From Candidatus Melainabacteria bacterium 17Bon1m (lineage in GTDB: Bacteria > Cyanobacteriota > Vampirovibrionia > Obscuribacterales > Obscuribacteraceae), in assembly GCA_032128875.1 (NCBI GenBank), contig JAVLKG010000004.1, positions 64,001 through 128,000 of the forward strand: DNA of 64,000 bases, read 5' to 3'. The notes under the pieces are model-generated. The model made no database searches. It worked only from the letters and a program-made list of their open reading frames with translations, and had not been told where the DNA came from. Below are positions 1 through 64,000 of the stretch, piece after piece (within the stretch, counting starts at the first letter, position 1; each line of letters begins with the position of its first letter). A program made the translations under genes and the position numbers.

Positions 1-143
1 GCTTGAGCTACAGCCTGGCGAACTTGAATCAGGTTCGACTGGAGGTCTTGATAGGTTTGTTCCAGCATTATCTGGGGATCTTCCATTCGTCCCAGCAAGG
101 CGTTGAACATAGCCTTCACTAAGTTGGCTAGCCTGTCGAACAT
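1..143 (-). CDS. pspA: PspA/IM30 (Vipp1) family protein, 5' part; runs off the window edge
   Basis: Manual translation from ATG at 143 gives MFDRLANLVKAMFNALLGRMEDPQIMLEQTYQDLQSNLIQVRQAVAQ, the typical PspA/Vipp1 N-terminus (FDRL...EDP..LEQ...D....L.Q.RQAVA). Confidence 0.9.
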   Translation of the reverse strand, partial: MFDRLANLVKAMFNALLGRMEDPQIMLEQTYQDLQSNLIQVRQAVAQ

Positions 144-483
144 GTGCTGATAACTCCTTTTTACTGGCTTCTATTTGAACTGGACCGGTTTTGCGCCCGT
201 TGTTGCCAATAATTGGTCGCAAAGGCCTTTGAATAATATGGATTAAATGTAGTGTAGCAAAGTCACACTTAACCTTATGCCCCATTTTCAGACTATCTGC
301 GCCCTGGCAACCTGGTATGTCCACGGGACCTGCCAAGATTTTTAGGACGTGATGACGATTTTGTACCCGTCAAGCCGTCACCTGGCACTTTTAGCCTTCC
401 TTACTGTCTAGTCTGGGGTACGCTACTCCTTAAGACTCAGGTGACAAATTTTGGTTTCTACAGGTCTCGATAGATTTCGAATT

Positions 484-801
484 ATGAAAGACACAGATAA
501 AGCATCATCCGGGCCAAGCGGCTTTCAACGCAATATGTTTGTCGTCTCTGACTTGGTTCTGGGCGCGGCGCTGCTTGTTCTGCTTGGAATGTGGGCTGGC
601 AACTTTGCTGATGACAAGCTGCATACGGCCCCGTGGGGCTCGATCGGTTTGTCGCTTCTGGGAGCTGGGCTGGGCTTGTGGCGCATGGTCAAGAAGGCCA
701 CTTCGCTCGACACCCCCGGCACTCCGGCAGGCGCCAAGCCGATTCCATTCAAAAATGACTATGAAAATGACTATGACGCGGAAGATGAGAAAAAGAGTTA
801 A
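484..801 (+). CDS. AtpZ/AtpI-family (ATP synthase gene 1) small membrane protein
   Basis: Two hydrophobic helices around G...D.KL.T.PW; first gene of the atp cluster; ATG at 484. Confidence 0.8.
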   Translation: MKDTDKASSGPSGFQRNMFVVSDLVLGAALLVLLGMWAGNFADDKLHTAPWGSIGLSLLGAGLGLWRMVKKATSLDTPGTPAGAKPIPFKNDYENDYDAEDEKKS

Positions 802-1010
802 CTCAGATAGTTAAGGTTCTGTGTGGGGCGTCCAGTCGCGTAAATGTCATCTGATATTATTCATCTCCAGTGCGCTTCCTCTTTGGAAACCGCGCCGGAC
901 CGGCTCAGTGTGAACAATTCGCGTTGATAAGAGTAATTGTCATAGCGCATATACCGCTGAAATAGCCGTTAGACATATCCCACATCATTTCAAAGAACCC
1001 GGAATAAGAG

Positions 1011-1775
1011 ATGCTCGGACAAAATTTGCCCCTCAAGGAAGTTGTACATGACGCCTCGTGGCTTTCTGAGCCATTTCTAGGAGTACCGCAGCTGGGCACT
1101 TACGGTGACATCCACATCGATACCCTGGTTACTAGCTGGCTCTGCATGGGCTTCATTCTCACCTCATGCGCGCTCATCGTGCCTGCGATGACAAATAAAG
1201 GAGCTGGTTCGAACGCTCAGCAAGTTCTGGAAATGATTTATACGTTCGTTGAAGACCTTATCAAGGGTTTGATGGGTCATCATTACAAGAAATATTTGCC
1301 GCTTATTGCAGCAATCTTTATGTTTGTATTAACGGCGAATTTCATCGGAGTTGGCCCCTGGCTCGCGTTGGAGCACTGGGCACCTCAAATGGGAATTACC
1401 TGGCCGCATGTCGACCATAAACCATTCGAAATTTGCTCGCCAACCACTGATTTCAACGTCACTTTCGGGCTCGCGTGCATCTCACTCATCGTCTATGTAG
1501 TCTCCGGATTCATGGCTCACGGTGCGGGTTATCTCAAGCTTTACCTCAACCCGATTGAGTGGATGGACCTCATCATTCGCCCAGCCACACTGGCTCTTCG
1601 TCTTATGATGGTTATCACCGCAGACGAGTTGATGCGTGCTGCAGCAATCGGAATGGTCCCAGCGCTTGTACCTACTGGCGTTATGGCGTTCGAACTCTTT
1701 ATCGGTGTGATTCAAGCGTTCGTATTCGCGCTTCTCACCTCGATCTACATCGGTTTGACTCTGGAACATCACTAA
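1011..1775 (+). CDS. atpB: F0F1 ATP synthase subunit a
   Basis: Multi-TM protein with PTTDFN, LALRL..ITADEL and IQAFVFALLTSIYI motifs; operon position. Confidence 0.95.
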   Translation: MLGQNLPLKEVVHDASWLSEPFLGVPQLGTYGDIHIDTLVTSWLCMGFILTSCALIVPAMTNKGAGSNAQQVLEMIYTFVEDLIKGLMGHHYKKYLPLIAAIFMFVLTANFIGVGPWLALEHWAPQMGITWPHVDHKPFEICSPTTDFNVTFGLACISLIVYVVSGFMAHGAGYLKLYLNPIEWMDLIIRPATLALRLMMVITADELMRAAAIGMVPALVPTGVMAFELFIGVIQAFVFALLTSIYIGLTLEHH

Positions 1776-1837
1776 GGTTTTTGCTGACAAATTCAGCTGA
1801 AAGCCTGATGGACAGTGGCTCTGAAAAATCAAAACGG

Positions 1838-1867
1838 CGAGCTTTTCTCTTGAAAAGCTCGTTTTTT
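1838..1867 (+). terminator. Intrinsic terminator after atpB
   Basis: CGAGCTTTTC-TCTT-GAAAAGCTCG perfect 10-bp stem followed by TTTTTT. Confidence 0.7.
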
Positions 1868-1979
1868 CGCATGTATTCGGGGTTTCGCGCGCCTTTCACC
1901 ATGAATGGAAATTTACCTGGCGTACCCGTTGACGACCCCGAAAACCGCATAGATTCGACAAAAACGTCAGATCACCTCT

Positions 1980-1988
1980 TGTTATAAT
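1980..1988 (+). promoter_or_regulatory. Extended -10 promoter element upstream of atpE
   Basis: TG-T-TATAAT, a consensus extended -10, in the atpB-atpE intergenic region. Confidence 0.55.
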
Positions 1989-2129
1989 TTGGGCTGGTTC
2001 GATTGGTTCGTTCCAAGCGAATGCGCTCACGTTCTCACAATTTTGTGAATCGAACGAGGACAACCAATTTTTTAGTACGGCGTAAGCCTGGCTAAGTAGT
2101 CAAAAAAACAGACGTTAAGGAGATCAACT

Positions 2130-2420
2130 GTGGACCACACACTCATTGCCCAAGCTGGAACAGCAGCTGTTGACAGCACAACCATGATCAAAGCAGCAGC
2201 TTTGGTTGGTTCTGGCATCGCCGCAGTCGGCGTAATCGGACCTGGTATCGGTATCGGCGTAGCCGGTTCTAGAGCTCTGGAAGGCATGGCACGTCAACCT
2301 GAAATGGCCCAAAAGCTCTTGGTTAACGCCATCATCATCGCCGCCCTCATGGAAGCTCTCGGTCTTTTGGCATTCGTTATCGCCATCCAGCTCTTCCAAT
2401 TCGGCAGCAAAGTTGGCTAA
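2130..2420 (+). CDS. atpE: F0F1 ATP synthase subunit c
   Basis: GPGIGIG glycine stripe, ARQPE loop, carboxylate in LMEAL; AAGGAG RBS before the GTG. Confidence 0.96.
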   Translation: MDHTLIAQAGTAAVDSTTMIKAAALVGSGIAAVGVIGPGIGIGVAGSRALEGMARQPEMAQKLLVNAIIIAALMEALGLLAFVIAIQLFQFGSKVG

Positions 2421-2439
2421 AAAACGGCACTTGTGTTGA

Positions 2440-2460
2440 ACGGCCTGTCAGGCAGGCCGT
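2440..2460 (+). other. GC-rich hairpin 3' of atpE (possible mRNA-stability element)
   Basis: ACGGCCTG...CAGGCCGT inverted repeat with no U-tract. Confidence 0.45.
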
Positions 2461-2540
2461 CCGCGATCGAGTGAACATACCGATTTTCCCGATTTATTCG
2501 GGTATCTCATTCAGGAATTCCATTTAGGAAACAGGACGAA

Positions 2541-3017
2541 ATGTTCGAGTTAAACGGCACTTTCATCATCTTTATCGCCAGCTTTCTTGTTTTCATGTTC
2601 TTGCTCAACGAGATCATGCTCAAGCCGGTTGGCAAAGCAATTGCAGATCGCAAGGCACTCGTAGCCGAGCACCTTGAGGTCAGCAAATCGAGCCGCCTCA
2701 AAGCGGAGTCCGAGCTTGTCGCTCACCAGGACAAAATCAACAGTGCCCGCCACGAAGCGGCGGGTGTTCGCAACGAAGCAGCTGTGGCAGCACAGAAGAT
2801 TCGTGACGAGAAGTTGAAGAATGTCCAGGACCAGGGACGCAAAAAGCTCGATGCAGCCAAAACAGATTTGGTTGCCGAGAAGAAAGCGCTCGTTGAAGGT
2901 CTTGTCGATCAAGAGCTGGAGTTGGTCAATTCAATCTCCAAGAAGCTTTTGGGCGAATCGGCCAAGACCAATGTTGATCGCGAAAAGGTTCGCAAAGTTC
3001 TCGAGGAAGTCTGCTGA
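2541..3017 (+). CDS. ATP synthase subunit b'
   Basis: N-terminal TM (FELNGTF...LLNEIMLKPV) followed by coiled coil; lies between c and b. Confidence 0.88.
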   Translation: MFELNGTFIIFIASFLVFMFLLNEIMLKPVGKAIADRKALVAEHLEVSKSSRLKAESELVAHQDKINSARHEAAGVRNEAAVAAQKIRDEKLKNVQDQGRKKLDAAKTDLVAEKKALVEGLVDQELELVNSISKKLLGESAKTNVDREKVRKVLEEVC

Positions 3018-3667
3018 TGTATCTCTTTGCTGCTCAAGTTGAAACTCACACGCCTGATGTCGAAGAGACACACGCAAGTGAAGCTGCACCCACAAATGCT
3101 GAACATAATGAAGGGCACGGAGCTGGTCATGAAGCTGGGCTTTTCGATAACAACTTCATCAACTGGCTTTTGCTGCTCGCTTTCCTGGGTTGGTTGATTC
3201 AGAAAAATATGCCCCCGCTTTTCAAAGCTCGTCGCGAATCGATTGACAATGAGATTAGCGCCGCACAACAAGCCAAAGACGAAGGCATCGCTTTTCTTGA
3301 AGAACAACGCAAGAAGCTGGCCAATGTCGAGGAAGAAACCAAGAAAATTCTTGCCGACGCCAAGACTGCCGCTCAGCAAACTGCATCATTGATTGAAGAG
3401 CAGACCTCGAAAGAGATGGCTGAATTGCTCGTCAAATTCGAGGCTTCGATTCAAAACGAAAGACAGCTTCTCGTCACCGAAATGCGCTCTGCAGTCGTAA
3501 AAGCGGCTGTGGCAATTTCGGAAGAGCAATTGCGTCACCAAGTCAATGACAAAGTGAAAGACGAATTGCTCACCAAGTTCATGTCTGAGCTCGACACCAT
3601 CGCTAGTACCGGAGAAAGCTTCGAGCCGGGAAAGCTTGAGTCGGCCGCCCACAGCAGAAACAACTAA
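3017..3667 (+). CDS. atpF: ATP synthase subunit b with His/Glu-rich N-terminal extension
   Basis: NFINWLLL TM, R...I..EI..A motif, coiled coil; TGATG coupling to b'. Confidence 0.9.
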   Translation: MYLFAAQVETHTPDVEETHASEAAPTNAEHNEGHGAGHEAGLFDNNFINWLLLLAFLGWLIQKNMPPLFKARRESIDNEISAAQQAKDEGIAFLEEQRKKLANVEEETKKILADAKTAAQQTASLIEEQTSKEMAELLVKFEASIQNERQLLVTEMRSAVVKAAVAISEEQLRHQVNDKVKDELLTKFMSELDTIASTGESFEPGKLESAAHSRNN

Positions 3668-3681
3668 AGGAGACTTGTCGG

Positions 3682-4233
3682 ATGAGAACGGAACTGCAGG
3701 GAGTAGCGGCGCAATACGCTGAAGCTGCGCTCGATCTTGCATCTGCCGCCGGTGGTAATACCGCCGATGCTGTCGGCGACGATCTGCAATTGATCAATCA
3801 GTTGCTAGAACAAAATCGTCAGTTTGCCACAGTGCTCGAACTTCCTTCTGTCAATGCAGAAGAAAAGAAGGCGCTCCTGAAAGACATATTTAAGGGCAAA
3901 GTAAATGAGCTGACCTTGCGTCTGCTCGACCTGCTTGCCGACAAGCGCAGGCTGGAAATTTTGGGACCACTTGAGCATCAATATAGAGAGTTGCTCAATA
4001 AGAAGAACAATCTGGTTTCGGCAAGTCTCGTCAGCTCGGAAAAACTGAGCGACCAGGCAATTGCCAATATCAAAGCGCGTTTGACCGAGCACCTCGGCAA
4101 GCGTCTGGAATTGGAAGTGAATGTAGACCCTTCGCTTATCGGTGGAGTAGTACTTCGCCTTGGCGACCAAGTAATTGACGGCAGCCTCAAAGGGCAGTTG
4201 AAAGCAATAGAAAAAGCCTTATTGGCTGTGTAA
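3682..4233 (+). CDS. atpH: ATP synthase F1 subunit delta
   Basis: YAEAAL and VDPSLIGGVVLRLGDQVIDGSL motifs. Confidence 0.96.
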   Translation: MRTELQGVAAQYAEAALDLASAAGGNTADAVGDDLQLINQLLEQNRQFATVLELPSVNAEEKKALLKDIFKGKVNELTLRLLDLLADKRRLEILGPLEHQYRELLNKKNNLVSASLVSSEKLSDQAIANIKARLTEHLGKRLELEVNVDPSLIGGVVLRLGDQVIDGSLKGQLKAIEKALLAV

Positions 4234-4269
4234 ACCAAAAGAGAAACTAAAAGAGGTTCAAAGAAGACC

Positions 4270-5793
4270 ATGGCAATCAAGCCCGATGAAATCACATCCA
4301 TCTTGAAAGCGCAGCTGGATAAGTACCAAGCGTCGCTCAACGTCAGCAACGTTGGTAGCGTGCTTCAGGTAGGCGACGGTATCGCCCGCGTATACGGCAT
4401 GGAAAAGGCGATGTCCGGCGAGTTGGTCGAGTTTGCCGATGAAGACAAAACATACGGCATGGTTCTCAACCTTGAAGAAGACAACGTCGGTGTCGTTATT
4501 CTCGGCGAGGGCAGGAAAATTCGTGAAGGCATGGAAGTGCGCACGACAGGCCGCATCGCCTCGACACCGGTTGGCGAAGCAATGCTCGGTCGTGTTGTAA
4601 ACGCGATTGGTCTGCCAATCGACGGCAAAGGACCAATTGCCACCACTGAATACCGTCCGATTGAAATTAAGGCACCTGGTATCGTCGCCCGCCAGTCGGT
4701 TTGCGAACCGCTTATGACCGGCATCTCCGCTATCGACGGCATGATCCCAGTCGGTCGTGGACAGCGCGAACTTATCATCGGCGACCGTCAGACCGGTAAG
4801 ACCGCTATCGCTATCGATACGATCTTGAACCAGAAGAATCAGCCCAACCGCCCGATTTGCATCTACGTTGCAATCGGTCAAAAGGAATCCAACGTCGGTC
4901 GTATCGTCAAAATTCTCGAAGAGCATGGCGCGATGGAATACTCCATCATCGTTGACGCTTCGGCAACAACCGCACCGGCACTGCAATTCTTGGCACCGTA
5001 CACCGGCGCATCGCTCGGCGAATACTTCATGCACAAAGGTCAACACGCTCTCAACGTGTACGACGATTTGTCGAAGCACGCCGTTGCCTACCGCGCAATG
5101 TCGCTCCTGCTCCGTCGTCCGCCAGGTCGTGAAGCTTATCCGGGTGACGTATTCTACTTGCACAGCCGCTTGCTGGAACGCGCCTCGAAGCTCTCAGAAA
5201 AACTCGGCGGTGGTTCGCTCACAGCTTTGCCGATCATCGAAACCCAAGCCGGTGACGTATCTGCATACATCCCGACCAACGTTATCTCCATCACCGACGG
5301 TCAAATCTTCCTTGAAACAGATTTGTTCTACGCCGGTGTCCGTCCCGCTATCAACGCAGGTATCTCGGTTAGCCGGGTAGGTGGTGCCGCTCAAACCAAA
5401 GCCATGAAGATGGTTGCCGGTAAGCTGCGTCTCGACCTTGCGCAGTTCAGAGAATTGGAAGCATTCGCACAGTTCGCTTCCGACCTCGACAAAGCAACGC
5501 AAGATCAAATCCGCCGCGGTCAAAAATTGACCGAAGTATTGAAGCAACCGCAATTCCAGCCGCTGTCCTTGGCTCAGCAAGTCTCCATCATCTACGCCGC
5601 CAACAACGGCTTGCTTGATGACATTGAGCAAAAGGATATTCAGAAGTTCAAAGGCGAATGGTTCAAGTTCCTCGCTGCCCAGTCGAAAGATCTGGAAGGC
5701 AAGATCAACTCGGGCGACAAGCTGACTAAGGAAGACGAAACCGCCCTCACCGACGCAATCAAGAACTTCAAGACCAACTTCTTCAATAAGTAG
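4270..5793 (+). CDS. atpA: ATP synthase F1 subunit alpha
   Basis: GDRQTGKT P-loop, [27 protein letters not shown]. Confidence 0.99.
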
Positions 5794-5799
5794 AGAAAA

Positions 5800-6681
5800 A
5801 TGGCAAACCTAAAAGCAATTAGAAACCGAATCAAGTCGGTGCAATCTACGCAAAAAATCACCAAAGCCATGAAGATGGTGGCGGCGGCTAAAGTGCGTCG
5901 GGCACAGATGAAGATGATGGCGGCAAGACCGTTTACGCAAGCCGTTGTCGGCATGCTCAAGCGGGCAGTGTCGGAAATCGCTGAAATCGATTTGCAAGGC
6001 TTGCAGCTTCTAGAAAGACGGCCAATCAAAACGGTTGCAGTGATCATTCTGTCGTCAGACCGCGGCTTGTGCGGCGGCTACAACAGCGTCATCTTCCGTG
6101 AAGCGATGATTCGCATCAGGCAACTTCAAGAAGAAAAGAAAGAAGTCAAACTCATTCTTATCGGATTGAAAGCAGCGGCGTTCTTCAAATCAATCAAGAT
6201 TGAAAAAATCAAGCAACACACCAACCTGCCGGCGATCCCGACGGTTGAAGTGGCCCGATTGATTGCGCAAGAAGCTGCCGACCTCTACGTCGAAAAGAAA
6301 GTCGACGCAGTGGAATTGATAGGATCAGACTTCATCAACCTCTTGCGCTCGCGAGTCATCAATACGAAAGTCTTGCCAATCGAACTGCCTGCCAGAGAAG
6401 AGACCGGAATGCCTTCTGCAGAAACCCTCTTCGAGCCTTCGATCATCGATGTTATGCGCCTAGAGCTTCTGCCGAAATACATGGAAAACGTAATCTTCCA
6501 AGGCTTGCTCGAAGCATCTGCTTCCGAGTTGGCTGCCCGGATGAACGCCATGACGAACGCGTCCAATAACGCTCGCGACCTGATTTCCAGCCTCACTTTG
6601 GAATACAACAAAGCTCGTCAGGCTGGTATCACGCAAGAACTATTGGAAATCGTCGGCGGCGCCGAAGCGCTCAAAGGCTAG
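5800..6681 (+). CDS. atpG: ATP synthase F1 subunit gamma
   Basis: [42 protein letters not shown]. Confidence 0.98.
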   Translation: MANLKAIRNRIKSVQSTQKITKAMKMVAAAKVRRAQMKMMAARPFTQAVVGMLKRAVSEIAEIDLQGLQLLERRPIKTVAVIILSSDRGLCGGYNSVIFREAMIRIRQLQEEKKEVKLILIGLKAAAFFKSIKIEKIKQHTNLPAIPTVEVARLIAQEAADLYVEKKVDAVELIGSDFINLLRSRVINTKVLPIELPAREETGMPSAETLFEPSIIDVMRLELLPKYMENVIFQGLLEASASELAARMNAMTNASNNARDLISSLTLEYNKARQAGITQELLEIVGGAEALKG

Positions 6682-6713
6682 TTCGACCTGGTCTGGAAAA
6701 ATCATCAATGCAT

Positions 6714-6886
6714 ATACAGCGAAATTCTCGAGAATTTCGCTGTATCGCTTTTTTGAGTAAGTGTGCACTGGTGGGCTTTTGCGGCTATATTAATTTCGGA
6801 GCGAAATTTGCGTCCAAGAAAAATCGCCACAGGTTGGGGTTTCAAGGCTCTCAGGCACAGCGAAAAACTCGAGAATTTCGCTGTAT
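6714..6886. repeat. Duplicated long palindrome downstream of atpG
   Basis: Perfect 32-bp palindrome ATACAGCGAAATTCTCGAGAATTTCGCTGTAT at 6714-6745 and a near-identical copy at 6857-6886. Confidence 0.85.
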
Positions 6887-7090
6887 CTGAGTGAGCTGGG
6901 TTTGCTCACCACAGACCTTAATTGAATGCTTCGTTCTCTCATTGAATTTCTTGCTCGGCGCGCTGATAGTTCCAAGAGCAGATAAAATGCCGCCAATATT
7001 TGCCATCTGTAGCCGAATAACGCCGCCCGATGGCTAAAAACCTTGATCCTGCCAATGTTTTACTGGGCTGCCAATGGCTATAATCTTGGA

Positions 7091-8931
7091 ATGACAATGA
7101 CAGTAAATATGCCAAACCTCAAAATAGATATCCAACCGGCTCAAGCTGATGCCGGTAGCCAAACTGTCCAGACGGACCCAGCCGAGATTGCTGCGGCAAT
7201 GGCTTGTGTGTTTGCTGTTTTAAAATCGCGAGGATTGGTCCAGAGCGAACCAGAGACTCAGCGCGAGTCTAACTGGGGATTTGCGTCAAAACTCGAGGCA
7301 ATCGGGGAAGCCGAGGTCAAAGAGAGCCCGGTAAGAACCGCTAGCAACCGTACTCGAAGCAATTGGTGGACCGCTAGAAGCGCGCTTCTGTCTGCCATCA
7401 CAGCACTGTCAGGCGTTTTTTTTTACCTAGCGTAGCCATCGCTGCTAACGATAATGCAAATGATTTGAATGTCGCGTCGGCTCTACCTGTCGCGCCCTCT
7501 GTTTCTGCAGATGCCTCTCCTTCGGCCGCCGCTTCGCCCTGTACCACGACCCTTTCTGCACCGTTTGCGAAATCAGCGTCGGAAGTAATTAATAGCTTGC
7601 CATCGTATCCGGTGAGTCAAATTGTGCCTTCTCGCTCGGGACAAGTAATAAGAGTTCTCCTGAGCCGCTCGTCTAAAACCCCTGACATAGCCATGATCGA
7701 CGGAGCCAGTATCGTAAATCTCGCGACCATGCAACCTGCGTTCAATGTTGCGGCCGGCAGTAGATTTCAACTGAAGTGCGAGAACAAACGTCTGGTTTTC
7801 TCTGGCGCAGATCAGTTTTGCCTCGCGCAGGCGCCCAGTACAAGCGCCATCCGCCAAGTTGTAGCTATGGCTCCCAGAGTGCTGCCGCCTCTTTCCGGGT
7901 TCCAGCCAAACGGAACAGTACTGAACAAGTTTTCTCTGGCTTTTGATGTTCCGCAACCAAAATTGAACCCTGGCAAGCCTTCCTCTTTGACGCCAGAAAC
8001 CGCCACTGTCGCTCCTCCAGCGCCGAAAGGTGGAATAAAACCGGTCGGCTATTTGGTCGTTCCTCAAGTCAAAGATGGTCTGCTTTCCTATAACGGTCGA
8101 GTATATAGGGGCGCTATCTGGTTTAAGCCTGTGGCAATAGCCGGTGGCGAAGTTTCATTCCAGGCGATCAATTTGGTTGATTTGGAAGATTATTTACTGT
8201 CCGTCGTTCCTTCTGAAATGCCCACAACCTGGCACTTGGAGGCAGTCAAAGCGCAAAGTATTGCCGCCCGCTCGTATGCAGTTGCTAACTACTGGAAGAA
8301 CGAACGAGAAAACTACGATTTGAAAGATACGACAGACGACCAGGTCTATCTCGGTGTCGAAAGCGAGACAGCATCAGGAAATCGCGCTTGTGATGAAACT
8401 TCCGGCATTGTTTTGAAGCACAATCAAAAGGTAATTTCTGCCTTCTTCCATAGCACCAGTGGCGGTGCTACAGAAGCGGGCGAGAATGTTTGGGGAAAGG
8501 AAATTCCATACGTCCAGCCCGTTGTCGATTACGATGACAACTCCCCTCACTTTTCTTGGCAGCGTCGTTTCACAATCGATCAGGCAGAGAAGGCTTTTGG
8601 ATTAAAGCAGGGTACGCTGCTATCTATCCATCCGTTTTGGAAGGTAGCTTCCAACCGTGTGCGGCAGGCGGCGGTTGTGTCAGTCGATAACACCACACTG
8701 GTTTCGGGAGAGCGTCTCAGGCAAGTGTTTAAGCTGCCCAGCTCCATTTTTAATGTGTCGTTTGAAGACGGAAGTTACATATTCGCCGGACGCGGCTTTG
8801 GCCACGGGCTTGGCATGTCTCAATACGGCGCCAGAACTCTTGCAGAAAGTGGCTATAATGCAGCCCAGATACTATCCTATTACTATAGGGATGTTTCGGT
8901 GGAGTACCTGAACAGGTCTCCTGGCATTTGA
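7091..8931 (+). pseudogene. SpoIID/LytB-domain lytic transglycosylase-like gene split by a frameshift in a T9 run (7416-7424)
   Basis: The 3' ORF has INLVDLEDYLLSVVPSEM, EAVKAQSIAARSYA and GRGFGHGLGMSQYGA. Its frame is open from 7378, and one extra T joins it to the 5' ORF. Confidence 0.75.
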
Positions 8932-8938
8932 GGTCCAA

Positions 8939-10504
8939 GTGGAAAAGGCTTTTGCGATATTAACAATGCTCGGCATACTGAGCGTGCTCATCATCGTGCA
9001 CGAATGCGGGCATTTTCTGGTTGCCAGGTTCTTCGGCTTCCAGACCCCGGTCTTCGGTTTTGGGCTGCCTTTCGGACCTTCGGTCACGATTGGCAAGCGA
9101 TGGAATACCGAGTTCAAAATCCACGCCTGTCTTTTGGGTGGATACGTTGCTATTCCCGAATTGGGCGATGAATCCAACGCTGATGCCTTTGGTCCCCCTG
9201 AAAAACCTTTTCGCAAGTTTCCAATCTGGCAACGCGCTCTGGTCGCTGTCGCCGGGGTTACTTTCAATGTCATCTTTGCCTATCTTGTCTGCTTGGTAAT
9301 GGTCCTGTCCCTGGGCGATCCTGTTACCCGGATTGTTTCTGAAGGGGTGGTTGGCAAGGACAATCCGATTGCTCAAAATGCTGGTTTTCAAACCGGCGAC
9401 ATGATTGTCGATATCGATGGTGCCAAGGTTAAGACTACGGCTGAAGCCATCTCCGCCATCCAGGCACACAAAAACAAGCACATGACGGTGACTATTCGTC
9501 GTCCGGTGGACGTAGACGCTTCTGCCTCCGTTGACGCAAAAGAGCAAACAGAAGCGGATCTCCGAGCTGTCGACGAGAAAGCGTACCAAGCCAAAGAAGA
9601 TGGTATGCAGAAACTGACTCTGGAAATGACTCCAAACGAGAAAGGGCAAATCGGTCTCAAATTGACCGACCGTGTTGCATATTTCAGCAAAGTTGAAGGC
9701 AATATTTTTGAGATTGCTGGTTATGCCGGTTACAAGCTGTATGAGCTGACCAAGCAAATGCTCGATGCTTTAGGGCAGATGGTTCAGGGTCTGGCTCAGG
9801 GGCTAACGGGTGCCAAAAAGGCTGCCGGAGGCGCACCAGCCGTAGGTATCGGTGACTTGCACGGCGTTCTGGCCGTGGTCGTCTTTGGCGCCGATGTTGC
9901 TCAACAAGACTGGAGCAAGCTGTTCATGTTTACCATCATGATCAGCATGGACCTCGCAATCATCAACCTTTTACCGTGGCCAGCACTGGATGGCGGTCAC
10001 CTTGCTTTCATGCTGTTCGAGGCAATTCGTGGCAGACCAATGCACGAGAAAGCGCAAGGCGAAATCGTCAAATGGGGCTTCATCAGTTTGATTGTGCTTA
10101 TGGTCGTCATCATGGTCAATGATGTGAGCGCGTTGATGACCGGCAAGCTGTCATTCAAAGCAATGAAAGAGAAAGCGAAAGAAGTACGGCAGCAGCAAAG
10201 TGATCAAAAGGACGCTTCACAGAGTAGAAGCGACACCGGCACTCCGGCTGCTGATTCGATCCCCGCAACGACGACAGAATCTGTACCGCCGTCTGGTACA
10301 GAATCCACGTCACCCGCGGCCGAAACCAAAGCACCTGCGGCAGAAGCCGTTACACCCGCGACCGAAACCAAAACGCCAGCGGCAGAAGCAGGTACACCCG
10401 CGACCGAAACCAAAGCACCAGCGGCAGAAGCAGGTACACCCGCTACCGAAACCAAAACGCCAGCGGCAGAAACCGTTACGCCGGCACCCGTTCCAGCACA
10501 CTAA
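8939..10504 (+). CDS. rseP: RIP (site-2) metalloprotease with PDZ domain and repetitive C-terminal tail
   Basis: HECGH (HExxH), LGGYV, PDZ-like GFQTGDMIVDIDG, NLLPWPALDGGH. Confidence 0.92.
   Translation: MEKAFAILTMLGILSVLIIVHECGHFLVARFFGFQTPVFGFGLPFGPSVTIGKRWNTEFKIHACLLGGYVAIPELGDESNADAFGPPEKPFRKFPIWQRALVAVAGVTFNVIFAYLVCLVMVLSLGDPVTRIVSEGVVGKDNPIAQNAGFQTGDMIVDIDGAKVKTTAEAISAIQAHKNKHMTVTIRRPVDVDASASVDAKEQTEADLRAVDEKAYQAKEDGMQKLTLEMTPNEKGQIGLKLTDRVAYFSKVEGNIFEIAGYAGYKLYELTKQMLDALGQMVQGLAQGLTGAKKAAGGAPAVGIGDLHGVLAVVVFGADVAQQDWSKLFMFTIMISMDLAIINLLPWPALDGGHLAFMLFEAIRGRPMHEKAQGEIVKWGFISLIVLMVVIMVNDVSALMTGKLSFKAMKEKAKEVRQQQSDQKDASQSRSDTGTPAADSIPATTTESVPPSGTESTSPAAETKAPAAEAVTPATETKTPAAEAGTPATETKAPAAEAGTPATETKTPAAETVTPAPVPAH
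10311..10478 (+). repeat. 4 x 42-bp coding tandem repeat (approx. PATETKTPAAEAGT) in the rseP tail
   Basis: Units start at 10311, 10353, 10395 and 10437. Confidence 0.92.
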
Positions 10505-10524
10505 TAAGTCAGAGGTTTCAAGAG

Positions 10525-10776
10525 ATGGCTCAATATGATTACCGCTGCAAAGACTGCCGAGAGGTGTTCACTGTTGAACGATCTATGACGGCAGAATCTA
10601 CCGACTGCGCTTGCGATAAGTGCGGCAGCACTGAAGTTACGCGTATTTGGAACGCATTCATTCGAGCCGGTGGCACCACCCCTGATGTCGGGCAGGGCAC
10701 CAGTAAATCTTCGAGCTCTTCCGGTGGTGGCGGCTGTGGCTCCTGCTCCAGCTCTTCCTGCGGAACTTGCCACTAG
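10525..10776 (+). CDS. FmdB-family zinc ribbon protein
   Basis: YDYRCKDC...CDKCGS and Gly/Ser/Cys tail GCGSCSSSSCGTCH. Confidence 0.88.
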   Translation: MAQYDYRCKDCREVFTVERSMTAESTDCACDKCGSTEVTRIWNAFIRAGGTTPDVGQGTSKSSSSSGGGGCGSCSSSSCGTCH

Positions 10777-10869
10777 AGTAAACGGGTGGCATTATGCCGC
10801 CCCTACAATGACTTTTGAAGTCATTCTACGTTCTGGACCGAAAGCAGCCTCACACACAATACAGGCATA

Positions 10870-11664
10870 ATGCAAGTCGACAGTTACTTCAGCTCCATCA
10901 CGATATTTACACTCGGTGTAATGTTGTCGGTGGTTGGATTGATCTGGGTTCGTCAGAAAGTCCATATCGATTCGCTTATGGAAAACCACGAGGTTGGTGG
11001 CTACATGCTGTCCGTCGTCGGTACTATGTACGCGGTCTTGCTAGGACTCGTGGTAGTTGATGCGATGACCCGCTTTCAAGAAGCGCGCACAATTGTTGAA
11101 GCTGAGGCTAATAGCCTGGCTGATGTGTTTGTTTTATCCCGACGCTTTCCTGAAGAAAAACAGAAAAAGATTGAGGCAATGTGTCTTGATTACGTGACCG
11201 AGGTTGTTCAGGTCGAATGGGACCTTATGGGCACCCAAAACAAAAGTTTCAAGGCTCGTAAGTTGGTTTTTGATTTGATTCACGAAGTCATTGATTATGA
11301 GCCGGTTACAGAGAGCCAAAAAGCGATCTATCCAATGGCCGTGGAAGCAGTTTGTAACTTGTGGGATAACAGGCGCGCGCGGACAAACATATCCGACAAC
11401 GGAATGCCTATCGAGGAATGGGTCGTTCTCGTCCTTGGAGCCGCGGTCTGCAGTGTGTTTTCGTACTTCTTTGGTTTGAGAAATTTGAAATCGCAGATAA
11501 TCATGACTGCACTTTCATCGTCTTTGATTGCGTTGAACTTGTTTTTGGTATTGATGTTCGGATATCCATTTTCCGGCGACATGAAAATCAAGCCCGATGC
11601 CTTGTACGTAGACAAGCTCATATTCGAGCGTCTTCTCGGCATAAACAAGAACTACGAGATGTAG
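10870..11664 (+). CDS. DUF4239-like membrane protein
   Basis: VVGTMYAVLLGLVVV, EANSL, EWDLM, R..R and YPFSG motifs. Confidence 0.78.
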   Translation: MQVDSYFSSITIFTLGVMLSVVGLIWVRQKVHIDSLMENHEVGGYMLSVVGTMYAVLLGLVVVDAMTRFQEARTIVEAEANSLADVFVLSRRFPEEKQKKIEAMCLDYVTEVVQVEWDLMGTQNKSFKARKLVFDLIHEVIDYEPVTESQKAIYPMAVEAVCNLWDNRRARTNISDNGMPIEEWVVLVLGAAVCSVFSYFFGLRNLKSQIIMTALSSSLIALNLFLVLMFGYPFSGDMKIKPDALYVDKLIFERLLGINKNYEM

Positions 11665-11745
11665 GGACGCATTGCCTGCGCCGTCTAGCGTAGGGACGCA
11701 TTGCATGCGCCGTTTAGCGTAGGAGCGGCATTCATGCCGCCCGTC
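11661..11745 (+). repeat. Three tandem GTAG-type REP elements (29-bp period)
   Basis: GTAGGGACGCATTGCCTGCGCC at 11661, GTAGGGACGCATTGCATGCGCC at 11690, GTAGGAGCGGCATTCATGCCGCCC at 11719. Confidence 0.88.
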
Positions 11746-11765
11746 AATTGATTGTGTTCGCAAAC

Positions 11766-12602
11766 CTAGAAGATGTCTTGATCCAATCCAGAAATAACGC
11801 TGCGGTTGTGCTTATTCGTACCTGAATAACCTGTCTCAGGAACCAGTAAACATCCCGTTTTTGCTCGTGGTTCGAAAGTTCCTTTTACTTCCCAGTGTGC
11901 GAGTTCTACTCCATCATCGACAAAGTCTTTCGAAGTGTAATAGCGCTCGATTTCTTTGCGGTACGCTTGCCTGTTTATTGGTTTTGACGCGATAGTCACG
12001 CCTCTGGAAATTGGCACTGCAGCAGTTTCTCCGATTTCCTTAGCGACTTTGCCAAGGCAACTGGGAAGATTGGCGATTGTTTCGCCCGTTTCTTTTGCTG
12101 TTCCTTCTATGCCTTTTGCAGTCACTTCAATACCTTTTGCAGCCCCTTCAATCCCCTTAGCCGCTCCGCCAATGCCCTTTGCGGCACCGCCGATTCCCTT
12201 GCTAACAGCTTTTCCGAGATAGCAAACCACATGTCCAATGCCATCAAGTTCCAGCCTGTCAGCTGCTGCTTTCGATAGATCGATGACACGTTTGCCGTAA
12301 TAAGGTCCGCGGTCCGTCACTGTAACCTGGCATGTTTTGCCGTTGGACGGATTCTCGACCAGAAGTTTTGTTCCGAATGGAAGCGTCTTATGCGCGCACG
12401 TCATGCTATGCATGTTGTAGCGAGTGCCAGAAGCAGTGCGCCTTCCGTGGAATTTCCCGCCGTACCATGAGGCGATGCCGGAAAATAGCTTTTTGAATGG
12501 TTCGTCGATGTTTGCTGCCAGTGCAGCATTTGTCGTTACGAGAGAAGACGCGAACGTAAACGCCACCAAGAGCGCAATGCTCCTTCTTATGTCTCTGTGC
12601 AT
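11766..12602 (-). CDS. rlpA: Septal ring lytic transglycosylase RlpA family protein
   Basis: GIASWYG...TASG, AHKTLPFGT, VTDRGPY...RVIDLS; likely ATG at 12602 followed by a signal peptide, with GAGG upstream. Confidence 0.88.
   Translation of the reverse strand: MHRDIRRSIALLVAFTFASSLVTTNAALAANIDEPFKKLFSGIASWYGGKFHGRRTASGTRYNMHSMTCAHKTLPFGTKLLVENPSNGKTCQVTVTDRGPYYGKRVIDLSKAAADRLELDGIGHVVCYLGKAVSKGIGGAAKGIGGAAKGIEGAAKGIEVTAKGIEGTAKETGETIANLPSCLGKVAKEIGETAAVPISRGVTIASKPINRQAYRKEIERYYTSKDFVDDGVELAHWEVKGTFEPRAKTGCLLVPETGYSGTNKHNRSVISGLDQDIF
12096..12200 (-). repeat. 5 x 21-bp coding repeat (KGIGGAA/KGIEGAA) in rlpA
   Basis: KGIGGAA KGIGGAA KGIEGAA KGIEVTA KGIEGTA in the translation. Confidence 0.88.
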
Positions 12603-12609
12603 TTCTTTA

Positions 12610-12950
12610 ATCCTCAATACACAACTCACGAAATGAGCAGCGGAGGGCGCACGTGCCCTGATGCGACTAACAGAGTGATTCCCGTCGCTTTGCTGCTGTC
12701 GTGTTTCCCTGACAGTTGCGTTTGCAGCTGTCTGTGTTTCCCTGGCAAAGGAATACAGGCGATGATCGACACTGCTCACCAGGCGCCTGTTTTCGTTTGT
12801 CAGTTGTGGGACAAAACACTGAAACGAAAGTTCCCGCAGCGGTTGCGATCGGTCGCTACCACGCGATTCGTATCCAATCGGCCATCAGTCCTTTGGCGTC
12901 GGAAGACTGCCTATTTGACCGGCTTTCCGGTAATCGTCCGACGCGTTTAC
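12610..12950 (-). ncRNA. Candidate structured RNA leader upstream of rlpA (family not recognised)
   Basis: Consecutive stems and an internal direct repeat CAGGGAAACAC(A)GACAGC(T/A)GCAAA. Confidence 0.4.
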
Positions 12951-13056
12951 GTGTCAGTTAAAAATCTTAGTTAGCTATAGATAATCTACGGAACCTGTTC
13001 GAAAATCTGCGGAACTTAAATCTGCTCTCACAAATCAGCGAGCTCACTTTGCACAA

Positions 13057-13956
13057 TTAACAAGTAAGTTCGCCTTTCAATTCCATGTCCGCGGCGATCA
13101 ATTGACGCAACTCCAACTCTTCTTCTTCGGAAATTGCAAATGACTCAGAATCATCGGGAAACTGTTTGGACTTCACATCATTCGCATAGCTAACAATTGC
13201 ATCGTTGCAAATGTCTGCCAGATTGGCATAGCGCCTTACGAATCGTGGTTGAAAATCGGTGAATTTGCCGAGCAAATCATCTGTCACCAAAATTTGTCCG
13301 TCGCAGCCGTTGCCTGCACCGATACCAATAGTAGGGATCTTCATTTCTTCAGTGAGGATGGCCGCCACCGCTTTCGGTACCATTTCTAAAACCACACTAA
13401 ATGCTCCTGCTTCTTCCAGTGCTTTAGCGTCGCGTATTAGTTTCACCGCATCTTCGGCTGTTTTGCCCTGTACTTTAGTACCGCCCAATCCGTGGATTGA
13501 CTGAGGGGTAAAACCCAGGTGTCCCATGACTGGAATACCCATCCCTACCAGTCTCTCGACGATTTCGAGGCTGAGCGGTGTGGCTCCTTCGAGTTTTACT
13601 GCATGCGCTTCGGCTTCTTTGATAAAGCGTCCAGCATTTGTTATGGCTTGTGTCACTTCAACCTGATAGCTCATAAAGGGCAGGTCGGCAACCACCAGCG
13701 CCGTCTTCACTCCGCGTGTCACGGCGCGCGTGTGGTGAAGCATCTCTTCCATTGTCACTGCGTGTGTGGTGCGGTGACCGAGCGCGACCATGGCCAGACT
13801 GTCGCCGACGAGGATGACGTCTACTCCCGCGCGGTCGACAATTTGCGCGGTCGAATAGTCATAGGCGGTAAGGCAGACAATTTTTCGACCCTCACCTTTG
13901 TATTTCAAAAGCGTGTGGGTGGAAACTTGCTTGGTTGATTGTGTGTGTTTGGACAT
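13057..13956 (-). CDS. panB: 3-methyl-2-oxobutanoate hydroxymethyltransferase
   Basis: LTAYD, ILVGDS, ADLPFMSY, VKLEG, GHLGFTPQ, IGIGAG..CDGQILV; start taken at MSKHT. Confidence 0.96.
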   Translation of the reverse strand: MSKHTQSTKQVSTHTLLKYKGEGRKIVCLTAYDYSTAQIVDRAGVDVILVGDSLAMVALGHRTTHAVTMEEMLHHTRAVTRGVKTALVVADLPFMSYQVEVTQAITNAGRFIKEAEAHAVKLEGATPLSLEIVERLVGMGIPVMGHLGFTPQSIHGLGGTKVQGKTAEDAVKLIRDAKALEEAGAFSVVLEMVPKAVAAILTEEMKIPTIGIGAGNGCDGQILVTDDLLGKFTDFQPRFVRRYANLADICNDAIVSYANDVKSKQFPDDSESFAISEEEELELRQLIAADMELKGELTC

Positions 13957-14073
13957 GGTTTTTGTTTCCCTTGTGGGCCTAATGATAACCGAAATAAATT
14001 CCGGCACAGTAAGCCTTTTTAATACTTGAGAGCCGGTTCTGAAAACTTGTCTTTAATTGCCCCGCGGTACTTC

Positions 14074-15567
14074 TTAATAGCCGCGCTTCTTGAACTCAAT
14101 TTCGCGCGCACGTCTGCGAACGTCATCCTGCTGAATGCTCACGATGTGCCGCGGGTCATATGGATACTTGCCGTCAATCTCGTGGAACTTCTGGTACATC
14201 ATGCCGGCATCGCTCGCCAGACCCATCTTTTCGAGGATGACTCCAAGATTGAAGTAGGCGGCTCCAAAGGTCGGCCGCAACGCCTGCGCCTGCTGGTATT
14301 TTGCGATGGCTCCGTTCAAGTCGCCTGAGATTTCTTGCAGTTCACCAAGGTGCTGAACCGCTTCATAGCATTCGGGATACATCTCGAGAATTCGTCCGTA
14401 GGTCTTCTTTGCGGCCTCATAGTTGCCGCCTTCAATCTCGAATACGCCCCGCTTTACGAGCGCCTGAACCTCGGCCATGTCATACAAAACTTTCTTACGA
14501 GACCCACTGCGCAGTGCCTTTTCTAGACTTTTGATTTTAGCGAGAGTCTCCACTCTGTCCACGCTGTTTTGCATGGCGACCGCTTCTTTATATGTATCGA
14601 CAGCCTCGATACCCAGACCTTTCACTTCGCAGCAAGCGGCTTTGTAGCACTTAAGTTTGTCGAGCGCGACGGCAGGATATTTCTTTGATTCGGCGTACAC
14701 CGGTGTGACCTTTTCCGCCTCGCGCATCGCCAGCAGGCAGCGGTCGACATCGCCACGATAATAGCGAACGCGCCCAAACTCGTAGTTGGCAGCGGCAAAC
14801 TTCGCGTCGCATTGCAGCGCCTTTCGATACTCGGCTTCAGCCGCATCGAACTGCGAATTCGAGCAATAAACGTTGCCCAAATAATAGTGAATCATTGGAT
14901 TGTCCGGAATCAGTCTTTCTGCTTCCTGCAGCTTTTGCAGTGATTCAGAAATGTCGCACAACCCTGATGAATACTTCTGATACATCGCCAATCCAAGATC
15001 TTGCAGAGCATCAAAATAATTGGGATTGCATCTTATGGCGTCATTGAATTGTTCGATTGCACTGTCGAGATCGCCTTTGTCTCTGAGCATCTCGCCCAGG
15101 TGATAGTGTGCGTCTGGATACTTAGGACTGGATTTGATGCACTCTTCAAATGCGCGCTCGGCTTCGTATGTTTTGCCTGTCTTGCGCAAGAAGAGTCCGT
15201 AATTGTTCCGGCATTCTACATAGTTGTAGTCGAGAGTCAGAGCCGAACCGAACCACATGTTGGCGTTGTAAGTGTCGCCGGCTTCAGCATACGCAAGCGC
15301 GAGCATGTGGCAAACTTTTTTGTTGGATGGATCATCGTTCTGAGCCAATTTCAAGAAATTGACTGCTTGAACGTAATCGCCTATTTGAAACGCTTGCAGA
15401 CCCTTCTGATAATTTGCAGACGCGCGCCCACGATTGACGCCAGGCGAGTCCGGATTCATGTATTCATGCTGAGCAGTCGTTTGACCGCCGCTCAAACTTA
15501 CAGTTGAAAACATCAGCAAGACTGCCAACGATTTCAAAAACGAGAAATTTTTGGACCTGTTTTGCAT
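14074..15567 (-). CDS. Secreted tetratricopeptide repeat protein
   Basis: Signal-peptide-like N-terminus and about 10 TPR units. Confidence 0.88.
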   Translation of the reverse strand: MQNRSKNFSFLKSLAVLLMFSTVSLSGGQTTAQHEYMNPDSPGVNRGRASANYQKGLQAFQIGDYVQAVNFLKLAQNDDPSNKKVCHMLALAYAEAGDTYNANMWFGSALTLDYNYVECRNNYGLFLRKTGKTYEAERAFEECIKSSPKYPDAHYHLGEMLRDKGDLDSAIEQFNDAIRCNPNYFDALQDLGLAMYQKYSSGLCDISESLQKLQEAERLIPDNPMIHYYLGNVYCSNSQFDAAEAEYRKALQCDAKFAAANYEFGRVRYYRGDVDRCLLAMREAEKVTPVYAESKKYPAVALDKLKCYKAACCEVKGLGIEAVDTYKEAVAMQNSVDRVETLAKIKSLEKALRSGSRKKVLYDMAEVQALVKRGVFEIEGGNYEAAKKTYGRILEMYPECYEAVQHLGELQEISGDLNGAIAKYQQAQALRPTFGAAYFNLGVILEKMGLASDAGMMYQKFHEIDGKYPYDPRHIVSIQQDDVRRRAREIEFKKRGY

Positions 15568-15662
15568 AGGTCGAATGATCTAACTCCATTTCCGAAGCCA
15601 GATCACATATTACAGTAAATGATATCTACGCGCCTTTTGATAACCGCTGGCACCGGTACGCT

Positions 15663-18600
15663 TTAACGTTGTTGCTGCTGTTGCAGTATTGCTTGACGCT
15701 GTTGCTCGGCTGCCAGGAGTTCTGCTGACTGCATGCGATTTTTCAGTCTCTGCGACAGATTCATATCTCCGTCCGGCAGCATGGCAGTGGCTGTTCCTGC
15801 AACGATCGGTGTTGAGTTGCGGTTTGCCCACCAGCGCATTTCGTTCTGGCGTCCTACCAGATTAATGGCGCCTTGCTGGAACGAACTCGTCAGTGCCGAT
15901 GCGCGTGCCTTCAGTGACGGCAGCAATTCTACCGGTCCGTTGGCTCCAACCAAATGTTGAACGTGCGGGTCGCCTGTTTCCAGGTACAGTTGACGCATAT
16001 GGTCTGAGAATTCGGTAACTACTTGGTGCGCTTTCTTCGGCTCCATGCCGCCCTTGATCAGTTTTAGTTCCGCAGGCAGACCCGATCCGAATACTTGTGT
16101 AATCGTGTAGTCTTGCGTGAATTGCTTCGGATCGCCTACTAGATCCGTCACCTTCTTGCCGTCGGCAATGGCTTTGGCCATGGCTTCGCCGAGACCTTCC
16201 ATCTTTGCGTAGTTCGCTTTGAGCGGGGGCAATATGTTGGAGAAAGTCTTGCCTTCCAACACTGTGAGCGGTGTTTCCATCTGAGCCGTGATCAATTCGC
16301 TGACCACATTGTCCATGGTGTCACGGTCGATGACCACCTTTTGACCAGGTTTGTCGAGGTTGTACAGTTCGTAGTCGCCCTTGGTCGAACCTTCACGAGA
16401 CAAGCGCAAGAGTGACTTGGCCTGAGCTTCGATGATTGGATCGCCTTTGCCCAGATATTCCATCGTCTTGGCGCCGATGACCATTCTGAGCGCGTCGATG
16501 GCGTGCACTTCGAAGCCCATCGGGTTGTCCGGAGTTGCCATCTTCTTCGGGCTGAACACATTGGAATTTTCCATCAAGCCGCCGTTGCGACGTCCGCCCA
16601 TGAGCAAGCGGGCAAGGGCAACCGGCATGTTGATACCTGTCCATGCGGTTCCGATAATGTCTGATGTGTTTTCGTCTCTGGTCGCCCTCAAGTAGCTTTC
16701 GATCAAGCGACCATTCGTCCACTTCTCGCCGTTGACCAGCAATTCCTTCGGTGTACCTTCGGGGCTGATGATGGTGGCGACTTCGTTGTATTTTGGTCCC
16801 AATGCCTTTTCAACGGCTTTGGTGAGAACACCGCCTTCACCTGATTTATCGAGAAATTTCGCTATCAATCCGTTCCAGTCATGTCCGATTTCGTGACCAT
16901 AGACGCCGATTGAGGTGGCGCGTTCGCCGGTCATGTTGATTGGGTATTTGACGAGGTCCGGTCCCCAGACTGTGACTTTCTCGCCTGTCTTTGGATCTTC
17001 GGTGATGATGCGGCGCATCGTGTACGGTCCGGCGTTGACTGTTTTGCCGTCCGGAGTTCTGACGAGGTCGGAGGAAACAGCAAAGAGCGGAGGCGTTTTG
17101 CCTTGCAAAATGGTGAACGGATCTTTGATGCCTGCTTCTTTCATCGAAGCGACGAGGAACGTGAAAAATTCGTCGCCCACTAAATTGAGCTGTTTGGCTA
17201 GAGCCTGGTTCGGACCCAGTCCGCCGGCTTGGCTCTGCGTTGCAGCATCTGCGAAGAAACGGAAAAGATCGTCGACTTGAGCGACGTCTTTTGTCGTGTT
17301 GACTTCTTTGCCGAGCGCAAACATGGTATTTGCTGCTGGTCTGTGTTCTGGTCCCAGAGGCGTTCTTTCGGCATTTGGAACTACTGCAGTGTAGACCTGA
17401 CCTTCCATTTGTTGCTTGTATGCAATGACGGCAGTGTCTTCGGCGGTGATGGCTGCGCGCTCATCGGCTGTGACTTTCGCCATTTCTTGCAAGTTTGCGA
17501 CGTTGATTTCGCCGTCTGCTGCAGATTGCTGTGCTGATTTGTCGTAAGGCTTAGTGCCGGGCTGCTCATGCGGTTCGACGGCAGTGGTGCCTTCTTGTTT
17601 TTTGAACTGTTGACCTGTTCCGTGTTCGTCAGCTATCTTCGTCATGTGGTCGTTGATGCCCATGACCTCTTCGCGCGTTCTTCTCATGCCTTCGAGAGCC
17701 GCGTCGAGTTTGACATTCACAAGATCCGGAACATTTGGAATTGGATCTTTGGCGTTGATTTGCTCTGGATTAATGCCTTTTTTCAAGAGAGCCAAAGTGC
17801 GGTCAAAGCCGTGATATTCACCGTCTTGACCTTTCAAACCGTGGCGATAAACCATGTGTGAATCGACAGCTTCGATGTGCTGGCGCTGAGCTTGCTCCAT
17901 CAAAGCTTTGGCCTGCTCGGCAGGAATATTGGCGAGCGGATTCTTAAGTGTGGGCTCTTCTTTCGGCTTGAATTTAGCTGACCACGTATCGATTTTTTCT
18001 GTGGTGCGATTGAGTAGATTGCCTACTTTTGATTCGTCACTAGTCCAGAAGTGCTCTACTTTTTTATCCCATGCGGCAAACTTTGGTGCCAGTTCTTTGC
18101 CTTCTACCCAGGCTCCCATGCGGTTTGCATAGGTGTTGGCTGCAGTTGCTGCTTCGCCTGTCTCGGCTGCAGGAGCTGTTTTTCCAAATCTGCCTACGAC
18201 ACTGTCGGCCCATCCGCCAACTGTTTTGGCAGAGCCGATTGGGTTTTCAATAATTTTGCCGGTCAGTCTTTCGGCTTTTATACCTATGTAGCCGCCTGCT
18301 GCAGCATCAAAGGCGAACATGCCCATATGATTGCCGAAATTGGTGGCGGCTTGATTCAATTCTTGTCTGTTTCGCGCAGCTGAGGCTTCAGAACCGCCTT
18401 GCGCAAATGCTTTGATGCCGTCGACTACGAACATGCCGCCCATGATGGTGGCAACGGCTGCTCGTCCTGCGCCGGTTTTCGGCAAAAATGTCCGCATCGC
18501 CACACCGATAGAACCGGCGAAAAGGGCTTTGCCTGCCGCCTCGCTGGGATTATTCCAGTAGTGCCCGAATGTGTTTGCAACGCCTTCCGGCGTCCTTAAT

Positions 18601-18818
18601 ATGCCTTTTCCAAATACCGTTCCGTATCGCTCTAAGCCGCTCATCTCCTCTGTCTGTACGCTGGAAGCGTCCTGAGGAATGGCTCCCTGGAGCATCTGTC
18701 CTGACAAGCTCAATCTCTCACGAGCTTGTTCGGCGACCTGCTTTTCCTGATTTGCCACACCCGCCAAGTCGTCGGTGGCATTGACCAGCATCTGATCGCC
18801 TAACGTGTTCCCGCCCAT
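15663..18818 (-). CDS. Large hypothetical protein with gluzincin-like metallopeptidase motifs
   Basis: 1051-aa ORF; GHEIGHD (HExxH), downstream ENTSD and VHAIDALR; Gly/Ala-rich hydrophobic helices near the N-terminus. Confidence 0.7.
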   Translation of the reverse strand: MGGNTLGDQMLVNATDDLAGVANQEKQVAEQARERLSLSGQMLQGAIPQDASSVQTEEMSGLERYGTVFGKGILRTPEGVANTFGHYWNNPSEAAGKALFAGSIGVAMRTFLPKTGAGRAAVATIMGGMFVVDGIKAFAQGGSEASAARNRQELNQAATNFGNHMGMFAFDAAAGGYIGIKAERLTGKIIENPIGSAKTVGGWADSVVGRFGKTAPAAETGEAATAANTYANRMGAWVEGKELAPKFAAWDKKVEHFWTSDESKVGNLLNRTTEKIDTWSAKFKPKEEPTLKNPLANIPAEQAKALMEQAQRQHIEAVDSHMVYRHGLKGQDGEYHGFDRTLALLKKGINPEQINAKDPIPNVPDLVNVKLDAALEGMRRTREEVMGINDHMTKIADEHGTGQQFKKQEGTTAVEPHEQPGTKPYDKSAQQSAADGEINVANLQEMAKVTADERAAITAEDTAVIAYKQQMEGQVYTAVVPNAERTPLGPEHRPAANTMFALGKEVNTTKDVAQVDDLFRFFADAATQSQAGGLGPNQALAKQLNLVGDEFFTFLVASMKEAGIKDPFTILQGKTPPLFAVSSDLVRTPDGKTVNAGPYTMRRIITEDPKTGEKVTVWGPDLVKYPINMTGERATSIGVYGHEIGHDWNGLIAKFLDKSGEGGVLTKAVEKALGPKYNEVATIISPEGTPKELLVNGEKWTNGRLIESYLRATRDENTSDIIGTAWTGINMPVALARLLMGGRRNGGLMENSNVFSPKKMATPDNPMGFEVHAIDALRMVIGAKTMEYLGKGDPIIEAQAKSLLRLSREGSTKGDYELYNLDKPGQKVVIDRDTMDNVVSELITAQMETPLTVLEGKTFSNILPPLKANYAKMEGLGEAMAKAIADGKKVTDLVGDPKQFTQDYTITQVFGSGLPAELKLIKGGMEPKKAHQVVTEFSDHMRQLYLETGDPHVQHLVGANGPVELLPSLKARASALTSSFQQGAINLVGRQNEMRWWANRNSTPIVAGTATAMLPDGDMNLSQRLKNRMQSAELLAAEQQRQAILQQQQQR

Positions 18819-19206
18819 TCAGACCTCCAGCGTTTCCGATGTAACCCAGTGTTACGAGAGATTTAAGACGCGCAAAACCGAGTCACCCGGGAGTGCTTCC
18901 CGGGAAAGAGAGGAGGTTTTACTTCGAATTTCCTGGGGGTGAACCAGTGGAAATCGGTCTTAATCCTGCAGCTGCCTCTCTCTTCCAGCTACTTGAGGCA
19001 GCAGCGATTCACTCCTTAAGACTATCTCACCACCTACCGCGGTGTATATTCGGGAAATTACGGTGGCTTGCGTAAGAATCCCACCCCGACATTAAAATCG
19101 TCGTCTGTCATAATTGTGAGCCGTGGCCAGAGGCCATTTTAGATATAGGCGGAATTAGGCGCAGTTGCCGGTTTTAGCCTTTCACAACTGATTTAGAGGC
19201 GACAAC

Positions 19207-20241
19207 GTGGAGAAAAAACCTCAAGGTTCTGTCCCATCAACTTCAAGTTCATTGAAAGGAAAAATTTCCAAAGACGAACTGAAGGACAAGATAAGAGGAG
19301 TGATTCTGGCTGCAGCTTGCGGCAATTCGCTGGGCGGCAGTGCTATCGGGTTAAGCCATAAAGAGATATTGGCGACTGCAGGCTCAAGCCTCAGAGATTT
19401 CGTTCCGGGACTGACTCGCAGTGTTTTGCCGGACCACAAAGCCGGCGAGTGGTTGCCCGAGACTTATCTGGCGGTCAACCTTGCAGAATCCGTCATCAGC
19501 TCGGACGGCAAATTCAACCGTGCCGACTTGAAAGAAAGATTTGTGGCTTTGCTTTCAGATCAAAGTTTCCTTGGTTCAGGGCCAAGCGCACAATTGCTAA
19601 AAGGATTGCGGCGCATGGCTGACGGGGTGGCGCCCCCGGACAAGAGCGCCGGCGCGCTGCACGTCTCTGCCGCATCACGAGCGTTTCCTCTAGCCTGTTT
19701 GCCCGATACGGACGAAGGCTCCCGAGCCGCCGATATGGCTGTAGAGCAGGCTCAGCTCACTCACCTCGACAAAAGAGTTTATGCGGCGGCTGCCGTTTTA
19801 GCTGACAGCGTCGGGTTTTTCTTGCGCGGCAATAAGCTCGATGAAGAAGAACAAGTGCGCGAGTACGTGAAGCGCCAGCATGCGATTGCCGAACGCATCG
19901 ATCCTCGCTTTGCCGAAGCCTGGGACGACGTGGCACCGGATCTCGACTATATGAATCCGGCCGCTCAATTACCTTATTCACTTTTGAATATTGGTCATGA
20001 AGTAAATGAATTGGTACCGACAGCAGTCGGCATATTCCTTATCTTCAGACATAACTTAGAAGAAGCTATCTGTCATGCGGCAGTAGCAGGCGGTGAAACC
20101 GATACGTTGGGCATCATCGTCGGCGCACTGGCGGGCGGTTATCATGGCGCCTCTCAAATTCCGGAGCGCTGGCTTAGCAAGCTGGCACACCGCGAAAAAT
20201 TGGAAGAGATTGCCGAACAACTGTTCGATATGTGGCCTTAG
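19207..20241 (+). CDS. ADP-ribosylglycohydrolase (DraG/ARH) family protein with divergent active site
   Basis: RGVILAAACGNSLG, LTH, GGETDTLG..VGALAGGYHGASQIPERWL. Confidence 0.85.
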   Translation: MEKKPQGSVPSTSSSLKGKISKDELKDKIRGVILAAACGNSLGGSAIGLSHKEILATAGSSLRDFVPGLTRSVLPDHKAGEWLPETYLAVNLAESVISSDGKFNRADLKERFVALLSDQSFLGSGPSAQLLKGLRRMADGVAPPDKSAGALHVSAASRAFPLACLPDTDEGSRAADMAVEQAQLTHLDKRVYAAAAVLADSVGFFLRGNKLDEEEQVREYVKRQHAIAERIDPRFAEAWDDVAPDLDYMNPAAQLPYSLLNIGHEVNELVPTAVGIFLIFRHNLEEAICHAAVAGGETDTLGIIVGALAGGYHGASQIPERWLSKLAHREKLEEIAEQLFDMWP

Positions 20242-20280
20242 CAATTAGTTTTTGTATTTATAGAAATGGAGGAGTGTTAG

Positions 20281-21057
20281 ATGACCGCTTCAGTGTCTCC
20301 TGAAAAGGAAGGACTCAAAAATATCCTTGCCGATAGAGTGGCTTTGGTAACCGGATCCGGGCGCGGTATCGGAAAGGCGATTGCAACAGTCTTAGCGCAG
20401 CACGGAGCCAAGATTGTCATCAGCGATATCAACGTCGAAACCTCTGATGCGACCGCAGAAGAGATGGTGAAAGCAGGTTTTCAGGCAGTAAGCTGCCCGG
20501 CCAATGTCACCAATACCGAAAGCATCGACAAGATGGTCGAATCGGCGATGGAGAAATTCGGACAGATTGACATTCTGGTCAATAACGCCGGTATCACGCG
20601 CGACAATCTTTTATTGAAGATGAGCGAAGAGCATTGGCAAGCGGTAATCGATACCAACCTGACTTCTGCCTTCAAGGTCACCCAGCCAATTGTCAAAATC
20701 ATGTCCAAACAACGCTACGGGCGCATTATCAACATTGCCTCGACAACCGGCGTGCACGGCAATTTCGGTCAGTGCAATTACGCTGCGGCTAAAGCCGGCT
20801 TGATTGGATTTACAAAGACCGTTGCGCTTGAATACGCTAAACGCAACATCACCTGCAACGCTGTTGCACCAGGCTTCATCGACACCGATATGACCAAGGC
20901 GTTGGGTGAAAAAATCATAAACTCGTTCGTTGAAAAAATCCCTGCAGGGCGCATGGGAACGCCGGATGACATTGCTCGTGCGGTGCTTTTCTTTGCCGGA
21001 CTCGGTGATTATGTGACCGGTACGGTTATGGAAGTCAACGGCGGTTTGTATACGTAA
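20281..21057 (+). CDS. fabG: 3-oxoacyl-ACP reductase
   Basis: TGSGRGIG, NNAGITRD, NYAAAK, APGFIDTDMT; adjacent to acpP and fabF. Confidence 0.95.
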   Translation: MTASVSPEKEGLKNILADRVALVTGSGRGIGKAIATVLAQHGAKIVISDINVETSDATAEEMVKAGFQAVSCPANVTNTESIDKMVESAMEKFGQIDILVNNAGITRDNLLLKMSEEHWQAVIDTNLTSAFKVTQPIVKIMSKQRYGRIINIASTTGVHGNFGQCNYAAAKAGLIGFTKTVALEYAKRNITCNAVAPGFIDTDMTKALGEKIINSFVEKIPAGRMGTPDDIARAVLFFAGLGDYVTGTVMEVNGGLYT

Positions 21058-21278
21058 AGTGCCAGAGGCAGTGCCTTCAAGGGCAGTGTCAGGGCACCGG
21101 TTTTTATTGAATTAGTTTGTGTTTACAACGCAGGTTTGACACGTAAACGAATCTATAAAACCGAGACCACCGGAAAGCCGACATGCTATCCTAGGTCGCC
21201 TTGGCACACAACCTTTGGGTTGAATTGCCGCTCAGTGTCGTGTGCGTTTCTAATTGTTTTAAGGGGGTTGTAGTACAC

Positions 21279-21518
21279 ATGGAAGAGAAGGAAGCCTTCG
21301 AACGAGTCAAGAAGGTTGCTGTGGCTCAGCTTAACGTCAATGCCGACGAAGTGACCATGGAAGCGAGCTTCACGAAGGACCTCGGTGCAGATTCCCTCGA
21401 TACCGTCGAGCTGGTTATGGCTCTTGAAGAAGAGTTCGGTATGGAAATTCCGGACGAAGATGCCGAAAAAATCACCACCGTTGGCGAAGCAGTTAAGTAC
21501 ATCGCTCAACACGTGTAA
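21279..21518 (+). CDS. acpP: Acyl carrier protein
   Basis: [23 protein letters not shown] at 21279. Confidence 0.97.
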
Positions 21519-21654
21519 TCACGGTTTGACGTAGACTTAGAAGTAGTCGATTCGGCACCGGATTTGATGGCGCAGGCAGGGACATTGTTCTGAGCCGTGC
21601 TCAGCCCGTTGCCGATTTTGACAACTATGTATCAGGTGTGGTGGCATAATCAGG

Positions 21655-22911
21655 ATGACTAAAGAGCGAGTTGTAATTACAGGCATAGGCGTCATAAGTG
21701 CAGTAGGCAGCGGTAAAGATGCCTTCTGGGACGGAATTGTCAATGGACGCTCCGGAGTCAAGAAAGTAACTAAGGTCCCGGAGAATCTCCAGGGTCCATG
21801 CAAAATCGCCGCCGAAATTACTGATTTCGATGTGACGAAGTACATGGATGTGAAGCAAGCGCGTCGCGCCGACCGTTTCATCCAGTACGCAGTTGCTGCT
21901 TCGAAATTGGCAGTTGAAGATGCCAAGCTGGATATGACGAAAGAAAACCCTGAAAGAGTGGGTGTCGCAGTCGGTTCGGCAGCAGGTGGTTTGCAGTCTC
22001 AAGAAGATCAGATTCGTACCCTCTATGAAAGAGGTCCGGATCGTGTTTCGCCATTTACAGTCCCGCTCTTTATCGTCAATATGCCGGCGGGCTGGGTCTC
22101 CATTGTGCATGGAGCCAAAGGTCCAAATGTTTGCAACGTAACTGCCTGTGCAACCTCGTCGCACACTCTGGGCGATGCTTTCCGCATTATTGAACGCGGC
22201 GAAGCCGATGTTATGTTTGCCGGTGGCACAGAGGCACCCATCACACCACTTTCAATGGCAGGATTTGCCGCTGCGCGAACACTCTCAACTCGCAATGACG
22301 AGCCGGAGAAAGCCTCCAGACCGTTCGACAAAGGTCGCAACGGATTTGTAATGGGCGAAGGCGCGGCAATACTCATTTTGGAAAGCCTCAGCCACGCTAA
22401 GGCTCGCGGCGCTCATATCTACGCAGAGATTGCCGGATACGGTCTTACAGCCGATGCTCACGATATCGTGCAACCATGCGGCGATGGCGACGGCGCCATG
22501 CGCGCGATGAAAATGGCGCTTGCACAGGCAAATGTTAAGCCGGAAGAGGTTAATTACATCAATGCTCACGGTACTTCCACACCGTTGGGCGACAAAGCCG
22601 AGACCACGGCCGTCAAGCGTGTTTTTGGCGAACATGCCACCAAGGGTGGTGTGGTAATTTCGTCCAGCAAATCAATGACTGGTCACTTGCTTGGCGCTGC
22701 TGGAGCCATTGAAGCGGCAGTTTGCTGTTTGGCTATCGAGCACGAAACCATTCCGCCGACGATCAATCTCGACACACCTGATCCGGACTGCGATCTGGAT
22801 TATTGCCCGAATGTCGCGCGTAAGAATTCACCAATAAAAGTCGCATTGTCCAATAGTTTCGGCTTTGGCGGTCATAACGCAAGCCTTCTTTTCAAGAAGG
22901 TTACGGGTTAA
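21655..22911 (+). CDS. fabF: Beta-ketoacyl-ACP synthase II
   Basis: TACAT, NAHGTST, GHLLGAAG, SNSFGFGGHN. Confidence 0.97.
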   Translation: MTKERVVITGIGVISAVGSGKDAFWDGIVNGRSGVKKVTKVPENLQGPCKIAAEITDFDVTKYMDVKQARRADRFIQYAVAASKLAVEDAKLDMTKENPERVGVAVGSAAGGLQSQEDQIRTLYERGPDRVSPFTVPLFIVNMPAGWVSIVHGAKGPNVCNVTACATSSHTLGDAFRIIERGEADVMFAGGTEAPITPLSMAGFAAARTLSTRNDEPEKASRPFDKGRNGFVMGEGAAILILESLSHAKARGAHIYAEIAGYGLTADAHDIVQPCGDGDGAMRAMKMALAQANVKPEEVNYINAHGTSTPLGDKAETTAVKRVFGEHATKGGVVISSSKSMTGHLLGAAGAIEAAVCCLAIEHETIPPTINLDTPDPDCDLDYCPNVARKNSPIKVALSNSFGFGGHNASLLFKKVTG

Positions 22912-22964
22912 AATCTAAAGCCTTGCCCTGGGCATTTTCGCTGGGCAATTTGGAGCAGTAGTTA

Positions 22965-24476
22965 ATGACTGAGCTTGTCGGGCGTTCGATAAGTGAATTG
23001 AAAAAGCTGTTGGCGGAAAAGTCAGTCTCCGCCAAAGAAATCTTGGCTGCGCACTTGAAGCAAGTTCAAGCGCATGACTCTGAGATTAAGGCATTCACAT
23101 GCTTGACTGAAGAACGCGCCCAAAAACAAGCCGCACGAGTTGATGAACTAGTCGCTCGTGGAGAGGCTCTTCCTGCTCTTGCCGGAATTCCGGTGGCTAT
23201 AAAAGACAATATTTGCGTTGCCGACTATCCAACCACTTGCTCGAGCAAGATTTTGGAGAGCTTCATCGCACCTTATGAAGCGACTGTCGCGCAAAAGCTG
23301 GATGCCGCCGGTGCGCTTTTCATTGGCAAGACGAACATGGATGAATTCGCCATGGGCTCGTCGACCGAGAATTCCGCGTTTAAGAAAACCGCCAACCCCT
23401 GGGATGTTTCCCGCGTGCCTGGCGGCAGCTCAGGCGGCTCCACTGCTGCTGTTGCAGCCGGTATGGCTGTTGTTGCTCTTGGTTCGGACACAGGTGGTTC
23501 GATACGCCAGCCTGCTGCTTTCTGCGGCGTGAGCGGCATGAAGCCCACTTATGGAATGGTTTCGCGTTTTGGACTGGTTGCCTTTGCTTCGTCTCTGGAT
23601 CAAATCGGACCGCTGGCAAGAAGCGTCGAAGACACAGCCATCGCACTTTCGGTTATCTCAGGTCACGACAAGAATGACTCGACATCGATTCCTGATCCAT
23701 TTAAAAATCAGGGTCCTCGTTTTGAAGAATCGCTTGCGCAGGCTCCGGATAAGCTCATGAAAGGGCTGAGAGTCGGAGTGATTACAGAACTCGTCGCAGA
23801 AGGAATAGAGCCGGAGATTGTCAGTTCTATTCGGCAAGCTGCTGCTGTATTTGAAAAACTGGGAGCGAAAGTCACTGATGTTTCTCTGCCCAATTCAAGA
23901 TTTGCTCTGCCCGTCTATTACTTGATTGCCACCGCCGAAGCGTCTGCCAACCTGGCCCGTTACGATGGTGTCAAATACGGTTTGCGCGAAACAGAAGGCG
24001 CAGCCAAAGATTCTATTTTGCAGATGTATAAATCGACGCGCTCGAAAGGTTTCGGCGCGGAAGTAAAACGCCGCATCATGCTCGGCACCTATGCGTTGAG
24101 CTCCGGTTACTACGACGCATATTATAAGAAAGCACAACAAGTCAGACGATTGATCAAAAACGATTTTGACAATGTCTTCGAGAGTTGCGACGTTCTAATT
24201 TCTCCGACATCACCTACGGTGGCGTTCAAAATTGGAGAAAAAACTGACGATCCCTTGAGCATGTACTTGTCGGATATTGCAACAATCCCGGCAAACCTTG
24301 CGGGGCTGCCAGGTATCTCAATTCCAGCCGGACTTGGCAAAGACAAACTGCCGATCGGCTTGCAGATTTTAGGAAACACTTTGAGCGATGAGGTCGTCCT
24401 TAAGGTCGCTCATGCTTTCCAGCAATCCACAGACTTCCACAACCGTCAGTTTCCGGGACTAGCTACAGTCGGCTAG
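22965..24476 (+). CDS. gatA: Asp/Glu-tRNA amidotransferase subunit A
   Basis: [58 protein letters not shown]. Confidence 0.98.
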
Positions 24477-24504
24477 GCAGAGACTTTTTGAAGGAGTAAT
24501 CGAG

Positions 24505-24984
24505 ATGCATTCGACCAATTGCAGTCAATATCAGACGAGTCAGACAAAGAGAAATCGCATTTTCTTTTCTTTACTGACGGCTGTGATGGCTGCAGGTGGG
24601 CAGCCGGTTATCGCAGGTCCCAACGACTTCTTCGGCTCGGCAATGCCGGCAGGACAGTTGGCGGATCCGAATGCCAATCAGTTCACTACTCCTGGTCAAG
24701 CCAAAGCAAGTGACATGCTCAATCAGTCCAATCCAGGTGATTATACCGACGACGAAAAGCGCATGCAAAAGAAGTATAAAGCCAGCCTCAGCCACGCCAG
24801 AGGTCTGATCGCAAAGGGCGAGCGAATGATGAAGTCGGTCGATCAGAAAGAATCGAAGAAAGGCAAAATCCTCAAAGAAATAGGCGAAAAGCGCCTTGCA
24901 GAATTGGAAGCCAATAATCCGAATCCCAGCCGCATCAAAGATACCGGCGATAAATTCAACGAGAAAAAGGCGGTTGCAGAATGA
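24505..24984 (+). CDS. Hypothetical protein, possibly exported
   Basis: AAGGAG RBS, hydrophobic segment near the N-terminus, ATGA overlap with cysK. Confidence 0.7.
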
Positions 24985-25955
24985 CAGCTACTAGAACAGA
25001 ACAGATTGCTTCGGACATCACCCGCATAGTCGGGCACACTCCGATGGTGAGGCTCAACAAGCTCACCAAGGGACTTGGCGCCGAAGTGGTTGTGAAGCTG
25101 GAATCATTAAATCCGCTGGGCTCCGTAAAAGACCGTATCGGTGTCTCCATGGTTAACGAAGCCGAAAAGGCAGGGGTTATCTCACCCGGAAGCACCACTC
25201 TTATCGAGCCGACCTCCGGCAACACCGGTATTGCTCTGGCATTCGTGGCTGCTGCGCGCGGCTACAAATTGATTTTGACGATGCCTGACACTATGTCTCT
25301 CGAGCGCCGCAAGCTGCTAGCTGCCCTCGGTGCAGAGCTGGTTCTTACGCCTGGCGCAGAAGGTATGAAAGGGGCAATTGCAAAAGCAGACGAGCTGGTT
25401 GGAACAACCAAGAATGCGTATATGCTTCAGCAGTTTCAAAACCCTGCCAATCCGAAAGTACATCGCGAAACAACCGCAGAAGAAATCTGGCAAGCTACCG
25501 ATGGCAACTTGGACATTTTTGTTTCCGCAGTAGGAACAGGCGGCACCATCACTGGTGTCGGTCAAGTCCTCAAAGAGCGTAAGCCAAGCATCAAGGTTGT
25601 CGCTGTTGAACCTTCAGATAGTCCAGTTATCACCCAGACTTTGGCTGGTCAGCCGTTAAAGCCGGGACCGCACAAAATTCAGGGAATCGGTGCTGGATTT
25701 ATTCCTCAAATTTTGGATGTCAGTGTTATCGACGAAGTCTTCCGCGTCACCAACGAGCAAGCGCTCGAATACGGTCGTAAGCTTTCCAGTGAAGAAGGAA
25801 TTCTTGCCGGTATCAGCAGCGGTGCCAACGTTTTTGCTGCTCTTGAAATTGCATCTCGACCAGAGAACAAAGGCAAGCGCATTGTCACAGTGATTTGCAG
25901 CACCGGTGAGCGTTATCTGTCCACCTTGCTGTTCGCCGACATCCTCGGCAACTAA
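24981..25955 (+). CDS. cysK: Cysteine synthase A
   Basis: [36 protein letters not shown]. Confidence 0.97.
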
Positions 25956-25956
25956 C

Positions 25957-26032
25957 GTACGGTCGACGCACGGCGTCGACCCTTTTATGATGCGCATTGA
26001 CCGGTTCTTGTGGGGGCGCGTTGCACGCGCCC
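25957..26032 (+). repeat. Two REP-like palindromes
   Basis: GTACGGTCGACGCACGGCGTCGACCC (25957-25982) and GTGGGGGCGCGTTGCACGCGCCC (26010-26032, identical to the left flank of the RAYT). Confidence 0.85.
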
Positions 26033-26067
26033 ATTTCTCTGTTATGCCTCTTGGCCTCAAACTAGCC

Positions 26068-28209
26068 TTATTTCGCTAATAAATCCGGATCTTCGGCAAG
26101 AACGCGTTCGGTAAATTTCTTCAGTCTGCTGAAGGAATAGATCAGCGATTCGATTGTTTCCTTAGCTTCGATCCAGTTGTTCTTGCGAGCAAACACGGAA
26201 AGTTTGTCCGAAAGCGTAACCATCTCCTGTGCACCGACTGCTTGTGACGAGCCTCTCAACTGGTGCGACAGTGCAGATAGCGCGACCGCGTCGCGTGATT
26301 CCCGTGCCTCTCGAAGTCCATCGAGGAGAGTTTCGGCAGCAGATAAATAAACAAGGATGATGTCGTGTGCAACGTCCACTCCACAGCTTCTCTTCAATTG
26401 CTCGAAATCTACCGGGTCGCGCAATGGAGTTGCAGCCACGACTGAAGCATCTGGCTTCAAAATGGTCTGCGTAATCCGTGGAGATTTTTCCTGATGTTCG
26501 CCCTTGAGAAAGCGGTCTATGACTTCCATCAATTTGTTTGGCGCGACTGGTTTGATGAGCACCTCATCCATCCCCGAATTCATGCATTTTGCGCGACCTT
26601 CGGCATCAGCGCTGCCGGTCAGCGCAATGACTGGGATATGCTTTCCAGTGCCTTCTTCCAGTTTTCTTATCGCCTTTGTCGCTTGGAACCCATCCATTTC
26701 AGGCATCTGGCAGTCCATGAGCACAAGAGAGTACTCGCCAGTTCTAACTTGCTCAATCGCCTCTTCCCCGCTCGACACAGCGCGCGCCATTAGCCCAAGG
26801 CTCTTCAATTGAAGAAGCGCGACCTTTTGGTTGACCGGGCTATCATCGGCGACAAGAATAACTTTGTCGGCATGAGCAAGTTTTGGTATCTGGACAGTCA
26901 GTCTGCGGTCGAGCTTCGGAGACAGTGATTTGACGAGGATGTGTTCGAGTGTGTTGTACAGACTCCAGTATTTAACAGGTTTGGCAAGCAGTGCGGCAAA
27001 ACCTTCAGCCACCATATGCGATTCCACGTCCTCGTTGTAGTTTGAGGTCAGCAGCAGAATTCTGACTTTTGGTGACAGCAGATTTCGTTGTTCAGCTTCA
27101 ATGAAAAGTCTGTGCGCATCGATAGAATCGCCATCAATGATTACAGCTCCTGCTTTCTTTTGCTGTTCGATCGTTTGCAAAACCGCAAGAGCAGATTCTG
27201 TGGAGTCGGTCGTTATTACTCGCATGCCCCAGGCACCGGCGTAGCTTTCGAGCACGCGCGCGAGTTGTGGAAATGCCGAAATGATCAAGCAAACTCTGCC
27301 TGACAATTCTCTTGTCGCCGTGCCGTTAAGCCCGCCACCTACAGCTTTTAGAGGGATGTCGAACCAAAAGTTGGAGCCACGTCCCTTGGTGCTTTCAACG
27401 GCAAGTTTGCCTCCCATGAGGGTAACCAATCCTCGCGATATTGTCAGTCCAAGACCGGTACCGCCGAATTCACGTTTTACTGAAAGGCTTGCTTGAGTAA
27501 ATGGTTCGAAGAGGCGCTCCAGGTTGCCGCTCTCGATTCCCATGCCTGTGTCCATCACGGAGAAGCGGACAATGACGTTGTCTGCGCCCAATGACTCGAG
27601 TAAATCGGCCTGCATAAGAACGCTGCCGGTTTGTGTAAATTTGACTGCATTGCTGGCAAGGTTGAGAAGGACTTGGCGGATAGAACCTGGATCTCCCTTC
27701 AAGACGGAAGGCAACTTTGGAGACACAAAGGAGATCAGTTCGATTCCTTTCTGGCGAGCCTGTTCTGCAAGCAAATCAGCGATTGCTTCGACGCTGGCAA
27801 TCAGTTCAAAATCGATAATTTCAAGCTCGGCTTTGCCTGACTCGATACGGGAAAAATCCAAAAAGTCGTTGATCAACTCCAGAAGCGAACGCGCCGACTC
27901 GCTGATTACTAGGGCTTGATCGCGCTGTTCGCCATTAAGTGCGGTCTTTAGAAGCAAGTCTGTCATGCCCAGAATGCCATTCAAAGGAGTGCGCAACTCG
28001 TGCGTGAGTTTGGCTATGAATTGCGATTTTTCGCTATTGGCGTGCTGGCCTGTTATTTCAAGCTTTTTCTCGACGTCCCTCAGCTGATCTTGTGTGGAGG
28101 ACGCTTGCTTTTCGTACTGCTTGTTTTTGAGTTTTTCGACCGCCAGCTCAGTTTCCAGCGCTTTGATGCGTTGTCTCAGATCACTGAATTCATCTTCTGA
28201 ATTTTGCAT
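26068..28209 (-). CDS. Cytoplasmic hybrid histidine kinase (HisKA-HATPase-REC-REC-Hpt)
   Basis: [52 protein letters not shown]. Confidence 0.93.
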
Positions 28210-28225
28210 GGCGTGTAATCATCAA

Positions 28226-31063
28226 TCATGCAGGAGTATCTTTATCTAGGCTCCTTTCGGGCTTTTCACTTTCTTTGAGGCTGTTCAAGACAGCGATAAA
28301 AATGTCGACGAGAAATGGATCGAATTGGCTGCCCGCGCCTTCACGCAGAGACTGAATTGCACGCTCCGTAGACATCGCAGGTCTGTAGGGGCGATCGGAA
28401 ATCATGGCGTGATAACTTTCAACGATGTGAATGATTCTAGCGGCAAGTGGAATTTCCTCGCCACTCATACCGTTGGGATAGCCTGTTCCGTCCCAGCGCT
28501 CATGGTGGTGTTCCAAAATTTCGCAAACATCTCGCAAGGCTCGAATCGGCCGCAGCAACTGCGCACCAAGAATCGGGTGCTGTTTGATAATCTCTTTTTC
28601 TTCTTGCGTGTAGACGCCGTCTTTTTGCATCAAGTCCTGCGGAATAGACAATGTGCCGACATCGTGCAACAAACCGGCAACGCGAATTTGCTCGACTTGT
28701 TGCTGCGACAGACCCATGACCTTCGCAAGCAATTCCGAGAGTCGCGCAGTTTCTAAATGGTGGACTTTGTTGTATTCAGACTTCGAGTATAGTGTCGAAG
28801 CCAGCGCTTTGACCATCTCGACGACTTCTGGAACGAGTTCTTCTTTATCTTCGACGCCAGGTGGCACCGGAGGTGGTACGAAATTGGTTGGTTTGTACAC
28901 CGGCTGAACGACTTCTTGCTTCGCGTGTTCAGCTTGTTCTATGGCGATGAGATTGTCTTGATTGAGATCGTTGGCAGCATGAACCTGGTTTCGTCCCAAT
29001 CGTTTGGACAAATAAAGTGATTTGTCCGCTAGGTCGAGGAGCGCTTGCTGACTTTGCGCATGCTCAGGAAATGATGCGATACCCATCGATGCTGTCACAC
29101 TGATTTCAATGTCATCGTGATGAACGACCTCAGCGAGCAAGCTACGCCTGATACGCTCCGCAACGACAATGGCGCCTTCTGTATTTACTTCCGGAAGTAC
29201 AAGGAGAAATTCTTCTCCGCCATAACGCACTGGAATGTCTACATCCCGGCAATCATTTTTGATGATACTTGCTACCGAACGCAAAACGGCATCACCAGCC
29301 GGATGCCCATAATTATCGTTGATTGACTTAAAGTGGTCGACGTCGATCATTACGACCGACACATTACGCTGATAGCGCTCAGCCACTCTTAGCTGTTCCG
29401 CCAACTTCTCTTGACCGGTGCGGTGATTGTACAAAGTGGTCAAACCATCTGTGGTGGCTTGTCGTTGAACTCTCGCGTACAAACGAGCGTTCATAACACC
29501 AGACGCAACCTGATCTGCAACTGATTTTAAGAATGTTTCGTTATCCGGAACCCAGTGTGCGACTCTCTCGCATCTAAATCCGCCGAGCAGTCCCAATAGT
29601 TTTTGCTCATATGTGACAGGTATGAGGAACATCGAAAGAATAGGAACAGACGTGAGGTTTTGCTCGCGGAAAGGCGCGAATTTTCTGTCTGTTTCTGCGT
29701 CATTGCAGACCAACGCTTGCTCGACCTGGTAGTGCTTCTTGAAGATTTCCAGACATTTTATGTCACTGTTTGAACTAATTATGCTGAAGTCGGTCTCGGT
29801 TGTGTACTCAGCTCGTATTGAGTCTTGCGGCTCTTCTTCGCTGGGCAAAACAACAAAGCAACAATCCAGTTCTCTCCACCCGGCCAGTTCTTCCAGCATG
29901 TCGCGAAGATTGGCATTGATGTCGAAAGAACGTCTAATAGTGTTGCTTATGCGATGAAGGAGGTTGTCCTGGTTGCGCAGAAGCTCTGAATCAGATTTCG
30001 CCTTTTGATAATTCGCAGCTTTGATTTGTTCTTCAGCTTTGTCTTTGTGCAGTTTTTCGGTTGCTTCTTCGAGTCTTTGCGCATAATCGTCGAGGAGTTG
30101 CAGTTGCGATGCCAATTCTTTTTCAATGCGACGATGCTTGAGTGACGATTTGACGCGCGCCAACAATTCAGCGTCAGGGCAAGTATCCGAAAGGCAGTCA
30201 TCTGCGCCGGCTTTGAAGCCTTCAATACGCGAGCCGGCATTTGGATCGTTAGACAGTCCGTCGGCAGTGATCAAAATCACCGGCACTTGTTTCCACTGCT
30301 CAGATTCCTTGAGAACAGAGCAGAATGAATATCCTGAAGTGCCTTGAATATCAGCATCAAGCAAGATGAGGTCGATGCGATTTTGGTGCAATAACTCCAT
30401 TGCCTTGTCGCTGCTTTCAGCTTCCAAAAGCTGATAACGATTGCCGAGAACACGCGAATAACGACGGCGCGAAAGTCTATTGGAATGTGCGACCAGGACG
30501 GTGTCCTTTTGAGTGAAACTGTCAGCGACCTCTTCTTCCTCTTCCGGAGCGAGCATATCAATTGCGTTGGGAAGCTTGCTAGTGATGTGTTCGCCAAGCC
30601 GTTTTAAGGTGGAAACATCTTGCGCTGTGATTTCTTTTGAACTGTCAAACGAAATCACACGAATCAGCCCGCGGTGAATACCGCTGCCGAATACCGGATT
30701 TTCCATCATCGGCACGATTACATATGGATAGCCTTCCGGGTCGTCAGATTCGTCTTTGTTCTTGTTGAACGCTCTGCCTACCCATGGTGATTGCGTATGT
30801 GTAACTTTTTGTGCGAGGTGGGTGTTTGCCACCGTCAGTGGTTGCTGATGCTCGTCGTGAAGCTGTTCGACTATCTGCCGCGCCTCGACGTCATCTTCGG
30901 CGGCAGAGAATGTGTAGACATTGAGAAGATCGTGCTGCCTGCTCAAGTCGATAAATCCATAATCGAATCCGAGAATGTGGCAAATATGCCGTTTGACCGC
31001 GTCAAAGAATTCCTCTTTGGGAGGAAGTTTTGCGTCTTGTGAAATGCTTTCCGTGCCGGTCAC
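28226..31063 (-). CDS. REC-GAF-GGDEF-HD-GYP cyclic-di-GMP turnover protein
   Basis: RDVD...RYGGEEF, LLHDVG, HHERWDGTGYP, REC-like LILLDAD. Confidence 0.92.
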   Translation of the reverse strand: MTGTESISQDAKLPPKEEFFDAVKRHICHILGFDYGFIDLSRQHDLLNVYTFSAAEDDVEARQIVEQLHDEHQQPLTVANTHLAQKVTHTQSPWVGRAFNKNKDESDDPEGYPYVIVPMMENPVFGSGIHRGLIRVISFDSSKEITAQDVSTLKRLGEHITSKLPNAIDMLAPEEEEEVADSFTQKDTVLVAHSNRLSRRRYSRVLGNRYQLLEAESSDKAMELLHQNRIDLILLDADIQGTSGYSFCSVLKESEQWKQVPVILITADGLSNDPNAGSRIEGFKAGADDCLSDTCPDAELLARVKSSLKHRRIEKELASQLQLLDDYAQRLEEATEKLHKDKAEEQIKAANYQKAKSDSELLRNQDNLLHRISNTIRRSFDINANLRDMLEELAGWRELDCCFVVLPSEEEPQDSIRAEYTTETDFSIISSNSDIKCLEIFKKHYQVEQALVCNDAETDRKFAPFREQNLTSVPILSMFLIPVTYEQKLLGLLGGFRCERVAHWVPDNETFLKSVADQVASGVMNARLYARVQRQATTDGLTTLYNHRTGQEKLAEQLRVAERYQRNVSVVMIDVDHFKSINDNYGHPAGDAVLRSVASIIKNDCRDVDIPVRYGGEEFLLVLPEVNTEGAIVVAERIRRSLLAEVVHHDDIEISVTASMGIASFPEHAQSQQALLDLADKSLYLSKRLGRNQVHAANDLNQDNLIAIEQAEHAKQEVVQPVYKPTNFVPPPVPPGVEDKEELVPEVVEMVKALASTLYSKSEYNKVHHLETARLSELLAKVMGLSQQQVEQIRVAGLLHDVGTLSIPQDLMQKDGVYTQEEKEIIKQHPILGAQLLRPIRALRDVCEILEHHHERWDGTGYPNGMSGEEIPLAARIIHIVESYHAMISDRPYRPAMSTERAIQSLREGAGSQFDPFLVDIFIAVLNSLKESEKPERSLDKDTPA

Positions 31064-31271
31064 TTTTAGCGGATACGAACGAAATTAAACGAGTTGTAAA
31101 ACGAGTCAGGGCCCACAATTTGAGTCTAACAGATGCAGCAATTTAGGAACAAGACGCAGGCGCCTTGCACCTAATCAAGAGTTATATGCCCGGTGGGTGG
31201 AAGGCTAACCTTTGCCAGAAGTACCGTCCAAATTAGGGTTTGGGGCTCAACGCTTGGTATGCCGAGGGCAA

Positions 31272-33227
31272 TTAATGCTTGCAATTGCCAACCAGTTCAT
31301 TGGCACGAGATGCCATGAAGAATTTGCGCCACCACCACTGGAATTGAAGAATTGTCCACAATTCTTTGCGTCTGTCCGCAACTCCGTCATCATGCTGTTT
31401 AAGAAGCGCCCTTACATATTCTGGCTGGAAGATACCTTGCTGGCGCAGGAATGCATCATCCAAAAGTTCGTCGACGATGGGGCGAAACTCAGCCTTGAGC
31501 CACTTGCCGACCGGAATACCGAAGCCTTTCTTCGGACGCTTGAGTATATACTCCGGCAATAGAGGCGCTACCGTCTTTCTCAAAAGGAGCTTGGTATTTG
31601 TGTGGCTCAACTTCATGGAAGTGGGCAGGGAGAGCGCAAATTCAACCAGTGGATAGGCAAGGAAAGGCAGGCGAACCTCAAGAGAGGCAGCCATAGACGC
31701 TCTGTCGGATTTTACGAGCAGATCGTCCGGCAAGTATGTGCTCAAATCTAAGCGCATAGCCGCTTCAGCGACATCTCTTCCTGTCGAGGAAGGCATAAGT
31801 ACACGTTCAAAACCTGGCGAATCGAAAAGTTCTTCTTCATTTTCCGAAAGGTTACCGGCACGTGCCATCGCGTAGATTTCGGGATTGAGCAACCCGGTGT
31901 GTTCTTTGACCGGAATCGAACCCATCCAGCGCAGGTGACGGCGCATGGGCGGCTCGTCGACAGCAGAAAGAAACTTTTTGACTTTGAAGTCAAAGCTCAA
32001 ATTGTTCAGCGAAACAGGCAGTTTCATCAATGCCGGTTCGATGAAATTGCGCCGCAGCGGACCCGGAACAGTCCGCCAGAGCGCTGCCATCCGGTGCGCC
32101 TGGTAGGTCGGGTAACCGCCAAAAAGCTCGTCTCCGCCCTCTCCAGCCAACGCTACGGTGACATCTTGCTTTGTCATTTTCGAAAGGAAGAAAGTTGGGA
32201 CTATGGAAGCGTCGGCGATTGGCTCGTCCAGATAATTCCAAAGCTCGGTCATGGTCTCGAAAGCAAGGTCAGGCTTGAAAGTGACGACTTTGTGGTCGCT
32301 TACTATATGCTTAGACACTGCCAAAGCGTGCTCGGACTCATCGAAAGAGCGGTCGGCAAAGCCGATAGAAAACGTCTTGATCGGCCGCCCGGTAATTTTT
32401 GTGGCGATTGCAGCAATGCCCGAAGAATCGATACCGCCCGAAAGGAAGATACCCAGCGGGACATCGGAGATCAGGCGCAATTCGATGGAGCGCTTGAGCA
32501 GTTCCATTAAGCGCTCGGAAGCTTCTTGCTCATTGAGCTTTGTCGGCTCAGGCTTCGGATTCCAATAGTTTTTAATTGAAACTTGTCCGTTTTCAACAAT
32601 CAGATAATGCGCCGGCATCAGCTTGTTGATGCCTTTAAAAATTGAACTCGGAGCCGGCACGTATTCCAGTGCCAGGTACTTCATAAGGGCTGCGGGATTG
32701 AGTTCACGGCTCACCTTGGGGTGTGCGAGCAAGCCTTTGATTTCCGAGCCGAATACAAACTGTCCGTCGAAAATGCCCCAGTGAAGAGGTTTTTCGCCCA
32801 TTCTGTCTCTAGCAATGAAGAGTCTTTGCTTGGCTCTGTCCCAAATTGCAAAGGCGAACATGCCCTCCAGGTGCTGCAAGCAGTCCACTCCGTACTCTTC
32901 GTACAAATGGACAATCGACTCTGTATCACTGGAAGTTTTGAACTTGTGACCCTTGGCCAGCAAGTGTTCGCGGATTTCTTTGTAGTTGTAGATTTCGCCA
33001 TTAAAGACAATCCAGGCGCTTTCGTCTGAGTTTGGAATTGGCTGCTGGCCCGTCGAGAGGTCGATGATGCTCAATCTGGTCATGCCAAGAGCAGCAGAAT
33101 CAATGACTATCGAGCCTTGTTCGTCTGGTCCTCGATGGAATATCGAGTGGCACATGGCGCCGATTTGCTCTTTCGAGCCATCCAGCTTTTCGTTGTTGAG
33201 GTTGAGATAGCCTACGATTCCGCACAC
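31272..33227 (-). CDS. asnB: Asparagine synthase (glutamine-hydrolyzing) family amidotransferase
   Basis: GTG start gives N-terminal (M)CGIVG; HRGPD, RLSIID, FNGEIYN, LSGGIDSS, GEGGDELFGGY. Confidence 0.94.
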   Translation of the reverse strand: MCGIVGYLNLNNEKLDGSKEQIGAMCHSIFHRGPDEQGSIVIDSAALGMTRLSIIDLSTGQQPIPNSDESAWIVFNGEIYNYKEIREHLLAKGHKFKTSSDTESIVHLYEEYGVDCLQHLEGMFAFAIWDRAKQRLFIARDRMGEKPLHWGIFDGQFVFGSEIKGLLAHPKVSRELNPAALMKYLALEYVPAPSSIFKGINKLMPAHYLIVENGQVSIKNYWNPKPEPTKLNEQEASERLMELLKRSIELRLISDVPLGIFLSGGIDSSGIAAIATKITGRPIKTFSIGFADRSFDESEHALAVSKHIVSDHKVVTFKPDLAFETMTELWNYLDEPIADASIVPTFFLSKMTKQDVTVALAGEGGDELFGGYPTYQAHRMAALWRTVPGPLRRNFIEPALMKLPVSLNNLSFDFKVKKFLSAVDEPPMRRHLRWMGSIPVKEHTGLLNPEIYAMARAGNLSENEEELFDSPGFERVLMPSSTGRDVAEAAMRLDLSTYLPDDLLVKSDRASMAASLEVRLPFLAYPLVEFALSLPTSMKLSHTNTKLLLRKTVAPLLPEYILKRPKKGFGIPVGKWLKAEFRPIVDELLDDAFLRQQGIFQPEYVRALLKQHDDGVADRRKELWTILQFQWWWRKFFMASRANELVGNCKH

Positions 33228-33538
33228 GTTTGTTTCCGCCCGTTTGTCTGGATTTGCCGTTAGTGGCTGTTTTGCCACCGCCATATTGTCCCTTGTGAGA
33301 GCAAATATGGCATTAGACGGGCTTTCAGCAACAAGTTTCGTTTATTAAATGTCTGAAAGCGCCAGAGTACTAGCATTTGCGAGAATGTGCCTATATCGGG
33401 TACATATGTATTATCGGCGCCGAGATTTAATCTTTTCTGGGCTCGAAATTTTGAACTTTTTTGTCACTGGATACGTATTCAAAGATATGACCCCCCTGAC
33501 GGGCATGTATCCCTTCCACATCTGGAGCCAGTCAGTTG

Positions 33539-34606
33539 ATGAAACGAAATCTCTTAAGCCTGGCTGCGTTGGCGCTTCTAGCGATACCGCAAGCTAATGC
33601 TGTGCCCTTGATTAAGGGCGATGAGGCCTCTTACCGAGTAAGAGAGCTCTCTACAGGAATGAATTGGTACACCAATCTGCCGATGGCGCTTCAAGAAGGC
33701 GCACGTACCGGCAAGCTTGTTGTTTGGATTCATATGTTGGGCAAAATCGACGGCGCCACTTGAAGTGCCGGAAATTCGCTGAGAGCCGTGTCGCTCTCGC
33801 AGGAACCAGCTTTCTCTTATTTGAAAGATAATTTTGTAGTCGGATACAAGGACATTACCGGTGCATCGTATGCAGGTGTGTCCGGGGTCCACATGCCCAC
33901 CGGCAATGCGGTGAGCACGACCAACGGTGCGGGTCCGCATAACTTGCAGACATTTGTTCTTGCACCTGATGGCACTGTTATGACTTGCCTGCCTGGCTAT
34001 TGGTCGCCACAGGATTTGGTCTCTGAGCTAAAACTCGGACAAGATATCTACAAAGTCTGGAATGACAGATATTTGTCGAAAGCTGAAAAGGACGCACGCT
34101 TCCGGCAGATGCAGCAAGATCATTTCCGCACCCATTCGCCTCAAGAGCAAAGAAGAAGCCGCATGCAAGGTTTTGACATGAAGTACGAAGCGAAAAATCG
34201 TTTGCAGACTTCAGATTGCATTCTTGATTCTCGAATGGCCAGCGTTGTTCTGCAAAAGGGCATGAAAGCACCACCGGGCGCATTCAAGACAACAGATCAA
34301 ATCATGCACGACCGCATGAGCCAAAGACCGTTTTTAAACTACCAAAATTTTGATGTGGTTGCATACACGGACTACGGCAGACCCTTCTACAACAAGAATG
34401 AGGACCAGCGCACTGCCAGTGGTGAGGTCAATAAAGATCTCGCAAGAGCGCAGCCTCTTATGGGGAATGTCAATGAATTGCCCGGAGCTGCCAAACGAGC
34501 ACGCAGACAGCAACGGCAACAAATGGCCGGCTCAAGGATGATGAATCGCGCCGGCGGCTATCTTGCAAGAAGAGGAGTTCAGACTTTCGTGCGCGCAATG
34601 CGCTAG
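33539..34606 (+). CDS. Predicted exported selenoprotein with thioredoxin-like (selenoprotein N-like) core; in-frame TGA at 33761-33763
   Basis: ORFs 33536-33763 and 33788-34606 are in the same frame, separated only by one TGA. Read-through gives GKLVVWIHMLGKIDGAT-U-SAGNSLRAVSLSQEPAFSYLKDNFV; signal peptide and downstream hairpin present. Confidence 0.78.
33775..33805 (+). promoter_or_regulatory. Candidate bacterial SECIS element
   Basis: TTCGCTGAGAGC-CGTGTC-GCTCTCGCAGGAA; loop starts 24 nt after the UGA with G at loop position 2. Confidence 0.65.
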
Positions 34607-34613
34607 CTACACC

Positions 34614-34662
34614 GTAGGGTGGCATATATGCCGCCCTGTGCAGGGAGCCGCATGCGGCTCCC
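34614..34662. repeat. REP doublet
   Basis: GTAGGGTGGCATATATGCCGCCC followed by GGGAGCCGCATGCGGCTCCC. Confidence 0.85.
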
Positions 34663-34706
34663 TTTCGCGTGCAACGAAATGCCGTCATTTGTTAGACTAT
34701 CTAGCT

Positions 34707-35288
34707 GTGAGCGTTCGTACGAAACTAACTAGAGATTTCTTTGCGCGGCCGACTGTTGAGGTGGCGCCGGAACTGCTCGGCATTACTTTGGTCAGGAAAA
34801 TGCCTGACGGAAGTGAAGTACGTGCGCCCATTGTTGAGGTCGAAGCATATACCGAAGACGACCCGGCCTGCCACGCTTATCGCGGGCTAACCGAACGGTG
34901 CAGAGTAATGTTTGGTCCTCCGGGATTTTCGTATGTTTACTTCATTTACGGCATGTATTTTTGCTTGAATGTTGTCACTGAGGTCGAAGGTACTCCCGGA
35001 GCAATTTTGATTAGAGCGCTGGGAGCCCCTGGTTGTGAGGGGCCGGGAAAGCTCTGCAGACAATGGGAAATAGACCGTTCTTTGAATGCGATTGATTTGC
35101 TTGATCCGAATTCTCCAATTTATTTAGAAGCCGGCACCAAATACAGTGCAAGACAAATTAGTGTTACTGAGCGCATTGGGCTTACCGTCGCGACAGAAAG
35201 GCTCTGGCGATTTTTTGTGACAGATCATCCCCACGTCTCTGGAAAGCGTAGTGGCACACGTTCGCGTAAATCGGTGGCGAAGCGATGA
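34707..35288 (+). CDS. DNA-3-methyladenine glycosylase (MPG/AAG family)
   Basis: FFARPTVEVAPELLG, IVEVEAY...DPACH, YVYFIYGMY, GPGKLC; start taken at GTG 34707. Confidence 0.93.
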   Translation: MSVRTKLTRDFFARPTVEVAPELLGITLVRKMPDGSEVRAPIVEVEAYTEDDPACHAYRGLTERCRVMFGPPGFSYVYFIYGMYFCLNVVTEVEGTPGAILIRALGAPGCEGPGKLCRQWEIDRSLNAIDLLDPNSPIYLEAGTKYSARQISVTERIGLTVATERLWRFFVTDHPHVSGKRSGTRSRKSVAKR

Positions 35289-35710
35289 CAGCATTGCCAA
35301 CAACTAGTCTCCGCAAACCAGTGATTGCATGGGCCGCTGTTGCCGTCTGGATCATTGTGATTTTTCTTTTTTCGCATCAGGCCAATTCTGGCGCAATTAC
35401 TGAAACGTACCTGCATGATGCGAATGTTCCAATTCGCAAGCTTGCGCATCTTACAGAATATGCCGTTCTCTTCTGTCTGAGCCGTTTTGCTCTGTCACAA
35501 AGCGCTTTTTCTTCGACTTGGGGAAACACGCGCTTGAGCATTGGCGCTTACGTGTTTACGCTTGCCAATGCGCTATTTGATGAGTGGCATCAGTCGTTTG
35601 TACCAGGACGAAGTGCGACGCTGTCGGACGCCACCGTTGACATGTGCGGCGCAATGCTTGCGTGGGTTGCGATTTACATTCTTCTCAAAGTGAAGAGTTC
35701 TCGCCGCTAG
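35285..35710 (+). CDS. VanZ family membrane protein
   Basis: IFLFSHQ, RKLAHLTEYAVL, DEWHQSFVPGR...D. Confidence 0.9.
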   Translation: MTALPTTSLRKPVIAWAAVAVWIIVIFLFSHQANSGAITETYLHDANVPIRKLAHLTEYAVLFCLSRFALSQSAFSSTWGNTRLSIGAYVFTLANALFDEWHQSFVPGRSATLSDATVDMCGAMLAWVAIYILLKVKSSRR

Positions 35711-35843
35711 CAAAAACACTCTCGGCAACAGCTTTCGCAAGTTTTGCAGGACTTGAAGCATTTCAACTAACACTAGTCTCATTGACGCATGTGAAATGAG
35801 AAAGCTAAACTATTGAACTGTTTTTGTGCGTGGGGACTGAAGT

Positions 35844-36785
35844 ATGGAATCAATGGAAGCCGGAAAGTTGGCGATCGTTTTTCCCGGGCATGGCGCTCAT
35901 GAACCAAACATGCTTGATGGGTTGATTCCGAACAAGAAGTTTGATGATTACTATGCCTGTATCGTTGATGCCATTGGATTTGCACCACTGGAAGCTATGC
36001 AGCGAGATCCTTGCCTGGTCAACAGTCATTCGTTAAGCACACTTTTGACTATGTTAGCGAGTGCGCTTTCTTATCTGAAATTCGTCGAAGTGCAAGGAAT
36101 GTTGCCCGATTACTTAGCCGGTTATAGCATCGGCGAATTCACTGCATTGCATGCTGCTGGATGCTTTGATTTTGCGCATCTTGTCTCACTTATTAAAGTC
36201 CGCTCTTCAATCATCGATGAGACATTACAGACGACACCCGGCTCGATGTTAGGCATTGTCGGGACAGGTCTTGCCGCAGTCGAGACGGTGGTCAACGAAC
36301 TCACATCCGAAGGGCACCAGATTTACATAAGTAATTACAATTGCGCAGGTCAGTATTCGCTGTCAGGCAGCCATGAAGGAATAAAGGAAGCTTTAGTCAG
36401 ATTGGCTGTTCTAAAGCCAAAGCGTTTGTTGGAACTGCCCGTCGCCGGGCCGTGGCACTGCCCACTATTGTCTGAAGCACAGTTGAAGATCGCTGAGCAT
36501 TTGCGCAGATGTGATTGGAAAGAGCCACAAATACCGGTAATCGATAATGTTACTGGTGAATTGCTGCCCAAGGATGTTGCGGGCATCAAAGAACAAGTCA
36601 TAAAGCAGGTTACCGCTCCTGTTAAGTGGGACACAGGCATCAAGACACTGGTCAAACTCGGATGCAATCGCTTCGTTGAAGTGGGATATGGAAATGTTTT
36701 GACTAAATTCGGATTTTTCATCGATCGAAATGCCGATTTCTCTCACTACTACGGAGACGATCGAGTGGAGACTGCCTCAGTCTAG
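35844..36785 (+). CDS. FabD-like ACP S-acyltransferase (divergent)
   Basis: VFPGHG, GYSIGEFTAL, NYN...Q, LPVAGPWH, FVEVG.G.VL. Confidence 0.85.
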   Translation: MESMEAGKLAIVFPGHGAHEPNMLDGLIPNKKFDDYYACIVDAIGFAPLEAMQRDPCLVNSHSLSTLLTMLASALSYLKFVEVQGMLPDYLAGYSIGEFTALHAAGCFDFAHLVSLIKVRSSIIDETLQTTPGSMLGIVGTGLAAVETVVNELTSEGHQIYISNYNCAGQYSLSGSHEGIKEALVRLAVLKPKRLLELPVAGPWHCPLLSEAQLKIAEHLRRCDWKEPQIPVIDNVTGELLPKDVAGIKEQVIKQVTAPVKWDTGIKTLVKLGCNRFVEVGYGNVLTKFGFFIDRNADFSHYYGDDRVETASV

Positions 36786-36824
36786 GAATTCACTATCTTT
36801 TAGCTGCATTGGAGAGAAATAGCT

Positions 36825-37622
36825 GTGTCAGTCATTCAGACTTATTCAAAGTTGGCATCAAAGTATGAAAGTCGTGAAAATCTCACCTCTCTTTGGGGAA
36901 AGATCACCGAGCGGACATTTTGCGCATTGCAGCTCAAAGAAAAACCAACATTGGTGGTAGAGGTTGGCTGCGGACCGGGGCTGGAACTCGCGAGTTTGGT
37001 CGAGTCGAGCAACGTCGATGTTCAATTTATTGGTGTAGAGCCTGCAGAAAATTTGCGCATTAGCGCTAATGAAAAACTGAAAGCATTTAGTAATGCCGAA
37101 GTGCTGGATGGAAAGTTTGAAGAGCTACCCTTGAAGTCGGCTTCAGTAGACCATCTCTACAGCATCCTTGCTTTTCACTGGACCAAGGATTTGCATAAAT
37201 CCGTACAAGAACTCGCCAGAGTATTGAAGCCCGACGGCCACATGGATCTGCTCTTTATTGGCAAAGATGCCGGCAAAGATTTTTTGAAAAAGATATCTCC
37301 TATCTATTTCAAAAAACTTTCTGCCAGGCAAGTCTTGGACATGGCGTCCGAAAGGCAGCGCCTGACTGCAGAAGAAGTAGAAGAAGCGTTTCGTCCATTT
37401 TTCGCTGATCGGAAATTGGAGATAAAGGAGACGTTTGAGACCTTCTACGACACACTGGAAGGGCATTGGAGTTGGTGGTGTCGTATTGAAGGGCAGTTTG
37501 CCACCATGTCTGCTGAGACACGAAAAGAGTGTGATGATGCAGCTCGTGAGGCTCTCAAGTCGTTGGAAACAGTAGACGGAATTCCTTATACCGCACATCT
37601 TTTCCACGTCAGCGTTAGATAG
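36825..37622 (+). CDS. Class I SAM-dependent methyltransferase
   Basis: VVEVGCGPG motif I, AFHW, RVLKPDG. Confidence 0.88.
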   Translation: MSVIQTYSKLASKYESRENLTSLWGKITERTFCALQLKEKPTLVVEVGCGPGLELASLVESSNVDVQFIGVEPAENLRISANEKLKAFSNAEVLDGKFEELPLKSASVDHLYSILAFHWTKDLHKSVQELARVLKPDGHMDLLFIGKDAGKDFLKKISPIYFKKLSARQVLDMASERQRLTAEEVEEAFRPFFADRKLEIKETFETFYDTLEGHWSWWCRIEGQFATMSAETRKECDDAAREALKSLETVDGIPYTAHLFHVSVR

Positions 37623-37891
37623 AAAGTCCAGCGACAGAAAGCGAAGCATTAGAATGCGGAGCGTTGGAGCGATGCTATGTATCGCTCGGTTTTAATCCGA
37701 CGGGTAATTGTCGATTATCTCTGTTCTAGGCCCCCTCGTATCGCCCGATCGGGTGATCTCTGCAGCATAAATGCCAGCTACAAACATTTCACTATTCAAG
37801 AGATATTCTGTCGTTTTTGCGAGGAACAAACCATTTAGGAACTACGAGAATCTTTCTGCCAATTTTTGAACGAAGGCGTTCAGGGGGGCGT

Positions 37892-38797
37892 ATGAATCAA
37901 GAACAGGGTGAAGTATTCAACCAGATCAGACGGCGTCAGACCGAAGATCTTAGCCGAAGAATTCTTTCTTCACTGAATACGTCATTTGTAGGCGACCAAA
38001 CTATGGCGTGGTTGAAGAATGTCAATGAAAACGTAGATTCCGCACCTTCTGCTACTGCGACGCTGGAAGATCCGCTTTGCCAGTTGAGCATGGTTATGTT
38101 GATGGATACTCTCTTTGATGACTTCAACAGATATGCCTATCAATATAATCAGACTGAAGAAAATCGCTCCTTTGTTGTTACTTGCATGCGCCCAACCGGA
38201 GACGGCATCAAGGATCCCAGCAATTTTTATCAAGGTTTTTTGCAAAACAGTGTCTGGGGAATGTGCGTTCGAGGCGACACGAAATCAGTTCTTTTCTCAT
38301 TCATACCGCCAAAGTTTCTCTATGAGGACGAGAAAAATCGCCCTGCAATTCCTGCTTTTGTCGAGCTTGCCATTCAGATGTTCAATGAAGGTCCTGGCTG
38401 GTCTGTTGATGGAAAGCCGCTTCGAAACTCGCAAATCTCAGCTCTGTCAAAAAAGATTTTCGCTCGTTTAGTGCGTGTTTCGCGTGGCGATGTTAGCGAG
38501 ACAGAACCGCTAAAGTTTGATGCTGTTGCTGAAAAAGCAGAAGAGCAGTCGATAGCTGGTGGTGTTGCTGCTCCAGTGCAGAGCCCTGCTGAGACGATCA
38601 CTTTTTCACTGCTTGCTGTGATGGATGCAATAGATGCAGAAATTGTCGGCTTGCAGCAAGAAGGCATGAAAAGTATGCGTTCTGGTGGCATGGACGCAGT
38701 CATGCCGATCATGAAACGAGCCGAGGCTATGAAAGCTTTGAGAGAAAGCACAGCCAGTGTTGCGCGTGATTGGGCAAAATTGCTGCAAGGTGGCTAA
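37892..38797 (+). CDS. Hypothetical protein
   Basis: Long ORF; ATG at 37892 preceded by a G-rich RBS. Confidence 0.7.
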   Translation: MNQEQGEVFNQIRRRQTEDLSRRILSSLNTSFVGDQTMAWLKNVNENVDSAPSATATLEDPLCQLSMVMLMDTLFDDFNRYAYQYNQTEENRSFVVTCMRPTGDGIKDPSNFYQGFLQNSVWGMCVRGDTKSVLFSFIPPKFLYEDEKNRPAIPAFVELAIQMFNEGPGWSVDGKPLRNSQISALSKKIFARLVRVSRGDVSETEPLKFDAVAEKAEEQSIAGGVAAPVQSPAETITFSLLAVMDAIDAEIVGLQQEGMKSMRSGGMDAVMPIMKRAEAMKALRESTASVARDWAKLLQGG

Positions 38798-38819
38798 TGA
38801 CGAACATTTGCTTCGACTA

Positions 38820-39284
38820 TCATTTTGCTTGACGTTCTGGATAATAGGTCACGCTTACCAGCTGGACATCAGTGTTCTCGATGGCTTTACTGCCGGATGG
38901 CGCTTTCGCTTGCGATCGTATGTCATATGAGAATTTCGCGCTGGACAGTCTTCGCCCGCTGAGGCAACCCTGAGTAGTTCGCACTCTTGTTTCTTGCCAG
39001 TCTTCGTTTGAAATACTGATTGTCACAAGCTTTCCTGCGTCCCAAACAGACACCTTATTCCAACCCTCAATGTTGTTGCCGTTTTTTTCCGAGGGATTCT
39101 CAAAACTTAAAAAGCTCAGTCCGAAAAATCGTATACCACACGAGACATGCTCGGTAATTTTCTTCATTTCACTGCTTTTGAGTGAAATGCTCTCGGCATC
39201 AGCGTGTTGTCCAATTAGAACAATGCCGCCAACCAAGACTAAGTAACGGAATGCAGTCTTCGTAAGGTTCTTCGTTGTATTCAT
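38820..39284 (-). CDS. Hypothetical exported protein
   Basis: ORF with signal-peptide-like segment (YLVLVGGIVLIGQHADA). Confidence 0.55.
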   Translation of the reverse strand: MNTTKNLTKTAFRYLVLVGGIVLIGQHADAESISLKSSEMKKITEHVSCGIRFFGLSFLSFENPSEKNGNNIEGWNKVSVWDAGKLVTISISNEDWQETRVRTTQGCLSGRRLSSAKFSYDIRSQAKAPSGSKAIENTDVQLVSVTYYPERQAK

Positions 39285-39521
39285 TAGTCGATATGATTTC
39301 GATATGTGATGTATGGCTGAAATATCTTTATTATCCAGCAATCAGGGAGCCTGTAACCCCATTACATGTTGCACACTTTTCAGGCGAAATAACCGGCCAT
39401 TCTGACTGTTAAAATTAAGGTAGATAGTTTGTGGAAGTGCGCCTGTTTTAGGCTGAGTACCTAATAAATACGCGGCTATTTGCACTCGGTCTGGTTTTTA
39501 CCAGAATCAGAGGCTCAGCTT

Positions 39522-39767
39522 ATGAGTTTACATACAGATAAATTCGAGCAATCGGTGAGAGATGGGCGCTTCACCGATGCGGAAATTCAATGCAAAGGAT
39601 TCCTTCGAGCGAAGGAGCATAGTGACTACGACAACATCACGTTGATGTCTGTCTTGTATTGCCTGGCACAGGCTTTGGAAGGTCAAGGCAAAATCGGTGA
39701 GGCCTACGACACTCGCCTCAAAGTTCGGCAATTATTGACTGCGCAAGTGTCTCTTCAAACTTTTTGA
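39522..39767 (+). CDS. Small TPR-like helical protein
   Basis: GRFTDAE and LYCLAQALEGQGKIGEA. Confidence 0.6.
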   Translation: MSLHTDKFEQSVRDGRFTDAEIQCKGFLRAKEHSDYDNITLMSVLYCLAQALEGQGKIGEAYDTRLKVRQLLTAQVSLQTF

Positions 39768-39768
39768 G

Positions 39769-40836
39769 TTATTCGTGTGTTCCGGCAGTCAAATCTTTCT
39801 GTTCGATCACTTGCAGATTGTTGTCGGCGGTTTGGGCCACTTTCAGCTTCAGGTGAACTGGGCTGCTCATCTTGTTGTCTGCACTCACGAGTTCGGCAAA
39901 AATGTCGACATCTTTTGTCGTCTCATTCACTCGTTCTTGCGAAACCTTGGTGATCAAAACAGTTTGATTCTGCGGCAGACTGGCTAACTGTTTTCTCGAC
40001 AGTGGGAAATTGGTTTCTTGCCAGTAGTTGTCCAGCAACTCAGGATTCATTACTGACATAGCTTGAACCTGTGACATTCGGTAGCTTGACGGCCCGAAGT
40101 CCAACATGTTGGATACGAATGTGCGGGCAAACTTGTCTACTTTGGTGTCGGATAACGGTGCTGCGGCGAGCACATCTGGCTTGGGCTCTGACTTTTCTGC
40201 CGGTTTGAATACGGCGAACAATGCTCCGCCCAGACCCACTACGACACAAGTTGCCACCATTGCTAGTGCCAGCTTCTTTGCACCAGGAGGAACTGCAATT
40301 GCTTTTGTCTTGCGCTGTTTTCTGGCGGCACGACGAGCTTCTGGAGTAGGCTCATCCATCATGAATTTATCCCAGCGGGATGATGGAGAAGGCTCCTGAG
40401 AGGGGTCGCCAGATTCGTATTGATCTAATTGATTATAGGCGTCCAGTTCGCTAGCCGAGGCTGCCGGCTCTGGTTTTGCTTCTGCCTTCGATGATGAAAG
40501 AGTGTTGATCCAGTTGTCTATGTCACGGGCAAAGCTCTTCTTGCGTCCATTGCCGTTGCCATTTCCTGCGCTGCTTTCGGCAGTGTCAGTTTGACCATCA
40601 GACAAAATGCGAGCCAGCTTGAGCGATTCGTCTTGTGTTAGAAGAATTGAACTGGATGGAGGAGTGCCAATGCGGCGCTTTACAGACAACGCCAGACGGG
40701 CTTCTAATCTTTTAATGACAACAAGGAAACCAGATTGTGTGTCAACGACACGTTCTGTCGTTACCGGCGAATCTGCTATCGCATCTTGAGCATCATTTTG
40801 TGTTGATGTCGTCGCGTAATCGTCAGAATAGCTCAC
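39769..40836 (-). CDS. Bitopic membrane protein, C-terminal domain possibly VirB8/NTF2-like
   Basis: Single TM followed by VDKFARTFVSNMLDFGPSSY and terminal beta-strands. Confidence 0.55.
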   Translation of the reverse strand: MSYSDDYATTSTQNDAQDAIADSPVTTERVVDTQSGFLVVIKRLEARLALSVKRRIGTPPSSSILLTQDESLKLARILSDGQTDTAESSAGNGNGNGRKKSFARDIDNWINTLSSSKAEAKPEPAASASELDAYNQLDQYESGDPSQEPSPSSRWDKFMMDEPTPEARRAARKQRKTKAIAVPPGAKKLALAMVATCVVVGLGGALFAVFKPAEKSEPKPDVLAAAPLSDTKVDKFARTFVSNMLDFGPSSYRMSQVQAMSVMNPELLDNYWQETNFPLSRKQLASLPQNQTVLITKVSQERVNETTKDVDIFAELVSADNKMSSPVHLKLKVAQTADNNLQVIEQKDLTAGTHE

Positions 40837-40885
40837 AATCTTACCCCCATATTCTTTTTGGAACCCTGCTGGAACCCTATAAGTT

Positions 40886-40928
40886 GAGTGCGCCCGAGCT
40901 GTCTGTAGCTCGGGCGCCTCGGTTTTTT
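40886..40928. terminator. Terminator-like hairpin downstream of sigA
   Basis: GCGCCCGAGCT-GTCTGT-AGCTCGGGCGC stem with an adjacent T run on the + strand. Confidence 0.65.
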
Positions 40929-41951
40929 TTACAGGTACTCTCTCAGTCTTGAGGAGCGACCCGGCTGTCTCAGTTTTCTGAGTGCCTTGAATTCAATCTG
41001 TCTGACACGCTCGCGGGTTACAGCGAACAGTTGTCCGACTTCTTCCAGAGTCCGTTGTCTGCCGTCATCGAGACCGAAACGCAGGCGGAGCACATCGCGC
41101 TCGCGAGGTGTCAGTTCGTTGAGCATCTTCGCCAAGTCTTGGCGCAGAAGTTCGTGGGTGACGGTGGTTTCTGGTCTGTCAGTTTCTGCGTCTTCAATGA
41201 AATCGCCAAGGCGGGAATCTTCTTCCTTACCAATTGGTGTTTCCAGTGAAATAGGCTCTTTAGCTGCTTTGATGATTTCGTGCAGTTTGACCAGAGAGAC
41301 ATCCATCGACTTAGCCAGTTCTTGTTCAGTCGGCTTGCGATTCAGTTCTTGAGCCAGTTGGCGCGTAACCTTCTTCAGCTTGTTGATTGTTTCAACCATG
41401 TGCACAGGCACACGGATTGTGCGCGACTTGTCTGCCAGAGCGCGGGTGATTGCTTGACGAATCCACCATGTGGCGTATGTCGAGAACTTGTAGCCGCGTT
41501 CGTGGTCGAATTTTTCTGACGCACGGATGAGACCGAGGTTGCCTTCTTGAATCAAATCAAGGAAGGAAAGTCCGCGTCCGATGTACTTCTTGGCGATGGA
41601 TACAACTAAGCGGAGGTTCGCTTGGACGAGTTTACGTTTCGCCATCATGTCGCCTTGCAGAATTCTGCGTGCGAGTTCAATTTCTTCGTCCGGCTTGAGC
41701 AGTTGAATACGACCGATCTCACGGAGATACAGTCTTACCGAATCTTCGGTTGCAATTTCTCTGCTGGAGGGAAGTTCTACTGGAGTGTCGTCATCATCCG
41801 CCAACGGATCTTCTTCGTCATCAATGATGGTGAATTGATCGCCATCATCCATAAGATCCAGGTCTTCCAGTTCATTTCTTTTTGCAATGTTCTCGTCTTC
41901 TACGAGTGCACCGCCCATAACTTTTTCGCTATCCGGGGACTTTTTCGCCAT
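40929..41951 (-). CDS. rpoD: Primary RNA polymerase sigma-70 factor
   Basis: [60 protein letters not shown]. Confidence 0.93.
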
Positions 41952-42509
41952 AACTGCCTCTATATAAGGGTTTCGATTTCGAGCAGGTAAGCAACGCAAA
42001 CCAAAATCGACTGTTCGCCGCGATTAGAAAGCTCTTATTCCATCCGAATGGTTTTTTAAATGTCCCCGAAGCGGACCAATTGTTATGGATGGAGAGAATT
42101 CCTAAGCGAACTCCGTTTTTGCATCATAGGTGCGTCTTTTGTATTCAAGTGGTTTCTAAATAGTTCCCTAACAATTCCACGCAATCATGTTGTGACCGAC
42201 ATATATGTCACAGTGCTCAAAGGCAGGGCGGGTCAGTTAGGAAGAGTCATCCAGATTCCTTCTTATATGGTGCGGAGGGTTTCCGTACCATTTTTATTTC
42301 GTACGCGCAGCGCCAGACCGGGCGTACACAGGCGTTTGTTTGTGGCGTTCTGAACGGAGGACGTCAAGAGGTCGCCGGGCGCCAAGAAATAACGGTTGCT
42401 TGGCAACGCCTAACTGCAGTATAAGTGCGGAATTGAACTTGTGCGCGTCTTGTTAACGGAGTTTAAGGCATTCGAAACAAAACGCTCGAGTCTGAAAAGC
42501 GACAAAGGG

Positions 42510-44780
42510 TTACGGTTTTCGGTTTTTGAGCGAACGTTCCTGCAATACTTTTAACTGATCTCGCAGTTCAACAGCGCGCTCGAAATCCAGATTCTTGGCG
42601 GCTTGCTTCATTTCCTTCTCCAACTTCTTAATCAGACCAGGTATCGCTCTTTGCTTGCTACCGGCTGTTTCTCTGCGGGTTTCCCCACCCTCGAGGAAGA
42701 GCATCTCTCCAATTGAAAGTTCGTCTGATTCCTCTGGTCTGCCGCGCAGAGCTTCCAATATAGGATTCGACACATGTTTCATAATCGTTTGCGGAACGAT
42801 GCCGTGCTTGTCGTTGAACGCTTGCTGCAAGGCGCGGCGGCGTTCCGTTTCTCCAATTGCTTTAGACATGGAATCAGTCATGCGATCGGCATACATGATC
42901 ACCTGACCGGCTGCGTTTCTCGCTGCCCGTCCGATCGTCTGTACAAGCGATCGCTCAGCCCGCAAAAAACCCTCTTTGTCGGCTTCCATAATTACGACAA
43001 GGCTCACTTCAGGAAGGTCTAGCCCTTCTCTTAATAGGTTGACGCCTACAAGAACATCGAATTCACCAAGTCTCAAATCACGCAAAAGCTCGATGCGCTC
43101 AAGAGCTTTCACATCGCTGTGCAGCCAGCGTACTTTGATTCCCAGCTCTTGCAGGTATTCAGTGAGGTCCTCGGCCATGCGTTTGGTCAAGGTCGTAACA
43201 AGCACTCTTTCTTGTCTTGCTGTGCGCGTCTTGATCTCACTAATGAGGTCATCAATCTGACCTTCGATTGGTCGAACGTGAATTTCAGGGTCTACAAGTC
43301 CGGTTGGACGAATAATCTGCTCAACGACCTGACTGCTGATTTTCAGTTCGTTGTCACCGGGTGTTGCAGAAACGAATACGACTTTTCCGACTTTTGAGAA
43401 GAACTCATCGTATGTTAAAGGACGATTGTCGCGCGCGCAGGGCAGGCGGAAACCATACTCAATCAGCGTGTCTTTACGCGAACGATCGCCACCGTACATT
43501 CCCTGCAGCTGCGGCAAGGTGACATGCGATTCATCTATAAAGGTTAGAAAACCATCTCGACCGAACTTCCGTACGAAATAATCCACTAACGTCTGAGGCG
43601 GCATACCAGGAGCTCTTCCTTCCAGTACACGTGAATAGTTTTCGATACCGTTGCAATATCCAACTTCTTTGAGCATCTCGATGTCGAAACGCGTGCGCTG
43701 TTTCAATCTTTGCGCTTCCAGAAGTTTGCCTTGCGAACCCAGCTCTTCAAGCCGGTCGGCAAGTTCTTGTTCAATCTGTTCGATCGATCTTTCCAACTCT
43801 TGCTCATCGGCAACATAGTGTTTTGCAGGATAAATCCTGGCGATATCTGCCAGCTCCTCAATTTCACCAGTGACTGGATTCACGATGGCGAGCCGTTCTA
43901 TCTCATCGCCGAAAAGTTCGACGCGCAAGATGCGCTCTTCATATGATGGGTAGATTTCTATGACGTCGCCGCGTGCGCGAAAACGCGAGCGTTCGACAAC
44001 CATGTCGTTGCGAGCATAGTGAATATTCACAAGCGCGGTCAAAAGCTCGTGTCTATCAATGATTTGACCGATCTTCAATTCAATTGCAGCCGACAAATAT
44101 CGCTCAGGAACACCAAGACCATATATGCAGCTGACAGAACCAACGACGACTACGTCATTACGCTCCCATAGTGACCGCGTGGTGGAGTGGCGCAGACGAT
44201 CGATTTCATCGTTGATGCTGGCTTCCTTCTCAATGAAAGTATCGGTAGAAGGAATGTACGATTCAGGCTGATAGTAGTCGTAATAACTGATGAAGTACTC
44301 GACCGCGTTGTTTGGGAAAAACTCGCGCATTTCGTTAGTTAGCTGGGCGGCAAGCGTTTTGTTGTGCGCAAGGACCAACGCAGGCATCTGCGTTTCCTTA
44401 ATCACTTGCGCCATTGTCATTGTCTTACCGGAGCCGGTCACACCCAAAAGGGTCTGAAATCGCTCGTTTCGCTCGATGCCGGCCTTAAGCGCTTCAATCG
44501 CCTTTGGCTGGTCGCCTGCCGGTGTGAAGCTGGATACTACTTCGAATTGAATTCTCGGGTTGTCCGGCGCCTTGGGCAGCTCTTTCTGGTACTGCACGCG
44601 AAACTCGCCTTCTTTGGCGATGCGCGACTCCATATTTTTGCCTGCTCCCGAGCCTGCCCCGGCTTCGGTCGGCTCTGCGACTGTGACGCTTTCAACGCCA
44701 CTTTTCTTAGCCTTTTTAGGACGACTGTCTTTCGTACCGTCCTCGGGTCCGTTGTTGGTGTTTGCTTGTTTTCTAGGCAT
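42510..44780 (-). CDS. uvrB: Excinuclease ABC subunit B
   Basis: [29 protein letters not shown]-terminal UVR domain. Confidence 0.98.
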
Positions 44781-44813
44781 TAGGTTTCACGTTGCGATCT
44801 TGCTCTACGCATC

Positions 44814-44867
44814 GTAGGGGCGACATACATGCCGCCCTGAATATGGAGCCGCATGCGGCTCCCCTAC
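44814..44867. repeat. Inverted REP doublet (REPIN-like)
   Basis: GTAGGGGCGACATACATGCCGCCC ... GGAGCCGCATGCGGCTCCCCTAC. Confidence 0.88.
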
Positions 44868-44880
44868 ACAGACACGAATA

Positions 44881-45096
44881 TCAGGCTTGCGGCTTAGCGC
44901 TGTCTTCCTGAGTAGACTGCTTTTCTTCGACTTCCAAGGCCGTCTTCAATTCAGACTGAGCATCGGTCAAACTCTTCTTGAAATTGCCCAGTCCCTGTCC
45001 AAGCGCCTTGCCGAGCTCCGGCAGCTTCTTGGGGCCAAACAGCACGAGTGCCAGAACTCCGACAATCATAATTTCGCCGGGACCTACGTTGAACAT
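44881..45096 (-). CDS. tatA: Twin-arginine translocase TatA/TatE subunit
   Basis: GPGE...[25 protein letters not shown]. Confidence 0.95.
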
Positions 45097-45171
45097 TGGC
45101 TGTCCTCTTTGCTCGTGATTAACTGCATCCTAATCCTAACATGAATATGCGGCGCCTTCCGCGCTAGCCGT

Positions 45172-47187
45172 CTAAGGTGACGCCTTAGAGCCTGTCTTGC
45201 TTTCAGTCGCGGGCTTCTCTGTTCCCGACTTCTCGGCTCCGGATTTTTCGCTACCTGCCTCCTTCGTGCTGCCGCCCTGACTGCCTTCGGCGGATTTAGT
45301 CTCCGGCTTTGGCTCTACTTTTCGGGGATCAGGTATCGGCGTGTAGTCGGAAAGCATTGTGGCAAGCGGTGATTTGAAGTTGCCCGATTTTGCGCGGTCG
45401 GATAGTTCGGCTACGAGCGCGTCCATATATGCATATTCCGGAACCAAACCGAGGGGCGCCAGGTGCTCAACAATGTTTGCGGCATCGAGCGATGAGTTGG
45501 GTTTGTTTGAAGAGAAATTGTTGATGTTCATCTTGCAAATCGTAGAAACGTAAACAGGCTCAGGATTCAAGCGCAACCATTTGGGCTTGCACTCGAAAAG
45601 CTTATTGTAGAGGTAGGCTATATGCGGGTGATCCGGCTGCCTCTGAGTGTGTGCGACGCGAGCACCGAAAAGACCGAACAGCATTTTCGGATAACCAGCG
45701 ACCACGTCTTTGATGTAGATAGCGCCGTCTCTGGCCTCAAAATAGGCTTTGCTGGTCGGCATTTTGGCGATAGTGGTCGGCCATTTTGTTCTGTCGACTT
45801 TCCAGTTGTTGATTACTTGCTGAGCTTCTTCGAAGGTTTTGCAGGTCGCAAGGCGGTTTTTGATTTTCTCGGAGAGAATCTTTTTCTCTTCGTCTTGCAC
45901 TCCAAAGAGTTTTTCCGTGAGCATTTTGGCAATCGCGGCGTCCTGCTCCTTTTGCGAAAGAGGCTTCTTTGGCTTTTTATCTGCTTCTGCGTCGGCGGTC
46001 GCCTGGGGCTCGGATTTCTTTGCGTCCGGTTTTGCAAAGAACCTTTTGATTGGTGAGCCTTTTGCTGTTACCGATTTTTGCTCTTCGCCTTTTGCTCCGT
46101 CAGACCTTTGCCCGTCTGGCTTTTGCCCATCTGGCTTTTGCCCATCACCTTTTTGCCCATCACCTTTTTGATTAGCCGCGGCTGCTGGTTTTGCACCTGC
46201 TCCGCCCATCGTTCTTTCAAAAACTTTGTGTCTGATCAAGGCTTCTACAATGGGTGGCGCGTAAATCTGTTTATCCAATCCGACTTCGCTGGCAAAATTT
46301 AGAGCGAATTCTGAAGCTTCATCCCAGGTTTTGTTGTTGTTCTCATCGAAGTAGAGAACCCCTTTCAATTCTGTCTCTCCGCGCTTTTTCGCAACGCCTG
46401 GGTGTCTGCGAGCGTTTTGCACATACATGAGTTTGCGATAGTCGACCAGAATTTGACCGGCAGCGGCGCTGCCTTCTCTGTAATGTCGGTTCAAAAACAT
46501 ATCTTTGACGGTGCCCAGATTGTCTGGTGCAAACATGCAGCCGGCGGCGCCTTCAAAGAAAGCGAGATACGACACGAATGGTATTTTTTCTTGATGCTTT
46601 GCCAGCGTGACGAGTGCAAGGTTGGCGCCGGTCTCCCAGGCTACTAAGCCAAGGACGCTCTGGTCGAGTTTTACAGGAATTAGATCTTTGACCGAGCGAC
46701 CTTTGTAATCGTTAGTCTCACCTCTCATAAAGAGGATGACATCCTTGAGAGCTGTGCTGCAGCTCTCGCCAAAATTGTCGAATATTCCGTCGGAATGGAA
46801 TTGGCGAATTCCACAGCCCGGATAAGCAAAGCGTACTTCCGCGATACCGCAATTGGCTGCGTGCATGGACATGGACAAACTTGTTGATTCGTTGCCGCTG
46901 ACGACAATCGCAATCGGTGCGCCGGCTTTATATCTCACTTTCTCAGGAAAGATGATATTGACGGCAATGCCGTTGCCGGGCGCGACAGACGAAGGCACAT
47001 AAGTGCTCACGGAATCCTCGACAACGGGCACCGGTTTTTTAAGAACTGCCTCAGGCAACAACGTCCGCGCTTCGGCAGGCGAGCCTGTCGACAAATTTGC
47101 GGAGATGCTGGACAAAACCATTAAGAGCGAAATCGCAAGAACCATAGCCGTTTTGCGTGTTTCTTTCTTCTTTCGGTTGCTTACCAT
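45172..47187 (-). CDS. Hypothetical exported protein, possibly alpha/beta-hydrolase-like
   Basis: Signal peptide, hydrolase-like strand/helix order, low-complexity insertion. Confidence 0.6.
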   Translation of the reverse strand: MVSNRKKKETRKTAMVLAISLLMVLSSISANLSTGSPAEARTLLPEAVLKKPVPVVEDSVSTYVPSSVAPGNGIAVNIIFPEKVRYKAGAPIAIVVSGNESTSLSMSMHAANCGIAEVRFAYPGCGIRQFHSDGIFDNFGESCSTALKDVILFMRGETNDYKGRSVKDLIPVKLDQSVLGLVAWETGANLALVTLAKHQEKIPFVSYLAFFEGAAGCMFAPDNLGTVKDMFLNRHYREGSAAAGQILVDYRKLMYVQNARRHPGVAKKRGETELKGVLYFDENNNKTWDEASEFALNFASEVGLDKQIYAPPIVEALIRHKVFERTMGGAGAKPAAAANQKGDGQKGDGQKPDGQKPDGQRSDGAKGEEQKSVTAKGSPIKRFFAKPDAKKSEPQATADAEADKKPKKPLSQKEQDAAIAKMLTEKLFGVQDEEKKILSEKIKNRLATCKTFEEAQQVINNWKVDRTKWPTTIAKMPTSKAYFEARDGAIYIKDVVAGYPKMLFGLFGARVAHTQRQPDHPHIAYLYNKLFECKPKWLRLNPEPVYVSTICKMNINNFSSNKPNSSLDAANIVEHLAPLGLVPEYAYMDALVAELSDRAKSGNFKSPLATMLSDYTPIPDPRKVEPKPETKSAEGSQGGSTKEAGSEKSGAEKSGTEKPATESKTGSKASP
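46096..46170 (-). repeat. 5 x 15-bp coding repeat (QKGDG/QKPDG)
   Basis: CCCATCACCTTTTTG-type units on the + strand. Confidence 0.9.
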
Positions 47188-47272
47188 CTAAACCATTCCT
47201 GATTGCTGTCGATTTCCATTCAATCCGAATTGAAAATTGTTTGCCATTTTTTTTGCGAAACAATTTTGCCAG

Positions 47273-49423
47273 TCAACTTTCTAGGTTAACCTTGTCACCC
47301 GGAATTATTGGTTGCAGTTTTGGAAAGTCTGCGACCGCTGCGAAGTGCTTGTAAATCCGGTTGAGGAGCGCTCTTCGATTAGCTCGCTTCTTCTCGTCCT
47401 CATCATTCACCATGACTTTTTCGAAGAATCCGTCAATTTCTGGTGTCACTTTTGCCAGCAGTTTTAACGCCTTCTCGTTGTCTGCAATTTTTTCTTTAGC
47501 GATTACTTCTTCGACTTCCTTTGAAAACTTCGCCCACAATTTCTTCTCGGCATCTTCGCTGAAGAGTGATTCAGAAACCTCATCACCAGCCGGTCCTTGC
47601 AAGATACGACCAATGCGATTTCCAACTCTGAACAGCGCCAGGCCCTCTTCGGTTTTTGCCAGCGATTCGATCAGTGCCAGGCGCTTCAAAACATCGCTCA
47701 CATCAACAAGCGGATCTTTTATTGAAAGCACAGCATCGATAATCTCTCTGCTTCTGCCGCCTTCGAGCAATCTTGCCTTCAATCTTTGAACAATGAAATC
47801 GTTGACTTCAGCACGAATCTCTTCGCGTTTGAACCCACGCTTGGAGTTTTTCAGTTTAGGTTCAAACTCATCGAGCAACTTTTCAACAAGTGCGGATACC
47901 GAGAGTGCTTTCTCGGAAAGTCCATGCACAAGGATATCTACGAGGCCCTGAGCTTGTCTTCGCAACGCATACGGATCGCTTGAACCGGACGGTTTCTTTC
48001 CGAGTGCAAACAACCCAACAACGTTGTCCAATTTATCGATTGCCGAAACGAGCTGTCCGACTGAATCTTTTGGAATGCCATCGTCAGTGTGTCTTGGAGC
48101 GTAATGCGAAGAGATGGCGGTGACGATTTCCGGCGGTTCGCCTTCTTTTTTCGCGTACCAAGATCCGACATAACCTTGCAACTCCGGCAACTCGCGAACA
48201 AGGTTACTGACCAGGTCAAGCTTGCACAATTTGGCGGTCCGCTCCAGGCACATCTTAACGTTGCTATCCAGAGCAAGCGTGTCTACGATCTGTCCGGCTA
48301 GCATTATCAGGCGATCGACCTTTTCACCGTAGCTTCCCAGACCTTCCTGGAAAGTGAGCTGGTCGAGAGCTTCTTTGCGATCGGACAGTTTTGTCTTTTG
48401 ATCATCGAAGTAAAAGAATTTGCCGTCTGCCAGACGTGCTTTGATAACGCGCTCGTTGCCTTGCTTAATCGAGGCTTGAGCTTCTTTTCTGTCATTGTTG
48501 GAGATTGTTATGAAGTACGGCAGCAAATTGTTGTCGTCGCCGTTTTTCGTTTTCTTCTCAATGGGGAAGTATCGCTGATGGTGCACCATGATCGTCTCGA
48601 TCAAAGTGTCCGGTAGCTCCAAATACTCTTTTCCAAATTCACCGACCACAGGATGCGGCCATTCGGTCAAATTGACGACTTCATCCAAAAGCGAGCCGCC
48701 CAACTGGCGCGCATCACCACCCAATTCTTTGGCTCGATCGAGCACTCCGGCTTCAATTGCCTTGCGGCGCTCGGCTGGATCGACGATTACCTTGGCGTTT
48801 TTCAGCTTATCGCTGTACTCCGAGGGGTTCTTCAAGTTGATGTCGCCGGGCGATAGGATGCGATGTCCTTGCGTAATACGTCCGGACTTGAGCCCTTCCA
48901 GTTGAAACTCGACTACTTCATCGTCCAACAACGACACGATCCACCTGATCGGTCTTGAGAACTTCATTGTGTTAGAACCCCAGACCATCGGTCGCTCAAA
49001 CGGCAATTGCCCGACCAAGCCCGGCGCTATTTCTTGAAACACTGCTTGTGCAGTCTTTCCTACAACCGTCACATTGGCAAAAAGGTGTTCGGCGCCCCCA
49101 ACTTCCTCTCGCTCCAACTGTTCCACTGTTAAGCCGTGCTTGCCTGCAAAACCAGTGGCTTGAGGCGTCGGTTTGCCATCTGCACCGAAAGCTTGCTGAA
49201 CTTTTGGACCTTTGACGCGATTGGTGGTCGTTTCCTGCTTGGCTTGAACGTTCTTGACCATGACGACCAGCCGCCGGGGGGTCGACATTGCTTTGACGCT
49301 GTCAAAAGCCAAATTGTGGGACTTAAGCGAGTCCCCCATCAGCTGTTCCAGCTTTGCCTGCGCCTCATTGATTTGGCCGGCGGGCAGTTCTTCAGTTCCA
49401 ATTTCCAGCAGGTAGTCAGGCAT
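47273..49423 (-). CDS. glyS: Glycine--tRNA ligase beta subunit
   Basis: LLEIGTEELP, TPRRL, FSRPIRWI, GNERVIKARLAD, GSSDPYALRR. Confidence 0.97.
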   Translation of the reverse strand: MPDYLLEIGTEELPAGQINEAQAKLEQLMGDSLKSHNLAFDSVKAMSTPRRLVVMVKNVQAKQETTTNRVKGPKVQQAFGADGKPTPQATGFAGKHGLTVEQLEREEVGGAEHLFANVTVVGKTAQAVFQEIAPGLVGQLPFERPMVWGSNTMKFSRPIRWIVSLLDDEVVEFQLEGLKSGRITQGHRILSPGDINLKNPSEYSDKLKNAKVIVDPAERRKAIEAGVLDRAKELGGDARQLGGSLLDEVVNLTEWPHPVVGEFGKEYLELPDTLIETIMVHHQRYFPIEKKTKNGDDNNLLPYFITISNNDRKEAQASIKQGNERVIKARLADGKFFYFDDQKTKLSDRKEALDQLTFQEGLGSYGEKVDRLIMLAGQIVDTLALDSNVKMCLERTAKLCKLDLVSNLVRELPELQGYVGSWYAKKEGEPPEIVTAISSHYAPRHTDDGIPKDSVGQLVSAIDKLDNVVGLFALGKKPSGSSDPYALRRQAQGLVDILVHGLSEKALSVSALVEKLLDEFEPKLKNSKRGFKREEIRAEVNDFIVQRLKARLLEGGRSREIIDAVLSIKDPLVDVSDVLKRLALIESLAKTEEGLALFRVGNRIGRILQGPAGDEVSESLFSEDAEKKLWAKFSKEVEEVIAKEKIADNEKALKLLAKVTPEIDGFFEKVMVNDEDEKKRANRRALLNRIYKHFAAVADFPKLQPIIPGDKVNLES

Positions 49424-49575
49424 AATTCATTTCTTTATAGGACGACAACGAAGGTCCAATTATAGAGAACGAGCCTGCTTAGCGTCTTCAAGTGTAAAGG
49501 GTATATTGTATGGGCGATGGAGGGTGACGCCCTTACCAGGCTACTGGCGCGTTTTCGGCGAATAATCTAGTTTTT

Positions 49576-50007
49576 ATGGACCCCACGCTTTTACTCGGAA
49601 TCGCAATAGCCGTTGTCATATCGCTGGCGCTCGTCGCTCGCAATGTTCTCTATGGCGAAGAAGGCGTCATAACCAAGAAAAGGCGCCTGGAAACCGGCGA
49701 CCTTGAGGTGTCTGTGCGCACCTCGGGCAACGAGTACGTGCTCGACGACCTGATGGCGCTGATGAAAAACTATTCTTTGTCAGGCAGAAACGACGAGGCA
49801 ATCGCGGCGGCAAGAAAAGCTTTGAATATCGCCGAGCAAGAATTCGGGAAGTCTGACGATGCGATTATCCCGATTTTGGAAGCATATGCAGACGTTATGC
49901 AACGCGCAAAACGCAATGTCGAGGCAAAGAATTTGAAGGAGCGAATAAGAGCGATTCGTGAGAAAAAACCTTATGAAGAGCGTTCGTTCAAACGTTCGAG
50001 ACGGTAA
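49576..50007 (+). CDS. Membrane-anchored TPR-like protein
   Basis: N-terminal TM; GRNDEAIAAARKALNIAEQEFG. Confidence 0.7.
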   Translation: MDPTLLLGIAIAVVISLALVARNVLYGEEGVITKKRRLETGDLEVSVRTSGNEYVLDDLMALMKNYSLSGRNDEAIAAARKALNIAEQEFGKSDDAIIPILEAYADVMQRAKRNVEAKNLKERIRAIREKKPYEERSFKRSRR

Positions 50008-50022
50008 CAGGAGAGGGCACCA

Positions 50023-51042
50023 TTGGTGGTGAAACTTAATTCAAAATTTTATGCACTTTCTTTTGCGTGTCTTAGTTTTTCTTTGTTCTTCAACACGCTA
50101 ACGGCGCATGGCTACAACGAGAGCGGCGCCTATGCAGGTTTGGAGTTTTATGGTTCGCCGCAAATGTCGAGAGAGGAAGTCGAGAAATTTCTCGGCTTGC
50201 ACAATGGTTCGTCATATAAATCAGCAGTCTCGGGGGTGGCGCGTCTAAAGCGCGAATTGAAGGCGCGACGCATGGACGCGAATGTTCAAATTGTCACCGG
50301 TGATGGTTCAGATATTTATGTCTCCGTTGATATTTTAGGTGACGAAAACGAGATGCCTTGTCGTATTCTGCAAGAGCCGCATCAAGTTAACTTTCGCAGT
50401 GAAGAGCCCGTTATGCTTTTGCAAAAACTGCATGAGAGGATGGATTCTCTTGAAGCAGAAGGGCGCCCTGTGAGCGAAGAATTTCGTGACGGGGTCAAAT
50501 ATTATTCAGACGAGCCTTGCAATCAGATTGTGCGGGAGCTGATTCGGCATTGCGAGCCGATGCGTGACGAGTTGATCTACCTGATTGATCATGACCCTAA
50601 TAATGTTCGGCGCCTATGCGCGGCCGAACTTTTAAGCTGGGCTGGTAATGTTCCAGATACGGCTGCGCGCTTGCTTCCAGCCGTGGACGACGTTGACTTG
50701 AAAGTGCGCACTACTGTCACGCGTTATCTTTTTAAGAGTTTGCCTTTATTGCCTGATGACTTTCCATTTGCCGATATGGTGGATGTTTATAGCCGTGACC
50801 TGGCGCGCCCGTCACATGAGGATCGCTCGAAGTCTCTGTACATGTTACTGGCCATATTGAAGAGGCGCCCGGAGCTGGTCAGGCAAGTCCGGTCGCTGGA
50901 TGAAAAGAGGATTCAACAATTGAAAGCTCGGTCGCTGGTACCCTCGATAAAATTGGCGTGCGCTCAATTCGATAAGGTGTTTACCCGCGCAAACGTAGGC
51001 CTGACGGACGTCATACCAAATTTGGATTTTTTGCAGCCATAA
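50023..51042 (+). CDS. Exported protein with possible POTRA-like and HEAT-repeat regions
   Basis: Signal peptide; DPNNVRRLCAAELL and DDVDLKVRTTV helical repeats. Confidence 0.6.
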   Translation: MVVKLNSKFYALSFACLSFSLFFNTLTAHGYNESGAYAGLEFYGSPQMSREEVEKFLGLHNGSSYKSAVSGVARLKRELKARRMDANVQIVTGDGSDIYVSVDILGDENEMPCRILQEPHQVNFRSEEPVMLLQKLHERMDSLEAEGRPVSEEFRDGVKYYSDEPCNQIVRELIRHCEPMRDELIYLIDHDPNNVRRLCAAELLSWAGNVPDTAARLLPAVDDVDLKVRTTVTRYLFKSLPLLPDDFPFADMVDVYSRDLARPSHEDRSKSLYMLLAILKRRPELVRQVRSLDEKRIQQLKARSLVPSIKLACAQFDKVFTRANVGLTDVIPNLDFLQP

Positions 51043-51168
51043 CAGTTTGAAACGTGATTACTGGGGTATTATCAAGTTAGTCGGTGGGAGTGGCTTGCAG
51101 CCTCGTTTAGACTATCTGTCATGAGGGCGCCTCCCATCGGCTCTTTTATATGTCACCGAATAATCGAA

Positions 51169-51477
51169 TCAGACTATACGCCCGGAGCCGTCGTATAGGA
51201 GGCGTTCTACGGGCTGCCCTCCGATTAGGTGTGACTCAACGATTTCTTTTACATCGTCTGGTGTGACGTGTGCGTACCAGACAGACTCGGGATAGACGAC
51301 CATCACTGCGCCATGTCCGCACTGGTCGAAACAGCCTGCTTTATTAATGCGGATTTGCTTTTTTAGCCCGCGCTCGGAGATTTCCTTTCTCAATAAATCG
51401 CAAACTTCAATTGAGCCGGAGCCGGGACAGGTTTTGCCCGAAACGCATACAAAAACGTGTTTTTCGAAAACTTGCAT
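51169..51477 (-). CDS. Thioredoxin-like [2Fe-2S] ferredoxin
   Basis: HVFVC...C...GCFDQC..G..MVVYPE.VWY. Confidence 0.93.
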   Translation of the reverse strand: MQVFEKHVFVCVSGKTCPGSGSIEVCDLLRKEISERGLKKQIRINKAGCFDQCGHGAVMVVYPESVWYAHVTPDDVKEIVESHLIGGQPVERLLYDGSGRIV

Positions 51478-51585
51478 AGTTGCCTCAATCTATTAAGAAA
51501 CACTTACAGTTTGGCTCATTGAGCGGCAGAACGCTTGACCAATAACCATATTATTGGAAGAATCTACCTTCGCACTTTGCGATTA

Positions 51586-51664
51586 GACCGCAGACAGCAC
51601 GGTGCCCTTGCGTGAGCGGGGCTTAATCACTGGATATTAGCGTATCTAGAGCCGGCTTGAGGTC
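51586..51664 (+). promoter_or_regulatory. Ribosomal protein L10 leader
   Basis: GACCGCAGACAGC...CTTAA...GCTTGAGGTC pattern upstream of rplJ. Confidence 0.75.
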
Positions 51665-51732
51665 ACAATTCGACATAGCGCACGGTTAGCCCCGAGCGTT
51701 TTTCGATACAGGGGGAATACCCTCTGCTTGTG

Positions 51733-51766
51733 ATCCCGCGGAAATATCCCTGGGATTTTTTCTTTT
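51733..51766 (+). terminator. Attenuator-like terminator in the rplJ leader
   Basis: ATCCCGCGGA-AATA-TCCCTGGGAT followed by TTTTTCTTTT. Confidence 0.5.
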
Positions 51767-51845
51767 CTGGGGAGTTTCAAGAAGTTGCGTTGCACTTGTC
51801 CTTCTGGTTCTTAGCAGACCAGATGGATCGAATAAGGAGGCGCTA

Positions 51846-52373
51846 ATGGCCACCAAGGCACGCAAGCAGGAAATCGTCGGAGAACTCAAAGAGTTCTTCA
51901 AAGACGGCAAAGTCGCGATTGTCACCGACTTGAGCGGTTTGACAGTTGCAGAAATCACCGCATTTCGCAGAAAGCTCGATTCGAGCAACGCCAAGTGCCG
52001 TATTGCTAAGAACACCCTCATTAAGATCGCAACCGATACTAGTGAGTTCGCAGCAATCGAGAAATTGGCAAAGGGTCCGTCCGCAATCATTATTGGTTAC
52101 GACGATCCGGCTGCACCTGCGAAAACAGTTGTCGACTATCTCAAAGCCCTCAAAAAGGGTGAGGTACGCGGCGGCGTGATTGAAGGCAATGCTCTTACTT
52201 CTGACGAAGTTAAGGGTCTCGCTGATTTGCCCAGCAAAGAACAATTGTTGTCATCGATTATGGGTGGACTCGATTCCGGCGCCAGAGGCATTGCCGGACT
52301 CCTCGAAGCCGTTATTCGCGACATCGCTGTTTTGGCTGAAGAAGTCGCTAAGAAGAATAACAACGCCGCATAG
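51846..52373 (+). CDS. rplJ: 50S ribosomal protein L10
   Basis: GLTVAEIT.FRRKL, KNTL, LADLPSKEQLL; AAGGAGG RBS. Confidence 0.97.
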   Translation: MATKARKQEIVGELKEFFKDGKVAIVTDLSGLTVAEITAFRRKLDSSNAKCRIAKNTLIKIATDTSEFAAIEKLAKGPSAIIIGYDDPAAPAKTVVDYLKALKKGEVRGGVIEGNALTSDEVKGLADLPSKEQLLSSIMGGLDSGARGIAGLLEAVIRDIAVLAEEVAKKNNNAA

Positions 52374-52430
52374 GCATTGGGTTCTGAACTATTCACTGCT
52401 GAAGACATAAGTTAGAGGAGTAATTTAAAA

Positions 52431-52820
52431 ATGGCTACGAAACTTTCCGTAGACGATCTGTTGGAACAAATCGGATCGCTCACACTTTTGGAAGCTGCTG
52501 ATCTGAAGAAGAAAATGGAAGAGAAGTTCGGCGTAACTGCTGCTGCTCCCGTTGCTTTCGCTGCTGCCGGTCCGGCTGCTGGCGGTGGCGCTGCTGCTGC
52601 AGAAGAGAAGACCGAATTTGACGTTGTTCTTACTTCCGTCGGCGACAAGAAGATCGAAGTTCTCAAGCTCGTACGCGAACTCACCGGCCTCGGCTTGAAA
52701 GAAGCTAAGGACCTCGTTGATGCCGCTCCGAAGCCTTTGAAGGAAAAGGTCAAGAAGGAAGAAGCAGACCAGATGAAAGAAAAGCTGGAAGCTGCTGGCG
52801 CCAAGATAGAAATCAAGTAG
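52431..52820 (+). CDS. rplL: 50S ribosomal protein L7/L12
   Basis: [33 protein letters not shown]. Confidence 0.98.
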
Positions 52821-52974
52821 ACCTGACATGCGCTAATCTGGGAGTAGCATCTCCCTAACGAGGCATGCAAGTCATTTGCACCTATTCACTAGTTAAGACT
52901 GCGCGGATGCGTTTGATTGTGTACAGCGCAAGCTGACAATTGACCTCCGCGCAGTTTTTCTATGGAACCAAACT

Positions 52975-54609
52975 ATGAAGTGTCCCGGCTGCGGTCTTTA
53001 TCACCCAAATCAATATGAGCGTTGCGTCTCTTGTGGAGCGTCTTTCAAAGAAGGCGGCAACGATAACTTCGGCGACGATGCGGTTGCTGGTGCCGCCGTC
53101 AATACGATGGAACATCCACGTAATCGTGCTAATTCTGAACCGGATGAGCTGGCGTATGAAGAGGCTAAACACCCTCATCAAAGACGCTCGAAGAAGCTTG
53201 GAATCAGTATTCAAAGCCGCTTGCCTACGATGGTCGGTGCACTCACGGCAGTCACTGTTCTTCTCGTTTCTGCCGGCGCGACAATTTTCTTTTTGACAAA
53301 AACGCCCGATGACGAAAGGCTTTTCACTAAAGGCAAGAAGGAGCTTGCGAATGGGCAGTATGCTTTTGCAGTGAGCACTTTGGAGCAAGCTGCTGCGTTG
53401 CGCACTAAAGATCCGCGTGTTTTTCTTGCCCTTGCCCGCGCTTATGTTGGTGTCGATCAGGTCGACAAAGCGCACGATGCGATCAGTCAGGCTCAACAAT
53501 TAGGTTCGGGCGTTGTTGAAGAACCGCAGTTGGCCTCCGATCTCGCTAATTATTATCGTCAGCGCGGCAAGTACGAAAAGGCGCTGGATCTGCTTCGTCC
53601 GCTTGCGAAGAATAATATTCCAGGAAAGAAAGCTGAACTTGCTGATCTTGATGCGATGTATGGTGATGAGGCATTACGGACCGGCAAGTTGGATCTGGCA
53701 CTGCGTTGCTGGGAAGAAGTTCGCGACTTGCGTGAAGGTTCGCGCTTTAGCGAATCCGAAGCGCGTCTGGCAACCATTTATCAGAAGATGGCATCAAGTT
53801 TCGCTTCTAAAAATGACGATCAAAAAGCACTTAGCTATTTGAGCAAACTCAATGCAATCGCGCAGAACGCGAAGAATTACGAGATGGCATCGGACCTCTA
53901 TGAAAAGAACGAGAAACTTGATCTGGCAATTGATCAAATGCGATTGGCGATCAAATATTCGACGCACAATCCGGTTTATGAACGTAAGCTTGCCGCGCTT
54001 CTGACGCGCCGTGGCAAAGAATTGCTCGATGCCGGAGACACAGATGCTGGTTATGGATATTTGCAGCAAGCGAAGAACATGGACCCTTCCAATGCTCTTC
54101 CGTCAGTCACTTTGCGTGGAGTGAACGTCGGTTTGGAAGGCGGCTTGCCTAAAATCAGTGGTGAAATTTGGAATCCCGGAGACGAACCAATCAACTCGCT
54201 CAACGTTAAAGTTGAGCTTGTAGACACCGTTTCCAAACGCGTGCTCTGGACTCGCGATCAGAAAGTCGTCGACGAGTTTGTGCAGCCACTTCAGGGACGC
54301 GATTCGAAGAGCATCGACTTTGTTGCCGGAACATCAGTGAGGATGAACGGCACCAACGAGTTTAAGGTCTATCTCGACGGCAAACTCTACAAGTCGTATC
54401 GCCTCGGTGAGAAAACGAAATCTACGCCTGATTCTTCCGATGATAATGGCGCAAGCACCTTGAGCCGTGTACGTCCAAAACCAGAACCATCGCCTGCTCC
54501 GGCTCCCGCGCCTGCGACGTCTTTACCGCAGGTTTCTCCTGATCCCGTAGAACAACCTACGAGACCGAAAGAATCTGCCGAAGACAAAACGATGAAAGAC
54601 CTCGAATAA
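52975..54609 (+). CDS. Zinc-ribbon, TM and TPR protein
   Basis: CPGC...CVSC, single TM, TPR units, beta-rich C-terminal domain, Pro-rich tail. Confidence 0.8.
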   Translation: MKCPGCGLYHPNQYERCVSCGASFKEGGNDNFGDDAVAGAAVNTMEHPRNRANSEPDELAYEEAKHPHQRRSKKLGISIQSRLPTMVGALTAVTVLLVSAGATIFFLTKTPDDERLFTKGKKELANGQYAFAVSTLEQAAALRTKDPRVFLALARAYVGVDQVDKAHDAISQAQQLGSGVVEEPQLASDLANYYRQRGKYEKALDLLRPLAKNNIPGKKAELADLDAMYGDEALRTGKLDLALRCWEEVRDLREGSRFSESEARLATIYQKMASSFASKNDDQKALSYLSKLNAIAQNAKNYEMASDLYEKNEKLDLAIDQMRLAIKYSTHNPVYERKLAALLTRRGKELLDAGDTDAGYGYLQQAKNMDPSNALPSVTLRGVNVGLEGGLPKISGEIWNPGDEPINSLNVKVELVDTVSKRVLWTRDQKVVDEFVQPLQGRDSKSIDFVAGTSVRMNGTNEFKVYLDGKLYKSYRLGEKTKSTPDSSDDNGASTLSRVRPKPEPSPAPAPAPATSLPQVSPDPVEQPTRPKESAEDKTMKDLE

Positions 54610-54610
54610 G

Positions 54611-54702
54611 GTAGGGTCTACGCCATGCGTAGACCGCTTTATGGCGTGGGGCGCATTGCATGCGCCCAGTTCTTGTGTCGTGGGGGCGTGTTGCACACGC
54701 CC
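54611..54702 (+). repeat. Cluster of three REP elements
   Basis: GTAGGGTCTACGCCATGCGTAGACC, GTGGGGCGCATTGCATGCGCCC, GTGGGGGCGTGTTGCACACGCCC. Confidence 0.88.
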
Positions 54703-54800
54703 TTTTAATTGCGTGGAGGCTTTTTGCACGCGTTCTCTTTGTGCTTTTCCTGCACTTCTGGGCATAACTAACCTAGAAGAAATAGTCAGAGGCGATCGCT

Positions 54801-56444
54801 ATGACCCTGCGCTTTTTAAAGACCCTTAAGAAGTCGTCGTTTGTTCTCGCAACATTTTTTGTGTGTGCTTCTGGTGATTTGGGTGCTGTAAACCAGACGC
54901 AGAGTTCATTGAGTTTGACTCAAAAACTTGAGGTCGGAGATTGGCGAGATGTTGATTTTGAATGTTATGAACGAATGCGAAAGCATACAACCGATGTCGA
55001 AGCAATTGTTGTTCAGGCGCGTTTGGAATCGTATAAAGGCAGAGTTGAAAACGCAATTACATTCTGCAACTGGGCCCTTTTGTTTCGTCCAAACTATGCT
55101 CTGGCTCTGTATTTAAGAGGCGTCCTTCTGAGCGACATTGGCAAGGTCGAATCTGGAAAAATGGACCTCAAACTCTTCTTAAGGCTGACGGAATTCGCAA
55201 AAACTCCATATGTTCTATACCTTAGAGCACGTGCTTTTTCATATCTGGATGATTACACTGGCGCCAAACGACAGGAAGACTTGGTTCTGAAAACCACTGA
55301 ATTGGAAACAGCTGAGATTGATTTGCTAAGTCGAGCATATGTTCTTTTAAATCGTGAAAATTGGAAAGACGCTGAAGCCATACTTACAAAACTAAGTAAA
55401 AACAATCAACACTCCCCTTTAATCCTTGGGCATCTCGCCTACTGTCACAGTCGGACAGGCAAAGTGGAGCTTGCACTTAAAGAGTTTGAATCGGTCGCAA
55501 CGATTGCACCAAGTTTCACTGCAAATTTTGCGGCTTGGGGAACAGCGTTTGAACTACAACAAAAATATGGGGAAGCAATTTCAAAGTACAGCACTGCGCT
55601 GGAGTTCGATGAATCAAATGTTTATGCGCTTCGGCGACGTGGAGTATGCTATTCAGAGATAGAAGAGTACTCGGCAGGCATTCGTGATCTAAACAAGGCA
55701 GTAAAACTTGCTCCGAACTCAAATATTGTGCTTTTGGATCGAGCATTCGTTTATAAACAAAATGGTTTTTTCAAAGAAGCAATAGCAGACTGCAATCAAG
55801 TGCTCACGAAAAATCCAAAAAATGCCACGGCTTGGTATCAGCTTGCGTGCGCTAAGGCAAGCATGAAAGATTTGAATGGAGCCAAATTAGCAAGTGAGAA
55901 GGCTTTGAAACTGTCACCTAAGTATTTAGCTGCTTTGTGCAAACATGCGTCGATTGTCAGCGAAATGGGTGACCACAAGGCTGCGCTTGCTGAGTATGAC
56001 ATGGCCGTTAAAATTAATCCGAAGTGTCCAGATGTATATTTTTCGCGCGGGCTATTGTTCCGAGATGAGAAACAGTATGCGAAGTCCATCATCGACCTGT
56101 CTAAGGCCGTTGAGCTAGAACCGAAAGATGCGCTCAATTTCTGTGCTCTTGGATGTGCAGAAGTGCGCAACCAAGATTACAAGAAAGCGATAGCCGACTG
56201 TACCAAATCAATCCAGCTAAACTCGAAAAGAGGACATCCCTATTTTTCTCGAGGTGAGGCATACTTGGCGCTCGGAAAATACGAACTGGCTTTAACTGAC
56301 TTCACCTCAGCAATTGGTACATATGCGAGTTACACAGAGGCTTTTGAGAAGCGCGCAGAAACATATAACAAGCTGAAGAAGCCCGACTTAGCTAAGCGTG
56401 ATCTTGAAAAAGCGAAACAGCTAAGACTCGCTGAAAAAGATTGA
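54801..56444 (+). CDS. Tetratricopeptide repeat protein
   Basis: More than 10 TPR units (e.g. YFSRGLLFRDEKQYAKSIIDLSKAVELEP). Confidence 0.9.
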   Translation: MTLRFLKTLKKSSFVLATFFVCASGDLGAVNQTQSSLSLTQKLEVGDWRDVDFECYERMRKHTTDVEAIVVQARLESYKGRVENAITFCNWALLFRPNYALALYLRGVLLSDIGKVESGKMDLKLFLRLTEFAKTPYVLYLRARAFSYLDDYTGAKRQEDLVLKTTELETAEIDLLSRAYVLLNRENWKDAEAILTKLSKNNQHSPLILGHLAYCHSRTGKVELALKEFESVATIAPSFTANFAAWGTAFELQQKYGEAISKYSTALEFDESNVYALRRRGVCYSEIEEYSAGIRDLNKAVKLAPNSNIVLLDRAFVYKQNGFFKEAIADCNQVLTKNPKNATAWYQLACAKASMKDLNGAKLASEKALKLSPKYLAALCKHASIVSEMGDHKAALAEYDMAVKINPKCPDVYFSRGLLFRDEKQYAKSIIDLSKAVELEPKDALNFCALGCAEVRNQDYKKAIADCTKSIQLNSKRGHPYFSRGEAYLALGKYELALTDFTSAIGTYASYTEAFEKRAETYNKLKKPDLAKRDLEKAKQLRLAEKD

Positions 56445-56449
56445 GGACC

Positions 56450-56474
56450 GGGCGACGCCATGCGTCGTCCCTAC
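56450..56474 (-). repeat. GTAG-type REP element
   Basis: Reverse complement GTAGGGACGACGCATGGCGTCGCCC. Confidence 0.85.
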
Positions 56475-57739
56475 AGAGACAAGGTTTTCGCTGACGAAAC
56501 CATAAGGTCTTGGACCTTCTTGCCGCCTTGCGCGTTGACGTGTGCGGAGTCGTAGAAGTCGCTAAGTTGAAATGCACCACTGCCATCGAGATCTAGCATC
56601 TCGTCGCCGTATTGCGCAGGCATAGTGCATACTTCGTTCTGATAACGTTCGAAAAGTTTTCTCGGAATGATCTCTTTGTTTTCGTTTGTGATCGGCATGT
56701 TCACTACGATCATGCGAATGCCTTTCTTCTTGCAAGTATCTAGCATCTTTTGAAAACTTGCTTTTTCTTTTTCAAATCGATCAACATTCGCCGGTAAATA
56801 TCGCTCTCTCCATTCCGGAAGATCGGCAAATTGAGCGCGTTTCTGTTCTGTAGAACTTTGATCGTTTTCTTGATCAATCTTGCACACTTCTCTGGTTTTA
56901 ATTTCAGATGCCGCTGTTTGATCCTGTGCTGGGCTCGCAGCAACAGCAATTCCTTTTTCTTCAGCAGCCTTTTTACTCAGTTTTGCAAGCTGATTTGATT
57001 CGTATAAATCTGCAGGATGCGCCAACAAATCACATGCCCAGCCGGTTAGCATGGTTTTGTAATCGGTGCGAACTTTGTACAAATAAACTAGTTGTCCCAG
57101 CAAGAGATCGCGGGTTTCATCCAGAGTGCGCACCTCCGAAAAGATCTCCGGCAATGTGGTGCGATTGCTGAGAAGCTGGCAAACAGGGCTCTTACCTGTC
57201 GGTGGTGCTACGTTGTCGATGAAGTCTCTAGGACCCATTCCGAAGATAACGATCTTAGGTGAGCGCCCTGCATCGATGGCGCGGCGCAAAATCAATTCAG
57301 CATCTGACGCCATGCACGCGACGCAAGTCAAATTGAAAGCAGAGAGTTTTGTACCGTTTTTTTGCTCAATCAAATGCTCGAGATACTTTGCGCCAGTGTA
57401 TTGGCGGACTTCGTTGAGGCTTTTCTCGTTGAAGCTACCGGTGTATTCCGCGTCATAGCGTGCAATCGCTTCCATCGGAAGGGATGAGCCCAGGACGAGC
57501 AATTCCGGGCGCTCTTTTGCATCGAAAAATGCCGGAAGCTTGCTCACCAAAGGGTTTTGCTCCAGCGGAACATAGCGCGTGGTCTTTATATATTGAAGCG
57601 GCTTGACGGATTGTATGACCCAGTTAAGACCGACAATGCTTACCACCAGCCAGCACGTGAAGCTGGAAAGCACTAGAAGAAAGATGCCTTTCTTTTGCTT
57701 ATCGGAAGTATTCGCGTCTGTAGACGCGGAGTCCTGCAT
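56471..57739 (-). CDS. SGNH-like (DltD/DUF1574-like) membrane-anchored protein
   Basis: N-terminal TM, LVLGSS, VVNMP, DFYDSAHVNAQG (DxxH). Confidence 0.72.
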   Translation of the reverse strand: MQDSASTDANTSDKQKKGIFLLVLSSFTCWLVVSIVGLNWVIQSVKPLQYIKTTRYVPLEQNPLVSKLPAFFDAKERPELLVLGSSLPMEAIARYDAEYTGSFNEKSLNEVRQYTGAKYLEHLIEQKNGTKLSAFNLTCVACMASDAELILRRAIDAGRSPKIVIFGMGPRDFIDNVAPPTGKSPVCQLLSNRTTLPEIFSEVRTLDETRDLLLGQLVYLYKVRTDYKTMLTGWACDLLAHPADLYESNQLAKLSKKAAEEKGIAVAASPAQDQTAASEIKTREVCKIDQENDQSSTEQKRAQFADLPEWRERYLPANVDRFEKEKASFQKMLDTCKKKGIRMIVVNMPITNENKEIIPRKLFERYQNEVCTMPAQYGDEMLDLDGSGAFQLSDFYDSAHVNAQGGKKVQDLMVSSAKTLSL

Positions 57740-57951
57740 TTACGTGTCCCTAACCAACTTTGTGAAGCCATTACAATAGCCAGTCAAGAGTTTAGTGGAT
57801 AGCCCGATATTTCGAATTAAGTACTCGTAGTTTTCCCAGTGAAGGCGGGAAATGGGAGAAAAACCAGATTGTGTTTTTCTCAGAAAGCCTGTACTACTAG
57901 CTAATTAGATCTGCTTGGCAACCCTGCTGGACTACCAAGAGAGGAAAGTTA

Positions 57952-59451
57952 GTGACCTCAACGATTTCGAAAAGCCCCCGTACCCACAAATCCGGTACGG
58001 AGAGGACGAAACTGGCGGCATCTCCAAAAACTCAAGCCAAGCCTTTAGACCCACACGACGAACACGAGCATCCTTTTTCTGCGATTCCGCAGAGCGAAAG
58101 GCGTGGACCAGTAACGATGGGTTTGCTGTGGATCACTATGGTCACAGCGTTTCCGGCTGTGCTGGTTGGATTTGAATGGTGCAAACAAGGATTCACCTTT
58201 ACACAGGTCCTTCTGTGCACTGTGCTGAGTTGCGCAATTCTGATGGCGTATGCGATTCCTGCGAGCCAGTTGGGCGCCGTTAGTGGACTGAGCTACGCCG
58301 CATTGAGCCGCAGCATATTCGGGCGGTGGGGTTCCAAAATTGTGGCGTTCAACCTGGTTGCGATTTTCGTTGCCTGGTACGGATTGGCAGCGCTCTTTCT
58401 AGCGGATGGGCTCGAGGGTCTCTTCCATTGGAAGGCCCCGTTGATGGTTTTGTCAGTCGCGTTCGCCTTTCTCATGGCGGCGAACAACTTCTTTGGCTTC
58501 AAAGGTGTAGCTAACTTTGCGCGATTCTTTGCAGCACCAGTGCTCATTCTTTGGGTCACCTACACGTGTATCAAAACCGTGCCGGCTTGCCCGCCAAGCC
58601 TTTTCGCGGATGTGACGCACAAGTCTTTTGCTTGTGCGCTGACAACGATTTCCACATTCATCATCGGCTTTGCAGTATGGGGCAACGAAGCAGACTATTG
58701 GAGGTTTAGCAAACCAAAGGTAAGAAACTGCGCGATACCATTTGTAGTGGCTCTGGGCATTGGTCAAGTTATTTTTCCATGCACAGGCTTCATCCTCGCG
58801 AAGCTCACTGGCATCTCGGATTATGGCGCAGCGACAAGCTATATGAATGATTATTCGTTCGGCGGCTTGGCAATTCTTGGAGCTATCGTAATCGGAGCGT
58901 CCTACTTTGCCGCCAATGATTCAAACTTGTTTGGCTCGGTAAGTGCTTGTGAGAATCTAAAGCGCTGGAATCACAAAGGTTGGGTTGCTGTGCTCGCCAC
59001 GCTCGGCGCTGCAATGGCTGCCTGGCTGTCAATTTCCGGCGCTGCGAAATCGCTAGAATCCATTGCTTCCCTTAACTGCGTCATCGTTCCAACTCCCACC
59101 TTGGTCGTTTTGGCGGAATGGTTTTTGATGCGTAGAGTGTTTTCGAGAGATCCTGATTGCTTTGGCCGTGTGCCCGAATTGGACGAGCTGCCAAAATTCA
59201 AATGGGCTGCGACGATTGCGATGTTCTGTGGCATTACGGTTGGCGTGATGACGTCAGGCGCGATTCCTGGCACAGAGTCATTGCACGTAGGAATTTGCGC
59301 GTTACAGGCATGGGCGACAGCCTTCTTTGTCTATATTCCGCTGCGAATTATCGAATACAGGCGTGAGTCCATTTCTCGCTCCGTAGCTCTGGAAGCGCTG
59401 ATTGCAATTCCATGCACTGTTGAGCCTACTGAGATCACGTTGAAGCGCTAG
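57952..59451 (+). CDS. Purine/cytosine permease (NCS1 family)
   Basis: About 12 TM; IPQSERR, GLSYAALSRSIFGRWGS, ADYWRF. Confidence 0.82.
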   Translation: MTSTISKSPRTHKSGTERTKLAASPKTQAKPLDPHDEHEHPFSAIPQSERRGPVTMGLLWITMVTAFPAVLVGFEWCKQGFTFTQVLLCTVLSCAILMAYAIPASQLGAVSGLSYAALSRSIFGRWGSKIVAFNLVAIFVAWYGLAALFLADGLEGLFHWKAPLMVLSVAFAFLMAANNFFGFKGVANFARFFAAPVLILWVTYTCIKTVPACPPSLFADVTHKSFACALTTISTFIIGFAVWGNEADYWRFSKPKVRNCAIPFVVALGIGQVIFPCTGFILAKLTGISDYGAATSYMNDYSFGGLAILGAIVIGASYFAANDSNLFGSVSACENLKRWNHKGWVAVLATLGAAMAAWLSISGAAKSLESIASLNCVIVPTPTLVVLAEWFLMRRVFSRDPDCFGRVPELDELPKFKWAATIAMFCGITVGVMTSGAIPGTESLHVGICALQAWATAFFVYIPLRIIEYRRESISRSVALEALIAIPCTVEPTEITLKR

Positions 59452-59483
59452 GAGAAAGATCCGCCCTCTGATATCCTAAGCAC

Positions 59484-60164
59484 ATGGCGAGAATACTTCT
59501 GGTTGAAGACGATAAGGATCAAGCGACCACAATTGAAGAGTGGTTGTCGTCCGAACATCACAACATCGTCGTATCCCACGATGGCGAAGAAGGACAATAT
59601 CGCGTTGAAAACGACGCGTTCGATGTCATCATTCTCGACTGGGATTTGCCGAAAGTTTCTGGCATTGAAATTCTCAAGCGATATCGCATGAAGAAAGGCT
59701 CCACGCCTATTATCATGCTGACAGGTCGAGGCACGATTAGCGAGCGCGAGAGCGGTCTTGATGGTGGTGCGGATGATTACCTGACAAAACCTTTTAGCTT
59801 GCGCGAATTGTCCGCTCGCATTCGCGCAGTAATGCGCCGACCGGGTGAAGTGAAGTCTAATGTTTTGACTGTTGGAAAGCTCGTGCTCGATCCTGTGAAG
59901 TATAGAGTGACGAAAAACGGCGAGGAAGTGCAGCTTTTGCCGCGAGACTTTGCACTGCTCGAATTTTTTATGCGAAATGTTGATGTTGTTTTTAGTACCG
60001 ATGCGCTGTTGCAGCGCGTGTGGGAAGACGATACTGACGCCACTTCAGACGCGTTAAGGACAGCTATAAAACGGTTGCGCAAGCGTTTGGATGATGGCGA
60101 TGATGAGTCCAAATCTGTGATTGAAAACATCCCGCGCGTCGGCTATCGCATGCGCGAAGAATGA
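59484..60164 (+). CDS. OmpR-family response regulator
   Basis: LLVEDD, ILDWDLP, GADDYLTKPF, wHTH with VGYR. Confidence 0.95.
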   Translation: MARILLVEDDKDQATTIEEWLSSEHHNIVVSHDGEEGQYRVENDAFDVIILDWDLPKVSGIEILKRYRMKKGSTPIIMLTGRGTISERESGLDGGADDYLTKPFSLRELSARIRAVMRRPGEVKSNVLTVGKLVLDPVKYRVTKNGEEVQLLPRDFALLEFFMRNVDVVFSTDALLQRVWEDDTDATSDALRTAIKRLRKRLDDGDDESKSVIENIPRVGYRMREE

Positions 60165-60313
60165 TCGTGGGGGCGCGTTGCACGCGCCCTTTTTTGTTTT
60201 TGAGTTTAGTTTCCGTTGTATTTTCTGAGGACCTTGACTTGAAGTTTTGATTGAACTTTTTTGCCCTTAGATCCGTATCTAGAAATGTAGGTCGGCTTTT
60301 GAGGCAATGAACA

Positions 60314-60865
60314 ATGACAAGACGTCCGCCAAGATTGGTTGGTTTTGACTATGCGAGCCCTGGTGCTTACTTTATAACCATATGCACTGAAGAAAGGTCT
60401 TGTTTCTTCAGTTCGCTCAATGCGTATCAGATTGAGAAAAATGAAATTGGAGAAGCTGTGTCGGAATGCTGGTTAGCGATTCCGCAGTTTTATAGCTTTG
60501 TTGTTTTAGACGTCTGGGTGCTTATGCCTAATCACCTACATGGAATCCTTTGGATAACCGAAGGCAACAACAGCAAAAAGTCGCTCGGGCAGATTGTTGG
60601 TTCTTTTAAGGCTCGGTCTGCATCTCAAATATCAAAAAGAGGCTTGACGGATCGTAAGATTTGGCAGTCCGATTTTTATGAACACATAATCCGGAGCGAG
60701 GTGGAATTGTTTCGCATTCGTGAGTACATTGCGAACAACCCCGAGAATTGGGTCATTGATCATAACAATCCAAATTACAAAGGGGGCTACGTTCCGCCGT
60801 TTGATAAATATGAGAACGTGCAGCCAAGTACTTGGCTTAAGCCAATGCCATATCCAAAACCGTAG
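60314..60865 (+). CDS. REP-associated tyrosine transposase (Y1 HUH, TnpA-REP/RAYT)
   Basis: RL.GFDY..PGAYFITICT, MPNHLHGI (HUH), WQ..FYEHIIR, YIANNP. Confidence 0.92.
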   Translation: MTRRPPRLVGFDYASPGAYFITICTEERSCFFSSLNAYQIEKNEIGEAVSECWLAIPQFYSFVVLDVWVLMPNHLHGILWITEGNNSKKSLGQIVGSFKARSASQISKRGLTDRKIWQSDFYEHIIRSEVELFRIREYIANNPENWVIDHNNPNYKGGYVPPFDKYENVQPSTWLKPMPYPKP

Positions 60866-60901
60866 CCAAAACAGTAGCTAAAACCGTAGCCAAACCCGTA
60901 G
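60854..60901 (+). repeat. 4 x 12-bp tandem repeat, each unit ending in GTAG
   Basis: CCAAAACCGTAG CCAAAACAGTAG CTAAAACCGTAG CCAAACCCGTAG. Confidence 0.9.
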
Positions 60902-60967
60902 TGTTCTAACTAATTGTTCTGAAAAAAATTGGGCGTGTGCAACACGCCCCCACGAAAATGCAAATAA

Positions 60968-62461
60968 CTAAAAGCGAATTTCAACCGTGTAGGTGACTTT
61001 GACTTCGCCGTTGGCTGGGACGTCGATGGGAAATTCGAATGTGTGCGAATCTTTTTTGGTCGAAGGGTGGCTTTGCGCTGTCAGCTTCCAGTCGCCGTAA
61101 GCGTGTTCGATGACTTGCACACGTACGTTTTCCTTCTTGTGATTACGCAGCACAACTTCGTAAGACATTCTTTGTAAGTGGTTGTTCGGCTGTTCCATAT
61201 TGGTCTGGCGACGCTCGCCTACCACGTCGAAAGCGTCACCAAGATAAATGCGGACTTTCTCATCGCGTGGTGTGTGGTCGATTTCGTCTTCGCCGACGAA
61301 TTGTAGTGCGCCATCAGCATCTTTCTTATAGACACGCACCTTGCCCTTCGGCATTGGCATGCCGAGATGATTAGCCTCGCTGTTCATCATCTCCAATTTA
61401 ATGGCTATTTTGCGCTTATCGCCATCTCCGCCATCGCTTGCATAAATACGGTTATCTCCTGATTCCAGAACGAACAATTTCTTCACCGGAACCGCTGCGG
61501 CGTTAAACAAACTAAGTTGTTTCGTCTCATTGTTATTAACGTCAGTCTTTCCTGCCAACGTATATAAGTGATACTCGGCAAAAGATTGTTCGCTGAATTG
61601 AGGAGGCGCCGGCATCGCAGCTGGTGCCGCTGCATCCATTGCTTCCATCTGCATTACCTGTCTTTCCGGCTGGATTTTGTGCACGTCACCGGCGATGAGT
61701 TTAAGTGCCGAGTTCTTGTATGTTCCACCCGACTTGTTGTCGAGAGTCACCCAACTTGTGATGTCGCATTTAGTGTCATCTTGATTGGCGACGGCGACAT
61801 AATCGCACTTCCAATTGATGTCGGCAGTTTGATAAGCAATTTCAACATCGTGCGTTCCGGCTTTGTCCGTCTCTAATTTCCAATCGAGTGATGGTGTTGA
61901 GACCAGCCCAGAAGGCAGTTCTGCGAGCTCTACTTGACCTTGCGGATTGAGAATGATGCCATTGCTTGTTTTCAAAACAAGACCGGTCGAAACTTCCGAG
62001 CTGCCACCATCGGCGGAGCCAACAGTCGCAGTGGGTCCGTTGAGCAACGTACCGTTCAGCTCAACAATCGAGCCACCGGCGGTGTACTGTTTGAACTTTG
62101 CTGGCTTGCCGATTGACTTGTTTAAAATTGTATTGGGGTCAATCAAGTCGTATTTGTAGTTCTGCTCCCGCACTACGACCTGGTTTGGCGCAGTCAGTGA
62201 GGTAAAGCTAACAGACGTAGGATCAATTTTCGCCGCTACATCTTCGCAGCTTACGTAATTGATTCCATTCTTCAATTCCATCTGCCGCGAGTCGCGGACC
62301 AGTCCAAAGTTTTGGTTGTAGATGGTCAAAGAGATGCCTTTGGTCTGCGAAATCTTGCCGTCTTGCGCATAGGCAGTCAAGTTTTGCGGCGTTGCAATTG
62401 CTGCTGTGAAAGCCAGACAAATTCCAAGACCACGTCTGATTTTTTGATTCGCTGTGACCAT
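60968..62461 (-). CDS. DUF4139-domain exported protein
   Basis: LTIYNQNFGLVRD, IDPTSV, EYHLY.L...T.V.NNETKQ, HTPRDE; ATG at 62461 followed by a signal peptide. Confidence 0.85.
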   Translation of the reverse strand: MVTANQKIRRGLGICLAFTAAIATPQNLTAYAQDGKISQTKGISLTIYNQNFGLVRDSRQMELKNGINYVSCEDVAAKIDPTSVSFTSLTAPNQVVVREQNYKYDLIDPNTILNKSIGKPAKFKQYTAGGSIVELNGTLLNGPTATVGSADGGSSEVSTGLVLKTSNGIILNPQGQVELAELPSGLVSTPSLDWKLETDKAGTHDVEIAYQTADINWKCDYVAVANQDDTKCDITSWVTLDNKSGGTYKNSALKLIAGDVHKIQPERQVMQMEAMDAAAPAAMPAPPQFSEQSFAEYHLYTLAGKTDVNNNETKQLSLFNAAAVPVKKLFVLESGDNRIYASDGGDGDKRKIAIKLEMMNSEANHLGMPMPKGKVRVYKKDADGALQFVGEDEIDHTPRDEKVRIYLGDAFDVVGERRQTNMEQPNNHLQRMSYEVVLRNHKKENVRVQVIEHAYGDWKLTAQSHPSTKKDSHTFEFPIDVPANGEVKVTYTVEIRF

Positions 62462-62510
62462 AATTGAATCTTTTGATCCTTGATAATAGAAGAGATGAGC
62501 GTTAAGCACT

Positions 62511-62562
62511 GTAGGGGCGTCGCAGTGACGCCCTGGTCGGGAGCCGCATGCGGCTTCCCTAC
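62511..62562. repeat. Inverted REP doublet (REPIN-like)
   Basis: GTAGGGGCGTCGCAGTGACGCCC ... GGGAGCCGCATGCGGCTTCCCTAC. Confidence 0.88.
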
Positions 62563-62574
62563 GATTGAGCAAAC

Positions 62575-63270
62575 TCAGCCATTATAGACCTTGTCGCCAC
62601 CCTCTGACTGCGCCTTCTCCATGAAATCAAGAGCAATTTGCATCAAGTCGTGCTCGTTGCGGGCGTGTGTCGGGAATGACACAACGCCGATAGAAGCAGT
62701 CACGCGAATATGTCTCAATTCGTCAGTGATTGGCATGCTCTTGAGTTTTTCACGAATTCTCTCTCCGACTACAATCGCGCGAGAAGAGTAAGTCTCTGGG
62801 AAGACAACGCCGAGCTGGTTGTTTTCGCAGCGAGCCGGAACATCAACGTCGCGAATTGCACCACGGATGATATTGGCTGCCGCTTTGAGTGTATCGTCGA
62901 TAAACATTTGACCATGGACTTGTCCGAGGTCATGCAGCTTGTCGACAGACATAATGAGCAGCGAAAGCGGGCGCTTATAGCGTTTGGCGCGGCGCAGCTC
63001 GTATTCTAATTTCTTCAAGAACGTACGCGGGTTGTACAGTTCGGTCAAAGAATCGATAAGAGTCATCTTTTCGATTTCGTCGAGCTTCTCGTCGCTGAGA
63101 GTCTCACGAGTCTTGTCAAGCATTGCTTGCTGCTTGGTTTCTTTAAACTTCTGGCGGCTGACGCGCATCTCGACAAGCATGTCGGTGAATTTGGAATCGC
63201 GCGCCTGGGCCCAACCGCCCTGTTTGCTACCGATCCGCTCTTTGTCGTTTTTCTTACTACCCTTCGACAT
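62575..63270 (-). CDS. Degenerate GGDEF-domain protein
   Basis: DSLTELYN, RDVD I-site, ARCENNQL in place of RYGGEEF, VTASIGV. Confidence 0.85.
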   Translation of the reverse strand: MSKGSKKNDKERIGSKQGGWAQARDSKFTDMLVEMRVSRQKFKETKQQAMLDKTRETLSDEKLDEIEKMTLIDSLTELYNPRTFLKKLEYELRRAKRYKRPLSLLIMSVDKLHDLGQVHGQMFIDDTLKAAANIIRGAIRDVDVPARCENNQLGVVFPETYSSRAIVVGERIREKLKSMPITDELRHIRVTASIGVVSFPTHARNEHDLMQIALDFMEKAQSEGGDKVYNG

Positions 63271-63644
63271 TTACTCTTTCCTCGATTCTTGCAAGGAGGT
63301 CAAACCTTTTGAATCCTCTGACTCAGCCATATGAAGTTTAGCCTGATCGCGAGTACTTCATCTCATGCCAAGCTCTAATTCAGTCAATTCCCTAAAAAGG
63401 TTACCTTAAATCAAAGGCCTGTAGGTAGTCTGCCCGCGAAAGGGTAAGTAGAAAAGGCGTCAAAATTTCTTGTACCTTGTCTTGCCGGATTCCGAACAAA
63501 GCGAACCTTGGGTTGTTTTGGGTATCGCGGCGGCAGTCGAACTGGCAGACGTTAGCTCTGGATGGGATTTTGCTGTACAGTAGATTTATAAGGAGACTCG
63601 GATTAGCTGACGGAGAGCCAGTTTTGGGCTCGGGAGCAAAACGA

Positions 63645-64000
63645 ATGGAAACGCAGAAGGATGTCCAGCAAGAGTATCGAGAGACGCTCGAGTATTACAA
63701 AAGCCAGCATACGACTCTTGGATGCAAGATAACCCACATGATTGGTGTGCCGATGATTGCCTTGTCTGTTCCGATGTTGTTTTTCAGTCCGAGGCGTGCC
63801 GCCAATTTGCTTGCCGGCGGCTGGGCGCTGCAATTCATCGGGCACTACGTTTTTGAAAAGAACAGTCCCGTGGTGCTGACGGACTACCGTAACCCCATGG
63901 TCATCCTTGCTGCACTGGATTACGTCTCTGAAGGATGGATTCGTCTTTTCAAAGGCATGCCGTTGGTTGAGCACAAAGGTCCAGAGCTGATTACTATGCA
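63645..64000 (+). CDS. DUF962-family membrane protein; runs off the window edge
   Basis: Manual translation: YYKSQHTTLGCKITHMIGVP...GWALQFIGHYVFEKNSP. Confidence 0.82.
   Translation, partial: METQKDVQQEYRETLEYYKSQHTTLGCKITHMIGVPMIALSVPMLFFSPRRAANLLAGGWALQFIGHYVFEKNSPVVLTDYRNPMVILAALDYVSEGWIRLFKGMPLVEHKGPELITM

Follow-up and report, generated by a model that had tools for sequence, protein, structure and literature searches.

A predicted exported thioredoxin-fold selenoprotein, from an apparently uncatalogued family, in non-photosynthetic Obscuribacterales

Within the window, the whole 64,000-nucleotide stretch of DNA that was analysed, positions 33539–34606 of the forward strand hold a single frame of 355 codons whose sole internal stop is a TGA at 33761–33763, and both the frame and its full-length orthologues with a single TGA point to a complete selenoprotein gene with an internal selenocysteine (Sec) codon. 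Translated with TGA read as U, the frame runs from an ATG at 33539 to a TAG at 34604–34606 and gives a product of 355 aa with U at residue 75, which starts MKRNLLSLAALALLAIPQANA and contains GKIDGATUSAGNSLRAVSLSQEPAFSYLKDNFV, followed by LQTFVLAPDGTV. The two program-called open reading frames (ORFs) of this region, 33536/33539–33763 and 33788–34606, share one frame; that they are split by nothing other than the TGA and join into a 355-aa product had been proposed in the first-pass annotation and is confirmed here, the sequence quoted there being identical. The same annotation expected pipelines to cut the gene in two, and database entries are indeed N- or C-terminal pieces: the former measure 74–102 aa and end at residue 72–74 (P0170, P0266, P0258, P0265, P0269 and P0250), the latter, among the matches listed, 230–299 aa, and each entry of the family that we examined is either half-length or mistranslated. 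Neighbours in the window include a hybrid kinase, a GGDEF-HD protein, an asparagine synthase, an MPG glycosylase and VanZ; among ten flanking ORFs drawn from eight divergent loci, TyrRS occurs twice, alongside permeases, Usp, a TPR protein and a PGAP1-like protein. No neighbour was conserved between the window and these eight loci, and the neighbourhood offers no functional clue. In two RNA-labelled runs (X2 and X3) the locus lay on contigs of 31–34 kb, a size that cannot show transcription.

In the predicted structure, U75, the residue of the putative Sec codon at 33761–33763 (forward strand), follows directly on strand beta-1 and sits at the N-terminal end of helix alpha-1. Contigs from two independent studies (runs X9 and X10) are identical to the window at these three positions, so the sequencing error that the first-pass annotation had asked to be checked does not account for the TGA. 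Exactly one in-frame TGA was present in 68 of the 72 matches listed (25 of 41 related genomes), the alignments of the four matches without it not spanning residue 75. Across species-representative genomes, TGA occupied the residue-75 column in all 80 loci kept, down to ~45% identity, and the column was TGA-encoded in 90 of 90 distinct family proteins, a recurrence across relatives and loci far beyond chance. Conservation extends in frame on both sides of the codon, to T74 (kept in at least 97% of the 90 family proteins), S76, A77 and N79–S87, and upstream to W43, A50, G68 and G72. Among 24 uninterrupted distant homologues, chosen because their match spans residue 75, 18 have Cys at the Sec column (the others W in two, A in two, S in one and P in one); homologues with TGA or Cys at this site are what a selenoprotein predicts, and were the outcome of the homologue search that had been suggested from the sequence. 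Gene callers using translation table 11 do return two ORFs, as would be expected if the TGA were a true stop, whether it arose by nonsense mutation while the gene was decaying or marks the boundary between two separate small genes. Such a stop would, however, have to recur at one column in 80 of 80 loci to ~45% identity, between two halves that are both conserved as protein in one frame, and would leave a downstream piece lacking the signal peptide, strand beta-1 and active site, in a family whose distant homologues are uninterrupted with Cys in its place. The evidence already contradicts this reading, to which we give practically no credence.

Downstream of the TGA, a bacterial SECIS (bSECIS) element is predicted at 33775–33804 (forward strand) from folding, frozen synonymous sites and comparison with the published bSECIS model. 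Its upper helix pairs 33781–33786 with 33793–33798 (GAGAGC/GCUCUC) around an apical loop CGUGUC (33787–33792), below which lie lower pairs and a bulged U. The hairpin (nt 21–38) begins 20 nt past the first UGA base, inside the coding region; with a 6-bp stem, a 6-nt loop with G at position 2 then U, a distance of 23 nt from the UGA and a folding energy of -11.6 kcal/mol, it falls within all four published constraints of a model that specifies an apical loop of 3–9 nt on an upper stem of 4–16 bp, a G in the first two loop positions, 16–37 nt from the UGA and a minimum free energy of -7.5 kcal/mol or lower. Synonymous entropy over 30 distinct loci was 0, 0, 0 and 0.35 bits at codons +8 to +11, which are four- or six-fold degenerate, compared with ~1–2 bits at comparable flanking codons of the same loci, and the hairpin is held constant at the RNA level. 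A hairpin at the same offset is found in a paralogue family with an adjacent Cys-Sec (CU-type; 17 loci, 25% protein identity), where other residues are encoded and where the pair G25–C34 is replaced by A–U, a compensatory change; across 47 sequences, 97.3% of cells pair, as against 29.5–56.8% with the partner slid. This is the only covarying pair; it was obtained by setting one paralogue family against the other and so counts as one event; within the family itself no double compensatory change was seen and the helix varies by G-U wobble only, because it is nearly invariant. In one variant locus (L126) three codons are altered and the 6-bp stem and CGUG loop still form, at only -6.5 kcal/mol in a 30-nt fold test. 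A gathering-threshold Rfam scan of the window returned no family, unsurprisingly since bacterial SECIS elements are poorly covered, and a 76-nt fold was no more stable than its shuffles (z -0.49), the signal being confined to the local hairpin. The near-invariant element (GAGRGC-CGUG-...) offers a simple probe for further members. A fourth, similar hairpin in the genome, at C1:191605, is accompanied by neither an in-frame TGA nor an open frame.

The genome encodes the machinery that Sec insertion requires. The first-pass annotation called for a search for selA, selB, selC and selD, and all four were found: profile searches scored selA at 497 bits, selB at 286 bits and selD at 370 bits, all above curated cut-offs, and tRNA-Sec (selC) scored 67.5 bits, also above its cut-off, and was called by ARAGORN as tRNA-SeC with anticodon TCA. 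Among 25 genomes bearing the family, selA was above cut-off in 20 and one further copy was cut by a contig end; it was not found in four family-bearing metagenome-assembled genomes, 64–93% complete, nor in three genomes of the same taxonomic family that do not encode the protein. Two database proteins (P0122 and P0139) have W at the Sec column, as might be expected if the TGA were read as a standard amino acid, either Trp or Gly under codes 4 and 25 or through near-cognate read-through. The W of P0122 is nevertheless a gene-call artefact, because the near-identical product of another locus (L043) has TGA in its DNA; further, TGA terminates 901 of the genome's 3,546 long frames, that of the neighbouring GGDEF-HD gene included, the Sec machinery is complete and is joined by a SECIS-type hairpin, and the uninterrupted homologues have Cys rather than Trp. 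We therefore regard a standard amino acid at this position as very improbable. The internal TGA almost certainly codes for selenocysteine, and the region 33539–34606 is very probably one gene for an exported selenoprotein of ~36 kDa, with Sec predicted at its internal UGA. A survey published in 2006 did not detect Sec decoding in the cyanobacterial phylum, and our literature searches found no report of Sec use in the Obscuribacterales lineage, in keeping with the earlier remark that its occurrence here would be notable; the selenoprotein papers retrieved for Melainabacteria dealt only with nutrition or the microbiota.

The first 21 residues (33539–33601, forward strand) read as a signal peptide, with a basic n-region MKRN, a hydrophobic core and A-N-A before VP; the structure prediction gives residues 1–20 a pLDDT of ~50. 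Similar signal-peptide-like N-termini were present in 30 of 30 loci compared, and the protein is predicted from its sequence to be exported, as suggested at first reading, probably to the periplasm. In the predicted structure, residues ~31–175 (33629–34063, forward strand) are a thioredoxin fold of the DsbD-gamma/AGR/DsbH clade, with UAS domains of the same kind, and U75, at the start of helix alpha-1, takes the place of the nucleophile in the thioredoxin motif. Weak alignments (E 0.02–0.2) match its column to two cysteines, the one that opens CPYC in 2lst and the one within CPHS in AGR2. The active-site motif is T-U-S-A-G, with no CxxC partner. A candidate resolving cysteine is Cys150 (33986–33988, forward strand), in the loop after strand beta-4 (CLPGYW), which thioredoxin-fold topology would place close to U75; the distal Cys (VMTCLPGYW) had been put forward for this role, and of 90 distinct family proteins, 87 have Cys at residue 150 and three have Val. 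Residues 176 to ~300 (34064–34438, forward strand) form a conserved C-terminal helical domain of ~125 residues for which we found no structural match, and which carries H195, H199, D253 and H257, conserved together with H118 in at least 97% of the 90 proteins. A variable, basic tail, an R/Q-rich predicted helix (34439–34603, forward strand; pLDDT 48–77), is poorly conserved in the alignments. The window protein matched no Pfam family at E up to 1 and no NCBIfam model; a PDB sequence search with the single protein returned only a chance-level blue-copper domain (E 0.37), and a PDB profile search returned weak thioredoxin and AGR2 matches. In a protein atlas, the natural Cys homologue P0045 matched only unnamed cyanobacterial clusters and, at a score of 0.77, clusters of Thioredoxin_7.

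In the proposed course of events, SelB carrying Sec-tRNA(Sec) would bind the hairpin and insert selenocysteine at residue 75, after which the Sec-type signal peptide would be cleaved and the protein would work in the periplasm. From position and fold, and since T-U-S-A-G has no CxxC partner, we propose a single-selenol oxidoreductase: the selenolate would attack an oxidised envelope substrate (a disulfide, sulfenate or peroxide), and the resulting Se-S or Se-OH intermediate would be resolved by Cys150, which lies in the adjacent loop of the active site, or by a thiol from outside the protein, with the C-terminal domain and its conserved His/Asp pairs probably supplying substrate or metal binding. 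On balance we lean towards this redox mechanism as a whole, with selenolate attack followed by resolution. Thioredoxin-fold metallochaperones exist, and the single selenol and the near-invariance of the five His/Asp residues, of which H195/H199 and D253/H257 are spaced i,i+4 on predicted helices, would also suit a protein in which Sec75 and the conserved His/Asp bind a metal or metalloid (copper, mercury, selenium or similar), a Sco-like periplasmic chaperone or detoxifier rather than a thiol oxidoreductase. However, no metal-binding family was matched in Pfam or NCBIfam, the best 50 structural matches included no Sco-type structure, and Cys150 is near-invariant, as a resolving Cys would be; we think metal binding by such a protein unlikely.

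In species-representative genomes the family has at least 282 loci, a single genome giving as many as five matches, and among the genomes sampled it is confined to Obscuribacterales-type non-photosynthetic cyanobacteria. It does not appear among the 119 prokaryotic selenoprotein families listed in 2026, and is apparently uncatalogued. Two paralogues lie elsewhere in the genome, one of G-Y-T-U type on contig C11 and one of F-C-U-T-N-A-R type on contig C6; in a genome scan for C-U-G, S-C-U and C-U-x3-R, the C6 paralogue was the sole credible gene, the other 15 matches looking non-coding.

The general kind of protein is one that the window product has in common with selenoprotein N: an extracytoplasmic (here, by prediction) thioredoxin-like domain whose redox position is taken by Sec. 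Selenoprotein N is described as having a lumenal thioredoxin-like motif, SCUG, with pathogenic variants p.Sec462Arg and p.Arg466Gln (PMC12839072). The C6 paralogue has an adjacent Cys-Sec and an Arg at U+4, and the structural neighbours include thioredoxin domains of the UAS and DUF255/DsbH types. Beyond the Sec, the selenoprotein N sequence may show more positions in common, which serves as a lead only. These likenesses would fit a bacterial protein that belongs to the selenoprotein N family, is nearer to SELENON than to other thioredoxin-like clades and acts as an extracytoplasmic reductase of over-oxidised cysteines. Against this, the motif is T-U-S-A-G (G-A-T-U-S-A-G in the window protein, F-C-U-T in the C6 paralogue) instead of S-C-U-G, with Asn at U+4, and the genome contains no S-C-U-G open frame; no EF-hand or other Pfam domain was matched, and in place of the EF-hand and single-pass membrane anchor of selenoprotein N a 21-residue signal-peptide-like segment directly precedes the thioredoxin domain. 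No protein so named appeared among the best 120 of 380 or the best 120 of 1,026 homologue matches, and no selenoprotein N chain among the PDB sequence, profile and structure matches. Literature searches found nothing linking SEPN1 to the UAS domain, and for a bacterial SELENON crystal structure the matches listed held only selenoneine and chemistry papers. We consider membership of the selenoprotein N family doubtful. A broader and equally tentative reading joins the window gene and its C11 and C6 paralogues as three branches of one large, unnamed, exported thioredoxin-like superfamily of bacteria. Animal selenoprotein N would have this superfamily as its prokaryotic sister group or as its root, and would lie closest to the CU-type branch; the Cys forms of the superfamily (~410–530 aa) would be widespread in photosynthetic Cyanobacteria, Acidobacteriota and Verrucomicrobiota. 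In our genome nothing scored above the FdhA cut-off, and on this joint reading the superfamily, in Obscuribacterales that have neither Sec-FdhA nor Sec-SelD, would be what keeps their whole Sec machinery alive, within a phylum for long believed not to decode Sec.

The locus adds a well-supported and apparently uncatalogued family to the bacterial selenoproteome, places Sec decoding in the Obscuribacterales, a non-photosynthetic branch of the cyanobacterial phylum, and corrects a systematic annotation error by which the family entries examined are halved or mistranslated. The T-U-S-A-G site and the C-terminal domain with its His/Asp pairs are a target for new periplasmic redox or metal chemistry, and, if the link to selenoprotein N were true, these proteins would give bacterial models, easy to work with, of a protein that is involved in human muscle disease and whose catalysis is poorly understood.

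Compared with known systems, the window protein has a fold of the DsbD-gamma/AGR/DsbH kind, and stands at 7–19% identity to DsbD-gamma, AGR2/AGR3, ERp19, DsbH (the Thioredoxin_7 and Thioredox_DsbH clade) and UAS, all of which are Cys proteins; it differs from them in an insertion of ~30 residues, before strand beta-3, on which the conserved N-G-A-G-P-x-N loop (with His in the window protein) is carried. Against Thioredoxin_7 (PF13899) and Thioredox_DsbH (PF03190), distant relatives and the CU paralogue score 13–21 bits, the cut-off being 27. The VPGUxxT family (NF041382 and NF041383; 'OS_HP5') is likewise thioredoxin-like, of similar size and with Sec early in the fold, but its motif is VPGU where ours are GATU or FCU. 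Its models were the only selenoprotein models to give a signal, with 19.4 and 17.8 bits for the CU-type paralogue and 12.1 bits for the C11 paralogue, a long way short of the 350 and 275 bits that the models require, and with no match for the window protein; a VPGUxxT search of the genome found no match, and a control search likewise matched nowhere.

SELENON (SEPN1) resembles the window protein, as predicted here, in its Sec within a short redox motif and in a thioredoxin-like domain that faces an oxidising compartment outside the cytoplasm (PMC12839072), and the genome's own paralogue adds the adjacent C-U with Arg at U+4. The window protein has neither SCUG nor EF-hand, its C-terminal domain is different, and it has a predicted cleavable signal peptide where SELENON has a type II membrane anchor. 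In eukaryotes the SECIS element lies in the 3' UTR, whereas that of the window gene is inside the coding region.

Bacterial thioredoxin-fold selenoproteins with an in-ORF bSECIS include Sec-thioredoxin, a thiol:disulfide interchange protein, and DsbG-like and DsbA-like proteins (PMC13188914, Table 1). Their motifs are UxxC or CxxU, in contrast to the U-x-x-G (T-U-S-A-G) of the window protein, which matches none of their Pfam or NCBIfam models, adds the conserved ~125-residue C-terminal domain without a structural match, and belongs to a lineage not covered in the selenoprotein surveys examined. With these selenoproteins, several of which are exported, as is predicted here, it shares a (here predicted) Sec at the thioredoxin nucleophile position, Cys homologues, a SECIS hairpin in the coding region that agrees with the consensus model and a probable dependence on SelA, SelB, SelC and SelD.

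Window 33539-34606 on the forward strand is a complete gene of 355 codons whose sole internal stop is TGA 33761-33763, and its translation has the N-terminus MKRNLLSLAALALLAIPQANA and the context G-A-T-U-S-A-G around the TGA. As the first-pass annotation had described, two ORFs lie in this one frame; under Table 11 they are a 74/75-codon ORF up to the TGA and a 272-codon ORF from GTG 33788, and the sequence, the ORF list and the translation with TGA read as U all agree with the peptide it quoted. Its expectation that pipelines would split the gene is borne out by the protein databases, which carry it as fragments only: at least 120 proteins match, and nearly all of those listed are C-terminal pieces of 230–299 aa covering 60–77% of the 355-aa query, with N-terminal pieces of 74–102 aa (P0170, P0266, P0258, P0265, P0269 and P0250) ending at residue 72–74. 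Sequencing error is not the source of the TGA: contigs of four public runs cover the locus with no difference at 33761-33763, including X9 and X10, which come from other studies and are identical there. In RNA-labelled runs the locus occurs only on contigs of 31–34 kb, which are therefore silent on transcription; X2 and X3, recorded as RNA-Seq, assemble into such locus-spanning contigs and appear to hold genomic DNA or to be mislabelled. TGA functions as an ordinary stop elsewhere in the genome, ending 901 of the 3,546 frames that reach 300 codons or more, the neighbouring GGDEF-HD gene among them. The gene at 33539-34606 is almost certainly a genuine, mis-annotated selenoprotein gene.

A six-frame search found the protein in 25 of 41 related genomes, and exactly one TGA occurs in 68 of the 72 matches listed, the other four being fragments that miss residue 75. 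All 30 loci extracted hold the TGA within G-x-T-U-S-A-[GA]-N-S-L-R-A-[VG]-S-L-S, downstream of conserved coding sequence and an N-terminus resembling a signal peptide. In a species-representative genome collection 301 stretches matched, 282 of them encoding a relative, and TGA stands at the Sec column in 80/80 loci kept from that collection and in 90/90 distinct proteins once 110 loci are pooled. Among 24 hand-picked database matches spanning residue 75 (some spanning ones, e.g. P0255, were left out), 18 have Cys at this column, two W (P0122 and P0139), one S, and three very divergent proteins A or P. The DNA of locus L043 reads TGA and its product is nearly the same as P0122, so the W of P0122 reflects a gene call under another code. 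Homologues continuous across the site with TGA or Cys, the pattern named beforehand as support for a selenoprotein, make up most of what was aligned, and by these alignments the TGA is conserved, not accidental. Record titles of the family loci are Candidatus Obscuribacterales, Obscuribacteraceae, Obscuribacter (including Ca. O. phosphatis) and Melainabacteria, with a few MAGs labelled differently. MAG records labelled Planktothrix, Drouetiella or Oculatellaceae (L090, L097, L105, L114, L115, L130) or Proteobacteria bacterium (L096, L106, L108, L116, L125, L132) nevertheless carry multiple copies of this Obscuribacterales-type gene, TGA included; bins with photosynthetic-cyanobacterial or Proteobacteria labels are probably mislabelled or mixed.

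The genome encodes all of selA, selB, selC and selD: profile searches gave 497 bits for selA, 286 for selB and 370 for selD, and a tRNA-Sec with anticodon TCA scored 67.5 bits, each over its curated cut-off. Counted over genomes that are kin to one another, and so as a pattern rather than a statistical test, selA scores above the cut-off in 20 of the 25 family-bearing genomes and is broken off at a contig end in one more; it was not found in the remaining four, which are MAGs 64–93% complete, and is absent from 14 of 16 genomes lacking the family, among them the three (G013, G016 and G024) that share the window's taxonomic family. The other two, G028 and G034, belong to a different family of the same class and carry selA over the cut-off without the protein family, so within the class Sec decoding extends beyond this family.

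Downstream of the UGA on the forward strand lies a hairpin of the bacterial SECIS (bSECIS) type in which, numbered from the U of UGA, nt 21–26 (GAGAGC) pair with nt 33–38 (GCUCUC) around the loop CGUGUC, with a bulged U and further pairs beneath this upper stem. The bSECIS model, as set out in a May 2026 review, has a loop of 3–9 nt with G within its first two positions, an upper stem of 4–16 bp, a UGA-to-loop spacing of 16–37 nt and an MFE no higher than -7.5 kcal/mol (PMC13188914); our element falls within these limits, with a 6-nt loop carrying G at position 2 followed by U, a 6-bp stem, a spacing of 23 nt and an MFE of -11.6 kcal/mol. Substitutions to the helix across the family amount to six G-U wobbles and one break, none of them double, so covariation is not demonstrable in this near-invariant stem. 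Across 30 distinct loci, the 4- and 6-fold degenerate codons +8 to +11 (GCC GTG TCG CTC) have synonymous entropies of 0, 0, 0 and 0.35 bits, compared with about 1–2 bits at comparable flanking codons. Rare variants of the wider sample retain a stem with CGUG in the loop, and L126, with three altered codons (one non-synonymous), still forms a register-shifted 6-bp stem.

Two paralogues in the same genome have identical SECIS geometry: a GYTU-type gene (contig C11:87524-88387; L053:1513-2805) encoding 431 aa with G-Y-T-U-S-A-A, loop CGGGUC and a longer C-terminal extension, and a CU-type gene (contig C6:273236-273595; L054:1296-2636) encoding 447 aa with adjacent Cys-Sec in F-C-U-T-N-A-R. The CU-type family (17 loci, 25% protein identity, motif R-F-C-U-T-N-A-R-L-A-R-T-V-L-F-S) places the hairpin GAGAAC-CGUGYU-GUUCUC at the identical offset while encoding different residues across it, and pair 25–34 changes from G-C in 30 sequences to A-U in these 17, a switch that counts as a single evolutionary event. 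When the 47 sequences are pooled, 97.3% of cells pair, against 29.5–56.8% with the 3' partner slid by 1–3 columns. The synonymous freeze and the paralogue hairpin both show selection acting on the RNA. The TGA-N17-hairpin pattern occurs exactly three times in the 7.55-Mb genome, once per paralogue; with FdhA not above its cut-off in the genome and selD free of internal TGA, these are the only selenoprotein genes identified by the FdhA, SelD and family searches. Photosynthetic Cyanobacteria (Nostoc, Leptolyngbya, Microcoleus, Calothrix), Acidobacteriota and Verrucomicrobiota are rich in Cys forms of the CU-type branch (~410–530 aa, motif S-C-A-N-S-R-F-F-R, no Pfam domain; P0251–P0381), a large family that has no name and is homologous to the CU-type selenoprotein.

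From the conserved UGA, the SECIS-type hairpin and the complete Sec machinery, we consider it nearly certain that SelB would insert Sec at residue 75. Pfam and NCBIfam hold no family for the protein. An AlphaFold2 model (35-sequence alignment; pLDDT 88.1, pTM 0.81) sets U75 between strand 60–66 and helix 76–85, and the family profile, at weak E-values of 0.02–0.2 against the PDB, puts U75 opposite the leading Cys of CPYC in a Thermus thioredoxin and opposite AGR2's lone CPHS Cys, making U75 the predicted nucleophile position of a thioredoxin fold. The U-S-A-G motif has no CxxC partner, and the distal Cys singled out by the first-pass annotation as the only candidate for resolution, Cys150, is kept in 87/90 distinct proteins; it sits in the loop that follows strand beta-4, among the three loops framing a thioredoxin active site. 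Cys101 occurs in 69/90, with Val in its place in the window's genus. Directly before strand beta-3, the site of the cis-Pro loop, is an insertion of ~30 residues with N129-G-A-G-P133 and N135, each in at least 97% of 90 proteins, and with His134 in the window protein. Judging by its N-terminus, the product would be exported to the periplasm, where it may well act as a single-selenol oxidoreductase, the selenolate attacking an oxidised envelope substrate and the resulting Se-S or Se-OH intermediate being resolved by Cys150 or an external thiol. A metal- or metalloid-binding role, in which Sec would act together with conserved His/Asp residues, seems improbable beside this oxidoreductase; the strictly conserved pairs H195/H199 (34121-34135) and D253/H257 (34295-34309) of the C-terminal domain, itself without a structural match, stand at i,i+4 spacing on predicted helices and hint at a metal site. 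Neighbouring genes in the window and at the other loci compared are unrelated and differ between loci, with no shared partner. Just past the stop, ~47 nt at 34616-34664 include the palindrome GGGAGCCGCATGCGGCTCCC; the stretch is matched on both strands by many further contigs of each run, at a summed depth of 60–208 vs 9–23 in the flanks, and resembles a dispersed repeat of REP-like or terminator-like type.

The May 2026 review lists 119 prokaryotic selenoprotein families with domain models in its Table 1 (PMC13188914), and the motif of our protein is in none of them as tabulated; among the families given there with Pfam or NCBIfam models, as distinct from those with cd or PANTHER identifiers alone, it matches none. 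The sole selenoprotein models with signal were the VPGUxxT thioredoxin-like families, to which the paralogues scored 12–19 bits against cut-offs of 275–350. A 2006 survey had detected no Sec decoding in the cyanobacterial phylum. Cyanobacteria go unmentioned in the accessible part of that 2026 review, and a 2016 survey, as far as its accessible text goes, names them solely with orphan SelD (PMC5029168); the literature searched, supplements excluded, held nothing relevant on Sec or selenoprotein use in Melainabacteria or Obscuribacter, so that Sec use, which the first-pass annotation had thought would be notable here, is undescribed for the lineage in that literature. The first-pass annotation also proposed a likeness to eukaryotic selenoprotein N (SelN). 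SelN is described with a thioredoxin-like motif in the lumen, S-C-U-G, and with p.Sec462Arg and p.Arg466Gln as pathogenic variants (PMC12839072). Our protein would share with it the broad plan of a thioredoxin-like selenoprotein outside the cytoplasm; unlike SelN as so described, our protein has T-U-S-A-G rather than C-U, Asn at U+4, and neither EF-hand nor membrane anchor, and the CU-type paralogue is closer to SelN in motif. No match named SelN appeared among the protein matches listed, in the PDB or in the protein atlas, and a scan of the whole genome found no S-C-U-G open frame. The SelN label is not established, and distant superfamily kinship is a speculative prospect. The gene belongs instead to an uncatalogued family of a known kind, resembling known bacterial thioredoxin-fold selenoproteins in carrying its SECIS within the ORF.
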